Virus record (IMG/VR): IMGVR_UViG_3300037834_000022
Coordinates: 1 to 45,498 of that record
Direction: 5' to 3' (one strand)
Origin: a virus
Lineage: Duplodnaviria; Caudoviricetes
DNA length: 45,498 nucleotides
Shown: piece after piece, positions 1 through 45,498 of the stretch
Position numbering within the stretch: the first letter of the stretch is position 1
Layout of the letters: the number at the start of each line of letters is the position of its first letter
Notes under the pieces: model-generated
Seen by the model: only the letters and a program-made list of their open reading frames with translations
Databases searched by the model: none
What the model was told of the DNA's origin: nothing
Position numbers and translations under genes: made by a program

Positions 1-1188
1 TCAGGCGCTTGCCTGATCTTGGGGCGCGGACTGTACCAAAACAGTACCAGTGCCGCCACCTTTGAGCTTCTCCAGCTCCAGCAGATCGGCGTCTGAATCG
101 ATCCAGCGCGCGTAGCGCTCGAGCAGGATCTGGACGCTGTGCCCCAGCTGCTTGGCAACGAATGCTGGGGTCATGCCGGCCATCAGGCAGATGGTCGCGT
201 AGGTGTGGCGCGCAGCATACTGCGGTCGCCAGCGAATGCCCAGCGCTTCGGTCGCCGCCTTGAGGTATTCCTTGGGCGTGCTCTCCGAGGCGATGTAGTC
301 GCCCCTCCCATCCGCCGGCTTGAAGACGTAGGTTGCGTCTTCGTGCATCGCCAGCGCGCCTTCCAGGGCCTGCAGTGCCCTGTCGTTCAGCAGCACGTCG
401 CGTGCGTACTTGGTTTTCACGCGCTCGTGGATCTCGCCGCCCACCATGACCCGACATACCCGCACGCGCCTGCGCTCCAGGTTGACCTCAGCCCTGGCCA
501 GGCCGAGCAGTTCGCAGGGGCGCATGCCGCTGTAGAAAGCCAGCTCGAAGTAGTGGGCATAGACCCGCTGCGCGCCCTCCAGGGTGGCGTGCAGGTGGGC
601 GATGATCCGGTCGGCCTCGGCCTGCAGGTAGGGGTCGACCTCGGCGGCCTGCACCTTCACCTTGGGGATTGCCGCGGCCGGGTTCTGGCCGATCAGCCCG
701 TCGACGATTGCTGCCCGGTAGATGCCGCTCAGGGTGTTCACGGCAAAGCGCCTGTCCGTCATCGATGGCCAATCGATGCGCTGGACGATCTTGCGCAGCA
801 TGAGCGAGGTCACCTGGTTGACTGGGATGCCGGCCAGGTCGGGCATCCAGTAACTGTTGAGCACCCGCTTGTAGTTGTTGCGGGTGTTCTTGACGATCTC
901 GCGGCTGTCCAGCCAGAGCTGGGCATACTCGCCGAAGGTAGGCGTGGCCTGGCCGAGCATGTAGCTGGTGTTGGGGAACAGCTCCAGATACTTGTCGTCG
1001 GTGAGTAGGCCGAGCCGGTTCAGTTGTTTTACTTGATCAAGGAGACTGGCGGCTGCCGCGATCCCCTTGGGCGTTTGAGGATAGGGGAGCGTTTCGCAGC
1101 GGCGGACTTTGCGCCAGGTGAAGCGGATGCGCAGTCGTTGGCCGACGGATTCGACGCCGGCGGGCATGTCCATTGGCTTTCGAGCCAT
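1..1188 (-). CDS. int: Tyrosine recombinase/integrase with N-terminal arm-binding domain
   Basis: Motifs SGMRPCELLGL, ARHTYAT, QLGHS...RYARW; likely start MARKPMDMP at 1188 rather than 1413. Confidence 0.93.
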   Translation of the reverse strand: MARKPMDMPAGVESVGQRLRIRFTWRKVRRCETLPYPQTPKGIAAAASLLDQVKQLNRLGLLTDDKYLELFPNTSYMLGQATPTFGEYAQLWLDSREIVKNTRNNYKRVLNSYWMPDLAGIPVNQVTSLMLRKIVQRIDWPSMTDRRFAVNTLSGIYRAAIVDGLIGQNPAAAIPKVKVQAAEVDPYLQAEADRIIAHLHATLEGAQRVYAHYFELAFYSGMRPCELLGLARAEVNLERRRVRVCRVMVGGEIHERVKTKYARDVLLNDRALQALEGALAMHEDATYVFKPADGRGDYIASESTPKEYLKAATEALGIRWRPQYAARHTYATICLMAGMTPAFVAKQLGHSVQILLERYARWIDSDADLLELEKLKGGGTGTVLVQSAPQDQASA

Positions 1189-1370
1189 GCGTTGTACCTG
1201 CTGATGCTGTAGATGATGCGGCCATCCAGCTTCTGCCAGACGCCCTCGGGGATGATCTTCCGTTCGCGCTTGCGCTCCAGGGCCTTCTGCGTGGTGCCGA
1301 TCAACTCGGCCAGCTTGGCCTCCAGCACCTTGTCGACGGGATAGGCGTTCAGTTCCTCGGCTGCGCTCAT
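1029..1370 (-). CDS. xis: Excisionase-like protein overlapping integrase 5' end
   Basis: wHTH-like KLAELIGTTQKALERKR...IPEGVWQKLDGRIIYS; position directly upstream of int; ATGA coupling to previous gene. Confidence 0.75.
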   Translation of the reverse strand: MSAAEELNAYPVDKVLEAKLAELIGTTQKALERKRERKIIPEGVWQKLDGRIIYSISRYNAWLESQWTCPPASNPSANDCASASPGAKSAAAKRSPILKRPRGSRQPPVSLIK

Positions 1371-2440
1371 GCTGCGTCCTCCTGCATTTCAACCGGCTGC
1401 CAGTCGCTGTCACACAGGCCGTAGGCGCTGCTGCAGGCGGTGGCGTCGGTTTCGCCGTCGCTGGCGATCAGGTCGTACTGGATGCCACCGCGTGTGGTGC
1501 GCGACCACTCAACGGCCTGGCGGATGTTCGCGATGTCGACGATCTGCTGAGCGCTCATGTCCTTGATTGAGCCCTGCTGGTGCTTGGCATTGGCGCCGGC
1601 AAAGAAGGTGGCGCCTTGGCGCTTGCTGGCCTGTCTCACGAGGTTTTCCCAGTGCTCGATGCGGTCGATCACCTCGGGCCAGCGGGCAGCAATCTCGCGC
1701 AGCTCGCCCTTGCGGCAGTTGATGCAGGGCATGCAGCCGACGCGGCCGGCGCCGAGGGTGTAAAGCGGGTTCGGCTTGATACCCATGTAGCGGTGCGCTT
1801 CGAACACGGCGGCCACGTCCCACTTGAGGATCGGGCGGTAGTTGTAGAGGCCGCCGCCCACCTCGTCGCACTCGGCCAGATAGCGGCGCACGTCGGATTC
1901 CTCTCGGCGTACACCTTGCCAGCTCATGATCATGTTCTGTCCGTCCATCAGTGGCAGCATGACCTGCTCGATGATGACGTTGCGCTTGAGTTCTTCGGTG
2001 CAGAACTGGGCCTTGCGACTGGGGAAACGGCCTTTCCACAGGCACAGGTCAAGGAACGGGATGCCGCTCGGCTGGAGTACCTGCAGGGCGGCTTCCACGA
2101 TGTTTTCTGCCACGCCCTGTTCGCGCCACTTGGTGCAGATGAACTCACGTTTGCGGGCGATCTGGCGGGAGAAATCCGCGCGGCGTCGCTCGATGCTAAC
2201 GCCCGTGGCTTGCTCCAGATAGTCGATGTACTCCAGCGTCAGCTCGTGCTCGTTGCCGGTGTCGGCGAACACGGCGCGCAGGTTGGGCGCGCCCTGGGCG
2301 ATGGCCAGCAGCAGGAGGGCGGTCGAGTCCTTGCCGCCTGAGACGCTGACGATGTTGTGCAGCAGGCCCAGCAGGATCTCGGTCGGGTGGAATGGCCAGC
2401 GGATCGCCGTGGCCAGGTCGAATTGGGTTGGGGCGGTCAT
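1367..2440 (-). CDS. Phosphoadenosine phosphosulfate (PAPS) reductase-family PP-loop protein
   Basis: PP-loop SVSGGKDS, FADTGNE, FCTEELK, GVRREES, RVGCMPC. Confidence 0.88.
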   Translation of the reverse strand: MTAPTQFDLATAIRWPFHPTEILLGLLHNIVSVSGGKDSTALLLLAIAQGAPNLRAVFADTGNEHELTLEYIDYLEQATGVSIERRRADFSRQIARKREFICTKWREQGVAENIVEAALQVLQPSGIPFLDLCLWKGRFPSRKAQFCTEELKRNVIIEQVMLPLMDGQNMIMSWQGVRREESDVRRYLAECDEVGGGLYNYRPILKWDVAAVFEAHRYMGIKPNPLYTLGAGRVGCMPCINCRKGELREIAARWPEVIDRIEHWENLVRQASKRQGATFFAGANAKHQQGSIKDMSAQQIVDIANIRQAVEWSRTTRGGIQYDLIASDGETDATACSSAYGLCDSDWQPVEMQEDAA

Positions 2441-3375
2441 GCTGCACCCCGCTGGACATCATGGCAGGGGGCCGGCAAGCTCGGTGCTTTTGAGGTGGCG
2501 AGGCGCCGGCGATGTCTGACAACTTCCTTGATAGAGACGTGCCGCGATTCACCTGGCGTGCAGTGATGCTCTGGGTAGCGTTGAGCCCCATTGCCGCTGT
2601 AGCGGTTTTCTTCATTGTTAGGGCGGAGGCGGCTGCTGCTTGGGTGCAGGCTGTCGGCTCCATCTTGGCAATTCTGGCTGCGGTCTGGATCGCCAGACAG
2701 GCTGATAGGCGAGCAGACAGTGAGCGTTTGCAATCTCAGGAAGTCTGCCTTGCGGTTGCGGCAAAAATCGCCAAGGACATATCTAGGACTGCAAAAGGCT
2801 TTCAGCTGGTTCTCAAAGTGATCGCTGAGAATGGCAACTGGTCCCAGGCATCCGATGGGCTGAGAACCCTTCTCGGTAAGGCAGAGGCGTTCGATGCAAC
2901 TAGGTTTGCTAATGCTGAAACTGCTACGGCGTTTCTTGAGCTGATAAGTCACCTCAGAGATTTGATGGCATCCATTCGATACTACGAAGCGAATGGCAAG
3001 GACAACTGGACGCTCCCTACTGTGGCGAACGAAATCGATGTATTGGTTCTTACCGTGCAGCGGTTTCTCGAAATAAGCTTGCACAGGTAGGCCTTTGTAC
3101 CCCTTAACAAGCTGCGCGTGCTGGCAACTTTGAGAGCGGAGCGATGGGCTCAACTCGCGGGCGCGGCGCACGCCTGTCGTGGGGTGTGCAGCTGCTGCGC
3201 AGCTGGCGGGCAGGGTATTGGATGATGTCGCGCCTTTGGCGCGGCGGTCTATAACGCCCCCGCGCGAGTCATGCAGGCGGCCGGCCGGCGCCGTGCAGGG
3301 CAGGTTCAGCGGGTGATGGCCGCCGCCGTGCTGTCGCACGGCAGTGGCTGGGGTGGCGGCGGGGGCTTGGGTCAT
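2437..3375 (-). CDS. Putative 312-aa low-complexity 'bridge' ORF spanning an antisense moron
   Basis: ATGA overlap with upstream gene at 3372-3375 and with downstream gene at 2437-2440; no recognisable domain. Confidence 0.4.
   Translation of the reverse strand: MTQAPAATPATAVRQHGGGHHPLNLPCTAPAGRLHDSRGGVIDRRAKGATSSNTLPASCAAAAHPTTGVRRARELSPSLRSQSCQHAQLVKGYKGLPVQAYFEKPLHGKNQYIDFVRHSRERPVVLAIRFVVSNGCHQISEVTYQLKKRRSSFSISKPSCIERLCLTEKGSQPIGCLGPVAILSDHFENQLKAFCSPRYVLGDFCRNRKADFLRLQTLTVCSPISLSGDPDRSQNCQDGADSLHPSSSRLRPNNEENRYSGNGAQRYPEHHCTPGESRHVSIKEVVRHRRRLATSKAPSLPAPCHDVQRGAA
2453..2481 (+). promoter_or_regulatory. Candidate sigma70-type promoter of the antisense moron
   Basis: TGGACA-17 nt-CAAGCT, about 30 nt upstream of ATG 2512. 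Confidence 0.4.
2512..3090 (+). CDS. Moron: hypothetical membrane protein (two N-terminal TM segments, helical C-terminus)
   Basis: Hydrophobic stretches AVMLWVALSPIAAVAVFFIV and WVQAVGSILAILAAVWIA; AT-richer than flanks; opposite strand to operon. Confidence 0.8.
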   Translation: MSDNFLDRDVPRFTWRAVMLWVALSPIAAVAVFFIVRAEAAAAWVQAVGSILAILAAVWIARQADRRADSERLQSQEVCLAVAAKIAKDISRTAKGFQLVLKVIAENGNWSQASDGLRTLLGKAEAFDATRFANAETATAFLELISHLRDLMASIRYYEANGKDNWTLPTVANEIDVLVLTVQRFLEISLHR

Positions 3376-3917
3376 GCGGCAGCCCTCGCTCGGTGGGTGG
3401 TGGCTAGCAGCTGCATGAGCCGGTCGAAGTAGGCCTGTGCGGCTTCGGGCTGGGTCATGGGCTTGATGCGGAACTGGGCCGGGTGGGTGCCGGTGAGGCA
3501 CGGCCAGGCGTCCGGGTGCGGGGCCATCAGGTCGCGCTTTTCGGTGGCCAGGGCGATCAGGTCGGCATCGTGGACGCTGGGCGGCAGCACCGGCTCGATG
3601 TCGAAGCGGTGGCAGATGGCGTGCCATACCCGCATTTCGATCTGGCGGTACTCGGGCAGTGCCTGTTTCAACGGGCTGACCAGGTCGCCAACGTAGGCTT
3701 CGGTGGCGTCATGCAGCAGGGCTTCCAGCTGGTACTGCGCGGGCACCAGCTCGGCGACGACGAGGCAGTGCTGGGCGACGCTGTAGAAGGTTTTGACGTG
3801 GCCGTTGAAGCGGCACTGCATGCTGAGTGCGTGGGCAATGTCGGTCGGGTCGACCATGTGGGCGGCCGGTTCGAGCAGGTCGAAGCGCTTGGCGCTGCGG
3901 GTGATGATCCAGCTCAT
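3372..3917 (-). CDS. HD-domain phosphohydrolase (YfbR/YfdR-like 5'-deoxynucleotidase family)
   Basis: DIAHALSMQCRFNGH, YSVAQH, ALLHDATEAYVGD, HDADLIALATE. Confidence 0.88.
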   Translation of the reverse strand: MSWIITRSAKRFDLLEPAAHMVDPTDIAHALSMQCRFNGHVKTFYSVAQHCLVVAELVPAQYQLEALLHDATEAYVGDLVSPLKQALPEYRQIEMRVWHAICHRFDIEPVLPPSVHDADLIALATEKRDLMAPHPDAWPCLTGTHPAQFRIKPMTQPEAAQAYFDRLMQLLATTHRARAAA

Positions 3918-4627
3918 GCTGCGGCCTCCTGTGCGGCGGCGGCCTGCAGGAGTTCGCCGTGGTTGCGGTCGAGGTCGTCGCTGTCGGCTTTGGCCTTGCG
4001 CAGCAGGGTGCGCAGGTCGTCGATGATCGGGTGATCCTCTGCGAATGCCTGGAAGCGCAGCTCGGCGGTTTCGAGGTCGAAATGCAGGGTGGCGTTCTCG
4101 TCCAGCCAGTCGATCAGCTCGCTGTCGGGGTGGGGCTGGCTGTTCGCCTGGGCCTTCTTGATGCGCTCGGCCATGTCCAGCACCTGGGCCTGCAGGTGGC
4201 GGCTGAAGCGGGCGTGATCGTGCGCGTTGAGGCCGGCAAAGGTGTCGCCGGCCAGCTCCAGCTTGTTGGCGACGGCGAGCAGGACGGCGTGGTCTTCGTC
4301 GCTGAGTGGCGCCGCAGCAGCCAGGCGGTTGAGCAGGCCGCGCTCGACCTTGCCGTGGTCCTCGGCCTCTGCCCGGATGTTGGCGCGCAGGGTCATTGCC
4401 TCGCGGGAGCGGGCGGCGAGCAGGTCGCGATGCTCGGCCAGCGCCTCGCGGAGCGGGTGCACGATGGATTTGCAGTGCTTGGCGGCGGTCTCTCGGCCTT
4501 GCTCGTAGCCAGCGGCTTTGCCGGTGCGCAGGCCGATGCAGTAGAAGATGATGCCGGCGACAGCGGCGCAGCTGAGGGCGGCGAAGATGCCGTAGACCTG
4601 CGCGGTGGTGAAGGTGGTGAGTTCCAT
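3914..4627 (-). CDS. Hypothetical phage protein, N-terminal TM plus coiled coil
   Basis: RBS GAGGAG; hydrophobic N-terminus; ATGA coupling to next gene. Confidence 0.8.
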   Translation of the reverse strand: MELTTFTTAQVYGIFAALSCAAVAGIIFYCIGLRTGKAAGYEQGRETAAKHCKSIVHPLREALAEHRDLLAARSREAMTLRANIRAEAEDHGKVERGLLNRLAAAAPLSDEDHAVLLAVANKLELAGDTFAGLNAHDHARFSRHLQAQVLDMAERIKKAQANSQPHPDSELIDWLDENATLHFDLETAELRFQAFAEDHPIIDDLRTLLRKAKADSDDLDRNHGELLQAAAAQEAAA

Positions 4628-4697
4628 GGTGTTGCTCCTCGTGTTGGCCGGTCGCTGGTGGTGGCAGCGGGTGCGGCTGTCAGGTGGTTTTGGTGGA

Positions 4698-4892
4698 TCA
4701 GTCGTCGTCGGGTTCGGGTGGATCTGCCAGGCCGGCCATCAGCTTGGCGGCGTAGGCGCTGTGGCCTTCCTCGCGCAGGTCGTCGTAGCGTCGCCAGTCT
4801 TCACAGAGGGCGATGTGTTCCTGGCAAAGCCCGATTTCTTTGTGGTCGAACTCGCCTAGTTCGGTGCGGCATTCGCGGCAGTAGCGGTACAC
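4698..4892 (-). CDS. Small Cys-rich (CxxC) hypothetical protein
   Basis: GTG start after AGGAGG; CRECR...LCQEH. Confidence 0.65.
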   Translation of the reverse strand: MYRYCRECRTELGEFDHKEIGLCQEHIALCEDWRRYDDLREEGHSAYAAKLMAGLADPPEPDDD

Positions 4893-4904
4893 GGGTCAGT
4901 CCTC

Positions 4905-5219
4905 CTACTCTGTCGGGTTGATCTTCTCTGCCAGTTCGGCGTCGGCCGCCTCGGCCTGGGTGTCGATGAAGATCGCCAGGTGACGGATGTCGATGAAGCG
5001 GCTGGCCTTGGCGCTGGGGTCCAGCCGGGTGACGGGCAGCGGGATGCGCAGCTCGCGCAGGGCGCGGGTGAAGTTGTCGTCGCTTAGTCGCTGGAAGTAG
5101 CGCTCGCGCACCTGGTCGACGGGGGCGAGCACGTCGCCGAAGGTGCGGTACAGCAGCTCGACGGTCTGCGCGCGTGGCGCAGGCGGCAGGCGTAGTTCGC
5201 GCTGGTTGGCCTGGCTCAT
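4905..5219 (-). CDS. prtN: Pyocin activator PrtN-family protein
   Basis: 104 aa; TVELLYRTFGDVL..VRERYF, IPLPVTRLDPS.KA, IRHLAIFID resemble PrtN. Confidence 0.82.
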   Translation of the reverse strand: MSQANQRELRLPPAPRAQTVELLYRTFGDVLAPVDQVRERYFQRLSDDNFTRALRELRIPLPVTRLDPSAKASRFIDIRHLAIFIDTQAEAADAELAEKINPTE

Positions 5220-5689
5220 GCTGCGTTCGCCTTGTTGTCGGCCAGCTGGTCAGCCAGGCGCTTGAGACTGACCTTGCCGGCGATGCGTGGCGGCGCCGGT
5301 TTGGTGTGCGGCTGGCTGGCCTTGCGGATATCGGCGTTGATGCCGGCAAGGGTGGCGCGGGCGGTTGAGCCGAACGCGACGAAGCGCGGCAGGGGCGCGG
5401 CGCTGTCGACGGGCTCGATAACGGCGCCCAGCTCGATGCCGTCCAGCCCGGCGCCTAGTCGCAGCATGGCGCGGGCGCGGTACTGGCTGCCGAGGTCGGC
5501 GGCGAGGTGTTCCAGGGCCGCGGCCAGCTGCAGGTGTTCGCGCTGCAGAGCGCTGCCTTCGGTGGTGAGGGAGAGCCCGGCAGCGGTGGCTGCCAGGGTG
5601 AGGTTGGCCAGGATCTTGTCCTGGGTGAAACGCTCGGCCGGGAGCTTGAGCAGCTCGATCAGCAGGGCCTCGATCAGTCGGGTGTCCAT
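5216..5689 (-). CDS. Hypothetical phage protein
   Basis: Coupled starts and stops within the leftward operon. Confidence 0.75.
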   Translation of the reverse strand: MDTRLIEALLIELLKLPAERFTQDKILANLTLAATAAGLSLTTEGSALQREHLQLAAALEHLAADLGSQYRARAMLRLGAGLDGIELGAVIEPVDSAAPLPRFVAFGSTARATLAGINADIRKASQPHTKPAPPRIAGKVSLKRLADQLADNKANAA

Positions 5690-5886
5690 CAGTCTTTCCT
5701 CTGTGGGTGGTTCCAGGCGATCTCGACGTGGGTACGCACGAGGTCGCGCAGGTGCTCCGGCACGTCGGCCAGTGCGGCGCGGCGTTCGTCTTTGCTCTTG
5801 AGCGCGACGATGACTGCGGCGTACTGGCGAGGGCGACGCGGGAAGGTGGCGGCGCCCTCGGTGACGGTGAAGGGCTCAAGCGACAT
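5689..5886 (-). CDS. Small hypothetical phage protein
   Basis: MSLEPFTV...PRQYAAVIVAL...LVRTHVEIAW; coupled to neighbours. Confidence 0.7.
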   Translation of the reverse strand: MSLEPFTVTEGAATFPRRPRQYAAVIVALKSKDERRAALADVPEHLRDLVRTHVEIAWNHPQRKD

Positions 5887-6166
5887 CGCGCGGGTCTGCC
5901 TGTGGTTCTGGCATTGGGCGCTCGATGCCGAGCTTCTCGGCAAGCCAGGGAATGCCGGCGTCGGTGACGCGGGTGGTGCGTGGGTACTGCCAGCCGGCGT
6001 CGGGGTGGATGTAGCGGTTCTCGCGGGTGACCAGGTAGGCCTTGGTCATCTCCGGGTTGGCCGGCAGGTTGTGGCGGTCGAGGATGCCGGCCGCACGCAT
6101 GCGCTTCATCAGGTCGCGGTGCCCGATGCCGAGGCGCTGGGCGGTGTACTTGAGGGAGTTGGACAT
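5876..6166 (-). CDS. Phage antirepressor KilAC/ANT-like domain protein
   Basis: AQRLGIGHRDLMKRMRAAGIL and TTRVTDAGIPWLAEKLG match the ANT C-terminal pattern. Confidence 0.7.
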   Translation of the reverse strand: MSNSLKYTAQRLGIGHRDLMKRMRAAGILDRHNLPANPEMTKAYLVTRENRYIHPDAGWQYPRTTRVTDAGIPWLAEKLGIERPMPEPQADPRDVA

Positions 6167-6176
6167 GGCGGCTTCC

Positions 6177-6776
6177 TCACGCTGCGGCCGCGCGTTGCGG
6201 CGTGGCGATGATGTGCAGGTGCTCGATGCTGATCAGCAGGCGCTTGAGGCATTCGCGCTGGTCGCCACGCACGGTGAAACACTTGGTGCGCGGGCGGGCG
6301 GCGCCGATGCTGGCGATGACGGTCACACCCTCTGCCGGCCGGGTGCGGTGCACGGCGACGTTAATCGGGTGCTCGTGGCCGGTCTCAAGGCTGGCGAAGC
6401 CGCCGTGGCGCACCATGTGCTTGAGCCGGCCGAGCTGGGCTTCGTTCAGCAGGGCGTCCGGCTCGGGCAGCAGGGGGGCGCGGGTGACGCGGGGCGGTGC
6501 CAGCTCGCCACCGTCCACGCGGCCGTTGGCAATGGCGTCAATGAAGTCCGCGACCTGCAGGTGCTTCTCGGGGTGGGCGGTCTGCACGTCGAGGCTGTGC
6601 ACCTGGTCGCCCATCTCGATGCGCACGGCGGTGTTGGGCTGACCGCGCTCGATACGCACGCGGGCGAGCAGCTGGTGACCGCCGTAGGCGGAGCGCAGGG
6701 CGTGGGTGAAGGTGCCGGTGAGGTTGAGCTGGGCCTGCAGGCGCAGCAGGGCGTCTTCGGGGAGGGTGAAGTTCAT
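6177..6776 (-). CDS. Hypothetical phage protein
   Basis: 199 aa ORF, ATGA-coupled in operon. Confidence 0.75.
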   Translation of the reverse strand: MNFTLPEDALLRLQAQLNLTGTFTHALRSAYGGHQLLARVRIERGQPNTAVRIEMGDQVHSLDVQTAHPEKHLQVADFIDAIANGRVDGGELAPPRVTRAPLLPEPDALLNEAQLGRLKHMVRHGGFASLETGHEHPINVAVHRTRPAEGVTVIASIGAARPRTKCFTVRGDQRECLKRLLISIEHLHIIATPQRAAAA

Positions 6777-7057
6777 GCTGCCACCTTCTTGGCCGGAGCT
6801 ACCAGCCAGGTGTGGGGGGCTTGGCCCTGCTCCATGCGCCGGTAGTAGGCGGCGCTGATGGTCAGCTCGCTTGCACGGTCATACTCGTCGGCGGTGATTG
6901 CCCCGAGGATGAAGGCGGCATAGATCATGCCGTGGGCTTTATCGGCGTGGGTGTCGATGGCGAGGGGGTGGCTGGCTTCGCGCGCCCACTTGAGCTCGCG
7001 CAGCAGGCCACGGCGCCAGATGCTGATCTTCTGGGCTGGAGTAGATTGGATTGCCAT
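6773..7057 (-). CDS. Hypothetical phage protein
   Basis: 94 aa; TAATG coupling with upstream small ORF. Confidence 0.7.
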   Translation of the reverse strand: MAIQSTPAQKISIWRRGLLRELKWAREASHPLAIDTHADKAHGMIYAAFILGAITADEYDRASELTISAAYYRRMEQGQAPHTWLVAPAKKVAA

Positions 7058-7218
7058 TACGCAGCCCTCCCGCCGTCGTTCGGGTCGAAGGGGGCAGGTG
7101 CGGTGCGGGGCTTGGGTTTTACGCGAGAGAACTGGCAGCCGGCTGCCTGGGCAGCGCGGCGCAGTTCAAAGATGCGCTCGGTCTGGCAAGACGGCAGCGC
7201 GTGGACGGATGCAGACAT
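7057..7218 (-). CDS. First gene of leftward early operon, 53 aa (absent from ORF track)
   Basis: MSASVHALPSCQTERIFELRRAAQAAGCQFSRVKPKPRTAPAPFDPNDGGRAA; RBS GAGGT; TAATG overlap with next gene. Confidence 0.7.
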   Translation of the reverse strand: MSASVHALPSCQTERIFELRRAAQAAGCQFSRVKPKPRTAPAPFDPNDGGRAA

Positions 7219-7253
7219 GGGTTACCTCGGCTCTGTGGTGGAGAGACGAGGCA

Positions 7254-7297
7254 AATAAAACGTATCGTTGTTGATATGTCAACAACGAAATGTTGTA
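7254..7297 (-). promoter_or_regulatory. PL promoter with two repressor operators (OL)
   Basis: TTGACA (7277-7282, minus strand) flanked by 17-bp dyads TAAAACGtatCGTTGTT (7256-7272) and AACAACGaaaTGTTGTA (7281-7297), matching OR. Confidence 0.75.
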
Positions 7298-7311
7298 TTT
7301 GGGTTTGAGGG

Positions 7312-7944
7312 TTACCCGAAGATGGATTTTTGCCAGTGTTCCTCGGTGATGATGGCTAGCGGGTTGCCGTTTTCGCGCAGCTCTACGGCCTTTTTGATCT
7401 TGGTGCCGTAGCTGCTGTGTAGCCATTGGTCGTTGCCAATGGAGCCGACGACGAGGTAGTGGACTTTCTTGCTGACGCTCGGGGCGATGAGACCGCCGCG
7501 CTCGGTCACCAGCGCTTCGCAATCTTTGCGGGGGCCGTAGGCCATGACGCCAGTGAACAGGAACAGGCGGTTGTCCCAGTGCAGGCTCGGTGCGGGCTGG
7601 TCGATGGGGAGCGAGGTCGGTGCCTGGAATGGGTGGGCCTTGCAGAGCTCCAGGCCGGTGAACTGTTTGAGCAGACCCAGCAACTCGGCGGATTCGGCGG
7701 CGTCCAGCAGGTTGTCGCTGAGCATGTCGGCGAGGCGGCGATAGAGGATGTTTACCACCGGGTCGGCCAGGTGGTTCAAGTTCGTCTCGATCCAGCGCTT
7801 GAGAAACTCTGCCTCTTGCTGGTTGATCGTGTTGTCAGCTGTGATGCCTGCCGCCAGGCCTATCAGGGCGTCGGCTGATCTGCGATCAATGCGGGCCTCA
7901 TGAAAACAGCGACTGTTCTGAAACTCCTGATGCAGATCGACCAT
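7312..7944 (-). CDS. BRCT-domain protein with helical (TerB-like) N-terminus
   Basis: C-terminal FLFTG...CEALVTERGG...SVSKKVHYLVVG...KIKKAVEL...IITEEHW is a BRCT signature. Confidence 0.82.
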   Translation of the reverse strand: MVDLHQEFQNSRCFHEARIDRRSADALIGLAAGITADNTINQQEAEFLKRWIETNLNHLADPVVNILYRRLADMLSDNLLDAAESAELLGLLKQFTGLELCKAHPFQAPTSLPIDQPAPSLHWDNRLFLFTGVMAYGPRKDCEALVTERGGLIAPSVSKKVHYLVVGSIGNDQWLHSSYGTKIKKAVELRENGNPLAIITEEHWQKSIFG

Positions 7945-8344
7945 CCTGCGCGTCTCCTTCGGCTGTGTCTTCCGTGGTTTGGTCTAGGAGCTTGCTGATG
8001 TCAGGCGTAAAGGTGACCACCATGCCGGTTTTGCTGCAGGTGATGGTGACCTCTGCCGCAGGGTCTATCGCAAGGTCCTCGCCGCGCAGGCCTTGCCATT
8101 GGGCGAGGTACTGCAGGGCTCCATACTTCTCTAGCTTCTTGAGGGTGCGGCTGACGCCGCCTTTCCAGTTGGTTGCTGGCAGTTCGTCGCGGCCGGCAGC
8201 CTCGGCCAGTTCGGGCTTCGACTTGGCCAACTGGCGACCGACTTCCCAGCACTTGATCAGACCTTTGTCTTCGCCTTCCCAGGTGGCATGCCAGTCGAGG
8301 CCGGTGCGAATGGGGGTGTCTATGCTGCGGCGGATTGCGGTCAT
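7898..8344 (-). CDS. Hypothetical protein coupled to cI
   Basis: ATG 8344 overlaps cI stop (TAATG); 148 aa globular-looking. Confidence 0.75.
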   Translation of the reverse strand: MTAIRRSIDTPIRTGLDWHATWEGEDKGLIKCWEVGRQLAKSKPELAEAAGRDELPATNWKGGVSRTLKKLEKYGALQYLAQWQGLRGEDLAIDPAAEVTITCSKTGMVVTFTPDISKLLDQTTEDTAEGDAQDGRSASGVSEQSLFS

Positions 8345-9030
8345 TAGAGGGCGCCTCCGTGCCAGACCACGCGGCCAACGATGCTCAGTTGTTCTAGGTC
8401 TGTATCGCTGACGGGCTGGTCGGGGTAGGCGCGCTTGTCTTCGTTGTCGCTGCGGATCAGCCACCCGCCAGTGAGGGACTGGATAAGCCGCTTGATGATC
8501 AGCTCGCCGTCATGCTTGCGGATGGCATAAATGCGGCCATCACGCGGGGCTGTCTGGCTTTCGTCGAGCAGCACTACATCGCCGTCGCAGACGGTCGGCT
8601 CCATGCTGTGGCCCTGGACGTAAATAACGTGCAGGCTGCGTTCGCGCAGGCTCATGCGGGTGAGCCAGGCGCGCTTGAACACAAGGCCGCCCTTGACTTC
8701 GACATGGTCGTTCAGCTGGCCGTTGCCGGCGGCGCCGTGCGCGGTGTACTGGGGCACCAGAGCATAGTCCTGGGCTGATGGCGTATACCCGTAGACGCCT
8801 TGGCTCTCGGTGGCCTGGGCAGGGGCGTCGTAGTCGAGCAACTCGATAAGCGTGGTATCGAGAGCCGCTGCGAGGGTGCGTAGGTCCGAGAGGCTTGGTT
8901 CGCGCTTATCGCGTTCGTAGTTGCCGATACGTGCTTGGCCGTTATCCCACCCGCATGCGTTTGCGAGTGCTGTTTGGGATAGACCTTTGGCGCGGCGGAG
9001 CCGAGCGATTCGATTGCCGAGAGTTTCCAT
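8344..9030 (-). CDS. cI: CI-like repressor (XRE HTH + S24 autopeptidase; PrtR-like)
   Basis: HTH RLRRAKGLSQTALA...IGNYERDKREP; cleavage site GAAG; VQGHSMEP and LIIKRL catalytic Ser/Lys. Confidence 0.92.
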   Translation of the reverse strand: METLGNRIARLRRAKGLSQTALANACGWDNGQARIGNYERDKREPSLSDLRTLAAALDTTLIELLDYDAPAQATESQGVYGYTPSAQDYALVPQYTAHGAAGNGQLNDHVEVKGGLVFKRAWLTRMSLRERSLHVIYVQGHSMEPTVCDGDVVLLDESQTAPRDGRIYAIRKHDGELIIKRLIQSLTGGWLIRSDNEDKRAYPDQPVSDTDLEQLSIVGRVVWHGGAL

Positions 9031-9040
9031 GGCGGGAAAA

Positions 9041-9106
9041 TATCACGCTGCGTTTATTTTAATAACGACTAAACGTGTTGTAAAAACAACGATGTGTTGT
9101 TAATGT
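9041..9106 (+). promoter_or_regulatory. OR/PR switch region
   Basis: PR TTGTAA(9078)-17-TAATGT(9101); operator AACAACGatgTGTTGTT (9085-9101) and weaker TATCACGctgCGTTTAT (9041-9057). Confidence 0.75.
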
Positions 9107-9134
9107 TCTTTCGGAGTTAACCGGAGGTCGCAAC

Positions 9135-9362
9135 ATGAACCGCATATCTCAGCTTCGGCGTGGCGCCAAAATCGCGCAGCTCGCCCTGGCTACTGAGCTT
9201 GGCTGGTCGCAGGGCCGGTTGAGCAACTACGAAGCCGGCAGGCGCGAGCCAGGGCTTGCCGAGTGCCGCGCTATTGTCCGTGCGCTCAGCGCGCTGGGTG
9301 CTCCTTGCTCTCTTGACGAGGTTTTCCCGCCTGAACAGGAGCCCCCTGCGCAGGCCGCTTAG
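9135..9362 (+). CDS. cro: Cro-like HTH regulator
   Basis: Divergent from cI; LATELGWSQGRLSNYEAGRREP; RBS GGAGG. Confidence 0.88.
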   Translation: MNRISQLRRGAKIAQLALATELGWSQGRLSNYEAGRREPGLAECRAIVRALSALGAPCSLDEVFPPEQEPPAQAA

Positions 9363-9390
9363 AAAAAAGGCGCCCGAAGGCGCCCTGTTT
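9363..9390. terminator. tR1-like hairpin after cro
   Basis: AAAAAA-GGCGCC-cgaa-GGCGCC-CTGTTT. Confidence 0.55.
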
Positions 9391-9768
9391 CCCGGCCGCC
9401 GTTGTAGCGGTGGCCGCCAGAGCCCGAGGGCTCTGTGTTGCCTGCCTCTCCACCACAGATCAGCAGGCTTGCTGTGACCACCTGACTAAGGGGAGCCACG
9501 GCGTGACTATAGCAACACGTCATGCCGTGGTCACTGGCAGCTTGCTACGGCGGCTGCCACACCCGAGGCGCGCACCACCACTGCGCGCCGCACCTGGGCC
9601 GGGATGCCTGGGGTTGTTCGTCCGCTGCCACCACCAGCGGGCGAGCTGTAAGGGCAGGGCCTGTGCGGAGCATGGGCCTTGCTCGGGGTGCGGTCGGTTC
9701 GCCGGCTGCATGCGACCACCTGACTATGGGCCCCATACCAGTCGGTATGGGGCCGGGAGTTTTGCTCT
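9363..9768 (+). ncRNA. Highly structured cro-cII intergenic RNA (about 10 consecutive hairpins, three with CCACCAC loops)
   Basis: Stems readable by eye, several with G-U pairs valid only on the + strand (see findings). Confidence 0.6.
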
Positions 9769-10287
9769 ATGAACCGAGCCCGTCTCAGTTCCACCGAGCG
9801 TGCCAAGCGCACGTTGTTGACCCTGCCGCAGGCGCTTTACCACGCCGTGCATCAGTACCCCGGCGGCGCCACCGCCATTGCCGCCGTCGACGGCGCGATC
9901 AGCCCTTCAACCCTGAACCATAAGCTGAGCCTGACCGGCGCGAACCCGAAGCATCGGGTGAACGTCGATGAGCTGCAGCTGATTCTCGACCTGACCCGCG
10001 ATGCGCGCATTGTCGATGCGATCCTGCAGCCGATTGGCTGGGTGGGCGTGGACGTTTCCGAGTTGAGCGAGACGGACACGCCGCAATCGCTGCTCGCTGG
10101 CATCACGGGCTTGCTGCGCAGCGAGAACGACCTGAGCGAGCAACTGGCCAAGGCGATGGCGGATGACCACCTGGACGACGACGAGCTGGCTCAGTTCGAG
10201 CTGCTGGCGGTGCGCATGCTGCAGGCGGTGTTCAAGTTGCGCGCCGTGGTGCGCCTCAAGCATGAGGAGGGGCGGGCGGATGGCTGA
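9769..10287 (+). CDS. Phage regulatory CII-family protein
   Basis: ALYHAVHQYPGGATAIA...STLNHKL...ILDLTRDARI typical of this family; position after cro. Confidence 0.75.
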   Translation: MNRARLSSTERAKRTLLTLPQALYHAVHQYPGGATAIAAVDGAISPSTLNHKLSLTGANPKHRVNVDELQLILDLTRDARIVDAILQPIGWVGVDVSELSETDTPQSLLAGITGLLRSENDLSEQLAKAMADDHLDDDELAQFELLAVRMLQAVFKLRAVVRLKHEEGRADG

Positions 10288-10495
10288 TAACGCAGATCGC
10301 GCGGCGGATGAATACGCCGTGCACGAGCAGGCCCGGGCCGCCGGCAGGGTGAAGGTGGCGCCTGTACATCGACTGGGGTGTGACGAGTGCGACGAGCCGA
10401 TTCCGCTGGCCAGGCGCGAGGCGCTGGCGGGGCATGACTGCCTGCTGTGCGTGGATTGTCAGGAACTGCTGGAGCGGAAAGGGGGTGCGCGATGA
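10280..10495 (+). CDS. TraR/DksA C4 zinc-finger protein (PtrB-like)
   Basis: MADNADRA...CDECDEPIPLARREAL...CVDCQE. Confidence 0.88.
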   Translation: MADNADRAADEYAVHEQARAAGRVKVAPVHRLGCDECDEPIPLARREALAGHDCLLCVDCQELLERKGGAR

Positions 10496-10770
10496 GTCGC
10501 TATGTTCGCTGCAACTGTCCAGCGGGTCTGGCTGCCGCTGGAGAGCGTCACGCTCCAGATTGCCCTGGGTTCGTTCGGAACTCGGCCCAGTGGATCTACA
10601 CCACGCGGGCGGGAGAGAGCGTTATGGGGATCGCCAATCGCGAGCTGAATAACAGCCACCGCTGGGAGGAAATTGCCATCCTGAACGCTGACCGGTTCCC
10701 GGGTATGAGGCATTTCGACTATTACCCCGTCGGCACCGAGTTGCGCATGCCTTCGCGAGGTGATGCATGA
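10492..10770 (+). CDS. Small LysM-like domain protein with N-terminal Cys/His motif
   Basis: YTTRAGESVMGIANREL...WEEIAILN...YPVGTELRMP fits the LysM pattern; ATGA coupling at both ends. Confidence 0.65.
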   Translation: MSRYVRCNCPAGLAAAGERHAPDCPGFVRNSAQWIYTTRAGESVMGIANRELNNSHRWEEIAILNADRFPGMRHFDYYPVGTELRMPSRGDA

Positions 10771-13001
10771 CAGGCCGTCACGAACTACTCGACGACGTGC
10801 TGGCCCAGCTGCAGGCCGCTGACCTGCGCCCGACTACGCCGCTGGTGATTGGCAAGCGCACCCGCTGCGAGGTGGAGGGAGACAAGGCGCCGGAGAAAAC
10901 TGGCTGGTATGTGATCTATGAGCACACGGGCTCGAAGGGCGAAACCTTCTACTGCGGCTCGTTCGGTGATTGGCGCTCGGGGGAGAAGGGCAGCTGGCAC
11001 AAGATCAAGCCGAAGGGCGGCAAGATCTCGGCCGAGGATCGCGCCGTAATGAAGGCCCGCGCCGAGGAGGGCCAGCGCAAGGCGGCCGAGGCCGAGCAGA
11101 AGAAGCACCGCACGGCGGCGCGGCGTGCCGCGGGCATCTGGAAGTATCTGGAGGAGAAGGGGCACTGCGCGTATCTGGATGCCAAGCGCGTCGGTGGCTT
11201 TGGCCTGCGCTACAAGCGTAAGTCGGGCACTGCGCTGGTGCCGATGCGCAGTGTGAAGACGTGGGACATCGTCGGCCTGCAGGTGCTGTTCCCGGCTGTG
11301 GTGCCGAAGCTGGGGCGGAACAAGACCTATTGGCCGTATGGCCTGGAGAAAGAGGGGGCGGTGCATCTGATCGGCCCGGAGCCAGAGCCAGGCGACACCA
11401 TTCTGGTGTGCGAGGGCTACGCGACGGGCGCAAGCCTGTATATGGCGACCTCGCTGACGGTGGCGGTGTGCTTCGACGCGGGCAACCTGTTGCCGGTGGC
11501 GCAGGGGCTGCGGGTGCGCTACCCGGGCCGGCCGTTGGTGTTCTGTGCGGACGATGACTGGAAGACGGAGATCCAGGGCAAGCCGGTGAACGTCGGCAAG
11601 ATCAAGGCCGAGAACGCGGCGCACATCACTGGTGGCCGTGTGGTGCTGCCGGTGTTCGATAGCGAGCGCGAGGACAAGTGGACGGACTTCAACGACCTGC
11701 ACTGCGCCGAGGGCCTGGAGGCGGTGAAACGCCAGGTGGAGGCGGTGGTGCGGCCAGCCACTGACGCGCCCTGGCGGGAGAAGCTGCAGTATGCGGAGAA
11801 GGGCGGGATGATCGCGCACCCGTACAACGTGGCGTTGATCCTGGGGAACGATGACCGCTGGGGCAAGGTGATTGCGTTCGATTCGTTCAGCTCGAAGATC
11901 CGCAAGCTGCGGACGCCGCCGTATGGTGGCAGCGCTGGGGATTGGAGCGACCTCGATGACATCAAGGTGATGAACTGGCTGGCCGAGACCTACGGCTTGC
12001 GGGTGAAGACTGCGCATGTGGTGGAGGCGGTGAACGCGGTGGCGCATGACAATGCGTTTCACCCGGTGCGCGAGTATCTGGAGGGGCTGACCTGGGATGG
12101 CACGCCGCGGCTGGAGACCTGGCTGCAACGGCACCTTGGTGTGGCTGATGGCGAGTATGCGCGCAAGGTGAGCAAGCGCTGGCCGCTGTCTGCTGTGGCT
12201 CGGGTGTTCCAGCCTGGCTGTAAGGCGGACTCGGTGTTGATCCTCGAAGGGGCTCAGGGCGCGGGTAAGTCGACCTCGATGTCGATCCTGGGCGGGCTGT
12301 GGTTCATGGATACACCGTTCAACCTGGGCGACAAGGACGGCTATCAGGCGATCCGGGGTAAGTGGATCGTCGAGCTGGGCGAGCTGGACGCCTTCAACAA
12401 GGCGGAGTCGACGCGGGCCAAGCAGTTTTTCTCGGCCTCGGTGGATACGTACCGGGAGAGCTACGGGCGCCGGGTGCTGGATGTGCCGCGCCAGTGCGTG
12501 TTCGTGGGTACGACCAACCAAGACGAGTACCTGAAGGACGACACGGGGAACCGGCGCTATTGGCCGGTGATGTGCACGAAGGTGGCACTGGACGGCCTGC
12601 GGGCCGAGCGCGATCAACTCTGGGCCGAGGCGGTAGCTTGTTATCGCGCCGGGCACCCTTGGTGGGTGGAGCGGGACGAGGCCGAGGTGTTCGCGGCCGA
12701 GCAGGACAAGCGCTATCAGGCGGATATGTGGGAGGAACCCATTATCGCGTACCTGCAGCAACCGGCGTGCGGCGAGAGCGTGACGGGGGCGCAGATCCTT
12801 GAGAAGGCGTTGAACATCGACCCGAGTCACTGGGGCAAGCCGGAGCAGATGCGGGTCGGCAAGATCATGCATCGGCTCAAGTGGCCTCGGCGCCGACAGA
12901 GCAAGCCGGACAGGCCAACGGGCTCGCGTGGCTATGTGTACGTGCGGCCAGATGATTGGAAGAAAGGCGCCAAGCCCGTGCAGAGGGAGGCCGCATTTTG
13001 A
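10767..13001 (+). CDS. Toprim primase fused to VapE/VirE-family helicase
   Basis: VCEGYATG, CFDAGNL, CADDD, TDFNDL; Walker A GAQGAGKST; GTTN, GNRRYWP. Confidence 0.92.
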   Translation: MTGRHELLDDVLAQLQAADLRPTTPLVIGKRTRCEVEGDKAPEKTGWYVIYEHTGSKGETFYCGSFGDWRSGEKGSWHKIKPKGGKISAEDRAVMKARAEEGQRKAAEAEQKKHRTAARRAAGIWKYLEEKGHCAYLDAKRVGGFGLRYKRKSGTALVPMRSVKTWDIVGLQVLFPAVVPKLGRNKTYWPYGLEKEGAVHLIGPEPEPGDTILVCEGYATGASLYMATSLTVAVCFDAGNLLPVAQGLRVRYPGRPLVFCADDDWKTEIQGKPVNVGKIKAENAAHITGGRVVLPVFDSEREDKWTDFNDLHCAEGLEAVKRQVEAVVRPATDAPWREKLQYAEKGGMIAHPYNVALILGNDDRWGKVIAFDSFSSKIRKLRTPPYGGSAGDWSDLDDIKVMNWLAETYGLRVKTAHVVEAVNAVAHDNAFHPVREYLEGLTWDGTPRLETWLQRHLGVADGEYARKVSKRWPLSAVARVFQPGCKADSVLILEGAQGAGKSTSMSILGGLWFMDTPFNLGDKDGYQAIRGKWIVELGELDAFNKAESTRAKQFFSASVDTYRESYGRRVLDVPRQCVFVGTTNQDEYLKDDTGNRRYWPVMCTKVALDGLRAERDQLWAEAVACYRAGHPWWVERDEAEVFAAEQDKRYQADMWEEPIIAYLQQPACGESVTGAQILEKALNIDPSHWGKPEQMRVGKIMHRLKWPRRRQSKPDRPTGSRGYVYVRPDDWKKGAKPVQREAAF

Positions 13002-13363
13002 TCCCTGAAATGGATGACATGTTGAAGCTGTGGGCGCTGGATATGCACGGCGGCCCCGGAGTTGGTGGCTCAGGCGGCAGCATGATCGCCGAGCTGATGG
13101 CGACCAAGGGTGAGCTGATCCGCGCCAAGGGCTGTGGCTCGCGGATGCTGCTGCCGTACAGTGCGGATATCGAGCTGATCGTGAACAAGCATCTGGACGC
13201 GCAGCTTGCCGTGGTGGTGCGTGAGCACTACCTGGTGCGTGACCCACATCGGATGGATAGCCAGAAGTATGCGGCTTGCCGGTGTAGTCGCGCGCAGTTC
13301 TATCGCTATCTGCATGACGCGCACGTGGCGATTGCAGGTATGCTGCTGGAGCGGGCGGCGTGA
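12998..13363 (+). CDS. PA0613-like putative late-gene regulator/antiterminator
   Basis: TTG start after GGGAGG; C-terminal HTH-like CSRAQFYRYLHDAH; Q-gene position before late promoter and terminators. Confidence 0.7.
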   Translation: MIPEMDDMLKLWALDMHGGPGVGGSGGSMIAELMATKGELIRAKGCGSRMLLPYSADIELIVNKHLDAQLAVVVREHYLVRDPHRMDSQKYAACRCSRAQFYRYLHDAHVAIAGMLLERAA

Positions 13364-13384
13364 TCTGTCGCACCGCCCCTGCTT

Positions 13385-13567
13385 GTCCCGCCCGCGTTTT
13401 TGCTGGCGGGACTTCTACAGCCCGTGCTTGTGCTGGGCTTGTCTCTCCGTCCCACCTCCTACATACACCCGCACATGAGGCGGGCAGGCATGAGCACGCG
13501 CGCGCGTTACGCGCAGCGTTTATTAATCTCTCTCTATACACGAGAAAGGGATAAATAAGTGGGACGG
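13385..13567. other. Candidate replication origin
   Basis: Inverted GTCCC/GGGAC repeats (13385-92 with 13405-12; 13447-55 with 13559-67) around AT-rich core 13519-13558, downstream of primase-helicase. Confidence 0.5.
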
Positions 13568-13727
13568 TGGGCAACGCCTTGTTTTTGCTTGGGGTTTTGC
13601 GTCCTGCCTGTTGGTGCGGTAGTGAGTCCGGTAGGTCGTTGGCCTGCGGCGCTGTAGCCAGTGACGGTATATGTCCGTTTTTTCTCGGTACGTTGCCGCT
13701 GATTGCGGGGGTGGCAGGGCGTCCCGC

Positions 13728-13756
13728 TTGCTGCCATGAGATTGGAGGTGTATAAA
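13728..13756 (+). promoter_or_regulatory. Late promoter (PR'-like)
   Basis: TTGCTG-17-TATAAA followed within about 45 nt by an intrinsic terminator. Confidence 0.7.
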
Positions 13757-13797
13757 TCAGCCATCTTCGAAGAAGTGCGCTTAGGCGGCTTCTCAGC

Positions 13798-13824
13798 AAA
13801 CCCGGCCACCGCGCCGGGTTTTTT
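13798..13824 (+). terminator. tR'-like intrinsic terminator
   Basis: AAACCCGGC-caccgc-GCCGGGTTTTTT. Confidence 0.85.
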
Positions 13825-13879
13825 GTTTGTGGCGCCCCGTGGTTGCGGCGCCTTGCCCAGGGATGGGCTACCTATCATG

Positions 13880-13906
13880 AGCCTCGGCGGATGCCGGGGC
13901 TTTTTT
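13880..13906 (+). terminator. Second late-leader terminator
   Basis: AGCCTCGGC-ggat-GCCGGGGCTTTTTT. Confidence 0.8.
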
Positions 13907-13937
13907 GTTTCTGGCCCTTGGCCGCCTGGGAGGGTTT

Positions 13938-14294
13938 ATGAGCGAGCCGAGTGGTGTGGTAGCTGGCGGCCTGCTGGCCAGCATGGCGGCCGCTGGCTGG
14001 TTTGCCGGTATCGATGGCAATGCCGCGACCGGCGCCCTGTGCGGCTCGCTGATCTTCTTGCTGTCGCGCCATGAGATCGTGCTGTGGAAGCGGGCGGTGT
14101 ACTTCCTGATCAGCCTGGTGATGGGCTACCTGTTCAGCCCGGGGCTGACGGAGTTCGAGGTCTGGGGCTTTCGCCCGTTCGTGTACTCCGGCCCGGCCGC
14201 GTTCGGCGCCTCGCTCATGGTCGTGACGCTGTCTCATGCTGCCCTGCGTCAGCGTGGGCGGCCTGACCTGGGTGGAGGTGGTGTCGATGGCTAG
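13938..14294 (+). CDS. Putative holin
   Basis: 118 aa, multiple TM segments, first late gene; RBS GGGAGG. Confidence 0.78.
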   Translation: MSEPSGVVAGGLLASMAAAGWFAGIDGNAATGALCGSLIFLLSRHEIVLWKRAVYFLISLVMGYLFSPGLTEFEVWGFRPFVYSGPAAFGASLMVVTLSHAALRQRGRPDLGGGGVDG

Positions 14295-14610
14295 TTCCTG
14301 GCTCACGGCGATGACGGCGGTGCTGTGCATCGTGATCTTCGTTCGGCTGTTCACGTACCGGCGCAACGGCGCTGGGTATCGCTGGGGCAAGTCGGCCGTG
14401 GCGCTGGCGGTGATGATCGCCTGCGGGCGGTTGCTGATCGAGGTGCTGACCTCGGGGCTGATCGTGCCGGTGGAGTTCTGGCCGTTCGTGCTGCTGCTCG
14501 GTGTGTTCGCCCTGGCGGTGGTGCGCTCCGGCGGCAACGTGGCCCGGCTGGTGCAGCCGAGCGACTTGCCGTGGTCGGGCGTAGAGCGGCGGCGCGGGCG
14601 CGGGCCCTGA
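14287..14610 (+). CDS. Phage holin-family protein (3 TM)
   Basis: RLFTYRRNGAGYR and VVRSGGNVARL motifs; three hydrophobic segments. Confidence 0.78.
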   Translation: MASSWLTAMTAVLCIVIFVRLFTYRRNGAGYRWGKSAVALAVMIACGRLLIEVLTSGLIVPVEFWPFVLLLGVFALAVVRSGGNVARLVQPSDLPWSGVERRRGRGP

Positions 14611-14614
14611 CTGC

Positions 14615-14660
14615 GGGTCCTTCCTGGCACCCCTTTGCCATGCGGCGGCGTAGACCGCGG
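14615..14660 (+). other. Candidate lambda-type cos site (cosQ + cosN)
   Basis: GGGTCCT (lambda cosQ sequence) at 14615, then 23 nt, then GCGGCGTAGACCGCGG; directly upstream of terminase small subunit. Confidence 0.6.
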
Positions 14661-14732
14661 AAATTTCTCAGATAGACGGGGCTATAGGGGGTTCCGCTTC
14701 CGGCTGTCTATCTCGGGGCTTTGGAGTTGGTC

Positions 14733-15242
14733 ATGCCTTCACAGAAAGAGATTGCTCAGCACCTGGACATGAGCGAGCGCAACTGCCGCGACGTGCTCAA
14801 GGCGCTGGACATCGACTGGACCGAGTCGAGCCTCGACGAGATTCGCACCGCCTACATCCGCGACCTGCGCGAGAAGGCCGCCGGGCGTGGCGGCAGCCAG
14901 GTCGAGCAGCTGAACAACGCCCGCATCGAAGAATCCACGGTCAAGGCTGCCAACGGGCGACTGACCTACCACGAGAAACTGGGAACGCTGGTACCGGCCG
15001 CCGATGCTGCGCAGGCCTTGAGAGATTGGGCAGGCTTCGCCAACCGTGAGTATCAGAGCGGCGTGGAGAAGGTTGTCCAGCAGATCGAGGCCGAGCACCA
15101 GGTGGTGATAGACCGCGACGGGGTGAACCGCATTGCTGGATCTACAGTCAGCCGAATTGGAGGCTATGCGGATAAACTTGGCCGTCGTATTGCTGGACGC
15201 GGCGCAGCAGTTCAACCCGCCGAAGGATCAGCCGACCGCTGA
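14733..15242 (+). CDS. Terminase small subunit
   Basis: N-terminal HTH SQKEIAQHLDMSER; YIRDLREKAAGR; position. Confidence 0.82.
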   Translation: MPSQKEIAQHLDMSERNCRDVLKALDIDWTESSLDEIRTAYIRDLREKAAGRGGSQVEQLNNARIEESTVKAANGRLTYHEKLGTLVPAADAAQALRDWAGFANREYQSGVEKVVQQIEAEHQVVIDRDGVNRIAGSTVSRIGGYADKLGRRIAGRGAAVQPAEGSADR

Positions 15243-17202
15243 GTACATCGAGTCGGAGTTCTACCTGCCGGCCGAGGCCGGCGTCCTGCACGGCCTCTAC
15301 GAGTTCTACTACACCCCGTACTTCCTCGGGGTTGCCGCGGCGCTCGATGACCCGGAGGTGAAGGAAGTCGATCTGATGAAGGCCGCCCAGATCGGCTGGA
15401 CCTTCTTCCTGCTGGCCTTCATCTTCAAGCGCATCACTGGCCGCCCGATGCCGATCATGGTGCTGTTCGCCAAAGAGGGCGACGGCAAGGCATTCCACGA
15501 CGAGAAGCTGGTGCCGGCCATCAAGGCGAACGAAGCGGTTGGCCGCCTGGTCGACGTGGAAACGGCCAAGAAGTCGGGCAACCGCTGGAACCACAAGAGC
15601 TTCCCTGGTGGCTTCCTGAAGCTGGTGGCGTCGAACTCGCCCGGTAACGTCAAGTCGACCTCCAGCGTCGGCCTGGCCGTGGTGGAGGAGCCGGACGACA
15701 CCAGCGACGACGTGAAGGGCCAGGGCGACGCCATCGGCCTGCTCGAGGAGCGCGTCAAGCGCTACCCCGGCTCCAAGACGGTGGTCGGCGGCACCCCTTC
15801 GCTCAAGGGGCTGTCGAAAACCGAGCAACGCCTGAAGCAGACCGACCAGCGGGTGCTGCCGATCGTCTGCCATGGCTGCGGCGAGTCGCACGTGCTCGAC
15901 TTCGATCACATCACCTACCTCAGCGGCGACGCCGAGAAGGGCGACGTACCGCATGAGGTCTACGGCTACGCCAAGCCCGAGACTGCCAAGTACGCCTGCC
16001 CGCACTGCGCCGAGATGTGGGACGACCACCAGCGCAAGGAGAACATCCGCCGCACCGTGTTCGATGCGGTAGAGCGCGGCGACCCACTGTGCGGCTGGGT
16101 GGCCACTGCTCCGTTCTACGGCAAGGCCGGCTTCATGGAGCTCAGTGAGCTGTATGCCTGCCTGCCCGGCACAACGCTGGCCGAACTGGTGCGCGAACGC
16201 CTGGCCGCGGAGAAGCTGGCCGACGCCGGCGACCCGAAGCAGTTGATCAAGTTCGTCAACCAGAAGCAGGGCCGGCCGTTCGAGTACCGCACCGACGTGC
16301 CCGAGGCCGACAAGCTGCGTGAGCGCTGCGAGGACTACCGCGAGCTGGTGGTGCCCGGCGGCGGGCTGGTGCTGATGCTCGCCGTGGACGTGCAGCACGA
16401 CCGGATCGCGCTGATCCTACGGGCCTGGGGCCGCGGCGAGGAAAGCTGGCTGGTGTTATGGACGGAGATTGCCGCGCAAACCAGCACCTCGGACAAGAAC
16501 GACCCGGTATGGCAGGAGCTGGATCGGCTGCTGTTCGCCAGCTACGCGCACAGCAAGGGCTATCGCCTGCGCGTCAGCGCGGCCAGCATCGACTCCTCGG
16601 ATGGGCAGACCAACGACGCCGTCTACCACTACGTGCGCACGCGCAAGAAGCGCTTCAGCAAGCTGCTAGCCATCAAGGGCAGCACCAACGTGGACGCCGA
16701 GATTCTCACCGCGCCGCGCAAGATCGACCTCAACAACCAGAGCACCAAGGCCTCGCGCTACGGCCTGCAGGTTTACCAGGTGGGCGTGACCAAGGCGAAG
16801 GACCTGCTGTTCGAGCGGCTCAAGCTCACCGGCACCGGGCCCGGCCGGCTGCACTTCTACAAGGGCGTGCGCGCCGACTACTTCGACCAGCTGCTGGCCG
16901 AGGTCAAGGCGCCCAGCCGCAAGCATGGCGGCAAGAAGGTGTACCAGAAGAAGGCAGGCGCCGCGAACGAGGCCCTGGACTGCGAGGGCTACCAGATTCA
17001 CCTGGCGCGCTACCTGCGGCTGCACCTGAAATCGCCCGGTGACTGGGATGACATCGAAGCCAGCCTGATGCAGGTCGACCTGCTGGCCGATGCCGACGAG
17101 CAACCACGTGTGGACAGCGCCGGTGCGGCTCCAGCTGCAGCGCCCGGCAAGGCCGACATGACCCTGGCTGACCTGGGCCGAATGATGAACGGAGATGACT
17201 GA
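15166..17202 (+). CDS. Terminase large subunit (lambda GpA family)
   Basis: MKAAQIGWT, VVEEPD, GGTPS, CHGCG/CPHC, AVDVQ, NEALDC; RBS GGAGG. Confidence 0.93.
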   Translation: MRINLAVVLLDAAQQFNPPKDQPTAEYIESEFYLPAEAGVLHGLYEFYYTPYFLGVAAALDDPEVKEVDLMKAAQIGWTFFLLAFIFKRITGRPMPIMVLFAKEGDGKAFHDEKLVPAIKANEAVGRLVDVETAKKSGNRWNHKSFPGGFLKLVASNSPGNVKSTSSVGLAVVEEPDDTSDDVKGQGDAIGLLEERVKRYPGSKTVVGGTPSLKGLSKTEQRLKQTDQRVLPIVCHGCGESHVLDFDHITYLSGDAEKGDVPHEVYGYAKPETAKYACPHCAEMWDDHQRKENIRRTVFDAVERGDPLCGWVATAPFYGKAGFMELSELYACLPGTTLAELVRERLAAEKLADAGDPKQLIKFVNQKQGRPFEYRTDVPEADKLRERCEDYRELVVPGGGLVLMLAVDVQHDRIALILRAWGRGEESWLVLWTEIAAQTSTSDKNDPVWQELDRLLFASYAHSKGYRLRVSAASIDSSDGQTNDAVYHYVRTRKKRFSKLLAIKGSTNVDAEILTAPRKIDLNNQSTKASRYGLQVYQVGVTKAKDLLFERLKLTGTGPGRLHFYKGVRADYFDQLLAEVKAPSRKHGGKKVYQKKAGAANEALDCEGYQIHLARYLRLHLKSPGDWDDIEASLMQVDLLADADEQPRVDSAGAAPAAAPGKADMTLADLGRMMNGDD

Positions 17203-17414
17203 TGGCCACTGTGCAGCAGCAACTTGAGGAGGCGCGCGAGGCGTTGCACCTGCTGGTAACCGGGCGCAACACCGTAAGCGTGCAGCGCGACGGCAAGATC
17301 GTCTGGTTCCAGCAGGCCAACCGCCGCGACCTCGAAACCTACATCAACCAACTGGAGGGCCAGCTGGGTGTCGGCGCGCCGCGCCGGCGCGGGCCGGCGG
17401 GCGTGATCGCATGA
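17202..17414 (+). CDS. Head-tail joining protein gpW
   Basis: LEEAREALHLLVTG...VQRDGK...LETYINQLE; between terL and portal. Confidence 0.88.
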   Translation: MATVQQQLEEAREALHLLVTGRNTVSVQRDGKIVWFQQANRRDLETYINQLEGQLGVGAPRRRGPAGVIA

Positions 17415-18991
17415 GCAATATCCAGATCCTGGCACCGAACGGGTTACCCGCCCGGCAGCAGCTCAGCACCTGGCAGGGCGCCTCCGGCGGTTTCGGGGGC
17501 CAGCTGGAGCGCTGGCGGCCGCAGCTGCAAACCATGGATGCCGCTCTGCTGCCCAACCTCAAACTGGGCAACGCGCGCGCCGAGGACGTGACACGCAACA
17601 ACGCCTTCGCCGCCAACGGCGTGCAGATGCACATCGACAATATCGTCGGTCACCTGTTCCGCCTCAGCTACAAGCCGCGCTGGCGGCTGCTGGGCATCAG
17701 CGATGCCGATGCCCGCGCCTTCGCCCAGGATGTCGAGGCCTGGTGGTACGAGTTCGCCGAAGACCCGGTGGGCTGCTGGCTGGATGTGGAGCGCAAGCGC
17801 ACCGCCACCATGATGGTGCGCGAGGCCATCGGCACCCATACCCGCCTGGGCGAGATCGGCGCCGCGGCCGAGTGGGTGGAGCGACGCGGTACGCCGATGC
17901 GCACCGCGGTGCGCATGGTCAGCCCGAAGCGCATTGGCAACCCGGGCGACCGCGCCGACACGGCCAGCCTGCGTGGCGGGGTGGAGTTCGACCGCAACGG
18001 CGTGGCCATCGCCTACCACATTCGCCAGCTCAGCGCTGGCGGGCTTGGCCTGGGCAGCGGTTACGGCGGCGAGTGGCGCCGGGTGGAGCGCGAGGCTGCC
18101 AATGGCCGGCTCAAGTTCATCCACGTGTTCGAGCCCACCGAGGACGGCCAGGCCCGCGGTGCCAACCAGTTCCTCACGGTGCTGGAGCAGAGCCATATGC
18201 TGCCCAAGCTGCAGCACACCAAGCTGCAGAACGCCATCGTTAACGCCATGTATGCGGCGACCATCGAGAGCGAACTGGGCACCGAAGCCGCGCTGGAAAT
18301 CATCGGCGCCGGCGAAGAGGGCACCAAGAACATCACCAAGTACATGATGGCGGTCAACAGCTTCAACAGCGGCAGCAAGCTGGCGTTGAACGGGGTGAAG
18401 ATCCCCCACCTGTGGCCAGGCGAGAAGCTGCACCTGCAGACCAGCGGCAACGTCGACAACGGCTATGCCGACTTCGAGTCGAGCATCCTGCGCTGGATGG
18501 CGGCGGGGTTGAACGTGCCCTACGAGCCGTTCGCCCGCGACTACCGGCAGAGCACCTACAGCAGCGCGCGTGCCTCGATGATGGAGGGCTGGCGCTACTA
18601 CATGGGGCGCCGCAAGGTGATCGCCGCTCGCTTCGCCACGCACCTGTTCGTGCTGGCGTTCGAGGAGGCCCTGCAGCGGCGCCTGCTCACGTTGCCGCGC
18701 AACGCCACCCGTGGGTTCTATGAGGCGCGCGCCTCGTGGTGCAACTGCGACTGGATCGGTGCTGGCCGGCTGGCCATCGACGGGCTCAAGGAGGTCAAGG
18801 AGGCGGTACTGCGCATCGAATCCGGCCTGAGCACCTATGAGAAGGAGCTGGCGTTGCTGGGCGAGGACTACCAGGAAACCTTCGCGCAGCAAGTGCGCGA
18901 GATGAACGAGCGCCGCGAGGCAGGCCTGCCGCCGCCGAGCTGGATGCGCACCCAGGAACTGGCCCCGGACCAGACCGAGCCAACCGAATAG
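17411..18991 (+). CDS. Portal protein, lambda family
   Basis: GQARG, TYSSARASM, IDGLKEV, SGLSTYE motifs. Confidence 0.93.
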   Translation: MSNIQILAPNGLPARQQLSTWQGASGGFGGQLERWRPQLQTMDAALLPNLKLGNARAEDVTRNNAFAANGVQMHIDNIVGHLFRLSYKPRWRLLGISDADARAFAQDVEAWWYEFAEDPVGCWLDVERKRTATMMVREAIGTHTRLGEIGAAAEWVERRGTPMRTAVRMVSPKRIGNPGDRADTASLRGGVEFDRNGVAIAYHIRQLSAGGLGLGSGYGGEWRRVEREAANGRLKFIHVFEPTEDGQARGANQFLTVLEQSHMLPKLQHTKLQNAIVNAMYAATIESELGTEAALEIIGAGEEGTKNITKYMMAVNSFNSGSKLALNGVKIPHLWPGEKLHLQTSGNVDNGYADFESSILRWMAAGLNVPYEPFARDYRQSTYSSARASMMEGWRYYMGRRKVIAARFATHLFVLAFEEALQRRLLTLPRNATRGFYEARASWCNCDWIGAGRLAIDGLKEVKEAVLRIESGLSTYEKELALLGEDYQETFAQQVREMNERREAGLPPPSWMRTQELAPDQTEPTE

Positions 18992-18999
18992 GGCACACC

Positions 19000-20319
19000 A
19001 TGAACTATCCGCAGATCGCCAGCCGGGTGCTGAACACACCCCTGTTGCTGGAGCCGGCGTATGCCCGCGTGTTCTTCAGCGCGCTGGGTAGCCGGCTGAA
19101 CATTGCCGAGCTGAAGGACGAGCAAGGCGCCATCGACATGGGCCAGAAGCTGCGCGTGGACGCTCGCACCTACAACAAGACGCGCACCAACAGCTGGGGC
19201 TTCGAAGAGATCCTGTTCCAGGTGGTGGACGGTATCGCCCTGCTGGATGTGAAAGGCACCCTGGCCCACAAGTCCGGCTACCTCAAGCCCACCAGCGGCA
19301 TGACCGGCTATGACGGCATCATCAACCGCTTCGCGATGATGCTCGCCGAGAGCGACGTCAAAGGCGTGCTGATGGATATGCACACGCCGGGCGGCGAGGT
19401 GTCCGGCTGCTTCGACACCGCCGACCGCTTGCGGCAGATGGCCCAGCAAGCCGGCAAGCCGCTTTGGGCCATGGCCTGCGACTCCGCCTGTTCCGCCGGC
19501 ATGGCACTGGCCAGCGCGGCAGACCGCCGGCTGATCACGCAAACCGGCTATGTCGGGTCGGTCGGCGTGGTGATGGCCCACGCCAGTTACGAGGACTACC
19601 TGGAGCAGGAGGGCATCAAGGTCACGCTCATCCACTCCGGTGCGCGCAAGGTCGACGGCAACCCCTACGAGGACTTGCCCGACGAGGTGCTGAGCCGCTT
19701 CCAGGCCGACACCGACGCGCTACGCCAACAGTTCGCCGAGCTGGTCGCCCGCAACCTGGGCACCACCAGCGAGGCCGTGCTGGCCACCGAAGCCGCGGTG
19801 TTCCGTGGCCAGGCGGCAATCGACGTCGGTTTCGCCGATGCCCTGGTTAATGGGCATGAGGCGGTGGCCGAGTTCTCTGAGTACCTGTCCAGCCAGGGCA
19901 GGACGACAACCCTAGGAGTCAATCGCATGACCGGTACCACTACCGCGCCGACTGCCGAAGCTGCGCCGCCTGCCCAGGCGGCCAGCGAGGCACCGGCCAC
20001 CGTCGACACTGCCGCCGCAGCCAGTGCCGAGCGCACGCGCGTGCAGGGCATCCTGCAGCATGCCGAGGCCCAGGGCCGCGGCAAACTGGCCAACCACCTG
20101 GCCTTCAACACCTCGATGAGCGTCGAGGATGCCGCCGCCATGCTGGCCGCTGCCGAGAAAGAGCAGGGCGCCAACCTCGATGCCAGCACCGCGCTGGACA
20201 AGATGATGGCCAGCGAACAACAGCCGAACCTCACCGCCGGTGGTGGTGACGCCAAACCCAACAAGGCCCAGGAAATCGCCGCTTCCTACGCCGCCGCCAC
20301 GGGAGTGAAACTCGCATGA
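19000..20319 (+). CDS. S49 head-maturation protease (gpC) with nested scaffold (Nu3-like, in-frame ATG 19927)
   Basis: HTPGGEV, ACSAGMALASAA, VGSVGV; internal RBS AGGAG before MTGTTT. Confidence 0.9.
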   Translation: MNYPQIASRVLNTPLLLEPAYARVFFSALGSRLNIAELKDEQGAIDMGQKLRVDARTYNKTRTNSWGFEEILFQVVDGIALLDVKGTLAHKSGYLKPTSGMTGYDGIINRFAMMLAESDVKGVLMDMHTPGGEVSGCFDTADRLRQMAQQAGKPLWAMACDSACSAGMALASAADRRLITQTGYVGSVGVVMAHASYEDYLEQEGIKVTLIHSGARKVDGNPYEDLPDEVLSRFQADTDALRQQFAELVARNLGTTSEAVLATEAAVFRGQAAIDVGFADALVNGHEAVAEFSEYLSSQGRTTTLGVNRMTGTTTAPTAEAAPPAQAASEAPATVDTAAAASAERTRVQGILQHAEAQGRGKLANHLAFNTSMSVEDAAAMLAAAEKEQGANLDASTALDKMMASEQQPNLTAGGGDAKPNKAQEIAASYAAATGVKLA

Positions 20320-20666
20320 GTATCGTCAACGAACCCACCGACAACTGGATCACCGGTTCGCACCCGTATCACACCGCGCTGGGCACCATCGCCAGCGGCG
20401 AGAACCTGGTGGCCCGCACTCCGCTGGGCCAGGTCACCGCCAGCGGCAAGTTCGTGGCCTGGGACCCGGCGGCCACCGACGGCTCCGAGCAGGCCGTGCG
20501 CCTGAGCCTCTATGCCACCGACGCCAGCGCCGCTGACGCCGAGGCGCAGATGATCACCGGCGGCAGCTTCAACCCGGAGCTGGTCGCCTGGCCGGACGGC
20601 GTCACCGCCGCGCAGAAGCTCGCTGCATTCGTGGGCACGCCCATCGTCCTGCAGCTGCCCGTGTAA
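20316..20666 (+). CDS. Head decoration protein (gpD-like)
   Basis: WDPAATDGS, GSFNPELVAWP; position. Confidence 0.85.
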   Translation: MSIVNEPTDNWITGSHPYHTALGTIASGENLVARTPLGQVTASGKFVAWDPAATDGSEQAVRLSLYATDASAADAEAQMITGGSFNPELVAWPDGVTAAQKLAAFVGTPIVLQLPV

Positions 20667-20687
20667 GCGCGGGCGCCACAATCCCCC

Positions 20688-20709
20688 AAGGCCGCCACGC
20701 GGCCTTTTT
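20688..20709 (+). terminator. Intrinsic terminator-like hairpin before capsid gene
   Basis: AAGGCCGC-cac-GCGGCCTTTTT. Confidence 0.6.
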
Positions 20710-20729
20710 CGTTTCAGGAGAACCGAACC

Positions 20730-21755
20730 ATGGCCGCTGGCTACGATACGACCACTCTGCTGGGTGTGAAGCAGATCCTGCCGAAGTTCACCCCGCTGTT
20801 CATCCAGATGTTCTTTCCCCAGGTCGCCACCTTCCCCAGCGAGGAAGTGGCCTTCGACAAGATCAAGAAGGGCGTGCGCCTGGCGCCGTTCGTGTCGCCG
20901 ATGGCCTCCGGCCGCGCGCGGCGCGAGCGTGGCGGCCAGCTGCTGACCTTCAAGCCGGCCTACCTCAAGCCGACCGACGCGGTGAAGCCCAGCCGCACCC
21001 TCAAGCGCCGCCCGGGTGAAGCCCTGAACGGCGAGCTGAGCCCGGCGCAGCGCATGGACGCCATCCGCGCGGACATCCTCAACGACCACGAGCAGGAGAT
21101 CGTCGCGCGTGAGGAATGGATGGCCGTGCAGGCCGTGCTCACCGGCAAGGTGGTGGTAGCGGGCGAGGACTACGAGTCGCAGGAGGTCGACTACGGTCGC
21201 AGCACCGACAACCAGGTGGTGCTGGCTGGCGCCGCCAAGTGGGACACCGTCGACCCGGACACCTACGACCCCTCCAGCGACCTGGAAGACTGGGCCGTAG
21301 CGGCCAACGGCACCGTCAGCGTGCTGCTGATGGACAAGCTGGCCTGGCGCCTGTTCAGCAGCTTCAAGGCGGTGAAAGACAAGCTGGAGACCCGCCGCGG
21401 CAGTACCTCCCAGCTGGAGCTTGGCCCGCAGCTGGAGCGCGAGGTAATGCGCAAGGGCTTCTACGGCGAGTACGAGATCCTGGTGTACACCGGCAAGTAC
21501 GAGGACGGCGAGGGCACCAAGCTCAACTACATGCCGGATCACACCGTGTTGATGGCCCCGGCCAGCGCGGACAACGTGATGGCTTACGGCGGCATCCAGG
21601 ATGCCAAGGCCAACGCCATGGGCATCGTGGAAACCACCCGCTACCCGAGCAACTGGTTTACCGACAACCCCAGCGTCGAGTGGCTGCAAACCCAGGCCGC
21701 GCCGGTGCCGGCGCTGTTCGACGCCGACGAGTTCGTCGTCATCACCGTGGCCTGA
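20730..21755 (+). CDS. Major capsid protein (lambda gpE family)
   Basis: LAPFVSP, FKPAYLKP, REEWMAVQAV, YGGIQD. Confidence 0.93.
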   Translation: MAAGYDTTTLLGVKQILPKFTPLFIQMFFPQVATFPSEEVAFDKIKKGVRLAPFVSPMASGRARRERGGQLLTFKPAYLKPTDAVKPSRTLKRRPGEALNGELSPAQRMDAIRADILNDHEQEIVAREEWMAVQAVLTGKVVVAGEDYESQEVDYGRSTDNQVVLAGAAKWDTVDPDTYDPSSDLEDWAVAANGTVSVLLMDKLAWRLFSSFKAVKDKLETRRGSTSQLELGPQLEREVMRKGFYGEYEILVYTGKYEDGEGTKLNYMPDHTVLMAPASADNVMAYGGIQDAKANAMGIVETTRYPSNWFTDNPSVEWLQTQAAPVPALFDADEFVVITVA

Positions 21756-21809
21756 TCGGCCTTCCCCTGAACAGGCCGCCCATGCGGGCGGCCCATGGAG
21801 CATGCACGC

Positions 21810-22031
21810 ATGGCCAAGTACATCGTAAAAGCCACCATCCAGACCCTGGAGAAGGGCAAGAAACTCGTCCTCAAGCCCGGAGCCGAGCCGCAGGAAGTGC
21901 CGAAAGGCCTGGTCAAGGAACTGCTCGGCAAGGGGCTGATCGAGGAGGTTGCCGGTGCCTCGGGCAAAGCCACGCCGCCTGATGCCGATGCTGGTGCCGG
22001 TGGCACCGGCGACGACAACTCGGGCGACTGA
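21810..22031 (+). CDS. Small head-associated protein (FI position)
   Basis: Position after capsid; RBS GGAG. Confidence 0.6.
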   Translation: MAKYIVKATIQTLEKGKKLVLKPGAEPQEVPKGLVKELLGKGLIEEVAGASGKATPPDADAGAGGTGDDNSGD

Positions 22032-22033
22032 GC

Positions 22034-22360
22034 ATGAGCAGCGACTTCGACCGGCTCATGCGGCGAGCGGACGACAGCCTCTTCCGTGTGTTCGGTGAGG
22101 ATCGCTGCAACGGCAAGCCAACCTACACGCCGCCCGGCGGTGCGCCGGTGGCGTGCGAGGTGATGCTCTCGCGCGATGTCAGCGTGGCCGGTGCGGACGG
22201 CATGTTCCGCTCGGTGAAGATCCTCGCCGACATCCGCGGGCACCAGGTGCGCGGCAAGCGCGGCGGCTTGCTTGAGCTGGCCGAAGGGCGCTTCAAGCTG
22301 GCCGAGCCCGTGGGCAACGATGGCCTGGTGGAACGCTGGGAGCTGCTGGAGGTGACCTGA
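22034..22360 (+). CDS. Head-tail joining protein (FII position)
   Basis: Size and position. Confidence 0.65.
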   Translation: MSSDFDRLMRRADDSLFRVFGEDRCNGKPTYTPPGGAPVACEVMLSRDVSVAGADGMFRSVKILADIRGHQVRGKRGGLLELAEGRFKLAEPVGNDGLVERWELLEVT

Positions 22361-22920
22361 TGGCTGGCTACGACAGCGTGCGGGTCGAGTTCCGTGGCGA
22401 CCCCGCGCGGTTCGATGCCGCCCCGGACAAGCTGCGGCGTGCCGTCCAGCTGGCCCTCAACACCGTAGGCCGTAGCACCCGCACGCAAAGCTGGCGGGAG
22501 ATACGGGCGGAAATCAACCTCAAGCCCAGCTACATCCAGAACGAGGTCAACTTCATCCCGGCCACGCCGGACGAGCTGCGCGTGACCATCTTCGCGCGCT
22601 CGCGAGGCGTGACGCTGAGCCAGTTCCCGCACCGCCAGCTGTGGCGGCAAGGGAAGAACGGCAAGCGCGTGCCAGCCGGTGTGCGGGTGGACGTTGGCAA
22701 GGGCTGGACGGAGCTGAACGAGGGCGCCTTCATCGCCCCCATTGGCCCAACGGGTGGGCTGATCGCCGAGCGGATCGGCAAGCCCAGGTTGCCGCTGGAG
22801 GTGCTGCACGGCCCATCGCCGTCGCAGGTGCTCAACACCAAGCTGGAAGACATCGGAGCCGACGCCGAGCGCAAGCTCGACGCCGAGACCGAACGCCAAC
22901 TGAGGCGCATAAACCTATGA
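22360..22920 (+). CDS. Minor tail protein Z-like
   Basis: ALNTV, GAFIA, RLPLEVLHGPS. Confidence 0.75.
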   Translation: MAGYDSVRVEFRGDPARFDAAPDKLRRAVQLALNTVGRSTRTQSWREIRAEINLKPSYIQNEVNFIPATPDELRVTIFARSRGVTLSQFPHRQLWRQGKNGKRVPAGVRVDVGKGWTELNEGAFIAPIGPTGGLIAERIGKPRLPLEVLHGPSPSQVLNTKLEDIGADAERKLDAETERQLRRINL

Positions 22921-23387
22921 CCAACCCCATCAAGCAGGCGGACCAGGCCCTGGTCGACCGCCTGGGGCAGATCACGCCAGCCAACGGCTACCTGACCGAT
23001 GCCGGCACACGCATCAAGGAAGGCTGGCTGGCCGAACTGCTGCAGGCCGATGACTTGGTGTTTCCGTTCATCGCTAAGCAGCCTGCCCTGTACGTGCCCG
23101 GCAGCTGGGGGCCAGGCGCAGTGCTGACGCGGGTAGGTCGGCGCATTGTCGGCGCCGTGGACGGTAGCCGCGATGACTACCTCGAGCAGCTCGAGGAGCT
23201 GTATTGCGATCTGGTGGCCTGCCTGCAGGTGCCGGAAGGCATCCCCAACCCCTGGGGGCCAAAGGGGCCGCGTCAGGTAACGCTGGAGCCTGGCCAGATG
23301 TTCCCGCCCGGTGATGGCCTAGCGGCCGGCACCGTGCTGTTCCCACTCCAGCTTCACATCCACATCAACGCAGGTAGAACACCATGA
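22917..23387 (+). CDS. Tail terminator (gpU-like)
   Basis: ITPANGYLTDAG motif; ATGA coupling. Confidence 0.7.
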   Translation: MTNPIKQADQALVDRLGQITPANGYLTDAGTRIKEGWLAELLQADDLVFPFIAKQPALYVPGSWGPGAVLTRVGRRIVGAVDGSRDDYLEQLEELYCDLVACLQVPEGIPNPWGPKGPRQVTLEPGQMFPPGDGLAAGTVLFPLQLHIHINAGRTP

Positions 23388-23587
23388 GTGGACGCAAGCA
23401 AGACGCGGCCCCGGCGGGCAGCGAGAAAGAAAAAGCCAAGCGCGAAGACGTCGTGCTTGTTAAAGACCACGACCACGGCGGCAAGCCGTGCAAGGCCGGC
23501 AGCACCATCAGCGTGCTGCCGCATCAGAAGGCCTGGCTGCAGCAGCTGGGCAAAATTGCCAAGCCGGGTGAAGGGGAGGGCAAATAA
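23384..23587 (+). CDS. Small hypothetical tail-region protein
   Basis: HDHGGKPCKAGSTI...WL; coupled to neighbours. Confidence 0.7.
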   Translation: MSGRKQDAAPAGSEKEKAKREDVVLVKDHDHGGKPCKAGSTISVLPHQKAWLQQLGKIAKPGEGEGK

Positions 23588-24375
23588 TGGTCTGGGTAAA
23601 AGAGACGTTCATTGTTGCGGGTCGCATCCTCTGCCGCCCGGCCGGCACGGGCAAGCCATTTGAGCCCATGGGCCTTGGTTCCACCATGACCCAGAACCAC
23701 GAGGTGAACAAAATCACCCTGACCAACACCATGATTCCGGCCGGCGGTAACTACGATACCTACAGCCGCGTCACGGCCATGACCCTGGGCTTCAACTTTC
23801 GCGAGTTCTTCACCGCGAACTTCGCCCGCTTTCTGTGGGCTGAGGTGACTGACCTGCCGTCCGCGCCGGTTACCGGTGAGGTGGTAACGGTGGGTGTCAA
23901 CATGGTGAGCATGCTGAGCAAGATGCCGCTCAGCATCACCACTGTGGTCGATGCGGAAACTGGGCTTGTGGAGTACGACGAAGACATAGACTTCCGCCTC
24001 ACCGGCTCCGGCATCGAGCCGCTGCCTGGCGGCCCGCTGGCAGCAGCGATTGCTGCGGCTGAAGCTGCCGATGAGGAATACCAGCTCGAGGTCGATTACG
24101 TCAGCGCGCCTATCGATGATATCCAGCCGCTGGCCGGTACTGCAGTTGAGCTGGAGATTCTGTTCGAGGGCGTGAACGCCGTGGGCACACAGAAGCGCAC
24201 CAACAACCTCTACTACCGTTGTAAGTTCGACCTGGTTGCCGCGCTGAGCTGGATCAACGTCGAAGATTTCATGGGCATGGAGGTCACCTGTGAGGTGCTG
24301 GGTGATTCTTCGCGTATCGGTGCCGGCGTTTCGCCATACATGAAGATCATGAAAGAGAAGCCGATGCCGGCGTGA
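23587..24375 (+). CDS. Major tail tube protein
   Basis: GGNYD, FEGVNA; position before chaperone and tape measure. Confidence 0.78.
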   Translation: MVWVKETFIVAGRILCRPAGTGKPFEPMGLGSTMTQNHEVNKITLTNTMIPAGGNYDTYSRVTAMTLGFNFREFFTANFARFLWAEVTDLPSAPVTGEVVTVGVNMVSMLSKMPLSITTVVDAETGLVEYDEDIDFRLTGSGIEPLPGGPLAAAIAAAEAADEEYQLEVDYVSAPIDDIQPLAGTAVELEILFEGVNAVGTQKRTNNLYYRCKFDLVAALSWINVEDFMGMEVTCEVLGDSSRIGAGVSPYMKIMKEKPMPA

Positions 24376-24403
24376 CGCCAGGGTGGCCAGGGATGGCTAC
24401 TTT

Positions 24404-24423
24404 TACTGTATAAGTGTACAGTA
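24404..24423. promoter_or_regulatory. LexA (SOS) box upstream of Panacea moron
   Basis: TACTGTATAAGTGTACAGTA, CTG-N10-CAG close to consensus. Confidence 0.8.
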
Positions 24424-24548
24424 ATGGCTTGTGACAATTTCTACCTGACGAGGGCGGCCCTTCTGTCAAGATGAATTTGACGCAATCACTTGACTTGGGC
24501 AGAATCGCGCCCCAATTTGATAGTGGCATTTTGTACAGGGGGGCGAAA

Positions 24549-25022
24549 ATGAGTAAATCTCTAGCAGTAGCTCAGTACATACTCGATGCGACTCGTGATA
24601 TGCACGACGATGCGCTTACGCCAATGCAGCTAATCAAACTCGTTTATGTCGCTCACGGGTACATGTTGGCTGAGTACGGTGAGCCCTTGCTTCGTGAGCC
24701 TGTAGAGGCTTGGAAGTACGGACCAGTAGTTCGTAGCGTTTACGAGGCGGTACGCGATTATCGTTCCTCGCCTGTTGATCAAGTGCCGGGTGCGCATCGT
24801 TGGAATGGTCGGTTCACCGAGCAGGAATGTGACATCATGGATCAGGTGGCTGAGATCTATGGTGGAATTAATGGTGTACGCCTTTCGGCCGCAACCCATA
24901 AGCCAAATACGCCTTGGAGTATCACTTGGGATCGTTTCGGGCGGAACGCCGAGATTTCCAATGATTTGATTGAGGATTTTTACGATTACATCCTCTCTCA
25001 ACCAAGCCACTCATCTCTATAG
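24549..25022 (+). CDS. Panacea (DUF4065/SocA-like) antitoxin
   Basis: LTPMQLIKLVYVAHG, EAWKYGPVV, THKPNTPW; AT-richer than flanks. Confidence 0.9.
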   Translation: MSKSLAVAQYILDATRDMHDDALTPMQLIKLVYVAHGYMLAEYGEPLLREPVEAWKYGPVVRSVYEAVRDYRSSPVDQVPGAHRWNGRFTEQECDIMDQVAEIYGGINGVRLSAATHKPNTPWSITWDRFGRNAEISNDLIEDFYDYILSQPSHSSL

Positions 25023-25046
25023 GCCAGTCGTATAGGGCGTAAAGGG

Positions 25047-25430
25047 ATGTTTGACGATTCTGATGAGCAGGGCAGCCTAGAAAAAAGGCCCAGGTTCTTT
25101 TCCAAGAAAACCAAAACCGCGGATACCCTTGCCAACAGCGAAGCAGCTGCGCTAGCCAGTAACGAGGATCTTGACGCGAATGGGCGGAAGCAAGAGCACG
25201 GCCGTCACCAAAAATTTCGTGATCATGCCAACCTAGCTGCAATCTTGGTGCTCTGGTTCGTCGTAGCTTTGACCCTCTTAGGAATGTTTGTTTTCAGCGT
25301 CAATCTGATGCTTCCAGAATGTCACCAATGGCTCACCCCTGCTGCGCAAGAAAAAATTCAAACGCTCCTGGCGGCTGCGTTGTTATCAAGTGCGATGACT
25401 GGTTACGTCAATAGGCGTATGGAGCCATAA
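25047..25430 (+). CDS. Two-TM membrane protein, candidate cognate toxin
   Basis: Charged N-terminus plus two C-terminal hydrophobic helices, directly after Panacea gene. Confidence 0.7.
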   Translation: MFDDSDEQGSLEKRPRFFSKKTKTADTLANSEAAALASNEDLDANGRKQEHGRHQKFRDHANLAAILVLWFVVALTLLGMFVFSVNLMLPECHQWLTPAAQEKIQTLLAAALLSSAMTGYVNRRMEP

Positions 25431-25434
25431 GCGT

Positions 25435-25800
25435 ATGAAGATCACTGCAGGGACATTCGGTATCAAGGGCTCGGCTTTCATCGGCGGAGGCAAGCTGCAC
25501 ATCGAGTCATCCAAGAAGGGCAGCTATCTGCCGGCGCAGATTCACAGCGTCGAGGTCGATCAACTGACCGACAAGCGCTTCAGCGTGGGTCGTGCACTAC
25601 TGGGGGCATTCCTACTGGGGCTTCTACTCATGCTGGTGGGTGGGCCCATCGGTTTACTGGCGGGCGTGCTGATCGGCGCACTTGGCGGCTTTGCTGCCGA
25701 CAAGAGCAACGCCGCCGACGTCGCCTTCGTCGACGGCAACAAGGTGCGGCTGATCTGTACCGACCGCGCCGTAAGCAAGTTGATCAGATTCAAGGGCTAA
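25435..25800 (+). CDS. Membrane protein with Gly-rich TM hairpin
   Basis: ALLGAFLLGLLLMLVGGPIGLLAGVLIGALGG. Confidence 0.75.
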   Translation: MKITAGTFGIKGSAFIGGGKLHIESSKKGSYLPAQIHSVEVDQLTDKRFSVGRALLGAFLLGLLLMLVGGPIGLLAGVLIGALGGFAADKSNAADVAFVDGNKVRLICTDRAVSKLIRFKG

Positions 25801-25815
25801 GCCCTCAACGAAATC

Positions 25816-25839
25816 AAAACCCGCTTCGGCGGGTTTTTT
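25816..25839 (+). terminator. Moron terminator (bidirectional)
   Basis: AAAACCCGC-ttcg-GCGGGTTTTTT. Confidence 0.9.
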
Positions 25840-25856
25840 ATTGCCCGGAGAAACAC

Positions 25857-26165
25857 ATGAGCGATGGCGCTGTTGGTAAATCGGTGATCAAGAAGCTGAG
25901 CAGCCGCACTGTGGTTTGCAGCGAGCTGACTGTGGGGCAGGTGCGCGGCCTGTTGCAGGCGAAGCCCGGCGCCGACCTGGTGGACGAGCTGCTGCTGGAA
26001 GACGTGCGCCTGGTAGACCTGCCGGTGTTCACCGGCCTGCCGATTGGCGATATCGAGCAGATGCTGCCCAGTGACCTGGAGCAGGTGGTGGAAGGCTGCA
26101 AGGAGGCCAACCCCAGTTTTTTTCGAATGCTGGCCAAGGTGGCCAGCCTCCGGACGCCAGCCTGA
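25857..26165 (+). CDS. Tail assembly chaperone (gpG-like)
   Basis: Directly upstream of tape measure; ends CKEANPSFF with slippery T7 run. Confidence 0.85.
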   Translation: MSDGAVGKSVIKKLSSRTVVCSELTVGQVRGLLQAKPGADLVDELLLEDVRLVDLPVFTGLPIGDIEQMLPSDLEQVVEGCKEANPSFFRMLAKVASLRTPA

Positions 26166-26263
26166 AAACGCTGGATGAGGTGGCGTGCCGGATGATCCGG
26201 CTCGGCCATCACGGCGTTTGGGGCTACCCGTGGTCGTTGTTTCTGCGCGCGTTGAAGGGGTGA
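26117..26263 (+). CDS. -1 frameshift extension (gpGT-like)
   Basis: T TTT TTT at 26117-26123; -1 frame open to TGA 26261-63, reading ...RLGHHGVWGYPWSLFLRALKG. Confidence 0.8.
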   Translation, partial: FFSNAGQGGQPPDASLKTLDEVACRMIRLGHHGVWGYPWSLFLRALKG

Positions 26264-26266
26264 TGT

Positions 26267-29200
26267 ATGGCTGACGTAGAGCTGCGGCTGGTTGCGGACG
26301 TCGAAAACGCCGTCAAGGGCATCGGCAGCCTGAGCAAGGAATATCAGGGCCTGGTCAGCCAACTGGCCAAGCCGCTGAAGCAGGTGAATGCCTTCCGCGA
26401 GCTGGAAAGCAGCCTGGAGAGTACCGAGCAGCAGGCGCGCCAAGCGCGCGATCGCGTGCGTGACCTCGGCAACGAGCTGGCTCGCACCGCCGAGCCCAGC
26501 AAGCAGCTGACAGCCGAGTATCGCAATGCGGTGAACGAGCTCAAGCGCTTGGAGCGTGCCGAGGGTACCGCCCAGCAGCGCCTGGCTGCGCGCCGCCGTG
26601 AACTGCAGGCCGCTGGCGTTGATACCAGTAACCTGGCTGCCGAGCAGCGACGCTTGAGCCAGGAGATGCAGAAGGCGCTCGGCGAGGGCCGCGCTGACCA
26701 GCAGCTGCGCACCGCGCAGAAAAACCTGGGTGTCGGCGAAATCGAGCGAACCCAGCGCGAGCTGGTTCAACTGCGTAGCGAGTACCGGCTGGTTACGGCC
26801 GACGGCAATCTCTCTGCCAAGCAGCGTGCTGAGGCCGAGGCGAACTACCGGCGTAGCGTGAGCGAGACCCTGGCCTCGCTGCGGCAGTTGCGTGCTGCCG
26901 CAGTGCCAGGACCAGGCCGTGCAGAGGCGCAAGCGGCCCTGCAGGCAGAGGCGCGCGCCGCTGCCGCGGCTGTCGAGCAAACCAAGCAGCTGGCAGCCCA
27001 GCGCGCGCTGGGCGTTGGCAAGATTCAGGAGTCGCAGCAGGCCTTGGTGAAATTGCGCGAGCAGTATCGCCTGGTGATGAGCGACGGCGACCTCTCCGCG
27101 AAGCAGCGCGCCGAAGCCGAGGCGGCCTACCATCGCCGCGTGCAGCAAACCCTGGCGGAACTGCGCAAGCTGCGGGCGGCTACGACCGAGCAGGAGAACC
27201 AGGCCCAGCGCGCCGTGGCGGCTGAGGTGCAGCGCCGGGCCGCGGCGCGTGAGGGCATTCGCGCGCAGTCGGCCGCTATTGCGCAGGCCGCGCGTGAGCA
27301 GCGCATGGCAAGCCTTGAGGCGGCGCGCGCTGACCTTGGCGTAAGTCGTTACCGCCAGCTGCAGGCCGAGCTAGTGCAGGTGCGCAGCCAGTACCAGTTG
27401 CTGCGCACTACCGGCAACCTAACCGGCCGCGAGCTGTCCATCGCGCAACGCGCCATGACCGAGCGTGTACGCGAAACCCAGCGCGCCCTGCGCGAGATGA
27501 ACGCCGAGCAGCGTCGTGGCAGTGGCATTTCCAGCCTGGCCGGCGGCATCGGTGGCGCCATTGGGGCTGTCGGCGCGGGCTATGCGGCTGTTTCCGCCGT
27601 CACCTCGGTGGCGCGCACCGCCGACGCCTACAACCTGATGAACGCTCGCCTGCGCCTGGCCACGACCAGCCAGGAGGAGTTCAACGTCGCCCAGCGCGAG
27701 CTGAGCCGCATTGCCCAGGAAACGGAGGCGCCGGTGCAGTCGCTGGTGACACTGTACGGGCGCATCAGCCGGCCTCTGCGGGATGCCGGGCGCAGCCAGG
27801 ACGATATCCTGCGTCTGACCGAAGCGGTATCCACCTCGTTCCGTGTGTCCGGCGCCACCGCGCAGGAGGCCGAGAACGGTGTGATCCAGTTCGCTCAGGC
27901 GCTGGGCGCCGGCGCGCTGCGCGGCGAAGAGTTCAATAGCGTGGCCGAGCAGGCGCCGCGCTTGATGCAGGCGCTGGCCGACGGCATTGGCGTGCCGGTT
28001 GGTGCGCTGAAGGAAATGGCCGCACAGGGAGAGTTGACCGCTGCGGTGGTGACTGACGCCCTGAGTGGGCAACTGGACGCACTGCGCGAGGAGGCCGAGG
28101 CGCTACCGGATGCCGTTGGTGGTGCAGCGACGAAAGCGGCAGATAAATGGCGAGCAGCGGTTGGCCAGGCCGATGTGCAGCCGCTGATCGACAGCATCAA
28201 TAGCCTGGGCGAGACGCTGAGTGATCCGGTAGTGGTCGATAACCTGGTGACGCTGGCCTCGGCTTTGGCCACTCTGGCTGGCACTGTTGTTGAGGGCGCT
28301 TCCGAGTTCGTCGACTTCGGCAAGCGGATTGCTTTCATTGCTGCCAACGCGTCAGGCCTGGTCGGCGAGCTGGACCAGGTTGACCAGCAGATAGCTGACC
28401 TGGATCGCAGCATTGCTGGTACTGGGCTGAGCACGACCATCGATGGCTTGCTTTACAGCAAGGAGGAACTGCAGGCGAAGCGCGATGCGCTGGTAGCCTT
28501 CCGCGCCTCTATCGTCGAGCAGCAGACAGGGTTGAATGCCGAGGTGAAGCATCTGGCGGATGAAGCAGCTGCTGCCGCCAAGGCTCAGCGTGCCGCCGAG
28601 GTTGCCAGCTACGCCACCTACGTCGCCGACATCGAGACCCTCCGCAAAAGCCAGATCAAGGCCGCTGAAGATGGCGCCAAGAAGCTGGTGGCCGCCGAGA
28701 AGAAGGCGATCAACGACCTGCAGAAGGTGCGCGATGAGCGTCTAAAGATCGACCAGCGCTACCAGCAGGCCCTGGCGGATATCCAGAACGGCCCCGGCTC
28801 GGCGCCGAGCCTGATGCAGTACAGCGCGCTGAAGCGCGGCGCCCAGGCGGCGCTGGACAATGGCGATATCGCCGGTGCCCAGCAGCAGGCCCAGGCGGCG
28901 CTGAAGGTGCTGCAGGATCTGGCCGCCGCCGGCGAGAGCACGGTGGGCTTCAGCTTCTTCGTGCGAGAGCTGCGCGATATCGAACTGGCCGCCAACGACC
29001 TGGAGCAGAGCAACGCCGAGGACAAGCTGGCGAGCATCCGCGATGAGATGCAGCAGCTGAAGGACCAGGCCGCCGCGCTGAAGGAATTGCCGGTTTCGGT
29101 GAAGGCCGACGAGGCCAGCATCGAGCAGGTGCGCACTGCCATCGAAAGCCTGGTGGCACAGCTTGGCCAGCAGGAGGTGGTCATTCCTGTGCGGGTGGTG

Positions 29201-29656
29201 CACCCGGATGGCCCGATCATCAAGGATATCGGGCCGGCACCGCAGGACGTGATACTGCGCGACCTGCCGAAGCTCGCCGGTGGTGGCCAGCTGCGCGGCC
29301 CTGGCACGGGCACCAGCGACAGCATCCTGATGTGGGGCTCCAACGGCGAGTTCATGCAGCCGGTTTCGGCGGTGCAGTACTACGGCAAGGACTTCATGGA
29401 AGCTATCCGCCAGCGGCGCCTGCCGCGCTACGCGACCGGCGGTGAGATCGGCATGCGGCCCATGCCCGCCATTCCACCGCTGGCCCCGGCCCTGCAGCAG
29501 CAACTGTCCGCCCCTGGCGGCGGCGCCGATCAGGACTGGGGCTCGATGGTGATCGACCTGGGCAATGGCCCGGCGCCGATCCGCATGCCGCGCAGCACGG
29601 CCGAGGAGATCCGCCGCGCCGCGCGCAAGTTCGGCAGCACCCGGCCACGCACCTGA
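26267..29656 (+). CDS. Tail tape measure protein
   Basis: 1129 aa, Ala/Gln-rich coiled coil; QFAQALGAGALRGEEFNSV, GPGTGTSDSI..SNGEF. Confidence 0.93.
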   Translation: MADVELRLVADVENAVKGIGSLSKEYQGLVSQLAKPLKQVNAFRELESSLESTEQQARQARDRVRDLGNELARTAEPSKQLTAEYRNAVNELKRLERAEGTAQQRLAARRRELQAAGVDTSNLAAEQRRLSQEMQKALGEGRADQQLRTAQKNLGVGEIERTQRELVQLRSEYRLVTADGNLSAKQRAEAEANYRRSVSETLASLRQLRAAAVPGPGRAEAQAALQAEARAAAAAVEQTKQLAAQRALGVGKIQESQQALVKLREQYRLVMSDGDLSAKQRAEAEAAYHRRVQQTLAELRKLRAATTEQENQAQRAVAAEVQRRAAAREGIRAQSAAIAQAAREQRMASLEAARADLGVSRYRQLQAELVQVRSQYQLLRTTGNLTGRELSIAQRAMTERVRETQRALREMNAEQRRGSGISSLAGGIGGAIGAVGAGYAAVSAVTSVARTADAYNLMNARLRLATTSQEEFNVAQRELSRIAQETEAPVQSLVTLYGRISRPLRDAGRSQDDILRLTEAVSTSFRVSGATAQEAENGVIQFAQALGAGALRGEEFNSVAEQAPRLMQALADGIGVPVGALKEMAAQGELTAAVVTDALSGQLDALREEAEALPDAVGGAATKAADKWRAAVGQADVQPLIDSINSLGETLSDPVVVDNLVTLASALATLAGTVVEGASEFVDFGKRIAFIAANASGLVGELDQVDQQIADLDRSIAGTGLSTTIDGLLYSKEELQAKRDALVAFRASIVEQQTGLNAEVKHLADEAAAAAKAQRAAEVASYATYVADIETLRKSQIKAAEDGAKKLVAAEKKAINDLQKVRDERLKIDQRYQQALADIQNGPGSAPSLMQYSALKRGAQAALDNGDIAGAQQQAQAALKVLQDLAAAGESTVGFSFFVRELRDIELAANDLEQSNAEDKLASIRDEMQQLKDQAAALKELPVSVKADEASIEQVRTAIESLVAQLGQQEVVIPVRVVHPDGPIIKDIGPAPQDVILRDLPKLAGGGQLRGPGTGTSDSILMWGSNGEFMQPVSAVQYYGKDFMEAIRQRRLPRYATGGEIGMRPMPAIPPLAPALQQQLSAPGGGADQDWGSMVIDLGNGPAPIRMPRSTAEEIRRAARKFGSTRPRT

Positions 29657-29667
29657 CCCCCTGAACC

Positions 29668-29691
29668 AAGCCCGCCCCGCGCGGGCTTTTT
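29668..29691 (+). terminator. Terminator after tape measure
   Basis: AAGCCCGC-cccgc-GCGGGCTTTTT. Confidence 0.75.
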
Positions 29692-29708
29692 CATGCCCGG
29701 AGTATTGA

Positions 29709-30227
29709 ATGACTGCCCATCGCGTGATGCTCGGCGGCGTGCCGCTGCGCCTGCAGCATGGTCTGCCGCAGCAGACCTACACCCCGTTGGGTGACGGCCC
29801 GGTGCTGCGGCGTAGCCGCGGTGCGGGGGTGAAGATGCAGCACTGGGACCCGCGCTGGCAGATCACCGTTTCCGGCGAAGGCTGGATGGGGCCGGGGCTG
29901 GCGGCGCTGGACTTCACCCAGGCGCTGGAGCTGCGCTGCACCCAGCAGATGGAGCTGCACACCACCAGCACCAGCACGGTGATCCCCGGCAACGTGCGGC
30001 CGGATGTGGAGCCCTGGGCCCTGGCCTTTACCGGCCGCGACTGGGTGAAAGCGCCGATTACCTGGGACGCCGAAACCAAGGCGGTGACCATCACCCCCGT
30101 GGCCGGCGCGCTGGAGTATCAGGTGTGCTGGATGCCGGTGTTTACCGTGCTGATGGCCCGCCCCACGCGCGGGCTGGACGCCGGCACCAACGTGCACAGC
30201 TGGTCGTTCACCGCCGAGGAGGCCTAA
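29709..30227 (+). CDS. Distal tail protein (putative)
   Basis: Position after tape measure; ends WSFTAEEA. Confidence 0.7.
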   Translation: MTAHRVMLGGVPLRLQHGLPQQTYTPLGDGPVLRRSRGAGVKMQHWDPRWQITVSGEGWMGPGLAALDFTQALELRCTQQMELHTTSTSTVIPGNVRPDVEPWALAFTGRDWVKAPITWDAETKAVTITPVAGALEYQVCWMPVFTVLMARPTRGLDAGTNVHSWSFTAEEA

Positions 30228-30230
30228 CCG

Positions 30231-31979
30231 ATGATCAACGCACTGCTGATCAACGGCGCGCCGATCAACTCGGGCAGCATGGGTGGTGGTGGCGCGGCGG
30301 TGGTTGTCGAGCCGCGGGTGAGCATCCTCTGGCGCGCGCGAGTGATGCTCGACGGCGTGGACGTGAGCGATCTGCTGATCGGCACCATTCGCGTCGAGGA
30401 GGAGCGCGGCGCGGCCAGCCTGGCCGACTGCGCCATTCTGCTCGACCCGGGGCCGGTGAACCCGCTGAGCTACACCGGCAAGCCGTTGAGCATCCACTAC
30501 GTGGAATGGCGCGACGGCGCCTGGGTGGAGTACCTGCTGTTCAGCGGCTGGGTGATTCGCCCGAGCTTCGAGCCGGTGGAGCGCACTGTGGCGTTCGAAT
30601 GCAGCGATCGCATCCAGGATGCCGTCGAGGCGCTGAGCGTGGCGCAGGTCGATGCCCTGGCCGGCGGCTACTGGAGCGCCGACCTGTTCGAGGCGCCCGA
30701 GGGCCGCAGCCGCTGGGACTATCTGCAGGAGCGCCTGAGCACCCGCGCCGCCAGCCTCAACCGCACCGCCGCCGGCACCCTGGTGGTAACGCCTTGGGCG
30801 GCCACCGCGCCGGCGTTCGTGTTCGGCGAGGGTGTGACCATGGATCGCAGCCTGGGCTGGAGTCCGGTCGACCTCTCCGACCGGGTGAACGTGGTGGAGC
30901 TGGAGGCCCTGCAGCGCTTCCCGCGCCTGCGCGAGCGGCACCAGCCGTTCGCCTGGGAGCACCCTGCGGTGGTCGGCCTCTCCGACATTGACGGCTTCTG
31001 CTTCTGGCATACCCAGACCACCGAACTGCCCGATATCCCGATGATCGAGGAGGGCAGCGAGGGCGCCGGGTATCAGGCCATTCTCAACGCGGCCTGGTAT
31101 CGCCTGCCGCTGACCGAGACCGCCGGCCAGAACACCGGCAGCTTCTGCGACCCGCAGTTCGCCTGGGTGAACAACTACCCCGACCTGCTGCTGGGCGGCG
31201 AGTGGACCAGCGCGCGGCGCTGGGTGCAGCCGGTGACCGAGCTGTACCGCATTCGCGTCGAGGCGCCGCAGAGCGTGATCGATGCCGGCGAGGTGATCCG
31301 CCGCGACCGCGTGGCGGTGGACAGCAGCGACAACGAGCGCGCCGACACCTGGGGCGAGGAGGCCTGGACGGCGCCGGCGGCCGACGCCACCCAGGACGCC
31401 CTGGGCGACTGGGTGGTGGACCTGCGCGAGGCGGCGCGCTGGCAGCAGGCGCTGACCTGCGCGGTGGCCATCCAGCGCGTGCAGATACTCGCTGCGCACC
31501 GCGGCAACCGCCTGAGCTGGCAGGTGCCGACCAGCGACGCCATGGGCGTGACCCTGGCCCACACCCTGCGCGTTGAGGACCAGGGCGTTATCTGCGAGGC
31601 GCCGGTGTGGATGCTGGTGCACGAGCTGAGCATCGACGAACAGACGGCGCTCACCACCGTGGTGCAGGGCGTGAGCCAGGGCGGCGGCAGCATCAATGAC
31701 CCGATCACCGTACCGCCTGCCCCACCGAGCACGCCGGCCGGCGAGGTGCCGCTGCTGATCCAGCTGCCGACGCAGCTGGGCGGCCAGGCCGAAAGCCCGC
31801 CGTATGACGAGGAGCTGGACGGCTTCAGCGGCAACTACCCGACGATTCTGGAGCCGTACCCGCGGCGCTTCCAGATCACCGCGCCGGAGATCCCGGCCGA
31901 CCACCAGGACGAGTACGAGGCCGAGGCCACGGTGACATACCGCGTCGCGGTGCCCAATGACCTGTTGGAGTTCGTGTAA
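30231..31979 (+). CDS. Tail tip/hub protein (putative)
   Basis: 582 aa; position. Confidence 0.7.
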   Translation: MINALLINGAPINSGSMGGGGAAVVVEPRVSILWRARVMLDGVDVSDLLIGTIRVEEERGAASLADCAILLDPGPVNPLSYTGKPLSIHYVEWRDGAWVEYLLFSGWVIRPSFEPVERTVAFECSDRIQDAVEALSVAQVDALAGGYWSADLFEAPEGRSRWDYLQERLSTRAASLNRTAAGTLVVTPWAATAPAFVFGEGVTMDRSLGWSPVDLSDRVNVVELEALQRFPRLRERHQPFAWEHPAVVGLSDIDGFCFWHTQTTELPDIPMIEEGSEGAGYQAILNAAWYRLPLTETAGQNTGSFCDPQFAWVNNYPDLLLGGEWTSARRWVQPVTELYRIRVEAPQSVIDAGEVIRRDRVAVDSSDNERADTWGEEAWTAPAADATQDALGDWVVDLREAARWQQALTCAVAIQRVQILAAHRGNRLSWQVPTSDAMGVTLAHTLRVEDQGVICEAPVWMLVHELSIDEQTALTTVVQGVSQGGGSINDPITVPPAPPSTPAGEVPLLIQLPTQLGGQAESPPYDEELDGFSGNYPTILEPYPRRFQITAPEIPADHQDEYEAEATVTYRVAVPNDLLEFV

Positions 31980-32437
31980 TGGCAAGCCTTGCAGAGCAGC
32001 GACGGGCAATCGGTGCCGGCATCACCGCCAGCCGCCAGGCCACCGCCGGCACCGAGCGCCGCGCCATAGGTGCGGCGATGGAGGCCAGCCGGCGCGGCAC
32101 GCTGAAAAACGACCTCAACGCCCTGGAAACCAGCCCACGCAAGAGCGGCCAGCTGCGCACCCTGGAGCGCAAAGGCGCGCGGCCGCCGACCTCGGGCGTG
32201 GGCTACTGGAACCCCAGCCGGGTGCCGAGTAGCGGGGCGGGTATTGCCAGCCCGTTGATCGAGAAGCTGGCCGTGGTGGAGGGCGTGAGCGTGCCCGACC
32301 GCGAATACTGGCCCAACGGCCTGACCACCAGCGACGGGCTGTTCGTGCTGCCGGCGATAAAGACCCTGAACCTGATCGACGCCAACGGCGCCGATGTGCA
32401 GATCCAGCTGGCCGACCCCGAGGGCACCACGGCATGA
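31979..32437 (+). CDS. Tail-associated protein
   Basis: GIASPL, TSDGLF; coupled. Confidence 0.7.
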   Translation: MASLAEQRRAIGAGITASRQATAGTERRAIGAAMEASRRGTLKNDLNALETSPRKSGQLRTLERKGARPPTSGVGYWNPSRVPSSGAGIASPLIEKLAVVEGVSVPDREYWPNGLTTSDGLFVLPAIKTLNLIDANGADVQIQLADPEGTTA

Positions 32438-33894
32438 ACGTACCGCCCTGGGGCTGGCCCTGGCACGGCCGGGTAGACACCCTGAACCGCCTGCACCTGC
32501 CCAACGGGCAGACCATGCCCTACTTCCCGCCGAGCCGCGCCAACCACACCTACCGGGTGAAGGTGCCCGGCGTGGCGCCGGTAGTGCGCACACTCGAGGA
32601 GTTGGCGGCCGACACGGCGCTGGGGCGCGAATGGCGCAACGAGGCCATCATGCAGGCGCACATGCTGTACGGGCGCGAGCTGGATGGCTGGATCTACAGC
32701 GCGCCGGACAACACCCGTTGGGTGATCCGCCTGAGCGGCAGCGCGGTGCGTTTCGGCGTGCTCGGCGGCAAACCCGAGAGCCAGGCGCTGCCGGTGAGCT
32801 GGCCGACGGACGATATCGAGGTAGGCGACGAGCTCAACCTGGGCGGCACGCCGTACCTGGTGCAGCGCTGGCCCCTGCCGGTGGACGTAGCGCCGGACGG
32901 CGCGCGCGCCATCTTCATGCTGTACGCCAACGACCCGAGCTTTAACGTCGGCCTGCGCCCGCTGCCGCTGGGCTTCCAGCTGGTGACGGTGAGCGGGGAG
33001 AGCGGCGCCATCAGCCTGAGCATCACCACCCTGCGCACCCTGGAGCAGACGCTGGGCACGGCGGTATTCGAGGACCTGCGCGAGCGCGAGGAGCGCACCA
33101 ACCGGCAAACCGTGCCGCCGCACCCGGGCACCAGCCGTGACCTGGCGCCGGATCGGCTCAAGAGCGACGACCCGCCCGGTACCGTGTACGCCACTGGCGA
33201 CGCGCAGACCGGCAGCGACTACATGAAATCCGTCGGCACCATGGCCAGCCATGTGCTCGGGCGCATTCTGGCGCTGTGGTTCAACCCGCTGGGCGAGATC
33301 ATCGAATGCACGCTCGACTATCGCATTGACCTGGACGTGAGCTTCCCTGAGATGGAGCGCACGCCCTCGGTGACCGACCCGGATAACAAAGACCGCTGGG
33401 CGCGCATCAATACCCGCCTGCAGCGCGTCGAGCACCTGCTGCAGGTGGGCGGGGTGGAGGTCTACACCTTCTGGCGCACCGATCGCTCGCTGTGGGACAG
33501 CTTCTATCCGGCCATCGGTTCGTTCTACCGCAACGAGTACGAGTGGGAGATGGACGACGGCCGCGGCGAGTTCATCGAGACCATCGACAGCTCGGTGCTG
33601 CTGGAAGACCCGCTCGATGCGCCAACTGACGCCACCCGCCTGTACGCCGGCAACGAATGGCGCCTGCTGAGCAACAACATCGCCGTGCTGCTGCGCGGCT
33701 ACAGCATCGACGACGGGCCGAACCAGGTGCAGTACGCCGGCTGCGCCACCCCGCAGGGCGTGGTGCCGCTGAGCGGCATCGAGGACGGCACCATAAACGT
33801 CAACCAGCCGGCCGGGCCGCTGGAGTTCGCCTGTTTCAACCCGTTCACCGGCGAGATTTCTGACCCGGTGGGCGACACCGTGACTTTCGTGTGA
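32434..33894 (+). CDS. Tail-associated protein
   Basis: WGWPWHG N-terminus, FNPFTG C-terminus; coupled. Confidence 0.7.
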   Translation: MNVPPWGWPWHGRVDTLNRLHLPNGQTMPYFPPSRANHTYRVKVPGVAPVVRTLEELAADTALGREWRNEAIMQAHMLYGRELDGWIYSAPDNTRWVIRLSGSAVRFGVLGGKPESQALPVSWPTDDIEVGDELNLGGTPYLVQRWPLPVDVAPDGARAIFMLYANDPSFNVGLRPLPLGFQLVTVSGESGAISLSITTLRTLEQTLGTAVFEDLREREERTNRQTVPPHPGTSRDLAPDRLKSDDPPGTVYATGDAQTGSDYMKSVGTMASHVLGRILALWFNPLGEIIECTLDYRIDLDVSFPEMERTPSVTDPDNKDRWARINTRLQRVEHLLQVGGVEVYTFWRTDRSLWDSFYPAIGSFYRNEYEWEMDDGRGEFIETIDSSVLLEDPLDAPTDATRLYAGNEWRLLSNNIAVLLRGYSIDDGPNQVQYAGCATPQGVVPLSGIEDGTINVNQPAGPLEFACFNPFTGEISDPVGDTVTFV

Positions 33895-33901
33895 GGCCCG
33901 C

Positions 33902-34744
33902 ATGCAGCTATTTCTGAACAACTGGAGCGCCGCGCTGACCGTTGCCGCCACCGACGCCGACACGGCGATGACGGTAGCGCCCGAGGCGGCCGCGCTGCTC
34001 GGCGAGATCACCCCCGGCGACCACTACGTCGCGACGCTGGAGGGCGAGGCCGGTATCGAGATTGTGCACATCACCGCCACTGCCGCTGGCGAGCTGACGG
34101 TGCTGCGCGCGCAGGAGAGTACTGCGGCCCTGTTCTGGCCGGCTGGTGCGGCATTGGAGCTGCGCATCACCGCCGCCACGCTGGCGGCGCTGCAGAGTTC
34201 GGGCGGTGGTGGCGGGGGTAGCGTTTTCGGCACGCCGCGCCTGCCGCTCAACGCCATGGTTTGCCCGTTCGAGCTGACGACCGGCGGCAACATCAGCTAC
34301 CTCGCCAACACCCTCTACGCGGTGCCGTTCGAACCGGCCTACGCGATGACCATCGACCAGGTGGGCATCCGCATCCAGGTGGCCAACGCCAGCGTGACGG
34401 TGCGCGTGGCGCTGTTCACGGCCGACGAGGACGGCTGGCCCGACGAGCGCATCGACCTGGTCAACATCTCGGCGGCCAGCAGTGGCCATCAGGTTGGGGC
34501 GCTGAGCCTGCCGCGCGAGTTGGAGCCTGGGCGCCTGTATTGGCTGGTAATTCAGCCGACTGGCGGCAGCGTGAACCTGGTGAACGTCGGCGCGCGCGCC
34601 ATCGGCATGACCAGCACCGGCATCAGCGCTCGCATCCTGCGCCGCTCCAGCGCCTCGATGCCGGCCACCTGGTCGTTCGTGCCTTCCGACCTCGATCTGG
34701 CAATCGACGCCTCGCCGTTCGTCTCCATCCGCCGCAGCGCATAA
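33902..34744 (+). CDS. Tail fibre/spike-like protein
   Basis: EIVHITA..LTVLRAQE...WPAG..LELRITA N-domain, Gly linker, beta-rich C-domain. Confidence 0.7.
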   Translation: MQLFLNNWSAALTVAATDADTAMTVAPEAAALLGEITPGDHYVATLEGEAGIEIVHITATAAGELTVLRAQESTAALFWPAGAALELRITAATLAALQSSGGGGGGSVFGTPRLPLNAMVCPFELTTGGNISYLANTLYAVPFEPAYAMTIDQVGIRIQVANASVTVRVALFTADEDGWPDERIDLVNISAASSGHQVGALSLPRELEPGRLYWLVIQPTGGSVNLVNVGARAIGMTSTGISARILRRSSASMPATWSFVPSDLDLAIDASPFVSIRRSA

Positions 34745-34773
34745 CCCTCTCACCCTGAACCGGAGTAGCCAGC

Positions 34774-35349
34774 ATGCAGCCGGCCTGCGAAAACCTGCCC
34801 GTCACCCCGGGCACCACCTACCGCGACACCGTGCGGCTGATGCAGCCGGCGTTCGTCTACCTGCCGATCACCACCATCGCCGGCACGTCGAGCGGGGTGC
34901 GCCTCACCGTTGAGCACGGCCTGGCCGGCGATTGGCCGGTGTGGGTGCGCGGCGTGGTGGGCATGCCCGCGCTCAACCGCGAGCCGGGCAAGGCGACGCC
35001 CTGGCGCGCCAGGCGCCTGGATGCCGACGCCCTGGAAATCAACCAGCTCTCCGGCGCCGGCCTCGCGCCCAGCGGCGGCGAGCTGGCCTACAACCTGCCG
35101 GTGGACCTGGCCGGCGCCACGCTGGCCATGCGCTTTACCCGCGACGGCCAGCAGCTGCTGCAGCTCACCCTCGGCGCCGGCCTGGCCAGCCCTTCGCCGG
35201 GCACCATCACCCGCGAACTCACGCCGGCGCAGACCGCGCTGCTCACCGGCGCCTGGCGCTACACCCTGGACGTGACGTTCAGCGACGGCACGGTGACCCG
35301 CTACTACGAAGGCGGCCCGGCGCCGGCGCGGTGTGGCAATGGATGCTGA
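34774..35349 (+). CDS. Tail/baseplate-associated protein
   Basis: PGTTYRD, PVDLAG, WRYTLDV. Confidence 0.65.
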   Translation: MQPACENLPVTPGTTYRDTVRLMQPAFVYLPITTIAGTSSGVRLTVEHGLAGDWPVWVRGVVGMPALNREPGKATPWRARRLDADALEINQLSGAGLAPSGGELAYNLPVDLAGATLAMRFTRDGQQLLQLTLGAGLASPSPGTITRELTPAQTALLTGAWRYTLDVTFSDGTVTRYYEGGPAPARCGNGC

Positions 35350-35845
35350 CGCCTACGTTGCCGTGCTGGAACTGCCCGACCTGCAGACCGGCGAGGTGGA
35401 GCGCGAGTACCTGGTGGTGCTGCAGCAGCCCGAGGTGCACGGCATCACGCAGGGCGAGCAGGGCCCGCCCGGGCGCCAGGGCATCCCCGGCCCGGCCGGG
35501 GGCGCCGCGGTGGAGCGCCAGGCCGGCGAAACCCTCAGCGCGCTGCGCGCGGTGTACGAGCTGGACGGCCAGGTGTTCGCCCTGGATTACCGCGACGCCG
35601 AGCACATCGACCTGCTCTCCGGCATCACCCTCAGCGCCGCCGAGGTCGGCACGCCGATCAACGTGCAGAGCCTCGGCCCCCTCGATGACAGCGCCTGGAA
35701 CTGGCAGCCCGGCCCGGTGTGGCTCGGCGCCAATGGCGCGCTCACACAAACCCCGCCGGCGGACGGCTACGACGTGCTGATCGGCGCGGCGGTATCCGCC
35801 ACCCGCCTGCTGCTCAACCTGCAACCCCCCATCGACCTGGAGTAA
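35339..35845 (+). CDS. Tail protein with short collagen-like GXY stretch
   Basis: GEQGPPGRQGIPGPAGG; VWLGANGALTQTPP. Confidence 0.7.
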   Translation: MDADAYVAVLELPDLQTGEVEREYLVVLQQPEVHGITQGEQGPPGRQGIPGPAGGAAVERQAGETLSALRAVYELDGQVFALDYRDAEHIDLLSGITLSAAEVGTPINVQSLGPLDDSAWNWQPGPVWLGANGALTQTPPADGYDVLIGAAVSATRLLLNLQPPIDLE

Positions 35846-35850
35846 CCCCC

Positions 35851-36369
35851 ATGGCACAAGGTTTTCTCGCCCGCGTTGCGGGCCGCACCGTACAGATCTT
35901 CGCCACCGTTATCTCGGCCGGCGCGCCGAATGCCGGCAACATCCCCGCCCTTGGCGATGACGGCCGGCTCGACGAGAGCGTGATGCCCGTCGGCATCGGC
36001 GCCGACACCACCCAGGCGGTGGCCAGCGAGACGCTCGGCGCCGGCAAGTTCGTCAACTACCACAACGACGGCGGCGTGTTCTCCGCGCGCCTGGCCGACA
36101 ACAGCAACGGCCGCCAGGCCGACGGCTTCGTGCTCGAGGAGTTCACCGCGGCCACCACCGCCACTGTCTACCCGCTGGACGGCACCAACGCGCAGCTCAC
36201 CGGCCTGACCATCGGCAGCCGCTATTGGCTCGGCACCGCCGGCGGGGTGACCGACACGCCGCTGGACGAGACAGACGCCGGCAACGCCAACAAGGTCAGC
36301 CAGTACCTGGGCGTGGCGAAGTCGGCCACCGAGCTGGTGACCGATGACGACGGCTACGTGGTGCTGTGA
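35851..36369 (+). CDS. Tail-associated protein
   Basis: ATG after GGAG; GLTIGSRYWL, QYLGVAKS. Confidence 0.7.
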   Translation: MAQGFLARVAGRTVQIFATVISAGAPNAGNIPALGDDGRLDESVMPVGIGADTTQAVASETLGAGKFVNYHNDGGVFSARLADNSNGRQADGFVLEEFTAATTATVYPLDGTNAQLTGLTIGSRYWLGTAGGVTDTPLDETDAGNANKVSQYLGVAKSATELVTDDDGYVVL

Positions 36370-36575
36370 TGGCAGCGCGCAGGCCGATTGTCTCGGCTGG
36401 CGGGCGCCGCCGGCAGTTGCCAGCCGGCGACACCCTGCAGGGCGTGCCGGCGTACCTGCCTGCCTACCAGGCCGGCGGCGCGCTGCTGAAACTGGCCCTT
36501 AACCTCGACTACTCGCTCACGGCCTACCAGGCCGGCGGCGGGTCTCTGACCATCCAGGTGATGCTCAATGACTGA
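36369..36575 (+). CDS. Small tail protein
   Basis: Coupled; internal AYQAGG duplication. Confidence 0.6.
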   Translation: MAARRPIVSAGGRRRQLPAGDTLQGVPAYLPAYQAGGALLKLALNLDYSLTAYQAGGGSLTIQVMLND

Positions 36576-37266
36576 TGTGAAACCGTTGAAGCTGGTGGCG
36601 GCCGGCGGCGGGCTGGGGGAGTTGCGGGAGTTCGCCGATGGCGACGGCGAGTGGTGGGTGGTGGCGCCGTACTGCACGGTAGGCGGCACGGCCAACGCGC
36701 TGACCCTCAGCCTGCAGCACGGCCTGGGCAAGCCCAGCGCCTACCGCGCCGGCCAGCAGTTCCGCTTCCGGGCCAGCGCCGCCAACACTGGCGCCACGAC
36801 GATCAACGTCGCGGGTCTGGGCGCGAAAACGGCCGTGACGGTAACGGGTGCCGCGCTGCCGGCGGGGTATATCCGCACGGACGTGGACACGACGATTACC
36901 TACGATGCGGTGGGGGATCGGTTTGTGGTGGGGCGGGAGGAAGAGCGAGGGATAAATGCAAACGGCGGGTTTGTTCGCTATGCCAATGGCCGATTGAGTT
37001 GTTCTTCAAACAGAGTCGACTCTGCGCTGGCTATCTCGGTTGCGTTTGCGGGTGGATTCAGGAGTGCCGGGCTGGTGTGGACGTACCCCGCGGCCTTCGC
37101 TCAAAGCCCTGTCGCCCACTCTGCTGTCAGGGCTCTTTCCGCTTTTGGCGCGGGAACCACCGGCAATCTGACAACAGAGCTCAACTATTTCTATACGGCG
37201 GTAACGTCACAGGCCGCCGCTTCGAGAGAGGCGGCGCTATCAGCAGACGGGTGGTGGTACTTATGA
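36568..37266 (+). CDS. Tail fibre protein (pyocin-knob/gp53-like C-terminus)
   Basis: ANTGATTINVAGLG, NANGGFVRYANG, WTYPAAF, C-terminal GWW. Confidence 0.8.
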   Translation: MTDVKPLKLVAAGGGLGELREFADGDGEWWVVAPYCTVGGTANALTLSLQHGLGKPSAYRAGQQFRFRASAANTGATTINVAGLGAKTAVTVTGAALPAGYIRTDVDTTITYDAVGDRFVVGREEERGINANGGFVRYANGRLSCSSNRVDSALAISVAFAGGFRSAGLVWTYPAAFAQSPVAHSAVRALSAFGAGTTGNLTTELNYFYTAVTSQAAASREAALSADGWWYL

Positions 37267-37529
37267 ATCTGTATTTCACGCCTACATCGATGTTCGCCAG
37301 CTACTCGCTGGCTGTGGCAGGCGACTCTATCGTCATCGATGGCCAGCCCCACGCGCTCTCGGCCCTGGCGGCGCTCGGCGACCATGACCCGCGCCCGCCA
37401 TTCGTGGTGTCGGCGACCGAAAGCAGTGTGACGCTGATGTTGCCGTACTGGGGCGAGGCGTCCGACGCGGTGCTGTACCCCGAGCCGCTGCTCGATGTGC
37501 CGGATGGGCCGGTGCAGCTGCCGGCCTAG
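37263..37529 (+). CDS. Tail fibre assembly chaperone
   Basis: GDSIVIDG, LMLPY, YPEPL..DGPVQLP; ATGA coupling. Confidence 0.75.
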   Translation: MNLYFTPTSMFASYSLAVAGDSIVIDGQPHALSALAALGDHDPRPPFVVSATESSVTLMLPYWGEASDAVLYPEPLLDVPDGPVQLPA

Positions 37530-37726
37530 TATCGCTGCAACTCGCCGCGCAGGATCGACACCACGCTGGGCGCCTGGATGCTCACCCTGACCTGGCTGTC
37601 GTTCAAATCCGTGATTCGTATCGTGATGCCCTGCGTGATGAGCTGTTGCAGCTCATCCTCGGTCACGTCCGGCTCCAGGGTCAGGATCACATCCTCGCCG
37701 CGACGCCGTGTCAGTACCAGTGCCAT
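37526..37726 (-). CDS. CsrA/RsmA-family RNA-binding protein, RsmN/RsmF-type
   Basis: LVLTRRRGEDV, inserted helix EDELQQLITQG, QVRVSIQAP..VSILRGEL. Confidence 0.85.
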   Translation of the reverse strand: MALVLTRRRGEDVILTLEPDVTEDELQQLITQGITIRITDLNDSQVRVSIQAPSVVSILRGELQRY

Positions 37727-37771
37727 GCCGCCTGCCTCCCTGCAGTAGTAGTTCCCAAACCATCCTAGACC

Positions 37772-37796
37772 ATGCCCGCCGCTGTGCGGGCATTTT
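37772..37796 (+). terminator. Hairpin/terminator before endolysin
   Basis: ATGCCCGC-cgctgt-GCGGGCATTTT. Confidence 0.55.
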
Positions 37797-37812
37797 CATT
37801 TCTGGAGCACCC

Positions 37813-38352
37813 ATGACCCTACTCGAGATCCGCGAGCAGGCCATCACGCCTGCGCTGGCGCTGCTGCCGGCGAAGATGAGCCTGCGCCGCCTGCAGGTCG
37901 ACCTGCTTATGCTCACCGCGCATCTGCAGGAGGCGCCGAACCGCGAGCAGTGCCAGCTGCCCATTCGCCCCGGCAAATGCGGGCCGGCCCGCGGCATCTG
38001 GCAGTTCGAGCGCGGTGGCGGCGTGGCCGGTGTGCTGCGCCACCACGCCAGCCGCGCTGCAGCCGTGGCCGCCTGCCGCGCCCTGGGCATTGAGCCGAGC
38101 GTCGACGGTGTGTTCGCCGCGCTGCCCGGCCAGGTGGACGTGATCGACGCCGTTTTCGCCCGCCTGCTGTTCTGGACGGACCCGCTGCCGCTGCCGGCCG
38201 TGGGCGACGTCGAGGGCGCTTGGCAATGCTACCTGCGCACCTGGAACCCTGGCGCCTACTCGCGCGGCACGCCGCCGGAGCGCCGCAAGCTGCGACAGAA
38301 GTGGGGCGCAAACTACGCGCGCGTGCTGGAAGCGCTGCAGGTGGCAGCATGA
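37813..38352 (+). CDS. Endolysin (lysozyme-like)
   Basis: LQE...GPARGIWQFE, FARLLFWTDP, YLRTWNPG; upstream of spanins. Confidence 0.78.
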   Translation: MTLLEIREQAITPALALLPAKMSLRRLQVDLLMLTAHLQEAPNREQCQLPIRPGKCGPARGIWQFERGGGVAGVLRHHASRAAAVAACRALGIEPSVDGVFAALPGQVDVIDAVFARLLFWTDPLPLPAVGDVEGAWQCYLRTWNPGAYSRGTPPERRKLRQKWGANYARVLEALQVAA

Positions 38353-38819
38353 TCCCGGGCCAGTACCAGCTGGCCGCCAAAGTCGGCGGCGTGCTGCTGC
38401 TCATGGCCCTGGCCGGCGGCGCGGTGTGGTGGGGCCTGGCGCCCCGTATAGCCATCGAGGCCCAGCGCGCCGACGGCGCCGAGCGCGAGAAGGCCGAGGC
38501 CGAGGCGATGGTAGAACTGCAGGCCGGCGTACTCGCCGCCCAGCAGCAGACCCTCGGGCAGCTTGCCGAAATCGACCGGCGCATGCAGCAGCTCGGCCAG
38601 GCCGTCACCCGCAACCAGGCCGCCAGCGCGGCCGCCCTCGAGGAGCTCAAACGCCATGACCAGGCTGTTGCCGACTATCTCGCTGCTGCTGTTCCTGCTG
38701 CTCTCGGCCTGCTCTACCAGCGCCCCGAAACCACCGACCCCGCCGCCTACACCGCCCCGGCTGGAGTGCAGCCTGGTGCCGTGCCGCCTGCCGGCCAGGC
38801 CACCGCTGGTAATCAATGA
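38349..38819 (+). CDS. Inner-membrane spanin (Rz-like)
   Basis: N-terminal TM plus coiled coil. Confidence 0.82.
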   Translation: MIPGQYQLAAKVGGVLLLMALAGGAVWWGLAPRIAIEAQRADGAEREKAEAEAMVELQAGVLAAQQQTLGQLAEIDRRMQQLGQAVTRNQAASAAALEELKRHDQAVADYLAAAVPAALGLLYQRPETTDPAAYTAPAGVQPGAVPPAGQATAGNQ

Positions 38820-38925
38820 TGACTGGCGCCGCGCGCTGGACGCCACCGAGGCAGAGCTGCTGAGCTGCGCCGGGCAGGTGCTGGCGTGCATAGAGCGGCA
38901 GGAGGTGCAGCGATACGCGGAGTAG
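38656..38925 (+). CDS. Outer-membrane lipoprotein spanin (Rz1-like)
   Basis: Lipobox LSAC, Pro-rich, overlaps Rz in another frame. Confidence 0.85.
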   Translation: MTRLLPTISLLLFLLLSACSTSAPKPPTPPPTPPRLECSLVPCRLPARPPLVINDDWRRALDATEAELLSCAGQVLACIERQEVQRYAE

Positions 38926-39035
38926 AAGGGGCAGAGTGTTGGTAGGAGAGCGGCAACAAACTGTTGGCGAAGAATGAGGCGTGCCTGCAGCTGGGCGGCT
39001 ATTCTTGGCGTTCAACGTGACCAAGGAAGGCAGCC

Positions 39036-39335
39036 ATGCGACACCTCGTTCTAAAACGCCGCGCCGGAGAGCGTCTCTTTCTGCACGTAGAGCGTGATGC
39101 CGACCCCGTAAAGATCCTCGAGCAGCTGCAGGATGAAGGCATCATGCTTGAAGTGCGCGAAGTTCGAGCGGGACAAGTCAAGCTGTCAATTGAAGCCCCG
39201 AGTGATGTCGGCATTGCACGGGAAGAGCTAGGCGAGTTCGATGTTCGGGACAGCCGGGGCTATCGGCGGCAGCGTGCAATAAAGGGGGGGAGCTGTTCAG
39301 GTCGAGAATCACCCGCAGATCACGAGAAGCGATAA
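39036..39335 (+). CDS. Second CsrA/RsmA-family protein, RsmN/RsmF-type, with basic C-terminal tail
   Basis: LVLKRRAGERL, helix VKILEQLQDEG, GQVKLSIEAPSDVGIAREEL. Confidence 0.82.
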   Translation: MRHLVLKRRAGERLFLHVERDADPVKILEQLQDEGIMLEVREVRAGQVKLSIEAPSDVGIAREELGEFDVRDSRGYRRQRAIKGGSCSGRESPADHEKR

Positions 39336-39411
39336 TATCTTGCGTGCCAGCCTTTTTGTCCTTTTGATACCTTTATTGCATTTGCCAGGCTGTTTCACTC
39401 GGGAACGCTAA

Positions 39412-41664
39412 ATGAAATTCAGCTTACTACTCGCCCGCATGCTCCCCTTATTGCTGATGGTCCCCTTGGCTAATATTCGTGCCGTGGAGGCGCCGCGCGC
39501 TGTGGACCCTGCAGTGTGGGGCGCATATGCGCAGCTAGTAGGGCATCGCTTCAAGGCACCCCAAGCCGGTTGGTACGGGTTTGAGATCGTCTGGAGTAAG
39601 CCTGGAGAGGAAATTCGCGAGACCAAGTTGTGGTTTGAAACTGGCGACGTGGAGTGGACCCGGTTGGTTCGTCCTGGCGCGCAGAAGGGTGAGCTTATTG
39701 CCACCGGTACCGGCTCATACCACCGCAAGCCCAAAGACTGGAAGGGGGTCATCGAATCCGACGGTTCGGTATCTTTTGCTCTGCAAGAAGGCTTTCTTAA
39801 GGCCCCCTATCGTGTCACCGTTGTCAGCGGACAACTGAAGATCGAAGAGAGCGGCGAGCCGCCGTTTGCTTTTGTGCCCGAAGCTGCGCATACAGCCACC
39901 GATGGCGTGGCGCAGCAATCGACAGTGGCGCCAACAGCATTAATCGACACCTCACCTGCGCAATCCTTTTCGTCAGCACCTGCGGCAGGATCTGCGGCGC
40001 CTTCGGGGTACTGGGGAGTGTTGGAGCAACTGGCAGGTAAATCCTGGTTGCAGCACAATTCCGGACTGTGGCAGCTGGACTCTAAATTACTGCGTTATAG
40101 CTGGTCAGAGGACCGACGCGCGGTAACGTTGACTTCCGGGGACGGTTACACGGCAAAGAGAATTGGGGCTTTTAGGATGGATTCCACTTCTGGTCAGTTG
40201 ATTGCTGATACTCAGGATGAAGATGGAAGCCCGGTACAAGCACCAGTAAAAATTGATAGTCGTGGTGTGGTGACTGTACAACTATCCGATAAACGCCGCT
40301 CGGTTACAGGAATCGACAGCGATAGTGGCGCACTTAAGATAACTCTGGAAAAACTTACATGGGGAGGAGATTGGAAGAGTATTCAGACCGATTGGTACTT
40401 TAATGCTGATCCGGGACCCGGCTGGGGCGTGTTCGCGAAGCTGGTTGGTTATAACTGGGTACTGAATGATGCCGTCAATCTGCATTTTCGCTGGCTTCCT
40501 CAGCGAGAGCTCGTTGAGGTCGCTATCTACCACTCCTACTCGTACGAGGGCGGAATCGATTACACGCGACGTAAAAACCAACCACTACAGTTGGTGAGCC
40601 GTGGCGAAGGCTCTGAATATCACTTATTCGGGGCGCCGGTGGGGCTGACTCTGTTAGAGGGGGATACTAAAGCCACTCAGATCTCCGGCAAGAATCGCTA
40701 CCGTTTTGAGCTGCTTTCCTCGCCCGAGCGGCTGCTGATTCATTCGGAGAAATGGGTCGGTGGTGAACTGAGAAAATCTACTGGGACGTTCTACCGAGAA
40801 GACCAAAAGAAAAAGAACGAGCGCCTAGCCGGTGTCAAACGTTTCCAGGAAGCCCGTGCGGCTAGTGAACGCTCAGACCGTTGGCTTGCAGCCTCCGAAG
40901 CGCTGGGTGGTGTTTTGCAGGCGGCGAACGAGGTCGCCGCAGTACGGGTAGCCCAATCTCAAGCTGACCTTGATGCCACTTTAGATGCTTTAGCCAGGCA
41001 GGTAGCAGCCGAACGGACGAGGGGCTTGGGCCAGAAGGCCGAGGAAAGTTCCGGATATCAGTCGACGACAAGTCAGGATCGCATGCGGTTGCGGGATGGG
41101 GCCGCCTCCGAGCCAACGAGCTCGGCGAGTCATCTCACTGTCGATGCGGGGAGGGTGAGGGGGGTAGAAAATGCTGTCACCGGTAATAGCCAGGCCTTAA
41201 CGCAGCAAGTATTTGGTCGCGAACAGCAACTTGCTGAGCAGGAACGCGAAGCGCAGCAGAGAGCTCAACAGCAGATGCAGTCATTTGTGAGAAGCAGTGG
41301 AGCATCACAGCCCTTGTCTTCTACTACAGAGCCGAAGCCCGGCGCGATTCAGGACTCCGAGACTGGATCAAAAACATCTTTTATGGGCTGTGTGGTGGAT
41401 GACCATCGGGGAAAGGTCACTTACTTGTCGAACATCGCCCAGATAGTCCACCAGGGCGATCAGCAGCGATGGAACGAGGTTTTTTTCCGGCGCTTTGTCG
41501 CAGAGACCTACAATCGCGATGTTGCGGCACTCTATGGTAGATGTGCGCTCGATTGGAGTAGCTCGGCTGGTGTTGAGCGACAGCTCGAAGGAACCCGTAG
41601 GGTACAGGCTCGCAACGGTTTCACTATAGTCGAGGTCGACTGGAGCCCGAGGAAACAGCACTAA
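39412..41664 (+). CDS. Moron: 750-aa predicted exported protein with three internal repeats
   Basis: Signal-peptide-like N-terminus; three WGxxxxLxG repeats; coiled coil; AT-richer than phage core. Confidence 0.85.
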   Translation: MKFSLLLARMLPLLLMVPLANIRAVEAPRAVDPAVWGAYAQLVGHRFKAPQAGWYGFEIVWSKPGEEIRETKLWFETGDVEWTRLVRPGAQKGELIATGTGSYHRKPKDWKGVIESDGSVSFALQEGFLKAPYRVTVVSGQLKIEESGEPPFAFVPEAAHTATDGVAQQSTVAPTALIDTSPAQSFSSAPAAGSAAPSGYWGVLEQLAGKSWLQHNSGLWQLDSKLLRYSWSEDRRAVTLTSGDGYTAKRIGAFRMDSTSGQLIADTQDEDGSPVQAPVKIDSRGVVTVQLSDKRRSVTGIDSDSGALKITLEKLTWGGDWKSIQTDWYFNADPGPGWGVFAKLVGYNWVLNDAVNLHFRWLPQRELVEVAIYHSYSYEGGIDYTRRKNQPLQLVSRGEGSEYHLFGAPVGLTLLEGDTKATQISGKNRYRFELLSSPERLLIHSEKWVGGELRKSTGTFYREDQKKKNERLAGVKRFQEARAASERSDRWLAASEALGGVLQAANEVAAVRVAQSQADLDATLDALARQVAAERTRGLGQKAEESSGYQSTTSQDRMRLRDGAASEPTSSASHLTVDAGRVRGVENAVTGNSQALTQQVFGREQQLAEQEREAQQRAQQQMQSFVRSSGASQPLSSTTEPKPGAIQDSETGSKTSFMGCVVDDHRGKVTYLSNIAQIVHQGDQQRWNEVFFRRFVAETYNRDVAALYGRCALDWSSSAGVERQLEGTRRVQARNGFTIVEVDWSPRKQH

Positions 41665-41745
41665 GAAGCCACTTAGATCGGCTCTAGAGCAGAACCCCAT
41701 ACCAGAAAGCCGAGTGTAGCCCCGGCTGATCGACCGCTTGCGTAA

Positions 41746-41931
41746 GTGCTCGGGCCACTGGCTACAGAGTTGCTCTAGGCCATGGCCAAGGGCGAAGTGG
41801 ATGCACCGGCTACGGCTGCCCAGGTGATGGCGAGTCGCGGGCTTGATCGCGAGGGGGAGTGGGTAGGCTTCGAGCAGGCCGCTGCGGCATGGGCTGGGGT
41901 AGACTGCGGTCTTTCTTCCTCGCAGGGGTAG
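41746..41931 (+). pseudogene. Remnant of small phage gene (ASRGLD..GEWVGF motif)
   Basis: Frame VLGPLATELL*AMAKGEVD...MASRGLDREGEWVGFEQA has an in-frame TAG at 41776. Confidence 0.4.
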
Positions 41932-41935
41932 TGCC

Positions 41936-42202
41936 GTGCTGGTAATCCGAGTGAACGGCAAGCGGCCGATCAAGCTAGAACGCAAGCTAAGCGAGGCCGG
42001 TGGTTGGGGGCTGTGGGACTTTCACCGTGCGGAAAGCTCTTACACCCTCGGAGTGAAGACGCACCGCTTGGCGCGCATCAAACCGGCTGAGCCGGCAGCA
42101 GGTAAGCCTGTCGAGCTGTTCATCATGCGCGAAGCGTCGGCGCCGGAGGCTGAGTGGATCTCGTTCGGCGAGGGCATCGCGGCTTACGAGTCCGACAGCT
42201 GA
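41936..42202 (+). CDS. Hypothetical protein
   Basis: GTG start after AGGGG; 88 aa. Confidence 0.7.
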   Translation: MLVIRVNGKRPIKLERKLSEAGGWGLWDFHRAESSYTLGVKTHRLARIKPAEPAAGKPVELFIMREASAPEAEWISFGEGIAAYESDS

Positions 42203-42212
42203 GGCTGTGTTC

Positions 42213-42241
42213 AAAAGAAAACGGGCGCCGCAAGGGCGCCC
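42213..42241 (-). terminator. Terminator of small-peptide gene
   Basis: Minus strand GGGCGCC-cttgc-GGCGCCC-GTTTTCTTTT. Confidence 0.75.
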
Positions 42242-42245
42242 TCGG

Positions 42246-42326
42246 TTAGCTGGTCAAAAGTAACTGCACCAGCAGTTGAAGCAACCGCAGCATTTCAATC
42301 AGCAACGCAACGATCTGCGATGGCAT
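42246..42326 (-). CDS. 26-aa hydrophobic peptide, candidate DinQ-like type I toxin
   Basis: MPSQIVALLIEMLRLLQLLVQLLLTS; AGGAGG 6 nt upstream; terminator immediately after stop. Confidence 0.7.
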   Translation of the reverse strand: MPSQIVALLIEMLRLLQLLVQLLLTS

Positions 42327-42397
42327 ACACGTCCTCCTGGGTCCAACAGCGATGGCCGGATGTTGGTGAGGCGTTTTGCACGTGCTAATGTTCTCTT

Positions 42398-42510
42398 GCA
42401 AGTACGCACTAGCAATGCAAACGCATGCGGGGCTGGTAGTCCAGATTCTCCATTGCCGCTGCAGTCTAGTCAGAGCCGAGAGGGTGGCTGCCCTCTCGGC
42501 TTTTTCTTTT
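42398..42510 (+). ncRNA. Candidate antitoxin sRNA
   Basis: TTGGTG(42363)-17-TAATGT(42386) with extended TG; terminator AGCCGAGAGGGT-ggct-GCCCTCTCGGCTTTTT at 42474-42510; start inferred. Confidence 0.5.
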
Positions 42511-42994
42511 CTGCATCACCGTGAAGTCTGATGTCCTGATTGTCAGGCTTTTAATTTTTGGGTGCCTATGTCACTCGTCGGGTCGCCATTTTTAGAAAGG
42601 ATACATCGCTTTCAGATTTTGCAAACGGAAGGTCTGCCCGCCCGAGTTCACGACATCTGAACCCGCTGAATTTCCCGGCCTTCTTCCCAGCGTGCCTGCC
42701 CGTACACCCGGTGCTTTTGGTCAATGATTGCTGGCGGTGCGCCCTCGACGCCACCGCGGCTAAGCTGCGTCGGCCAGGTGCTGTTGTGAATCGAGCGGTA
42801 GGAGGCGCGGCGGGACAGGGCGGTTGGCTCGATCCGGCCAAGTAGTTCCGGGTTGTACCCGCGCCTGTGGTTACGGGGTAGGTCTTGAAGTCCTCGCGGC
42901 TGATGGCGATCAGCGTCGTCCACCTGCTTGCAGTTCGCCAAGACTCGTCGGCATTGGGGAGTGAGTGGATATCCTTTGGCTCGGGTGTTGCCTC

Positions 42995-43693
42995 TTATGA
43001 GTCTGATAGCTGAAGCTGTATAAGCTCCGGCCCATCGTTCCGCACATTCCCCACCGCCCGGTCGACCGGGTACCACTCGAAGTCCTCGGCCGGGCGGCCC
43101 TGGTGCAGCAGGATCTGCTCGGCGCGGTGCGGAGTCGTTGCGTCGTCCACCCACTCGCGGGCCAGCTCAGGGCTGAGCACCACCGGCCTGCGGTCGTGCA
43201 CGTCCACCATGCCGCCCTCGGCGTCGGCGGTGATGATCACGAAGCCGTCGCCTTCCTGGCTCTCCCCGCCGGCGGGTGGTAGCTGGCCGATGGCCGCGAA
43301 GAACAGCGGGTCGCCGCTGCGCAGCCTGATGTAGTAGGGCTGCTTGAGTTTCGGGTTGTCTTCGTCCTTCACCCATTCATACCAGCCGTCGGCCGCGACC
43401 AGCGCGCGGTGCGGCCAGATATGCCTGAAGAAGTTGCCAGTGGCGACCTTCTCGACTCGGGCATTGATCGGCGGCGGCATCTTCCCTCGCGCCCAGTGCG
43501 GCGCCCATCCCCACCTCACCTCTGCCACCACCAGATGGCCGCCTGTGCTGTGCAGCAGCTGCACTTGGGTGCTCGGCGCCACGTTGTAGCGCTGTATCGG
43601 CTCGGCCTCCCAGCCGCCGATCACATCCTGCTCGCTGTCCAGCTCGCGCAGGTAGTCGCGCATGCCCCGGTACTGGGCGAACCTTCCGCACAT
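42995..43693 (-). CDS. SOS response-associated peptidase (SRAP/YedK/HMCES family)
   Basis: MCGRF, RYNVAPS, INARVE, GWYEW, VHDRRPV. Confidence 0.93.
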   Translation of the reverse strand: MCGRFAQYRGMRDYLRELDSEQDVIGGWEAEPIQRYNVAPSTQVQLLHSTGGHLVVAEVRWGWAPHWARGKMPPPINARVEKVATGNFFRHIWPHRALVAADGWYEWVKDEDNPKLKQPYYIRLRSGDPLFFAAIGQLPPAGGESQEGDGFVIITADAEGGMVDVHDRRPVVLSPELAREWVDDATTPHRAEQILLHQGRPAEDFEWYPVDRAVGNVRNDGPELIQLQLSDS

Positions 43694-43729
43694 CCCCTCG
43701 TCCTCCTGTCGCTCGCCTTCAGCATGGCA

Positions 43730-43774
43730 TTGACGCTGTACGTGTCAATGCAAATACTGTTTGCATATACAGTA
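43730..43774 (+). promoter_or_regulatory. SOS promoter with LexA box between SRAP and umuD
   Basis: TTGACG-17-AATACT overlapped by TACTGTTTGCATATACAGTA (43755-43774). Confidence 0.85.
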
Positions 43775-43793
43775 TCAAGTTTAGGTAATAGCC

Positions 43794-44231
43794 TTGGCCA
43801 GCGTCAGCATCCTCGGTCCCGTCGCACCCGGCGGCGCCGAAATTCCCTACTTCCTCCCCAGCGTACCTGCCGGCTTCCCCAGTCCGGCCCAGGATCACCT
43901 TGAGCAGCGCATCTCCCTCGACGAGTTGTTCGGCCTGCATCGACCGCAGATCTACCTGGTGCGCGTGGGCGGCGACAGCCTGAAGGGCCTGGGCATTCTC
44001 GACGGCGACCTGGTGTTGGTGGACAAAGCGCTGAAGGCGCGCCGCGGCGACGTGGTAGTGGCGTGTGTGAACGGCGAACCGCTGCTGAAGATCCTCGAGG
44101 GCGACCAGCACCAAGTGATCCTGCTCTCGGCCAACCCGCAGTACCCGCCGCGCTATGTGCTCGAGGCCGAGGAGTTCCAGGTGTGGGGCGTGTTCATCGG
44201 CCTGTGCCGGCAGGGCCGCCACTGTGGCTGA
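43794..44231 (+). CDS. umuD: DNA polymerase V subunit UmuD/RulA
   Basis: VPAGFPSPAQD, VGGDSL, PLLK; TTG start. Confidence 0.9.
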   Translation: MASVSILGPVAPGGAEIPYFLPSVPAGFPSPAQDHLEQRISLDELFGLHRPQIYLVRVGGDSLKGLGILDGDLVLVDKALKARRGDVVVACVNGEPLLKILEGDQHQVILLSANPQYPPRYVLEAEEFQVWGVFIGLCRQGRHCG

Positions 44232-45498
44232 GCACGTGTTCGCGCTGATCGACTGCAACGCCTTCTACTGCAGCTGCGAGCGAGTGTTTCGGCCCGACCT
44301 GGCGCGCACGCCCATCGTGGTGCTGAGCAACAACGACGGCTGCGTGGTGAGCAGAACGGCCGAGGCCAAGGCGCTGGGCGTGCCGATGGGTGTGCCGTGG
44401 TTCCAGATCCGCAAGGAGTTCGAGGCGGCCGGCGGGATAGCATTCAGCTCCAACTATGCGCTATACGGCGACATGAGCGAGCGGGTGATGACGGTGATCG
44501 AGAGTCTGGTGCCGGCGCTGGAGGTGTACAGCATCGACGAAGGGTTCGCCGAGCTGACCGGCATGCTCGGCGACCTCGATGTGCTCGGCCGCGAGATCCG
44601 CGCCCAGGTGCTGGCGTGCACCGGCATCCCCACCGGCGTCGGCATCGGGCCGACCAAGACCCTGGCCAAGCTGGCCAACTACGCGGCGAAGCGCTGGCAG
44701 AAGCAAACGGGCGGGGTGGTTGATATCCGCGACCCTGATCGGCGCGCCAAGCTGTTGGCCGCTACGCCCGTGGGCGAGGTGTGGGGCGTAGGCCGGCGGC
44801 TGACCACCCGCCTGGGCGACCTGAGCATCAAGACGGCTGCCGACCTGGCCGCGGCCGATGCCTGGACCCTGCGCAAGCAGTTCAGCGTGGTGCTGGAGAA
44901 GACGGCGCGCGAACTGCGGGGCATCGCCTGCCTCGAGCTGGACGGCGAGGCGCCGCCGAAGCAGGAGATTTGCTGCAGCCGGATGTTCGGCAAGCGCCTG
45001 CGCGAGCTGCCGCCGATCCGCGAGGCGGTGGCCACCTATGCCGCCCGGGCCTGCGAGAAGCTGCGCGCCCAGGGCTCGGTGTGCAAGCGGGTGCGGGTGA
45101 GCATCCGCACCGGCATGTTCAACCCGGACGAACCCAAGTTCGCCCGCGGCGTGATGTGCGAGCTGCCGTACCCGAGCGACGACACCCGGCTGATCACCCA
45201 GGCGGCGCTGGCCGGCCTGGAGCAGGTGTATCGCCCGGGCTTCGCCTTCAGCAAGTCCGAGGTGCTGCTGCTCGACCTGTGCCAGCGCGGCGAGTACACC
45301 GACGACCTGTTCGGCCCAACGCAGCCGAAGTCTTCGCAGAAGGTGATGGCGGTGCTGGATGCGGTGAACGCGAAGTGGGGGAGAGGGACGCTGCGCCCTG
45401 GCGTGGTGCCGCCGACACCAGAGTGGGGGATGAGGCGGGAGATGATGAGTCGGAGTTTTACTACCAGGCTGGAAGGATTGTGGCAGGTGACTGGTTAG
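44224..45498 (+). CDS. umuC: DNA polymerase V subunit UmuC/RulB (Y-family)
   Basis: ALIDCNAFYCSCE, LSNNDGC, YSIDE, TKTLAKLAN, WGMRREMMS. Confidence 0.93.
   Translation: MAEHVFALIDCNAFYCSCERVFRPDLARTPIVVLSNNDGCVVSRTAEAKALGVPMGVPWFQIRKEFEAAGGIAFSSNYALYGDMSERVMTVIESLVPALEVYSIDEGFAELTGMLGDLDVLGREIRAQVLACTGIPTGVGIGPTKTLAKLANYAAKRWQKQTGGVVDIRDPDRRAKLLAATPVGEVWGVGRRLTTRLGDLSIKTAADLAAADAWTLRKQFSVVLEKTARELRGIACLELDGEAPPKQEICCSRMFGKRLRELPPIREAVATYAARACEKLRAQGSVCKRVRVSIRTGMFNPDEPKFARGVMCELPYPSDDTRLITQAALAGLEQVYRPGFAFSKSEVLLLDLCQRGEYTDDLFGPTQPKSSQKVMAVLDAVNAKWGRGTLRPGVVPPTPEWGMRREMMSRSFTTRLEGLWQVTG

Follow-up and report, generated by a model that had tools for sequence, protein, structure and literature searches.

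The DNA analysed here (the window; 45,498 nucleotides) is a whole provirus record of 45.5 kb. Its minus strand carries the integrase, excisionase, PAPS-reductase-like, HD, PrtN-like and repressor genes, and its plus strand the cII-like, primase-helicase and lambda-like head genes. The provirus is a Pseudomonas-type prophage with a tightly linked early operon, which is ATGA-coupled throughout and has a largest untranslated gap of at most 71 nt. Relatives of the module described below were, where they carried a name, nearly all from Pseudomonadaceae.

Between the HD and PAPS-reductase-like genes, an open minus-strand frame (the bridge) runs antisense to an accessory gene (the moron) on the plus strand (Table 1). 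The geometry given in a preliminary description of the locus was confirmed in the sequence. The bridge ATG overlaps the HD stop codon in an ATGA at 3372-3375, and the bridge TGA overlaps the PAPS-like ATG in an ATGA at 2437-2440. The bridge ends in AA like most genes of the operon (...GAA here; 9 of the 14 early ORFs do likewise), and its 312 codons lie in exact register with the 192-amino-acid moron at 2512-3090. The codons TTA, CTA and TCA, which would read as stops in the bridge, were counted 0, 0 and 0 times in the moron, and the gene is AT-richer than its surroundings, with 53% GC compared to about 65% in the flanks. Lying in opposite orientation between co-oriented operon genes, the moron has the layout of a noncontiguous operon. 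The operon strand opposite it is C-rich (171 C, 136 G).

Table 1. Positions of the features at and around the antisense gene in the window.
Feature	Position	Strand	Basis or remark
Tyrosine integrase gene	1..1188	-	PF00589
Excisionase-like gene, ATGA-coupled to the PAPS-like gene	1029..1370	-	phrog_9668, E 4.5e-40
PAPS-reductase-domain gene, downstream of the bridge	1367..2440	-	PF01507, E 1.7e-21
Bridge ORF, 312 codons then TGA, ATGA-coupled at both ends	2437..3375	-	Frame translation
Ribosome-binding site with the ATGA stop-start overlap that leads into the PAPS-like gene	2437..2450	-	GGGG 5' of the ATG
Candidate sigma-70-type moron promoter, TGGACA-17-CAAGCT	2453..2481	+	Inside the last 25 codons of the bridge
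Antisense moron, 192 aa, WVQAxGS family	2512..3090	+	phrog_33632 (unnamed), E 3.5e-7
Conserved header module, coupled ORF, about 91 codons here	3098..3375	-	291 distinct loci
Long inverted repeat, imperfect, with its end at the GY junction	3099..3185	-	Core pairs invariant
Short hairpin with covarying pairs	3227..3254	+	Only covarying hairpin of the header
Possible hairpin with CCATCAC loop	3307..3325	-	Variant of the CCACCAC loops at 4664 and 7241; place not conserved
HD-type phosphohydrolase gene, upstream of the bridge	3372..3917	-	YfbR-like, weak Pfam match

Further accessory genes are present in the window. Two genes behind the repressor (7312-8464, minus strand), one with a weak BRCT match, hold 3 and 7 TTA/CTA/TCA codons, in contrast to the moron of the same phage. 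The tail operon contains an AT-rich sense-strand block (24549-25800, plus strand) holding three genes, of which one is SocA/Panacea antitoxin-like (PF13274), one is hydrophobic (127 aa) and one is 121 aa long. The lysis genes are followed by a CsrA/RsmA-like gene (PF02599; 39036-39335, plus strand) and by an AT-richer gene of 750 aa that matched nothing in Pfam (39412-41664, plus strand).

The antisense gene and its promoter

The moron is predicted to encode a membrane protein, its AlphaFold model (pLDDT 82) comprising N-terminal hydrophobic helices, a long helix and a helical bundle. Foldseek searches of the PDB and BFVD returned no fold at E ≤ 0.001, and the Atlas neighbours carried no names. 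The search for defence and exclusion families gave no PADLOC match and a single sub-threshold Pfam match, to DUF4131, and tblastn with two cargos (the antisense genes of this and related loci) found no match in the annotated phage set. The position of the gene, its predicted membrane anchor and its fast divergence suggest a role in exclusion or defence.

The preliminary description had also placed a candidate moron promoter in the 3' part of the bridge. A pattern that was written from the cassette sequences in which it was counted (TGGAC-17-CAAGCT) occurred in 32 of 68 bridged cassettes, compared to a shuffled mean of 0.35, whereas a generic sigma-70 scan found none. The motif in the bridge tail is a likely candidate for the moron promoter. 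In the relative L439, RNA contigs covered the cargo and about 300 nt beyond it. Of 7 runs, from three studies, 4 gave contigs limited to the cargo and the DNA around it and 3 gave contigs across the whole region; the RNA was unstranded, and the run query was centred on the cargo, so missing flanks carry no weight. These runs give a weak hint that the L439 cargo is expressed apart from the operon.

Stop-free frames at homologous loci

The probability that the moron alone would lack all three codons was 3.5e-4 under its own third-position A use, 0.0035 at the rate of the unbridged homologues, 0.015 at that of GC-matched controls, and 0.26 at that of the GC-rich core genes of the phage (0.7 per 100 codons). 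Chance at this one locus depends on the null, and the locus by itself is not decisive; it is the homologous loci that settle the openness of the frame.

Loci sharing the flank of the bridge were found by searches on the HD gene and a junction pattern, the openness of the frame never being a criterion, and were oriented with nhmmer, the training alignment of which included one likely false match (L177). The searches yielded 291 distinct loci with the header, the upstream module of the bridge, and of the 287 with at least 65 codons of DNA upstream, only 2 had the header frame closed within that stretch. A cargo was defined by length and position only, as a complete antisense ORF that is 150 codons or longer and ends no more than 60 nt from the junction; an amino-acid-composition score for real versus shadow ORFs failed to discriminate and was not used.

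A complete antisense ORF was present in 35 of the 291 loci, one of which (L345) is a near-copy of the window locus. All 35 cargos were in register 0 and 34 were stop-free, the header frame also being broken in the sole stop-carrying locus (L236). TTA, CTA and TCA together were observed once in the 35 cargos; 235 were predicted from the codon use of the individual genes. As the codon model overshoots by about a third (191 observed versus 304 expected in 35 genes with stops), about 150 is a safer expectation, and the conclusion is unchanged. The median identity of the cargos was 17%, the WVQAxGS motif being common, and they formed 18 clusters at 35% identity. Seventeen of the 18 clusters were stop-free, compared to 13 of 104 clusters of GC-matched control ORFs (binomial 7e-15).

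Selection against stops in the second frame was thus evident, and the absence of stops is not that expected from codon use, an explanation that the preliminary description had named as capable of overturning its reading. The alignment that it had proposed, of related prophages with conserved flanks and different antisense cargos, bore the reading out, with an open minus frame in 34 of 35. Its second refuting case, that stops are common at homologous loci, fails in this group (1 of 35); stops are, however, carried by 31 of 72 homologues sampled in another way, by protein motif alone.

For this second sample, 80 loci were picked, and the removal of 7 duplicates and 1 cut gene left 72 distinct complete genes. 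TTA, CTA and TCA were absent from 37 of them; a further 4 were reclassed as stop-free post hoc, their stops lying upstream of the likely start; and the remaining 31 carried 1-17 in-register stops each, at 2.9 per 100 codons. The moron family is therefore made up of bridged and unbridged members of similar GC content, the bridged cargos having 48-58% GC. Since many stop-carrying members likewise lie antisense between early genes, in lambda-like early operons, the requirement for a bridge is not general across phages.

The C-richness of the operon strand was equal in unbridged and bridged members (median C/G 1.29 and 1.30, respectively). On a quick tree of the family, the bridged or unbridged label was clustered, and it required 14 changes, of which at least 4 are forced. 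The cassettes of L423 and L426 are 80% identical in DNA over the cassette only, the flanks not being shared; L423 lies in the operon and has 0 stops, and L426 lies outside the operon and has 2 TTA codons.

An upstream early-operon gap of more than 150 nt was left uncovered by genes in 0 of 10 bridged and 6 of 10 unbridged records (Fisher p 0.011), as judged with a crude gene caller and hand-set operon ends. These longer gaps fit, but do not show, transcription of untranslated DNA by lambda-like antitermination in the unbridged phages. A boxA-like pattern was matched once in 5 records, with one mismatch, and inspection by eye of the unbridged cargos revealed no consistent chain of shorter coupled ORFs that could act as a relay.

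The constraint on the two overlapping frames was compared in 10 bridged pairs, using single-difference codons of the cargo-overlap part. With the limited power of this test, cargo-silent changes were equally frequent whether the bridge residue was altered or not (transitions 0.145 versus 0.135, transversions 0.083 versus 0.070), and cargo-changing rates (0.007-0.024) were six- to ten-fold lower than cargo-silent ones. The purifying selection on amino acids expected of a functional overlapping gene was not found in the part of the bridge over the cargo. Site counts and rates predict about 32 silent changes that create stops within the 10 pairs; the observed number was zero, partly by definition of the class. 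Other A-ending codons were kept in the bridged genes, with shares of 0.13-0.27, and GTA, ACA, GCA, CCA, GGA and CGA were all used. As the cargo is constrained, the bridge residues are neutral and only the stop-reading codons are missing, the moron appears to be the protein gene and the bridge a frame held open for openness itself.

The locus had been read as a cargo slot. Varied cargo is indeed bridged, in three unrelated families, although most of it belongs to one very divergent membrane-protein family (WVQAxGS). The second family (L119:2546-3142, L055, L064 and L078) is soluble, about 195 aa long and bridged. It obtained no name from Pfam, PADLOC or Atlas; its RxxxxH motif (L119/L150) may be HEPN-like. 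The third family (L069, L072, L075, L078 and L080) is about 102 aa long, stop-free and 3'-coupled, and sits between HD and methyltransferase-like genes. Double antisense cassettes lie close together in L062, L069, L078, L453, L493 and L495; both cassettes are stop-free in L062, L069, L078 and L453, and both carry stops in L446/L493.

Junctions, header and hairpins

At their downstream end, 72 of 87 stop-free cassettes finish in a -1 overlap with the next ORF, compared to an unbridged baseline of 10 of 31, and these overlaps mostly lie 24-26 codons past the cargo start. At its own downstream end, the header is followed by short tails, by in-frame sense fusions to ordinary phage genes, or by antisense cargo. 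It is an always-open coupled ORF with two hairpins, and in-frame fusions join it to xis-like genes, among others (for example, in L086 and L202). Because such fusions to varied genes occur in many prophages, the 3' end of the header would appear to act as a shuffling junction. The header was rejected as an essential part of the slot, as bridged cassettes exist without it; these headerless bridges start two codons past the HD stop or are fused to a truncated HD gene. In the annotated phage collection, no DNA match for the locus was found, and a part of the header was present in 4 records.

The long stem of the header was not accepted as a covarying RNA: its core pairs show no variation, which is partly imposed by the search pattern. 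The short hairpin is followed by a T-rich run on the plus strand in most relatives and by a weak tail in the window, and is a candidate terminator of moron-direction transcripts; a generic terminator scan gave nothing above shuffles. For the CCATCAC hairpin of the preliminary description, a 6-bp stem is possible, but the hairpin is missing from the predicted minimum-energy fold. Its loop varies among close relatives, being CCGTCAC, CCGCCAC or absent. Rfam gave no gathering-score match in the window or 14 relatives, one search returning only matches with E>3. A role of the header like that of attC or put elements, suggested by resemblance, is unsupported.

Hairpins with a CCACCAC loop are found elsewhere in the window, just upstream of early-left ribosome-binding sites at 4664 and 7241 (minus strand) and as an array between cro and cII (9450-9640, plus strand). 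On its opposite strand, the array is complementary to the start regions of genes 4627 and 7218 over about 20 nt. In the loci as a whole, the CCACCAC loop was found on 146 distinct stems 5 bp or longer, compared to 0-4 for CCATCAC and permuted loops, and CCACCAC stems numbered 172 on the operon strand and 4 on the opposite strand. Antisense RNAs of the c4 type block translation and so lead to termination. Pairing of the cro-cII hairpins with early gene starts fits a translation-dependent operon; an association of the array with bridging was looked for across records and was not established.

Mechanism and relation to known systems

The geometry, the specific loss of TTA, CTA and TCA from many divergent cassettes, and the neutrality of the bridge amino acids are observed directly. 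The stop-free frame is probably a translated ribosome track, which would prevent polarity, or loss or decay of the mRNA, across the insert. Rho terminates untranslated C-rich RNA in Proteobacteria, and an untranslated C-rich stretch of 0.7 kb would be expected to invite Rho-dependent polarity. With the bridge frame translated after induction, ribosomes would follow RNA polymerase across the antisense insert along the stop-free operon strand, and the message would then reach the PAPS-like, xis and int genes without being terminated or degraded. In the lysogen, the moron's own promoter would drive its expression, which the opposing early transcript would damp. Sequence alone leaves Rho polarity, mRNA decay and the loss of re-initiation inseparable. 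The interpretation offered in the preliminary description is supported with qualifications; translation of the frame, polarity on xis and int, and the role in exclusion or defence are the parts that we infer.

It is unlikely, though still a serious alternative, that the frame merely delivers ribosomes to the next ATGA by translational coupling, transcription through the insert being unaffected without it. The frequent -1 overlaps (72 of 87 bridges) and an operon that is ATGA-coupled throughout favour such coupling. However, the majority of downstream starts are served by a ribosome-binding site of their own, and a relay ORF over the last 25 codons would seem enough, yet all 190-300 codons are purged of stops.

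We regard it as improbable that the bridge encodes a functional peptide, such as a lytic-only inhibitor of its own antisense moron. Precedents are described in the available parts of two papers: Ith, which inhibits its antisense partner Tha in S. aureus phage 80alpha (PMC11087260), and olg1/gene 10 of phage Fc02 (PMC9936078). The header DNA is conserved, and 35 other database proteins resemble the bridge ORF, although this likeness is largely limited to the header and tail. Against a peptide function, the bridge residues over the cargo evolve neutrally in the 10 pairs, a test of limited power outside which the header codons lie; the bridge ORF has no Pfam or PADLOC match; and its N-terminus is interchangeable, being the header, a truncated HD gene or two codons.

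A slightly smaller chance still is given to the proposal that the main effect of the ribosomes is to stop the early transcript from forming a duplex with the moron mRNA that RNase III would cut. An overlap of about 0.6-1 kb between the two transcripts would be expected, and the extent of the L439 contigs beyond the cargo agrees with this; in 80alpha, by contrast, RNase III does not provide the chief route of antisense control, according to the portion of the report available (PMC11087260). Finally, a shadow ORF kept open without selection, by GC-rich codon bias and shared ancestry, can almost be dismissed: the core-gene rate (P 0.26 for 192 codons), the 13 of 104 stop-free control clusters and the clustering of the label on the family tree favour it, but the cargo, at 48-58% GC, makes free use of other A-ending codons, unbridged homologues with similar GC carry 2.9 TTA/CTA/TCA codons per 100, the open frames span three families and a median identity of 17%, and about 32 stop-making silent changes would be expected in the 10 pairs, where zero is partly a matter of class definition.

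If the frame is indeed a path for ribosomes across the insert, a wider rule may apply. With rather less assurance than for the single locus, we lean towards a design rule of proteobacterial temperate phages, in which a backward insert in a translation-dependent early operon would be recoded without TTA, CTA and TCA, turning the operon strand into a ribosome track with no demands on its sequence. Whether a given phage has antitermination could then be told from the presence or absence of a bridge. The cassettes point to selection on translating itself without selection on the product, and to a codon-use constraint imposed on an accessory gene by the opposite strand. The stop-free signature may serve as a marker for locating lysogen-expressed morons. 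There is also an annotation trap, some gene callers choosing the bridge over the real gene, with about 35 such proteins in the database.

The feature is real and selected and is apparently undescribed in print; its mechanism we infer. A literature search covering mainly freely accessible papers found no published description of coupled stop-free bridges, and the available part of bioRxiv 2020.02.20.958058 mentions neither polarity nor coupling. New here are the unbridged control from the same family, the neutrality test, the dispensable header, and the pair of cassettes inside and outside the operon. The comparisons that follow are with the available parts of the cited papers.

The olg1/olg2 shadow ORFs of P. 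aeruginosa are likewise long, in-register antisense ORFs of a GC-rich pseudomonad, but they are reported to be translated and under purifying selection, whereas here the cargo is AT-richer and there is selection only against stops (PMC8850804). The nearest Pseudomonas phage case is olg1/gene 10 of the temperate phage Fc02, where a lysogen-strand gene is also antisense to an early lytic operon gene. That system has exclusion activity and both of its products are active, in contrast to the operon-strand product here, which shows no amino-acid constraint (PMC9936078). Ambigrammatic narnaviruses share a selected open reverse ORF, apparently without a functional protein, which is required for persistence (PMC8316113, PMC8155312). 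They are, however, eukaryotic RNA viruses in which the whole segment is involved, and the present feature is a local cassette of a DNA prophage with ATGA overlaps and replaceable cargo.

The noncontiguous operons of S. aureus and phage 80alpha resemble the present locus in having an antisense gene inside an operon, with its own promoter there and only a candidate promoter here (PMC11034616, PMC11087260). In 80alpha, this layout switches off a defence gene upon induction (PMC11087260). The transcript of a noncontiguous operon crosses the antisense gene untranslated, which has been ascribed to the uncoupling of transcription and translation in Gram-positive bacteria (PMC11034616, PMC11087260). 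Here, in a proteobacterial phage, the crossing would instead be made along a selected stop-free frame that is coupled at both ends. In the noncontiguous-operon atlas, the crossing of an untranslated antisense gene is a puzzle solved only for Gram-positives (PMC11034616). Bridged cassettes would offer a solution for Proteobacteria; if the proposed rule is true, they would parallel ambigrammatic genomes among DNA phages, and would explain how noncontiguous operons withstand Rho.

Follow-up and report, generated by a model that had tools for sequence, protein, structure and literature searches.

A predicted CII-dependent antisense RNA opposite CCACCAC-loop hairpins on the early transcripts of a temperate phage

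Early control RNAs of temperate phages

Lambda nut and HK022 put occur as a single early site on each of the two divergent transcripts; the boxB of lambda nut is a GNRA-like pentaloop, whose type switches among lambdoid phages, and HK022 put consists of two adjacent stems, which act in cis on RNA polymerase. Among the antisense RNAs, paQ is activated by CII, c4 is cut out of the target transcript, and the CI RNA of P4 arises between seqA and seqC by processing of a primary transcript from the same strand. According to PMC12197685, c4 of P1/P7 (RF01695) bears in its loops sequences complementary to ribosome-binding regions and its phage-specific variation underlies heteroimmunity; the same text places two small antisense RNAs, P22 sar and lambda OOP, in the lysis-lysogeny switch. 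In PMC4825925, two-site short-seed pairing is described as controlling early gene expression for P4 CI and IsrK/SeqA, with IsrK activating via a pairing-dependent structural switch, and PMC6593788 positions the CII half-sites of coliphage 186 at -38/-58. The mechanism class represented by c4, CI and sar is already known.

The locus considered here belongs to a Pseudomonas prophage, a 45,498-nt stretch of Caudoviricetes DNA (IMG/VR record IMGVR_UViG_3300037834_000022), which was analysed as a whole and is referred to as the window. As with c4 and P4 CI, RNA and target co-vary phage by phage, and the loops are predicted to be complementary to early-gene ribosome-binding regions; moreover, this phage holds a KilAC antirepressor-domain gene in its left operon. 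Unlike c4, the predicted RNA and its targets are encoded on opposite strands, and it has a promoter and a terminator of its own; the targets are on both operons, and the C4 Rfam model is not matched; the opposite-strand origin also distinguishes it from P4 CI. The resemblance to pE of 186 includes a CP76-type CII, a convergent promoter and inverted half-sites at -38/-58; however, pE transcribes cI in 186, whereas here a conserved terminator intervenes and the transcript has target-complementary loops. Sar, OOP and paQ share with the predicted unit a small antisense RNA within the lysis-lysogeny switch, but they have a single overlapping target, in contrast to the several distant start regions and the phage-specific code predicted here. 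Finally, the locus has, as nut and put do, an early site on each divergent transcript, but it differs from them in having no boxA, GNRA-type loop or Arg-rich partner and in the association of its sites with start codons. Neither Rfam nor the literature searched contained a layout that is CII-driven, opposite-strand and multi-target.

Hairpins with a CCACCAC loop and the leftward unit between cro and cII

Five hairpins with the loop CCACCAC (loops at 9450, 9575 and 9628 on the plus strand, 7241 and 4664 on the minus strand) fold at the positions and in the transcript sense given by the initial annotation, with closing-pair probabilities of 0.51-0.98 (Table 1); the remaining 25 of the 30 CCACCAC sites of the window do not exceed 0.02. 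The bare 7-mer is abundant (30 copies vs 8.5 expected) and thus only the hairpin context is informative. Between 3300 and 9780 one 7-nt loop recurs five times, which happened for any loop in 0 of 100 dinucleotide shuffles. The identities noticed between left and right copies are exact (7232-7245 with 9446-9459, 14 nt; 4653-4670 with 9622-9639, 18 nt). A sixth hairpin with the loop CCATCAC (3307-3325), proposed as a member of the family, does fold (P 0.78); however, it lies inside the frame opening at ATG 3375, its homologous position is empty in 13 of 13 relatives, and it is probably due to chance.

Table 1. Features of the early region (positions in the window)
Feature	Position	Strand	Remarks
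CCACCAC hairpin 1	9440..9468	+	fold; complement forms GUGGUGG loop in predicted RNA
CCACCAC hairpin 2, cII leader	9567..9589	+	outside predicted RNA; loop-only match
CCACCAC hairpin 3, cII leader	9618..9644	+	outside predicted RNA; loop-only match
PL 5'-end CCACCAC hairpin	7224..7252	-	adjoins first-gene SD (7228-7225); 14-nt match
Internal CCACCAC hairpin	4653..4669	-	~30 nt 5' of ATG 4627
Second motif (CCACCTGAC core)	9476..9488	+	complement within 5' hairpin of predicted RNA
Second-motif copy	9714..9726	+	~43 nt 5' of cII ATG
Second-motif copy	4679..4688	-	adjoins internal hairpin; two-site target
Predicted ~138-nt antisense RNA	9362..9499	-	ends inferred from promoter and terminator
pE-like leftward promoter	9506..9534	-	-35 GTGACC, 17 bp, TG-extended -10 TATAGT
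Predicted CII site, inverted repeat TGGCA-N15-TGCCA	9535..9559	.	centred -38/-58 of inferred +1 (9499)
Intrinsic terminator at cro stop	9363..9386	-	sequence scan
Inferred PL promoter	7254..7282	-	TTGACA, 17 bp, TTTATT
First PL gene, 53 aa, phrog_35204	7057..7218	-	beta-alpha-beta model
CI repressor (HTH + S24)	8344..9030	-	
cro-like HTH gene	9135..9362	+	
CII, CP76 (186-type) family	9769..10287	+	PF06892 E 2.5e-18

The constant loop and variable stems of the initial annotation recur in related prophages, where 33 distinct 4-bp stems carry NCACCAC loops, and conserved, compensatory pairs were found. The proposal that both early transcripts bear a conserved RNA-level element, apparently undescribed, was likewise borne out: neither the gathering threshold nor E<=10 gave a real Rfam match to the region, the isrK model reaching at best only E 3.1, on the terminator, and a search with model R1 returned the two known sites and nothing more. 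At the left end, the inferred PL promoter is missing from the promoter-scan list, and a TTGAC is present at equal spacing in relatives. The PL site is a single short hairpin, which had been described as covering the ribosome-binding site; this holds for the outer arm 7251-7248 only, and that arm is probably upstream of the inferred PL +1 (~7247).

Opposite the cro-cII leader lies a leftward unit with an opposite-strand promoter and a terminator, which was absent from the initial annotation. The extended -10 of the promoter, close to consensus, is found in 34 of 42 leaders (110 of 4200 shuffles) and the CII-type inverted repeat in 40 of 42 (27 of 4200 shuffles); in the window, the half-sites of the repeat have the inverted -38/-58 arrangement of a 186-type pE and accompany a CP76 cII gene. 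A different leftward promoter pattern characterizes 33 of 34 clade-2 loci. The terminator at the cro stop is present in 30 of 42 leaders and was not found in the other 12; in 7 of 16, one of its stem pairs is a minus-strand G-U. Its placement between pE and cI fits awkwardly with the known job of pE.

The predicted RNA would be composed of a 5' hairpin, the GUGGUGG-loop hairpin, two more hairpins and the terminator; the fold of 9358-9500 (minus strand) has an energy of -76.2 kcal/mol (z -4.9), and hairpin 1 is more stable on the minus than on the plus strand (-16.8 vs -11.4 kcal/mol). At least one CACCAC loop falls within the span of this RNA in 43 of 45 loci, and the two loci devoid of it have TACCAC loops instead, matching their own PL site. 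The minus-strand consensus fold (-115 kcal/mol) includes 31 compensatory pairs. The plus-strand leader also folds, with 25 compensatory pairs, and in the leader stems the balance of G-U over A-C (14 vs 5) favours the CACCAC strand, which argues that selection acts on the sense RNA as well. In RNA data, 14 runs carry the clade-2 stretch as contigs only, one contig run having a single flat contig over the entire stretch; three raw-read runs, without the prophage, gave 0 reads.

Loop types in relatives and predicted pairing with start regions

At least seven loop types occur among the relatives, and the PL loop type is that of the cro-cII leader in 123 of 124 loci, tallied individually and with kinship ignored, as in all counts of relatives reported here; five further rare variants exist besides. 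Among the non-CACCAC loci alone, PL and leader loops agree in 22 of 23. Some clade-2 phages have internal CACCAC sites mismatching their own loop type, and leader loops of the searched types were not found in Acidovorax and Paraburkholderia phages (L228, L229) or in L004.

A second motif, which is unpaired and overlaps the AUG or the first codons, co-varies at start codons with the leader (ACACAGCACATG, GCACACCACATG, GCAAACCAAATG, ACCACCATGCA), and is found beside the internal hairpin also in L002, L090, L094 and L098. The left-arm sites keep a constant short spacing to start codons, and a stretch of at least 10 nt is shared with the leader by 165 of 685 left-arm starts, against 30, 19 and 14 in the controls. 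The matches reach into the stems, with 12.1 nt for the own leader vs 10.6 nt for foreign leaders of the same loop (longer in 32 of 46), and the same-strand complement is not enriched (0.020 vs 0.017 per kb). In calculated interactions over 2777 windows, the PL 5'-end hairpin ranks best against the predicted RNA (-32.5 kcal/mol), of which it is the predicted main target; the motif copy 5' of cII ranks best against the 5'-hairpin seed (-34.2 kcal/mol), and is accordingly a predicted target of that hairpin, and the copy adjoining the internal hairpin is fourth (-27.3 kcal/mol). The predicted RNA does not include hairpins 2 and 3 (9567, 9618) or the 18-nt identity with 4653-4670, for which the cofold gain is just -3 to -5 kcal/mol (-2.9 for hairpin 2, -5.0 for hairpin 3).

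A small antisense RNA, predicted between cro and cII on the opposite strand, likely has the CCACCAC hairpins as its target sites, and we assign a probability of about 0.65 to the RNA being CII-induced, C4-like and trans-acting, and damping early lytic translation. CII would bind the inverted repeat and the leftward promoter would fire; most transcripts would end after ~138 nt, at the cro-stop terminator. The GUGGUGG loop may then seed on the CCACCAC loops, and at the PL 5' end, beside the ribosome-binding site of the first gene, the pairing could grow to 14 bp; the 5' hairpin may pair with the second motif near the 4627 gene and 5' of cII; full-length pairing in cis with the cro-cII leader would also be expected. 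Through such loop-seeded pairing the early lytic genes would be translated less, with a push to lysogeny and a feedback on cII as the net effect. The first PL gene, suggested earlier as the partner of the loops, is rather a predicted target: its protein does not track the loop type, no fold match was found at E<=0.001 (best atlas score 0.77), and none of its 60 members has a Pfam match above noise.

Tentatively, these features may extend to a wider reading, by which, in a widespread family of temperate phages of Pseudomonas and Halomonas, the establishment promoter of CII has come to drive a guide-like RNA with several loops. This RNA would silence start regions of both early operons, its code being specific to the phage and comprising at least seven loop types, and host Rsm proteins would read the opposite-strand GGA loops. 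With such a code, co-infecting phages of the same type could vote on each other's lysogeny. If the antisense reading is true, a common family of Pseudomonas prophages has in its lysis-lysogeny switch an undescribed RNA layer, downstream of CII. This layer would account for the terminator between pE and cI; it would represent a testable second specificity code alongside the repressor, and the natural orthogonal loop/target pairs would be usable as orthogonal antisense parts.

Alternative readings of the loops

An unlikely alternative is that the sites are translational operators for an RNA-binding protein, with a Csr/Rsm-like logic and another loop code, the leader being a sponge and the promoter an ordinary pE. 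Indeed, the motifs, lying in loops and across start codons, are similar to Rsm sites, GGA hexaloops occur in the leader of 39 of 40 clade-1 loci, and a wobble-asymmetry test was neutral, pairing not being favoured (17 compatible vs 23 incompatible). The window also encodes a CsrA-family protein; however, the gene is present in only 3 of 42 relatives, which span two loop types, and was not found in the closest complete relative or in the phage collection searched, and it was rejected as a universal partner. To read both single-base loop switches and two unrelated motifs, a protein would have to co-vary, and no family tracking the loop type was found within ~8 kb; in addition, the identity continues into the stems.

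The same antisense RNA could also act with the opposite sign, freeing the ribosome-binding site, or be expressed from a constitutive promoter as a lysogen immunity factor. IsrK, as described in PMC4825925, is a precedent for activation by hairpin opening, the SD of clade 2 is within the PL hairpin, and the extended -10 is near consensus. This reading appears improbable, since pairing of the second motif over the AUG and first codons is expected to block ribosomes, and the CII-type repeat is retained in nearly all leaders.

The initial annotation favoured a nut/put-like system or protein recruitment, in which a phage or host factor, or RNA polymerase itself, would be loaded at the loops of the two early transcripts, internal copies serving as boosters. 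On both transcripts the sites do lie at the flanks of the immunity region, and their type changes jointly, as that of boxB does among lambdoid phages, and the stems favour the sense strand. Nevertheless, the exact boxA hexamer is located 5' of 1 of 52 PL sites (15 of 52 with one mismatch) and of 0 of the 5 window hairpins; 10 left-arm ORFs contain at most 4 Arg per 12 residues, and neither a co-varying protein within ~8 kb nor a minus-strand site resembling an intrinsic terminator within the PL operon was found. The loop is of 7 nt and C/A-rich rather than a GNRA-like pentaloop, and the left sites lie at a constant short distance from start codons, with the unpaired second motif over the AUGs. 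Antitermination therefore has little probability, and the antisense reading is preferred.

The over-representation of the 7-mer, two copies of which include the Chi octamer, would agree with chance or with repeats acting at the DNA level (Chi-like sites, iterons, operators), but these readings are highly improbable given the hairpin context, the strand bias, the compensatory stems and the conservation data.

Hairpins with a fixed loop and their conservation

The hairpin element is real and conserved. Exactly the five hairpins named in the initial annotation close among the 30 CCACCAC sites of the window, the remaining 25 do not, and five copies of any 7-nt loop were obtained in 0/100 shuffles of 3300-9780. 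The proposal of a fixed loop on varying stems was borne out by 33 distinct 4-bp stems among relatives, and comparison with Rfam, which had also been suggested, gave no match to the element. The CCATCAC hairpin, counted earlier as a sixth member, has to be removed: it lies within a coding frame and is absent in 13/13 relatives, and it is the only one of 14 CCATCAC sites in the window to close (3313-3319).

Related loci were gathered by CII queries, plus five phage records, and 42 non-redundant leaders (the cro-cII stretch) were retained out of the first 141 sequences. In this set (here and in every other statistic below, kinship is ignored), CACCAC formed a closed loop in 104/155 cases on the cro-cII sense strand and 99/424 on the left sense strand, with 0/3 on the other cro-cII strand and a right-arm background of 15/178 and 22/318. 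Two left sites recur, one directly after the -10 of PL, the leftward early promoter, with the first ATG 13-18 nt downstream, the other 25-40 nt upstream of the gene that comes after the PrtN-like gene; a single 21-nt PL pattern has 59 exact matches in viral contigs. The expected stem covariation was also found, with compensatory pairs in 31/95 on the minus strand and 25/77 on the plus strand (kinship ignored); the minus strand is G-rich and gives the stronger fold anyway, and leader stems favour the sense strand. Both this preference and the covariation on either strand speak against the antisense RNA reading given below.

Agreement of loops and search for a protein partner

Clade 2, the LPPA56-like group of relatives, carries in the same places CTCTAC, CTCTCAC, CTCTGAC, CTCTAAC, CTCTTAC, CTCTATT or CACCAC. 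The PL site was detectable in 140/230 loci, with 124 different first-gene proteins among them; the other 90 were left out because they were truncated, did not fit the pattern or had no detected site. The loop at PL was of the same type as that of the leader in 123/124 (kinship ignored), including 22/23 non-CACCAC loci, and the leader of the one discordant locus holds both types. A recheck of seven loci that had been left out showed rare variants with agreeing loops on the two sides in five (four with TACCAC, one with CCACCAA) and no PL match in two. Because the two loop types agree, rare variants included, we infer that single loop bases are read by some phage-specific factor.

Two loop types occur within one leader in the relatives L148 and L151, the left arm of L148 having sites of both. 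The left arms of L158, L159, L165 and L172, whose own loops are CTCTNAC, keep CACCAC internal hairpins, which may be orphans or may serve cross-talk with co-resident prophages.

A scan of 74 clade-2 loci, about 8 kb each side, revealed no protein family that tracks the loop. For 19/23 common families, pairs at least 95% identical span different loop types; the remaining four are the first gene, CI and Cro plus a short ORF, not counted as a real gene, that runs opposite cI. All four share loops at 31-48% identity, and for the first three the loops differ at up to 87-93%. The first PL gene, formerly put forward as partner, does not hold in this role, since near-identical first proteins accompany different loops (L158 vs L159). 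Within its late region the window has a CsrA-family gene that is sporadic (3/42 relatives) and absent from the nearest complete relative.

A leftward unit and its predicted antisense RNA

The initial annotation overlooked a leftward unit, a predicted promoter and terminator, within the leader. Its extended -10 is kept in 34/42 leaders, its terminator in 30/42 and an inverted repeat of 20-bp centre spacing in 40/42, kinship ignored throughout; clade 2 has a distinct leftward promoter pattern (33/34). Counted from the inferred +1, the window's copy of this repeat is centred at -38 and -58, as reported for 186 CII (PMC6593788). The RNA predicted between promoter and terminator, about 138 nt, folds with z -4.9 and presents GUGGUGG; among 2777 windows, the PL site came top for its loop seed, and for its 5' hairpin the cII leader came top and the site next to the internal hairpin took fourth place.

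A second motif was identified: sequence at the start codons of the left arm has a counterpart in the leader, as a rule within the predicted RNA's 5' hairpin, in a form varying by clade and even by phage (L078, L011, L013, LPPA36, Halomonas). Leader matches of at least 10 nt were present at 165/685 left-arm starts, in 72/75 loci (controls 30, 19, 14), with 2.20 matches per locus for the own leader, 1.07 for a foreign leader of the same type and 0.57 for the other type; sequence identity continues into the stems. Two unrelated co-varying motifs, with identity into stems, would be simpler to explain for RNA than for protein. A result on the other side is that mismatches between target and RNA had no bias to G-U-compatible changes (17 vs 23). 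The CCACCAC hairpins are read as likely targets of a CII-induced antisense RNA, itself predicted (probability about 0.65).

It also weighs against this reading that the window, with its duplicated leader, has a layout found in a minority of loci (9/45), in which hairpins 9567 and 9618 sit past the leftward promoter and match the predicted RNA by loop only. Tandem duplication of the leader module occurs in both clades (window 9470-9730, L040, L068, L073, L148, L151, L157, L169, L178).

Among the systems nearest in working are c4 of P1/P7 (PMC12197685) and P4 CI (PMC4825925); the proposed element falls outside both, having no model match and a predicted opposite-strand origin. The C4 and c4-a1b1 motifs listed in PMC2864571 differ from it in look. 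The element is apparently undescribed: no description was found in the literature covered, subscription papers and bioRxiv supplements lying outside it.

GGA hexaloops and phage setting

GGA hexaloops were found in 39/40 clade-1 and 5/34 clade-2 loci. A hexaloop form of this kind is described for high-affinity Rsm binding (PMC4005645), and the hairpins are candidate RsmA/RsmE sites, which would link the phage decision to Gac/Rsm state; they may explain in part the sense-strand selection in the leader.

Features of the window
Feature	Position	Strand	Remarks
CCACCAC hairpins	9440-9468, 9567-9589, 9618-9644	+	
CCACCAC hairpins	7224-7252, 4653-4669	-	
Promoter	9534-9506	-	scan
Terminator	9386-9367	-	scan
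GGA hexaloop hairpins	9593-9612, 9655-9680	+	CACGGATG in 23 cases; alternating with CACCAC hairpins in clade-1 leaders
PrtN-like gene	4905-5219		
Two cargo genes	7312-8344	-	cI to PL interval; 148 aa without family; 210 aa phrog_3989, weak ligase and PDC-S48 matches
cI	8344-9030		
cro	9135-9362		
CP76 cII	9769-10287		
DksA/TraR-like gene	10280-10495		
phrog_4300 gene	12998-13363		
SocA/Panacea antitoxin-domain gene	24471-25019	+	PF13274; amid tail genes
CsrA-family gene	39036-39335	+	PF02599, E 1.2e-9, internal insertion; after lysis-type genes
SRAP and UmuC-family polymerase genes	42998-45498		right end

The window is a temperate phage of lambda-like layout with a 186-type CII, whose relatives reside in Pseudomonas genomes; it also has DksA-like and primase-helicase genes, and the left operon contains a KilAC domain gene, the PrtN-like gene and an HD hydrolase. 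The PrtN-like, DksA/TraR-like and phrog_4300 genes are reminiscent of the pyocin regulatory block, and the two cargo genes are possible defence morons. A palindrome with 10-bp arms across the PL -35 (7265-7288) is probably a CI operator. In LPPA56 (L006, 1460-3000), three repeats with the loop GAAAGCGG at the 3' ends of adjacent genes are suggestive of variable regions of a diversity-generating retroelement.
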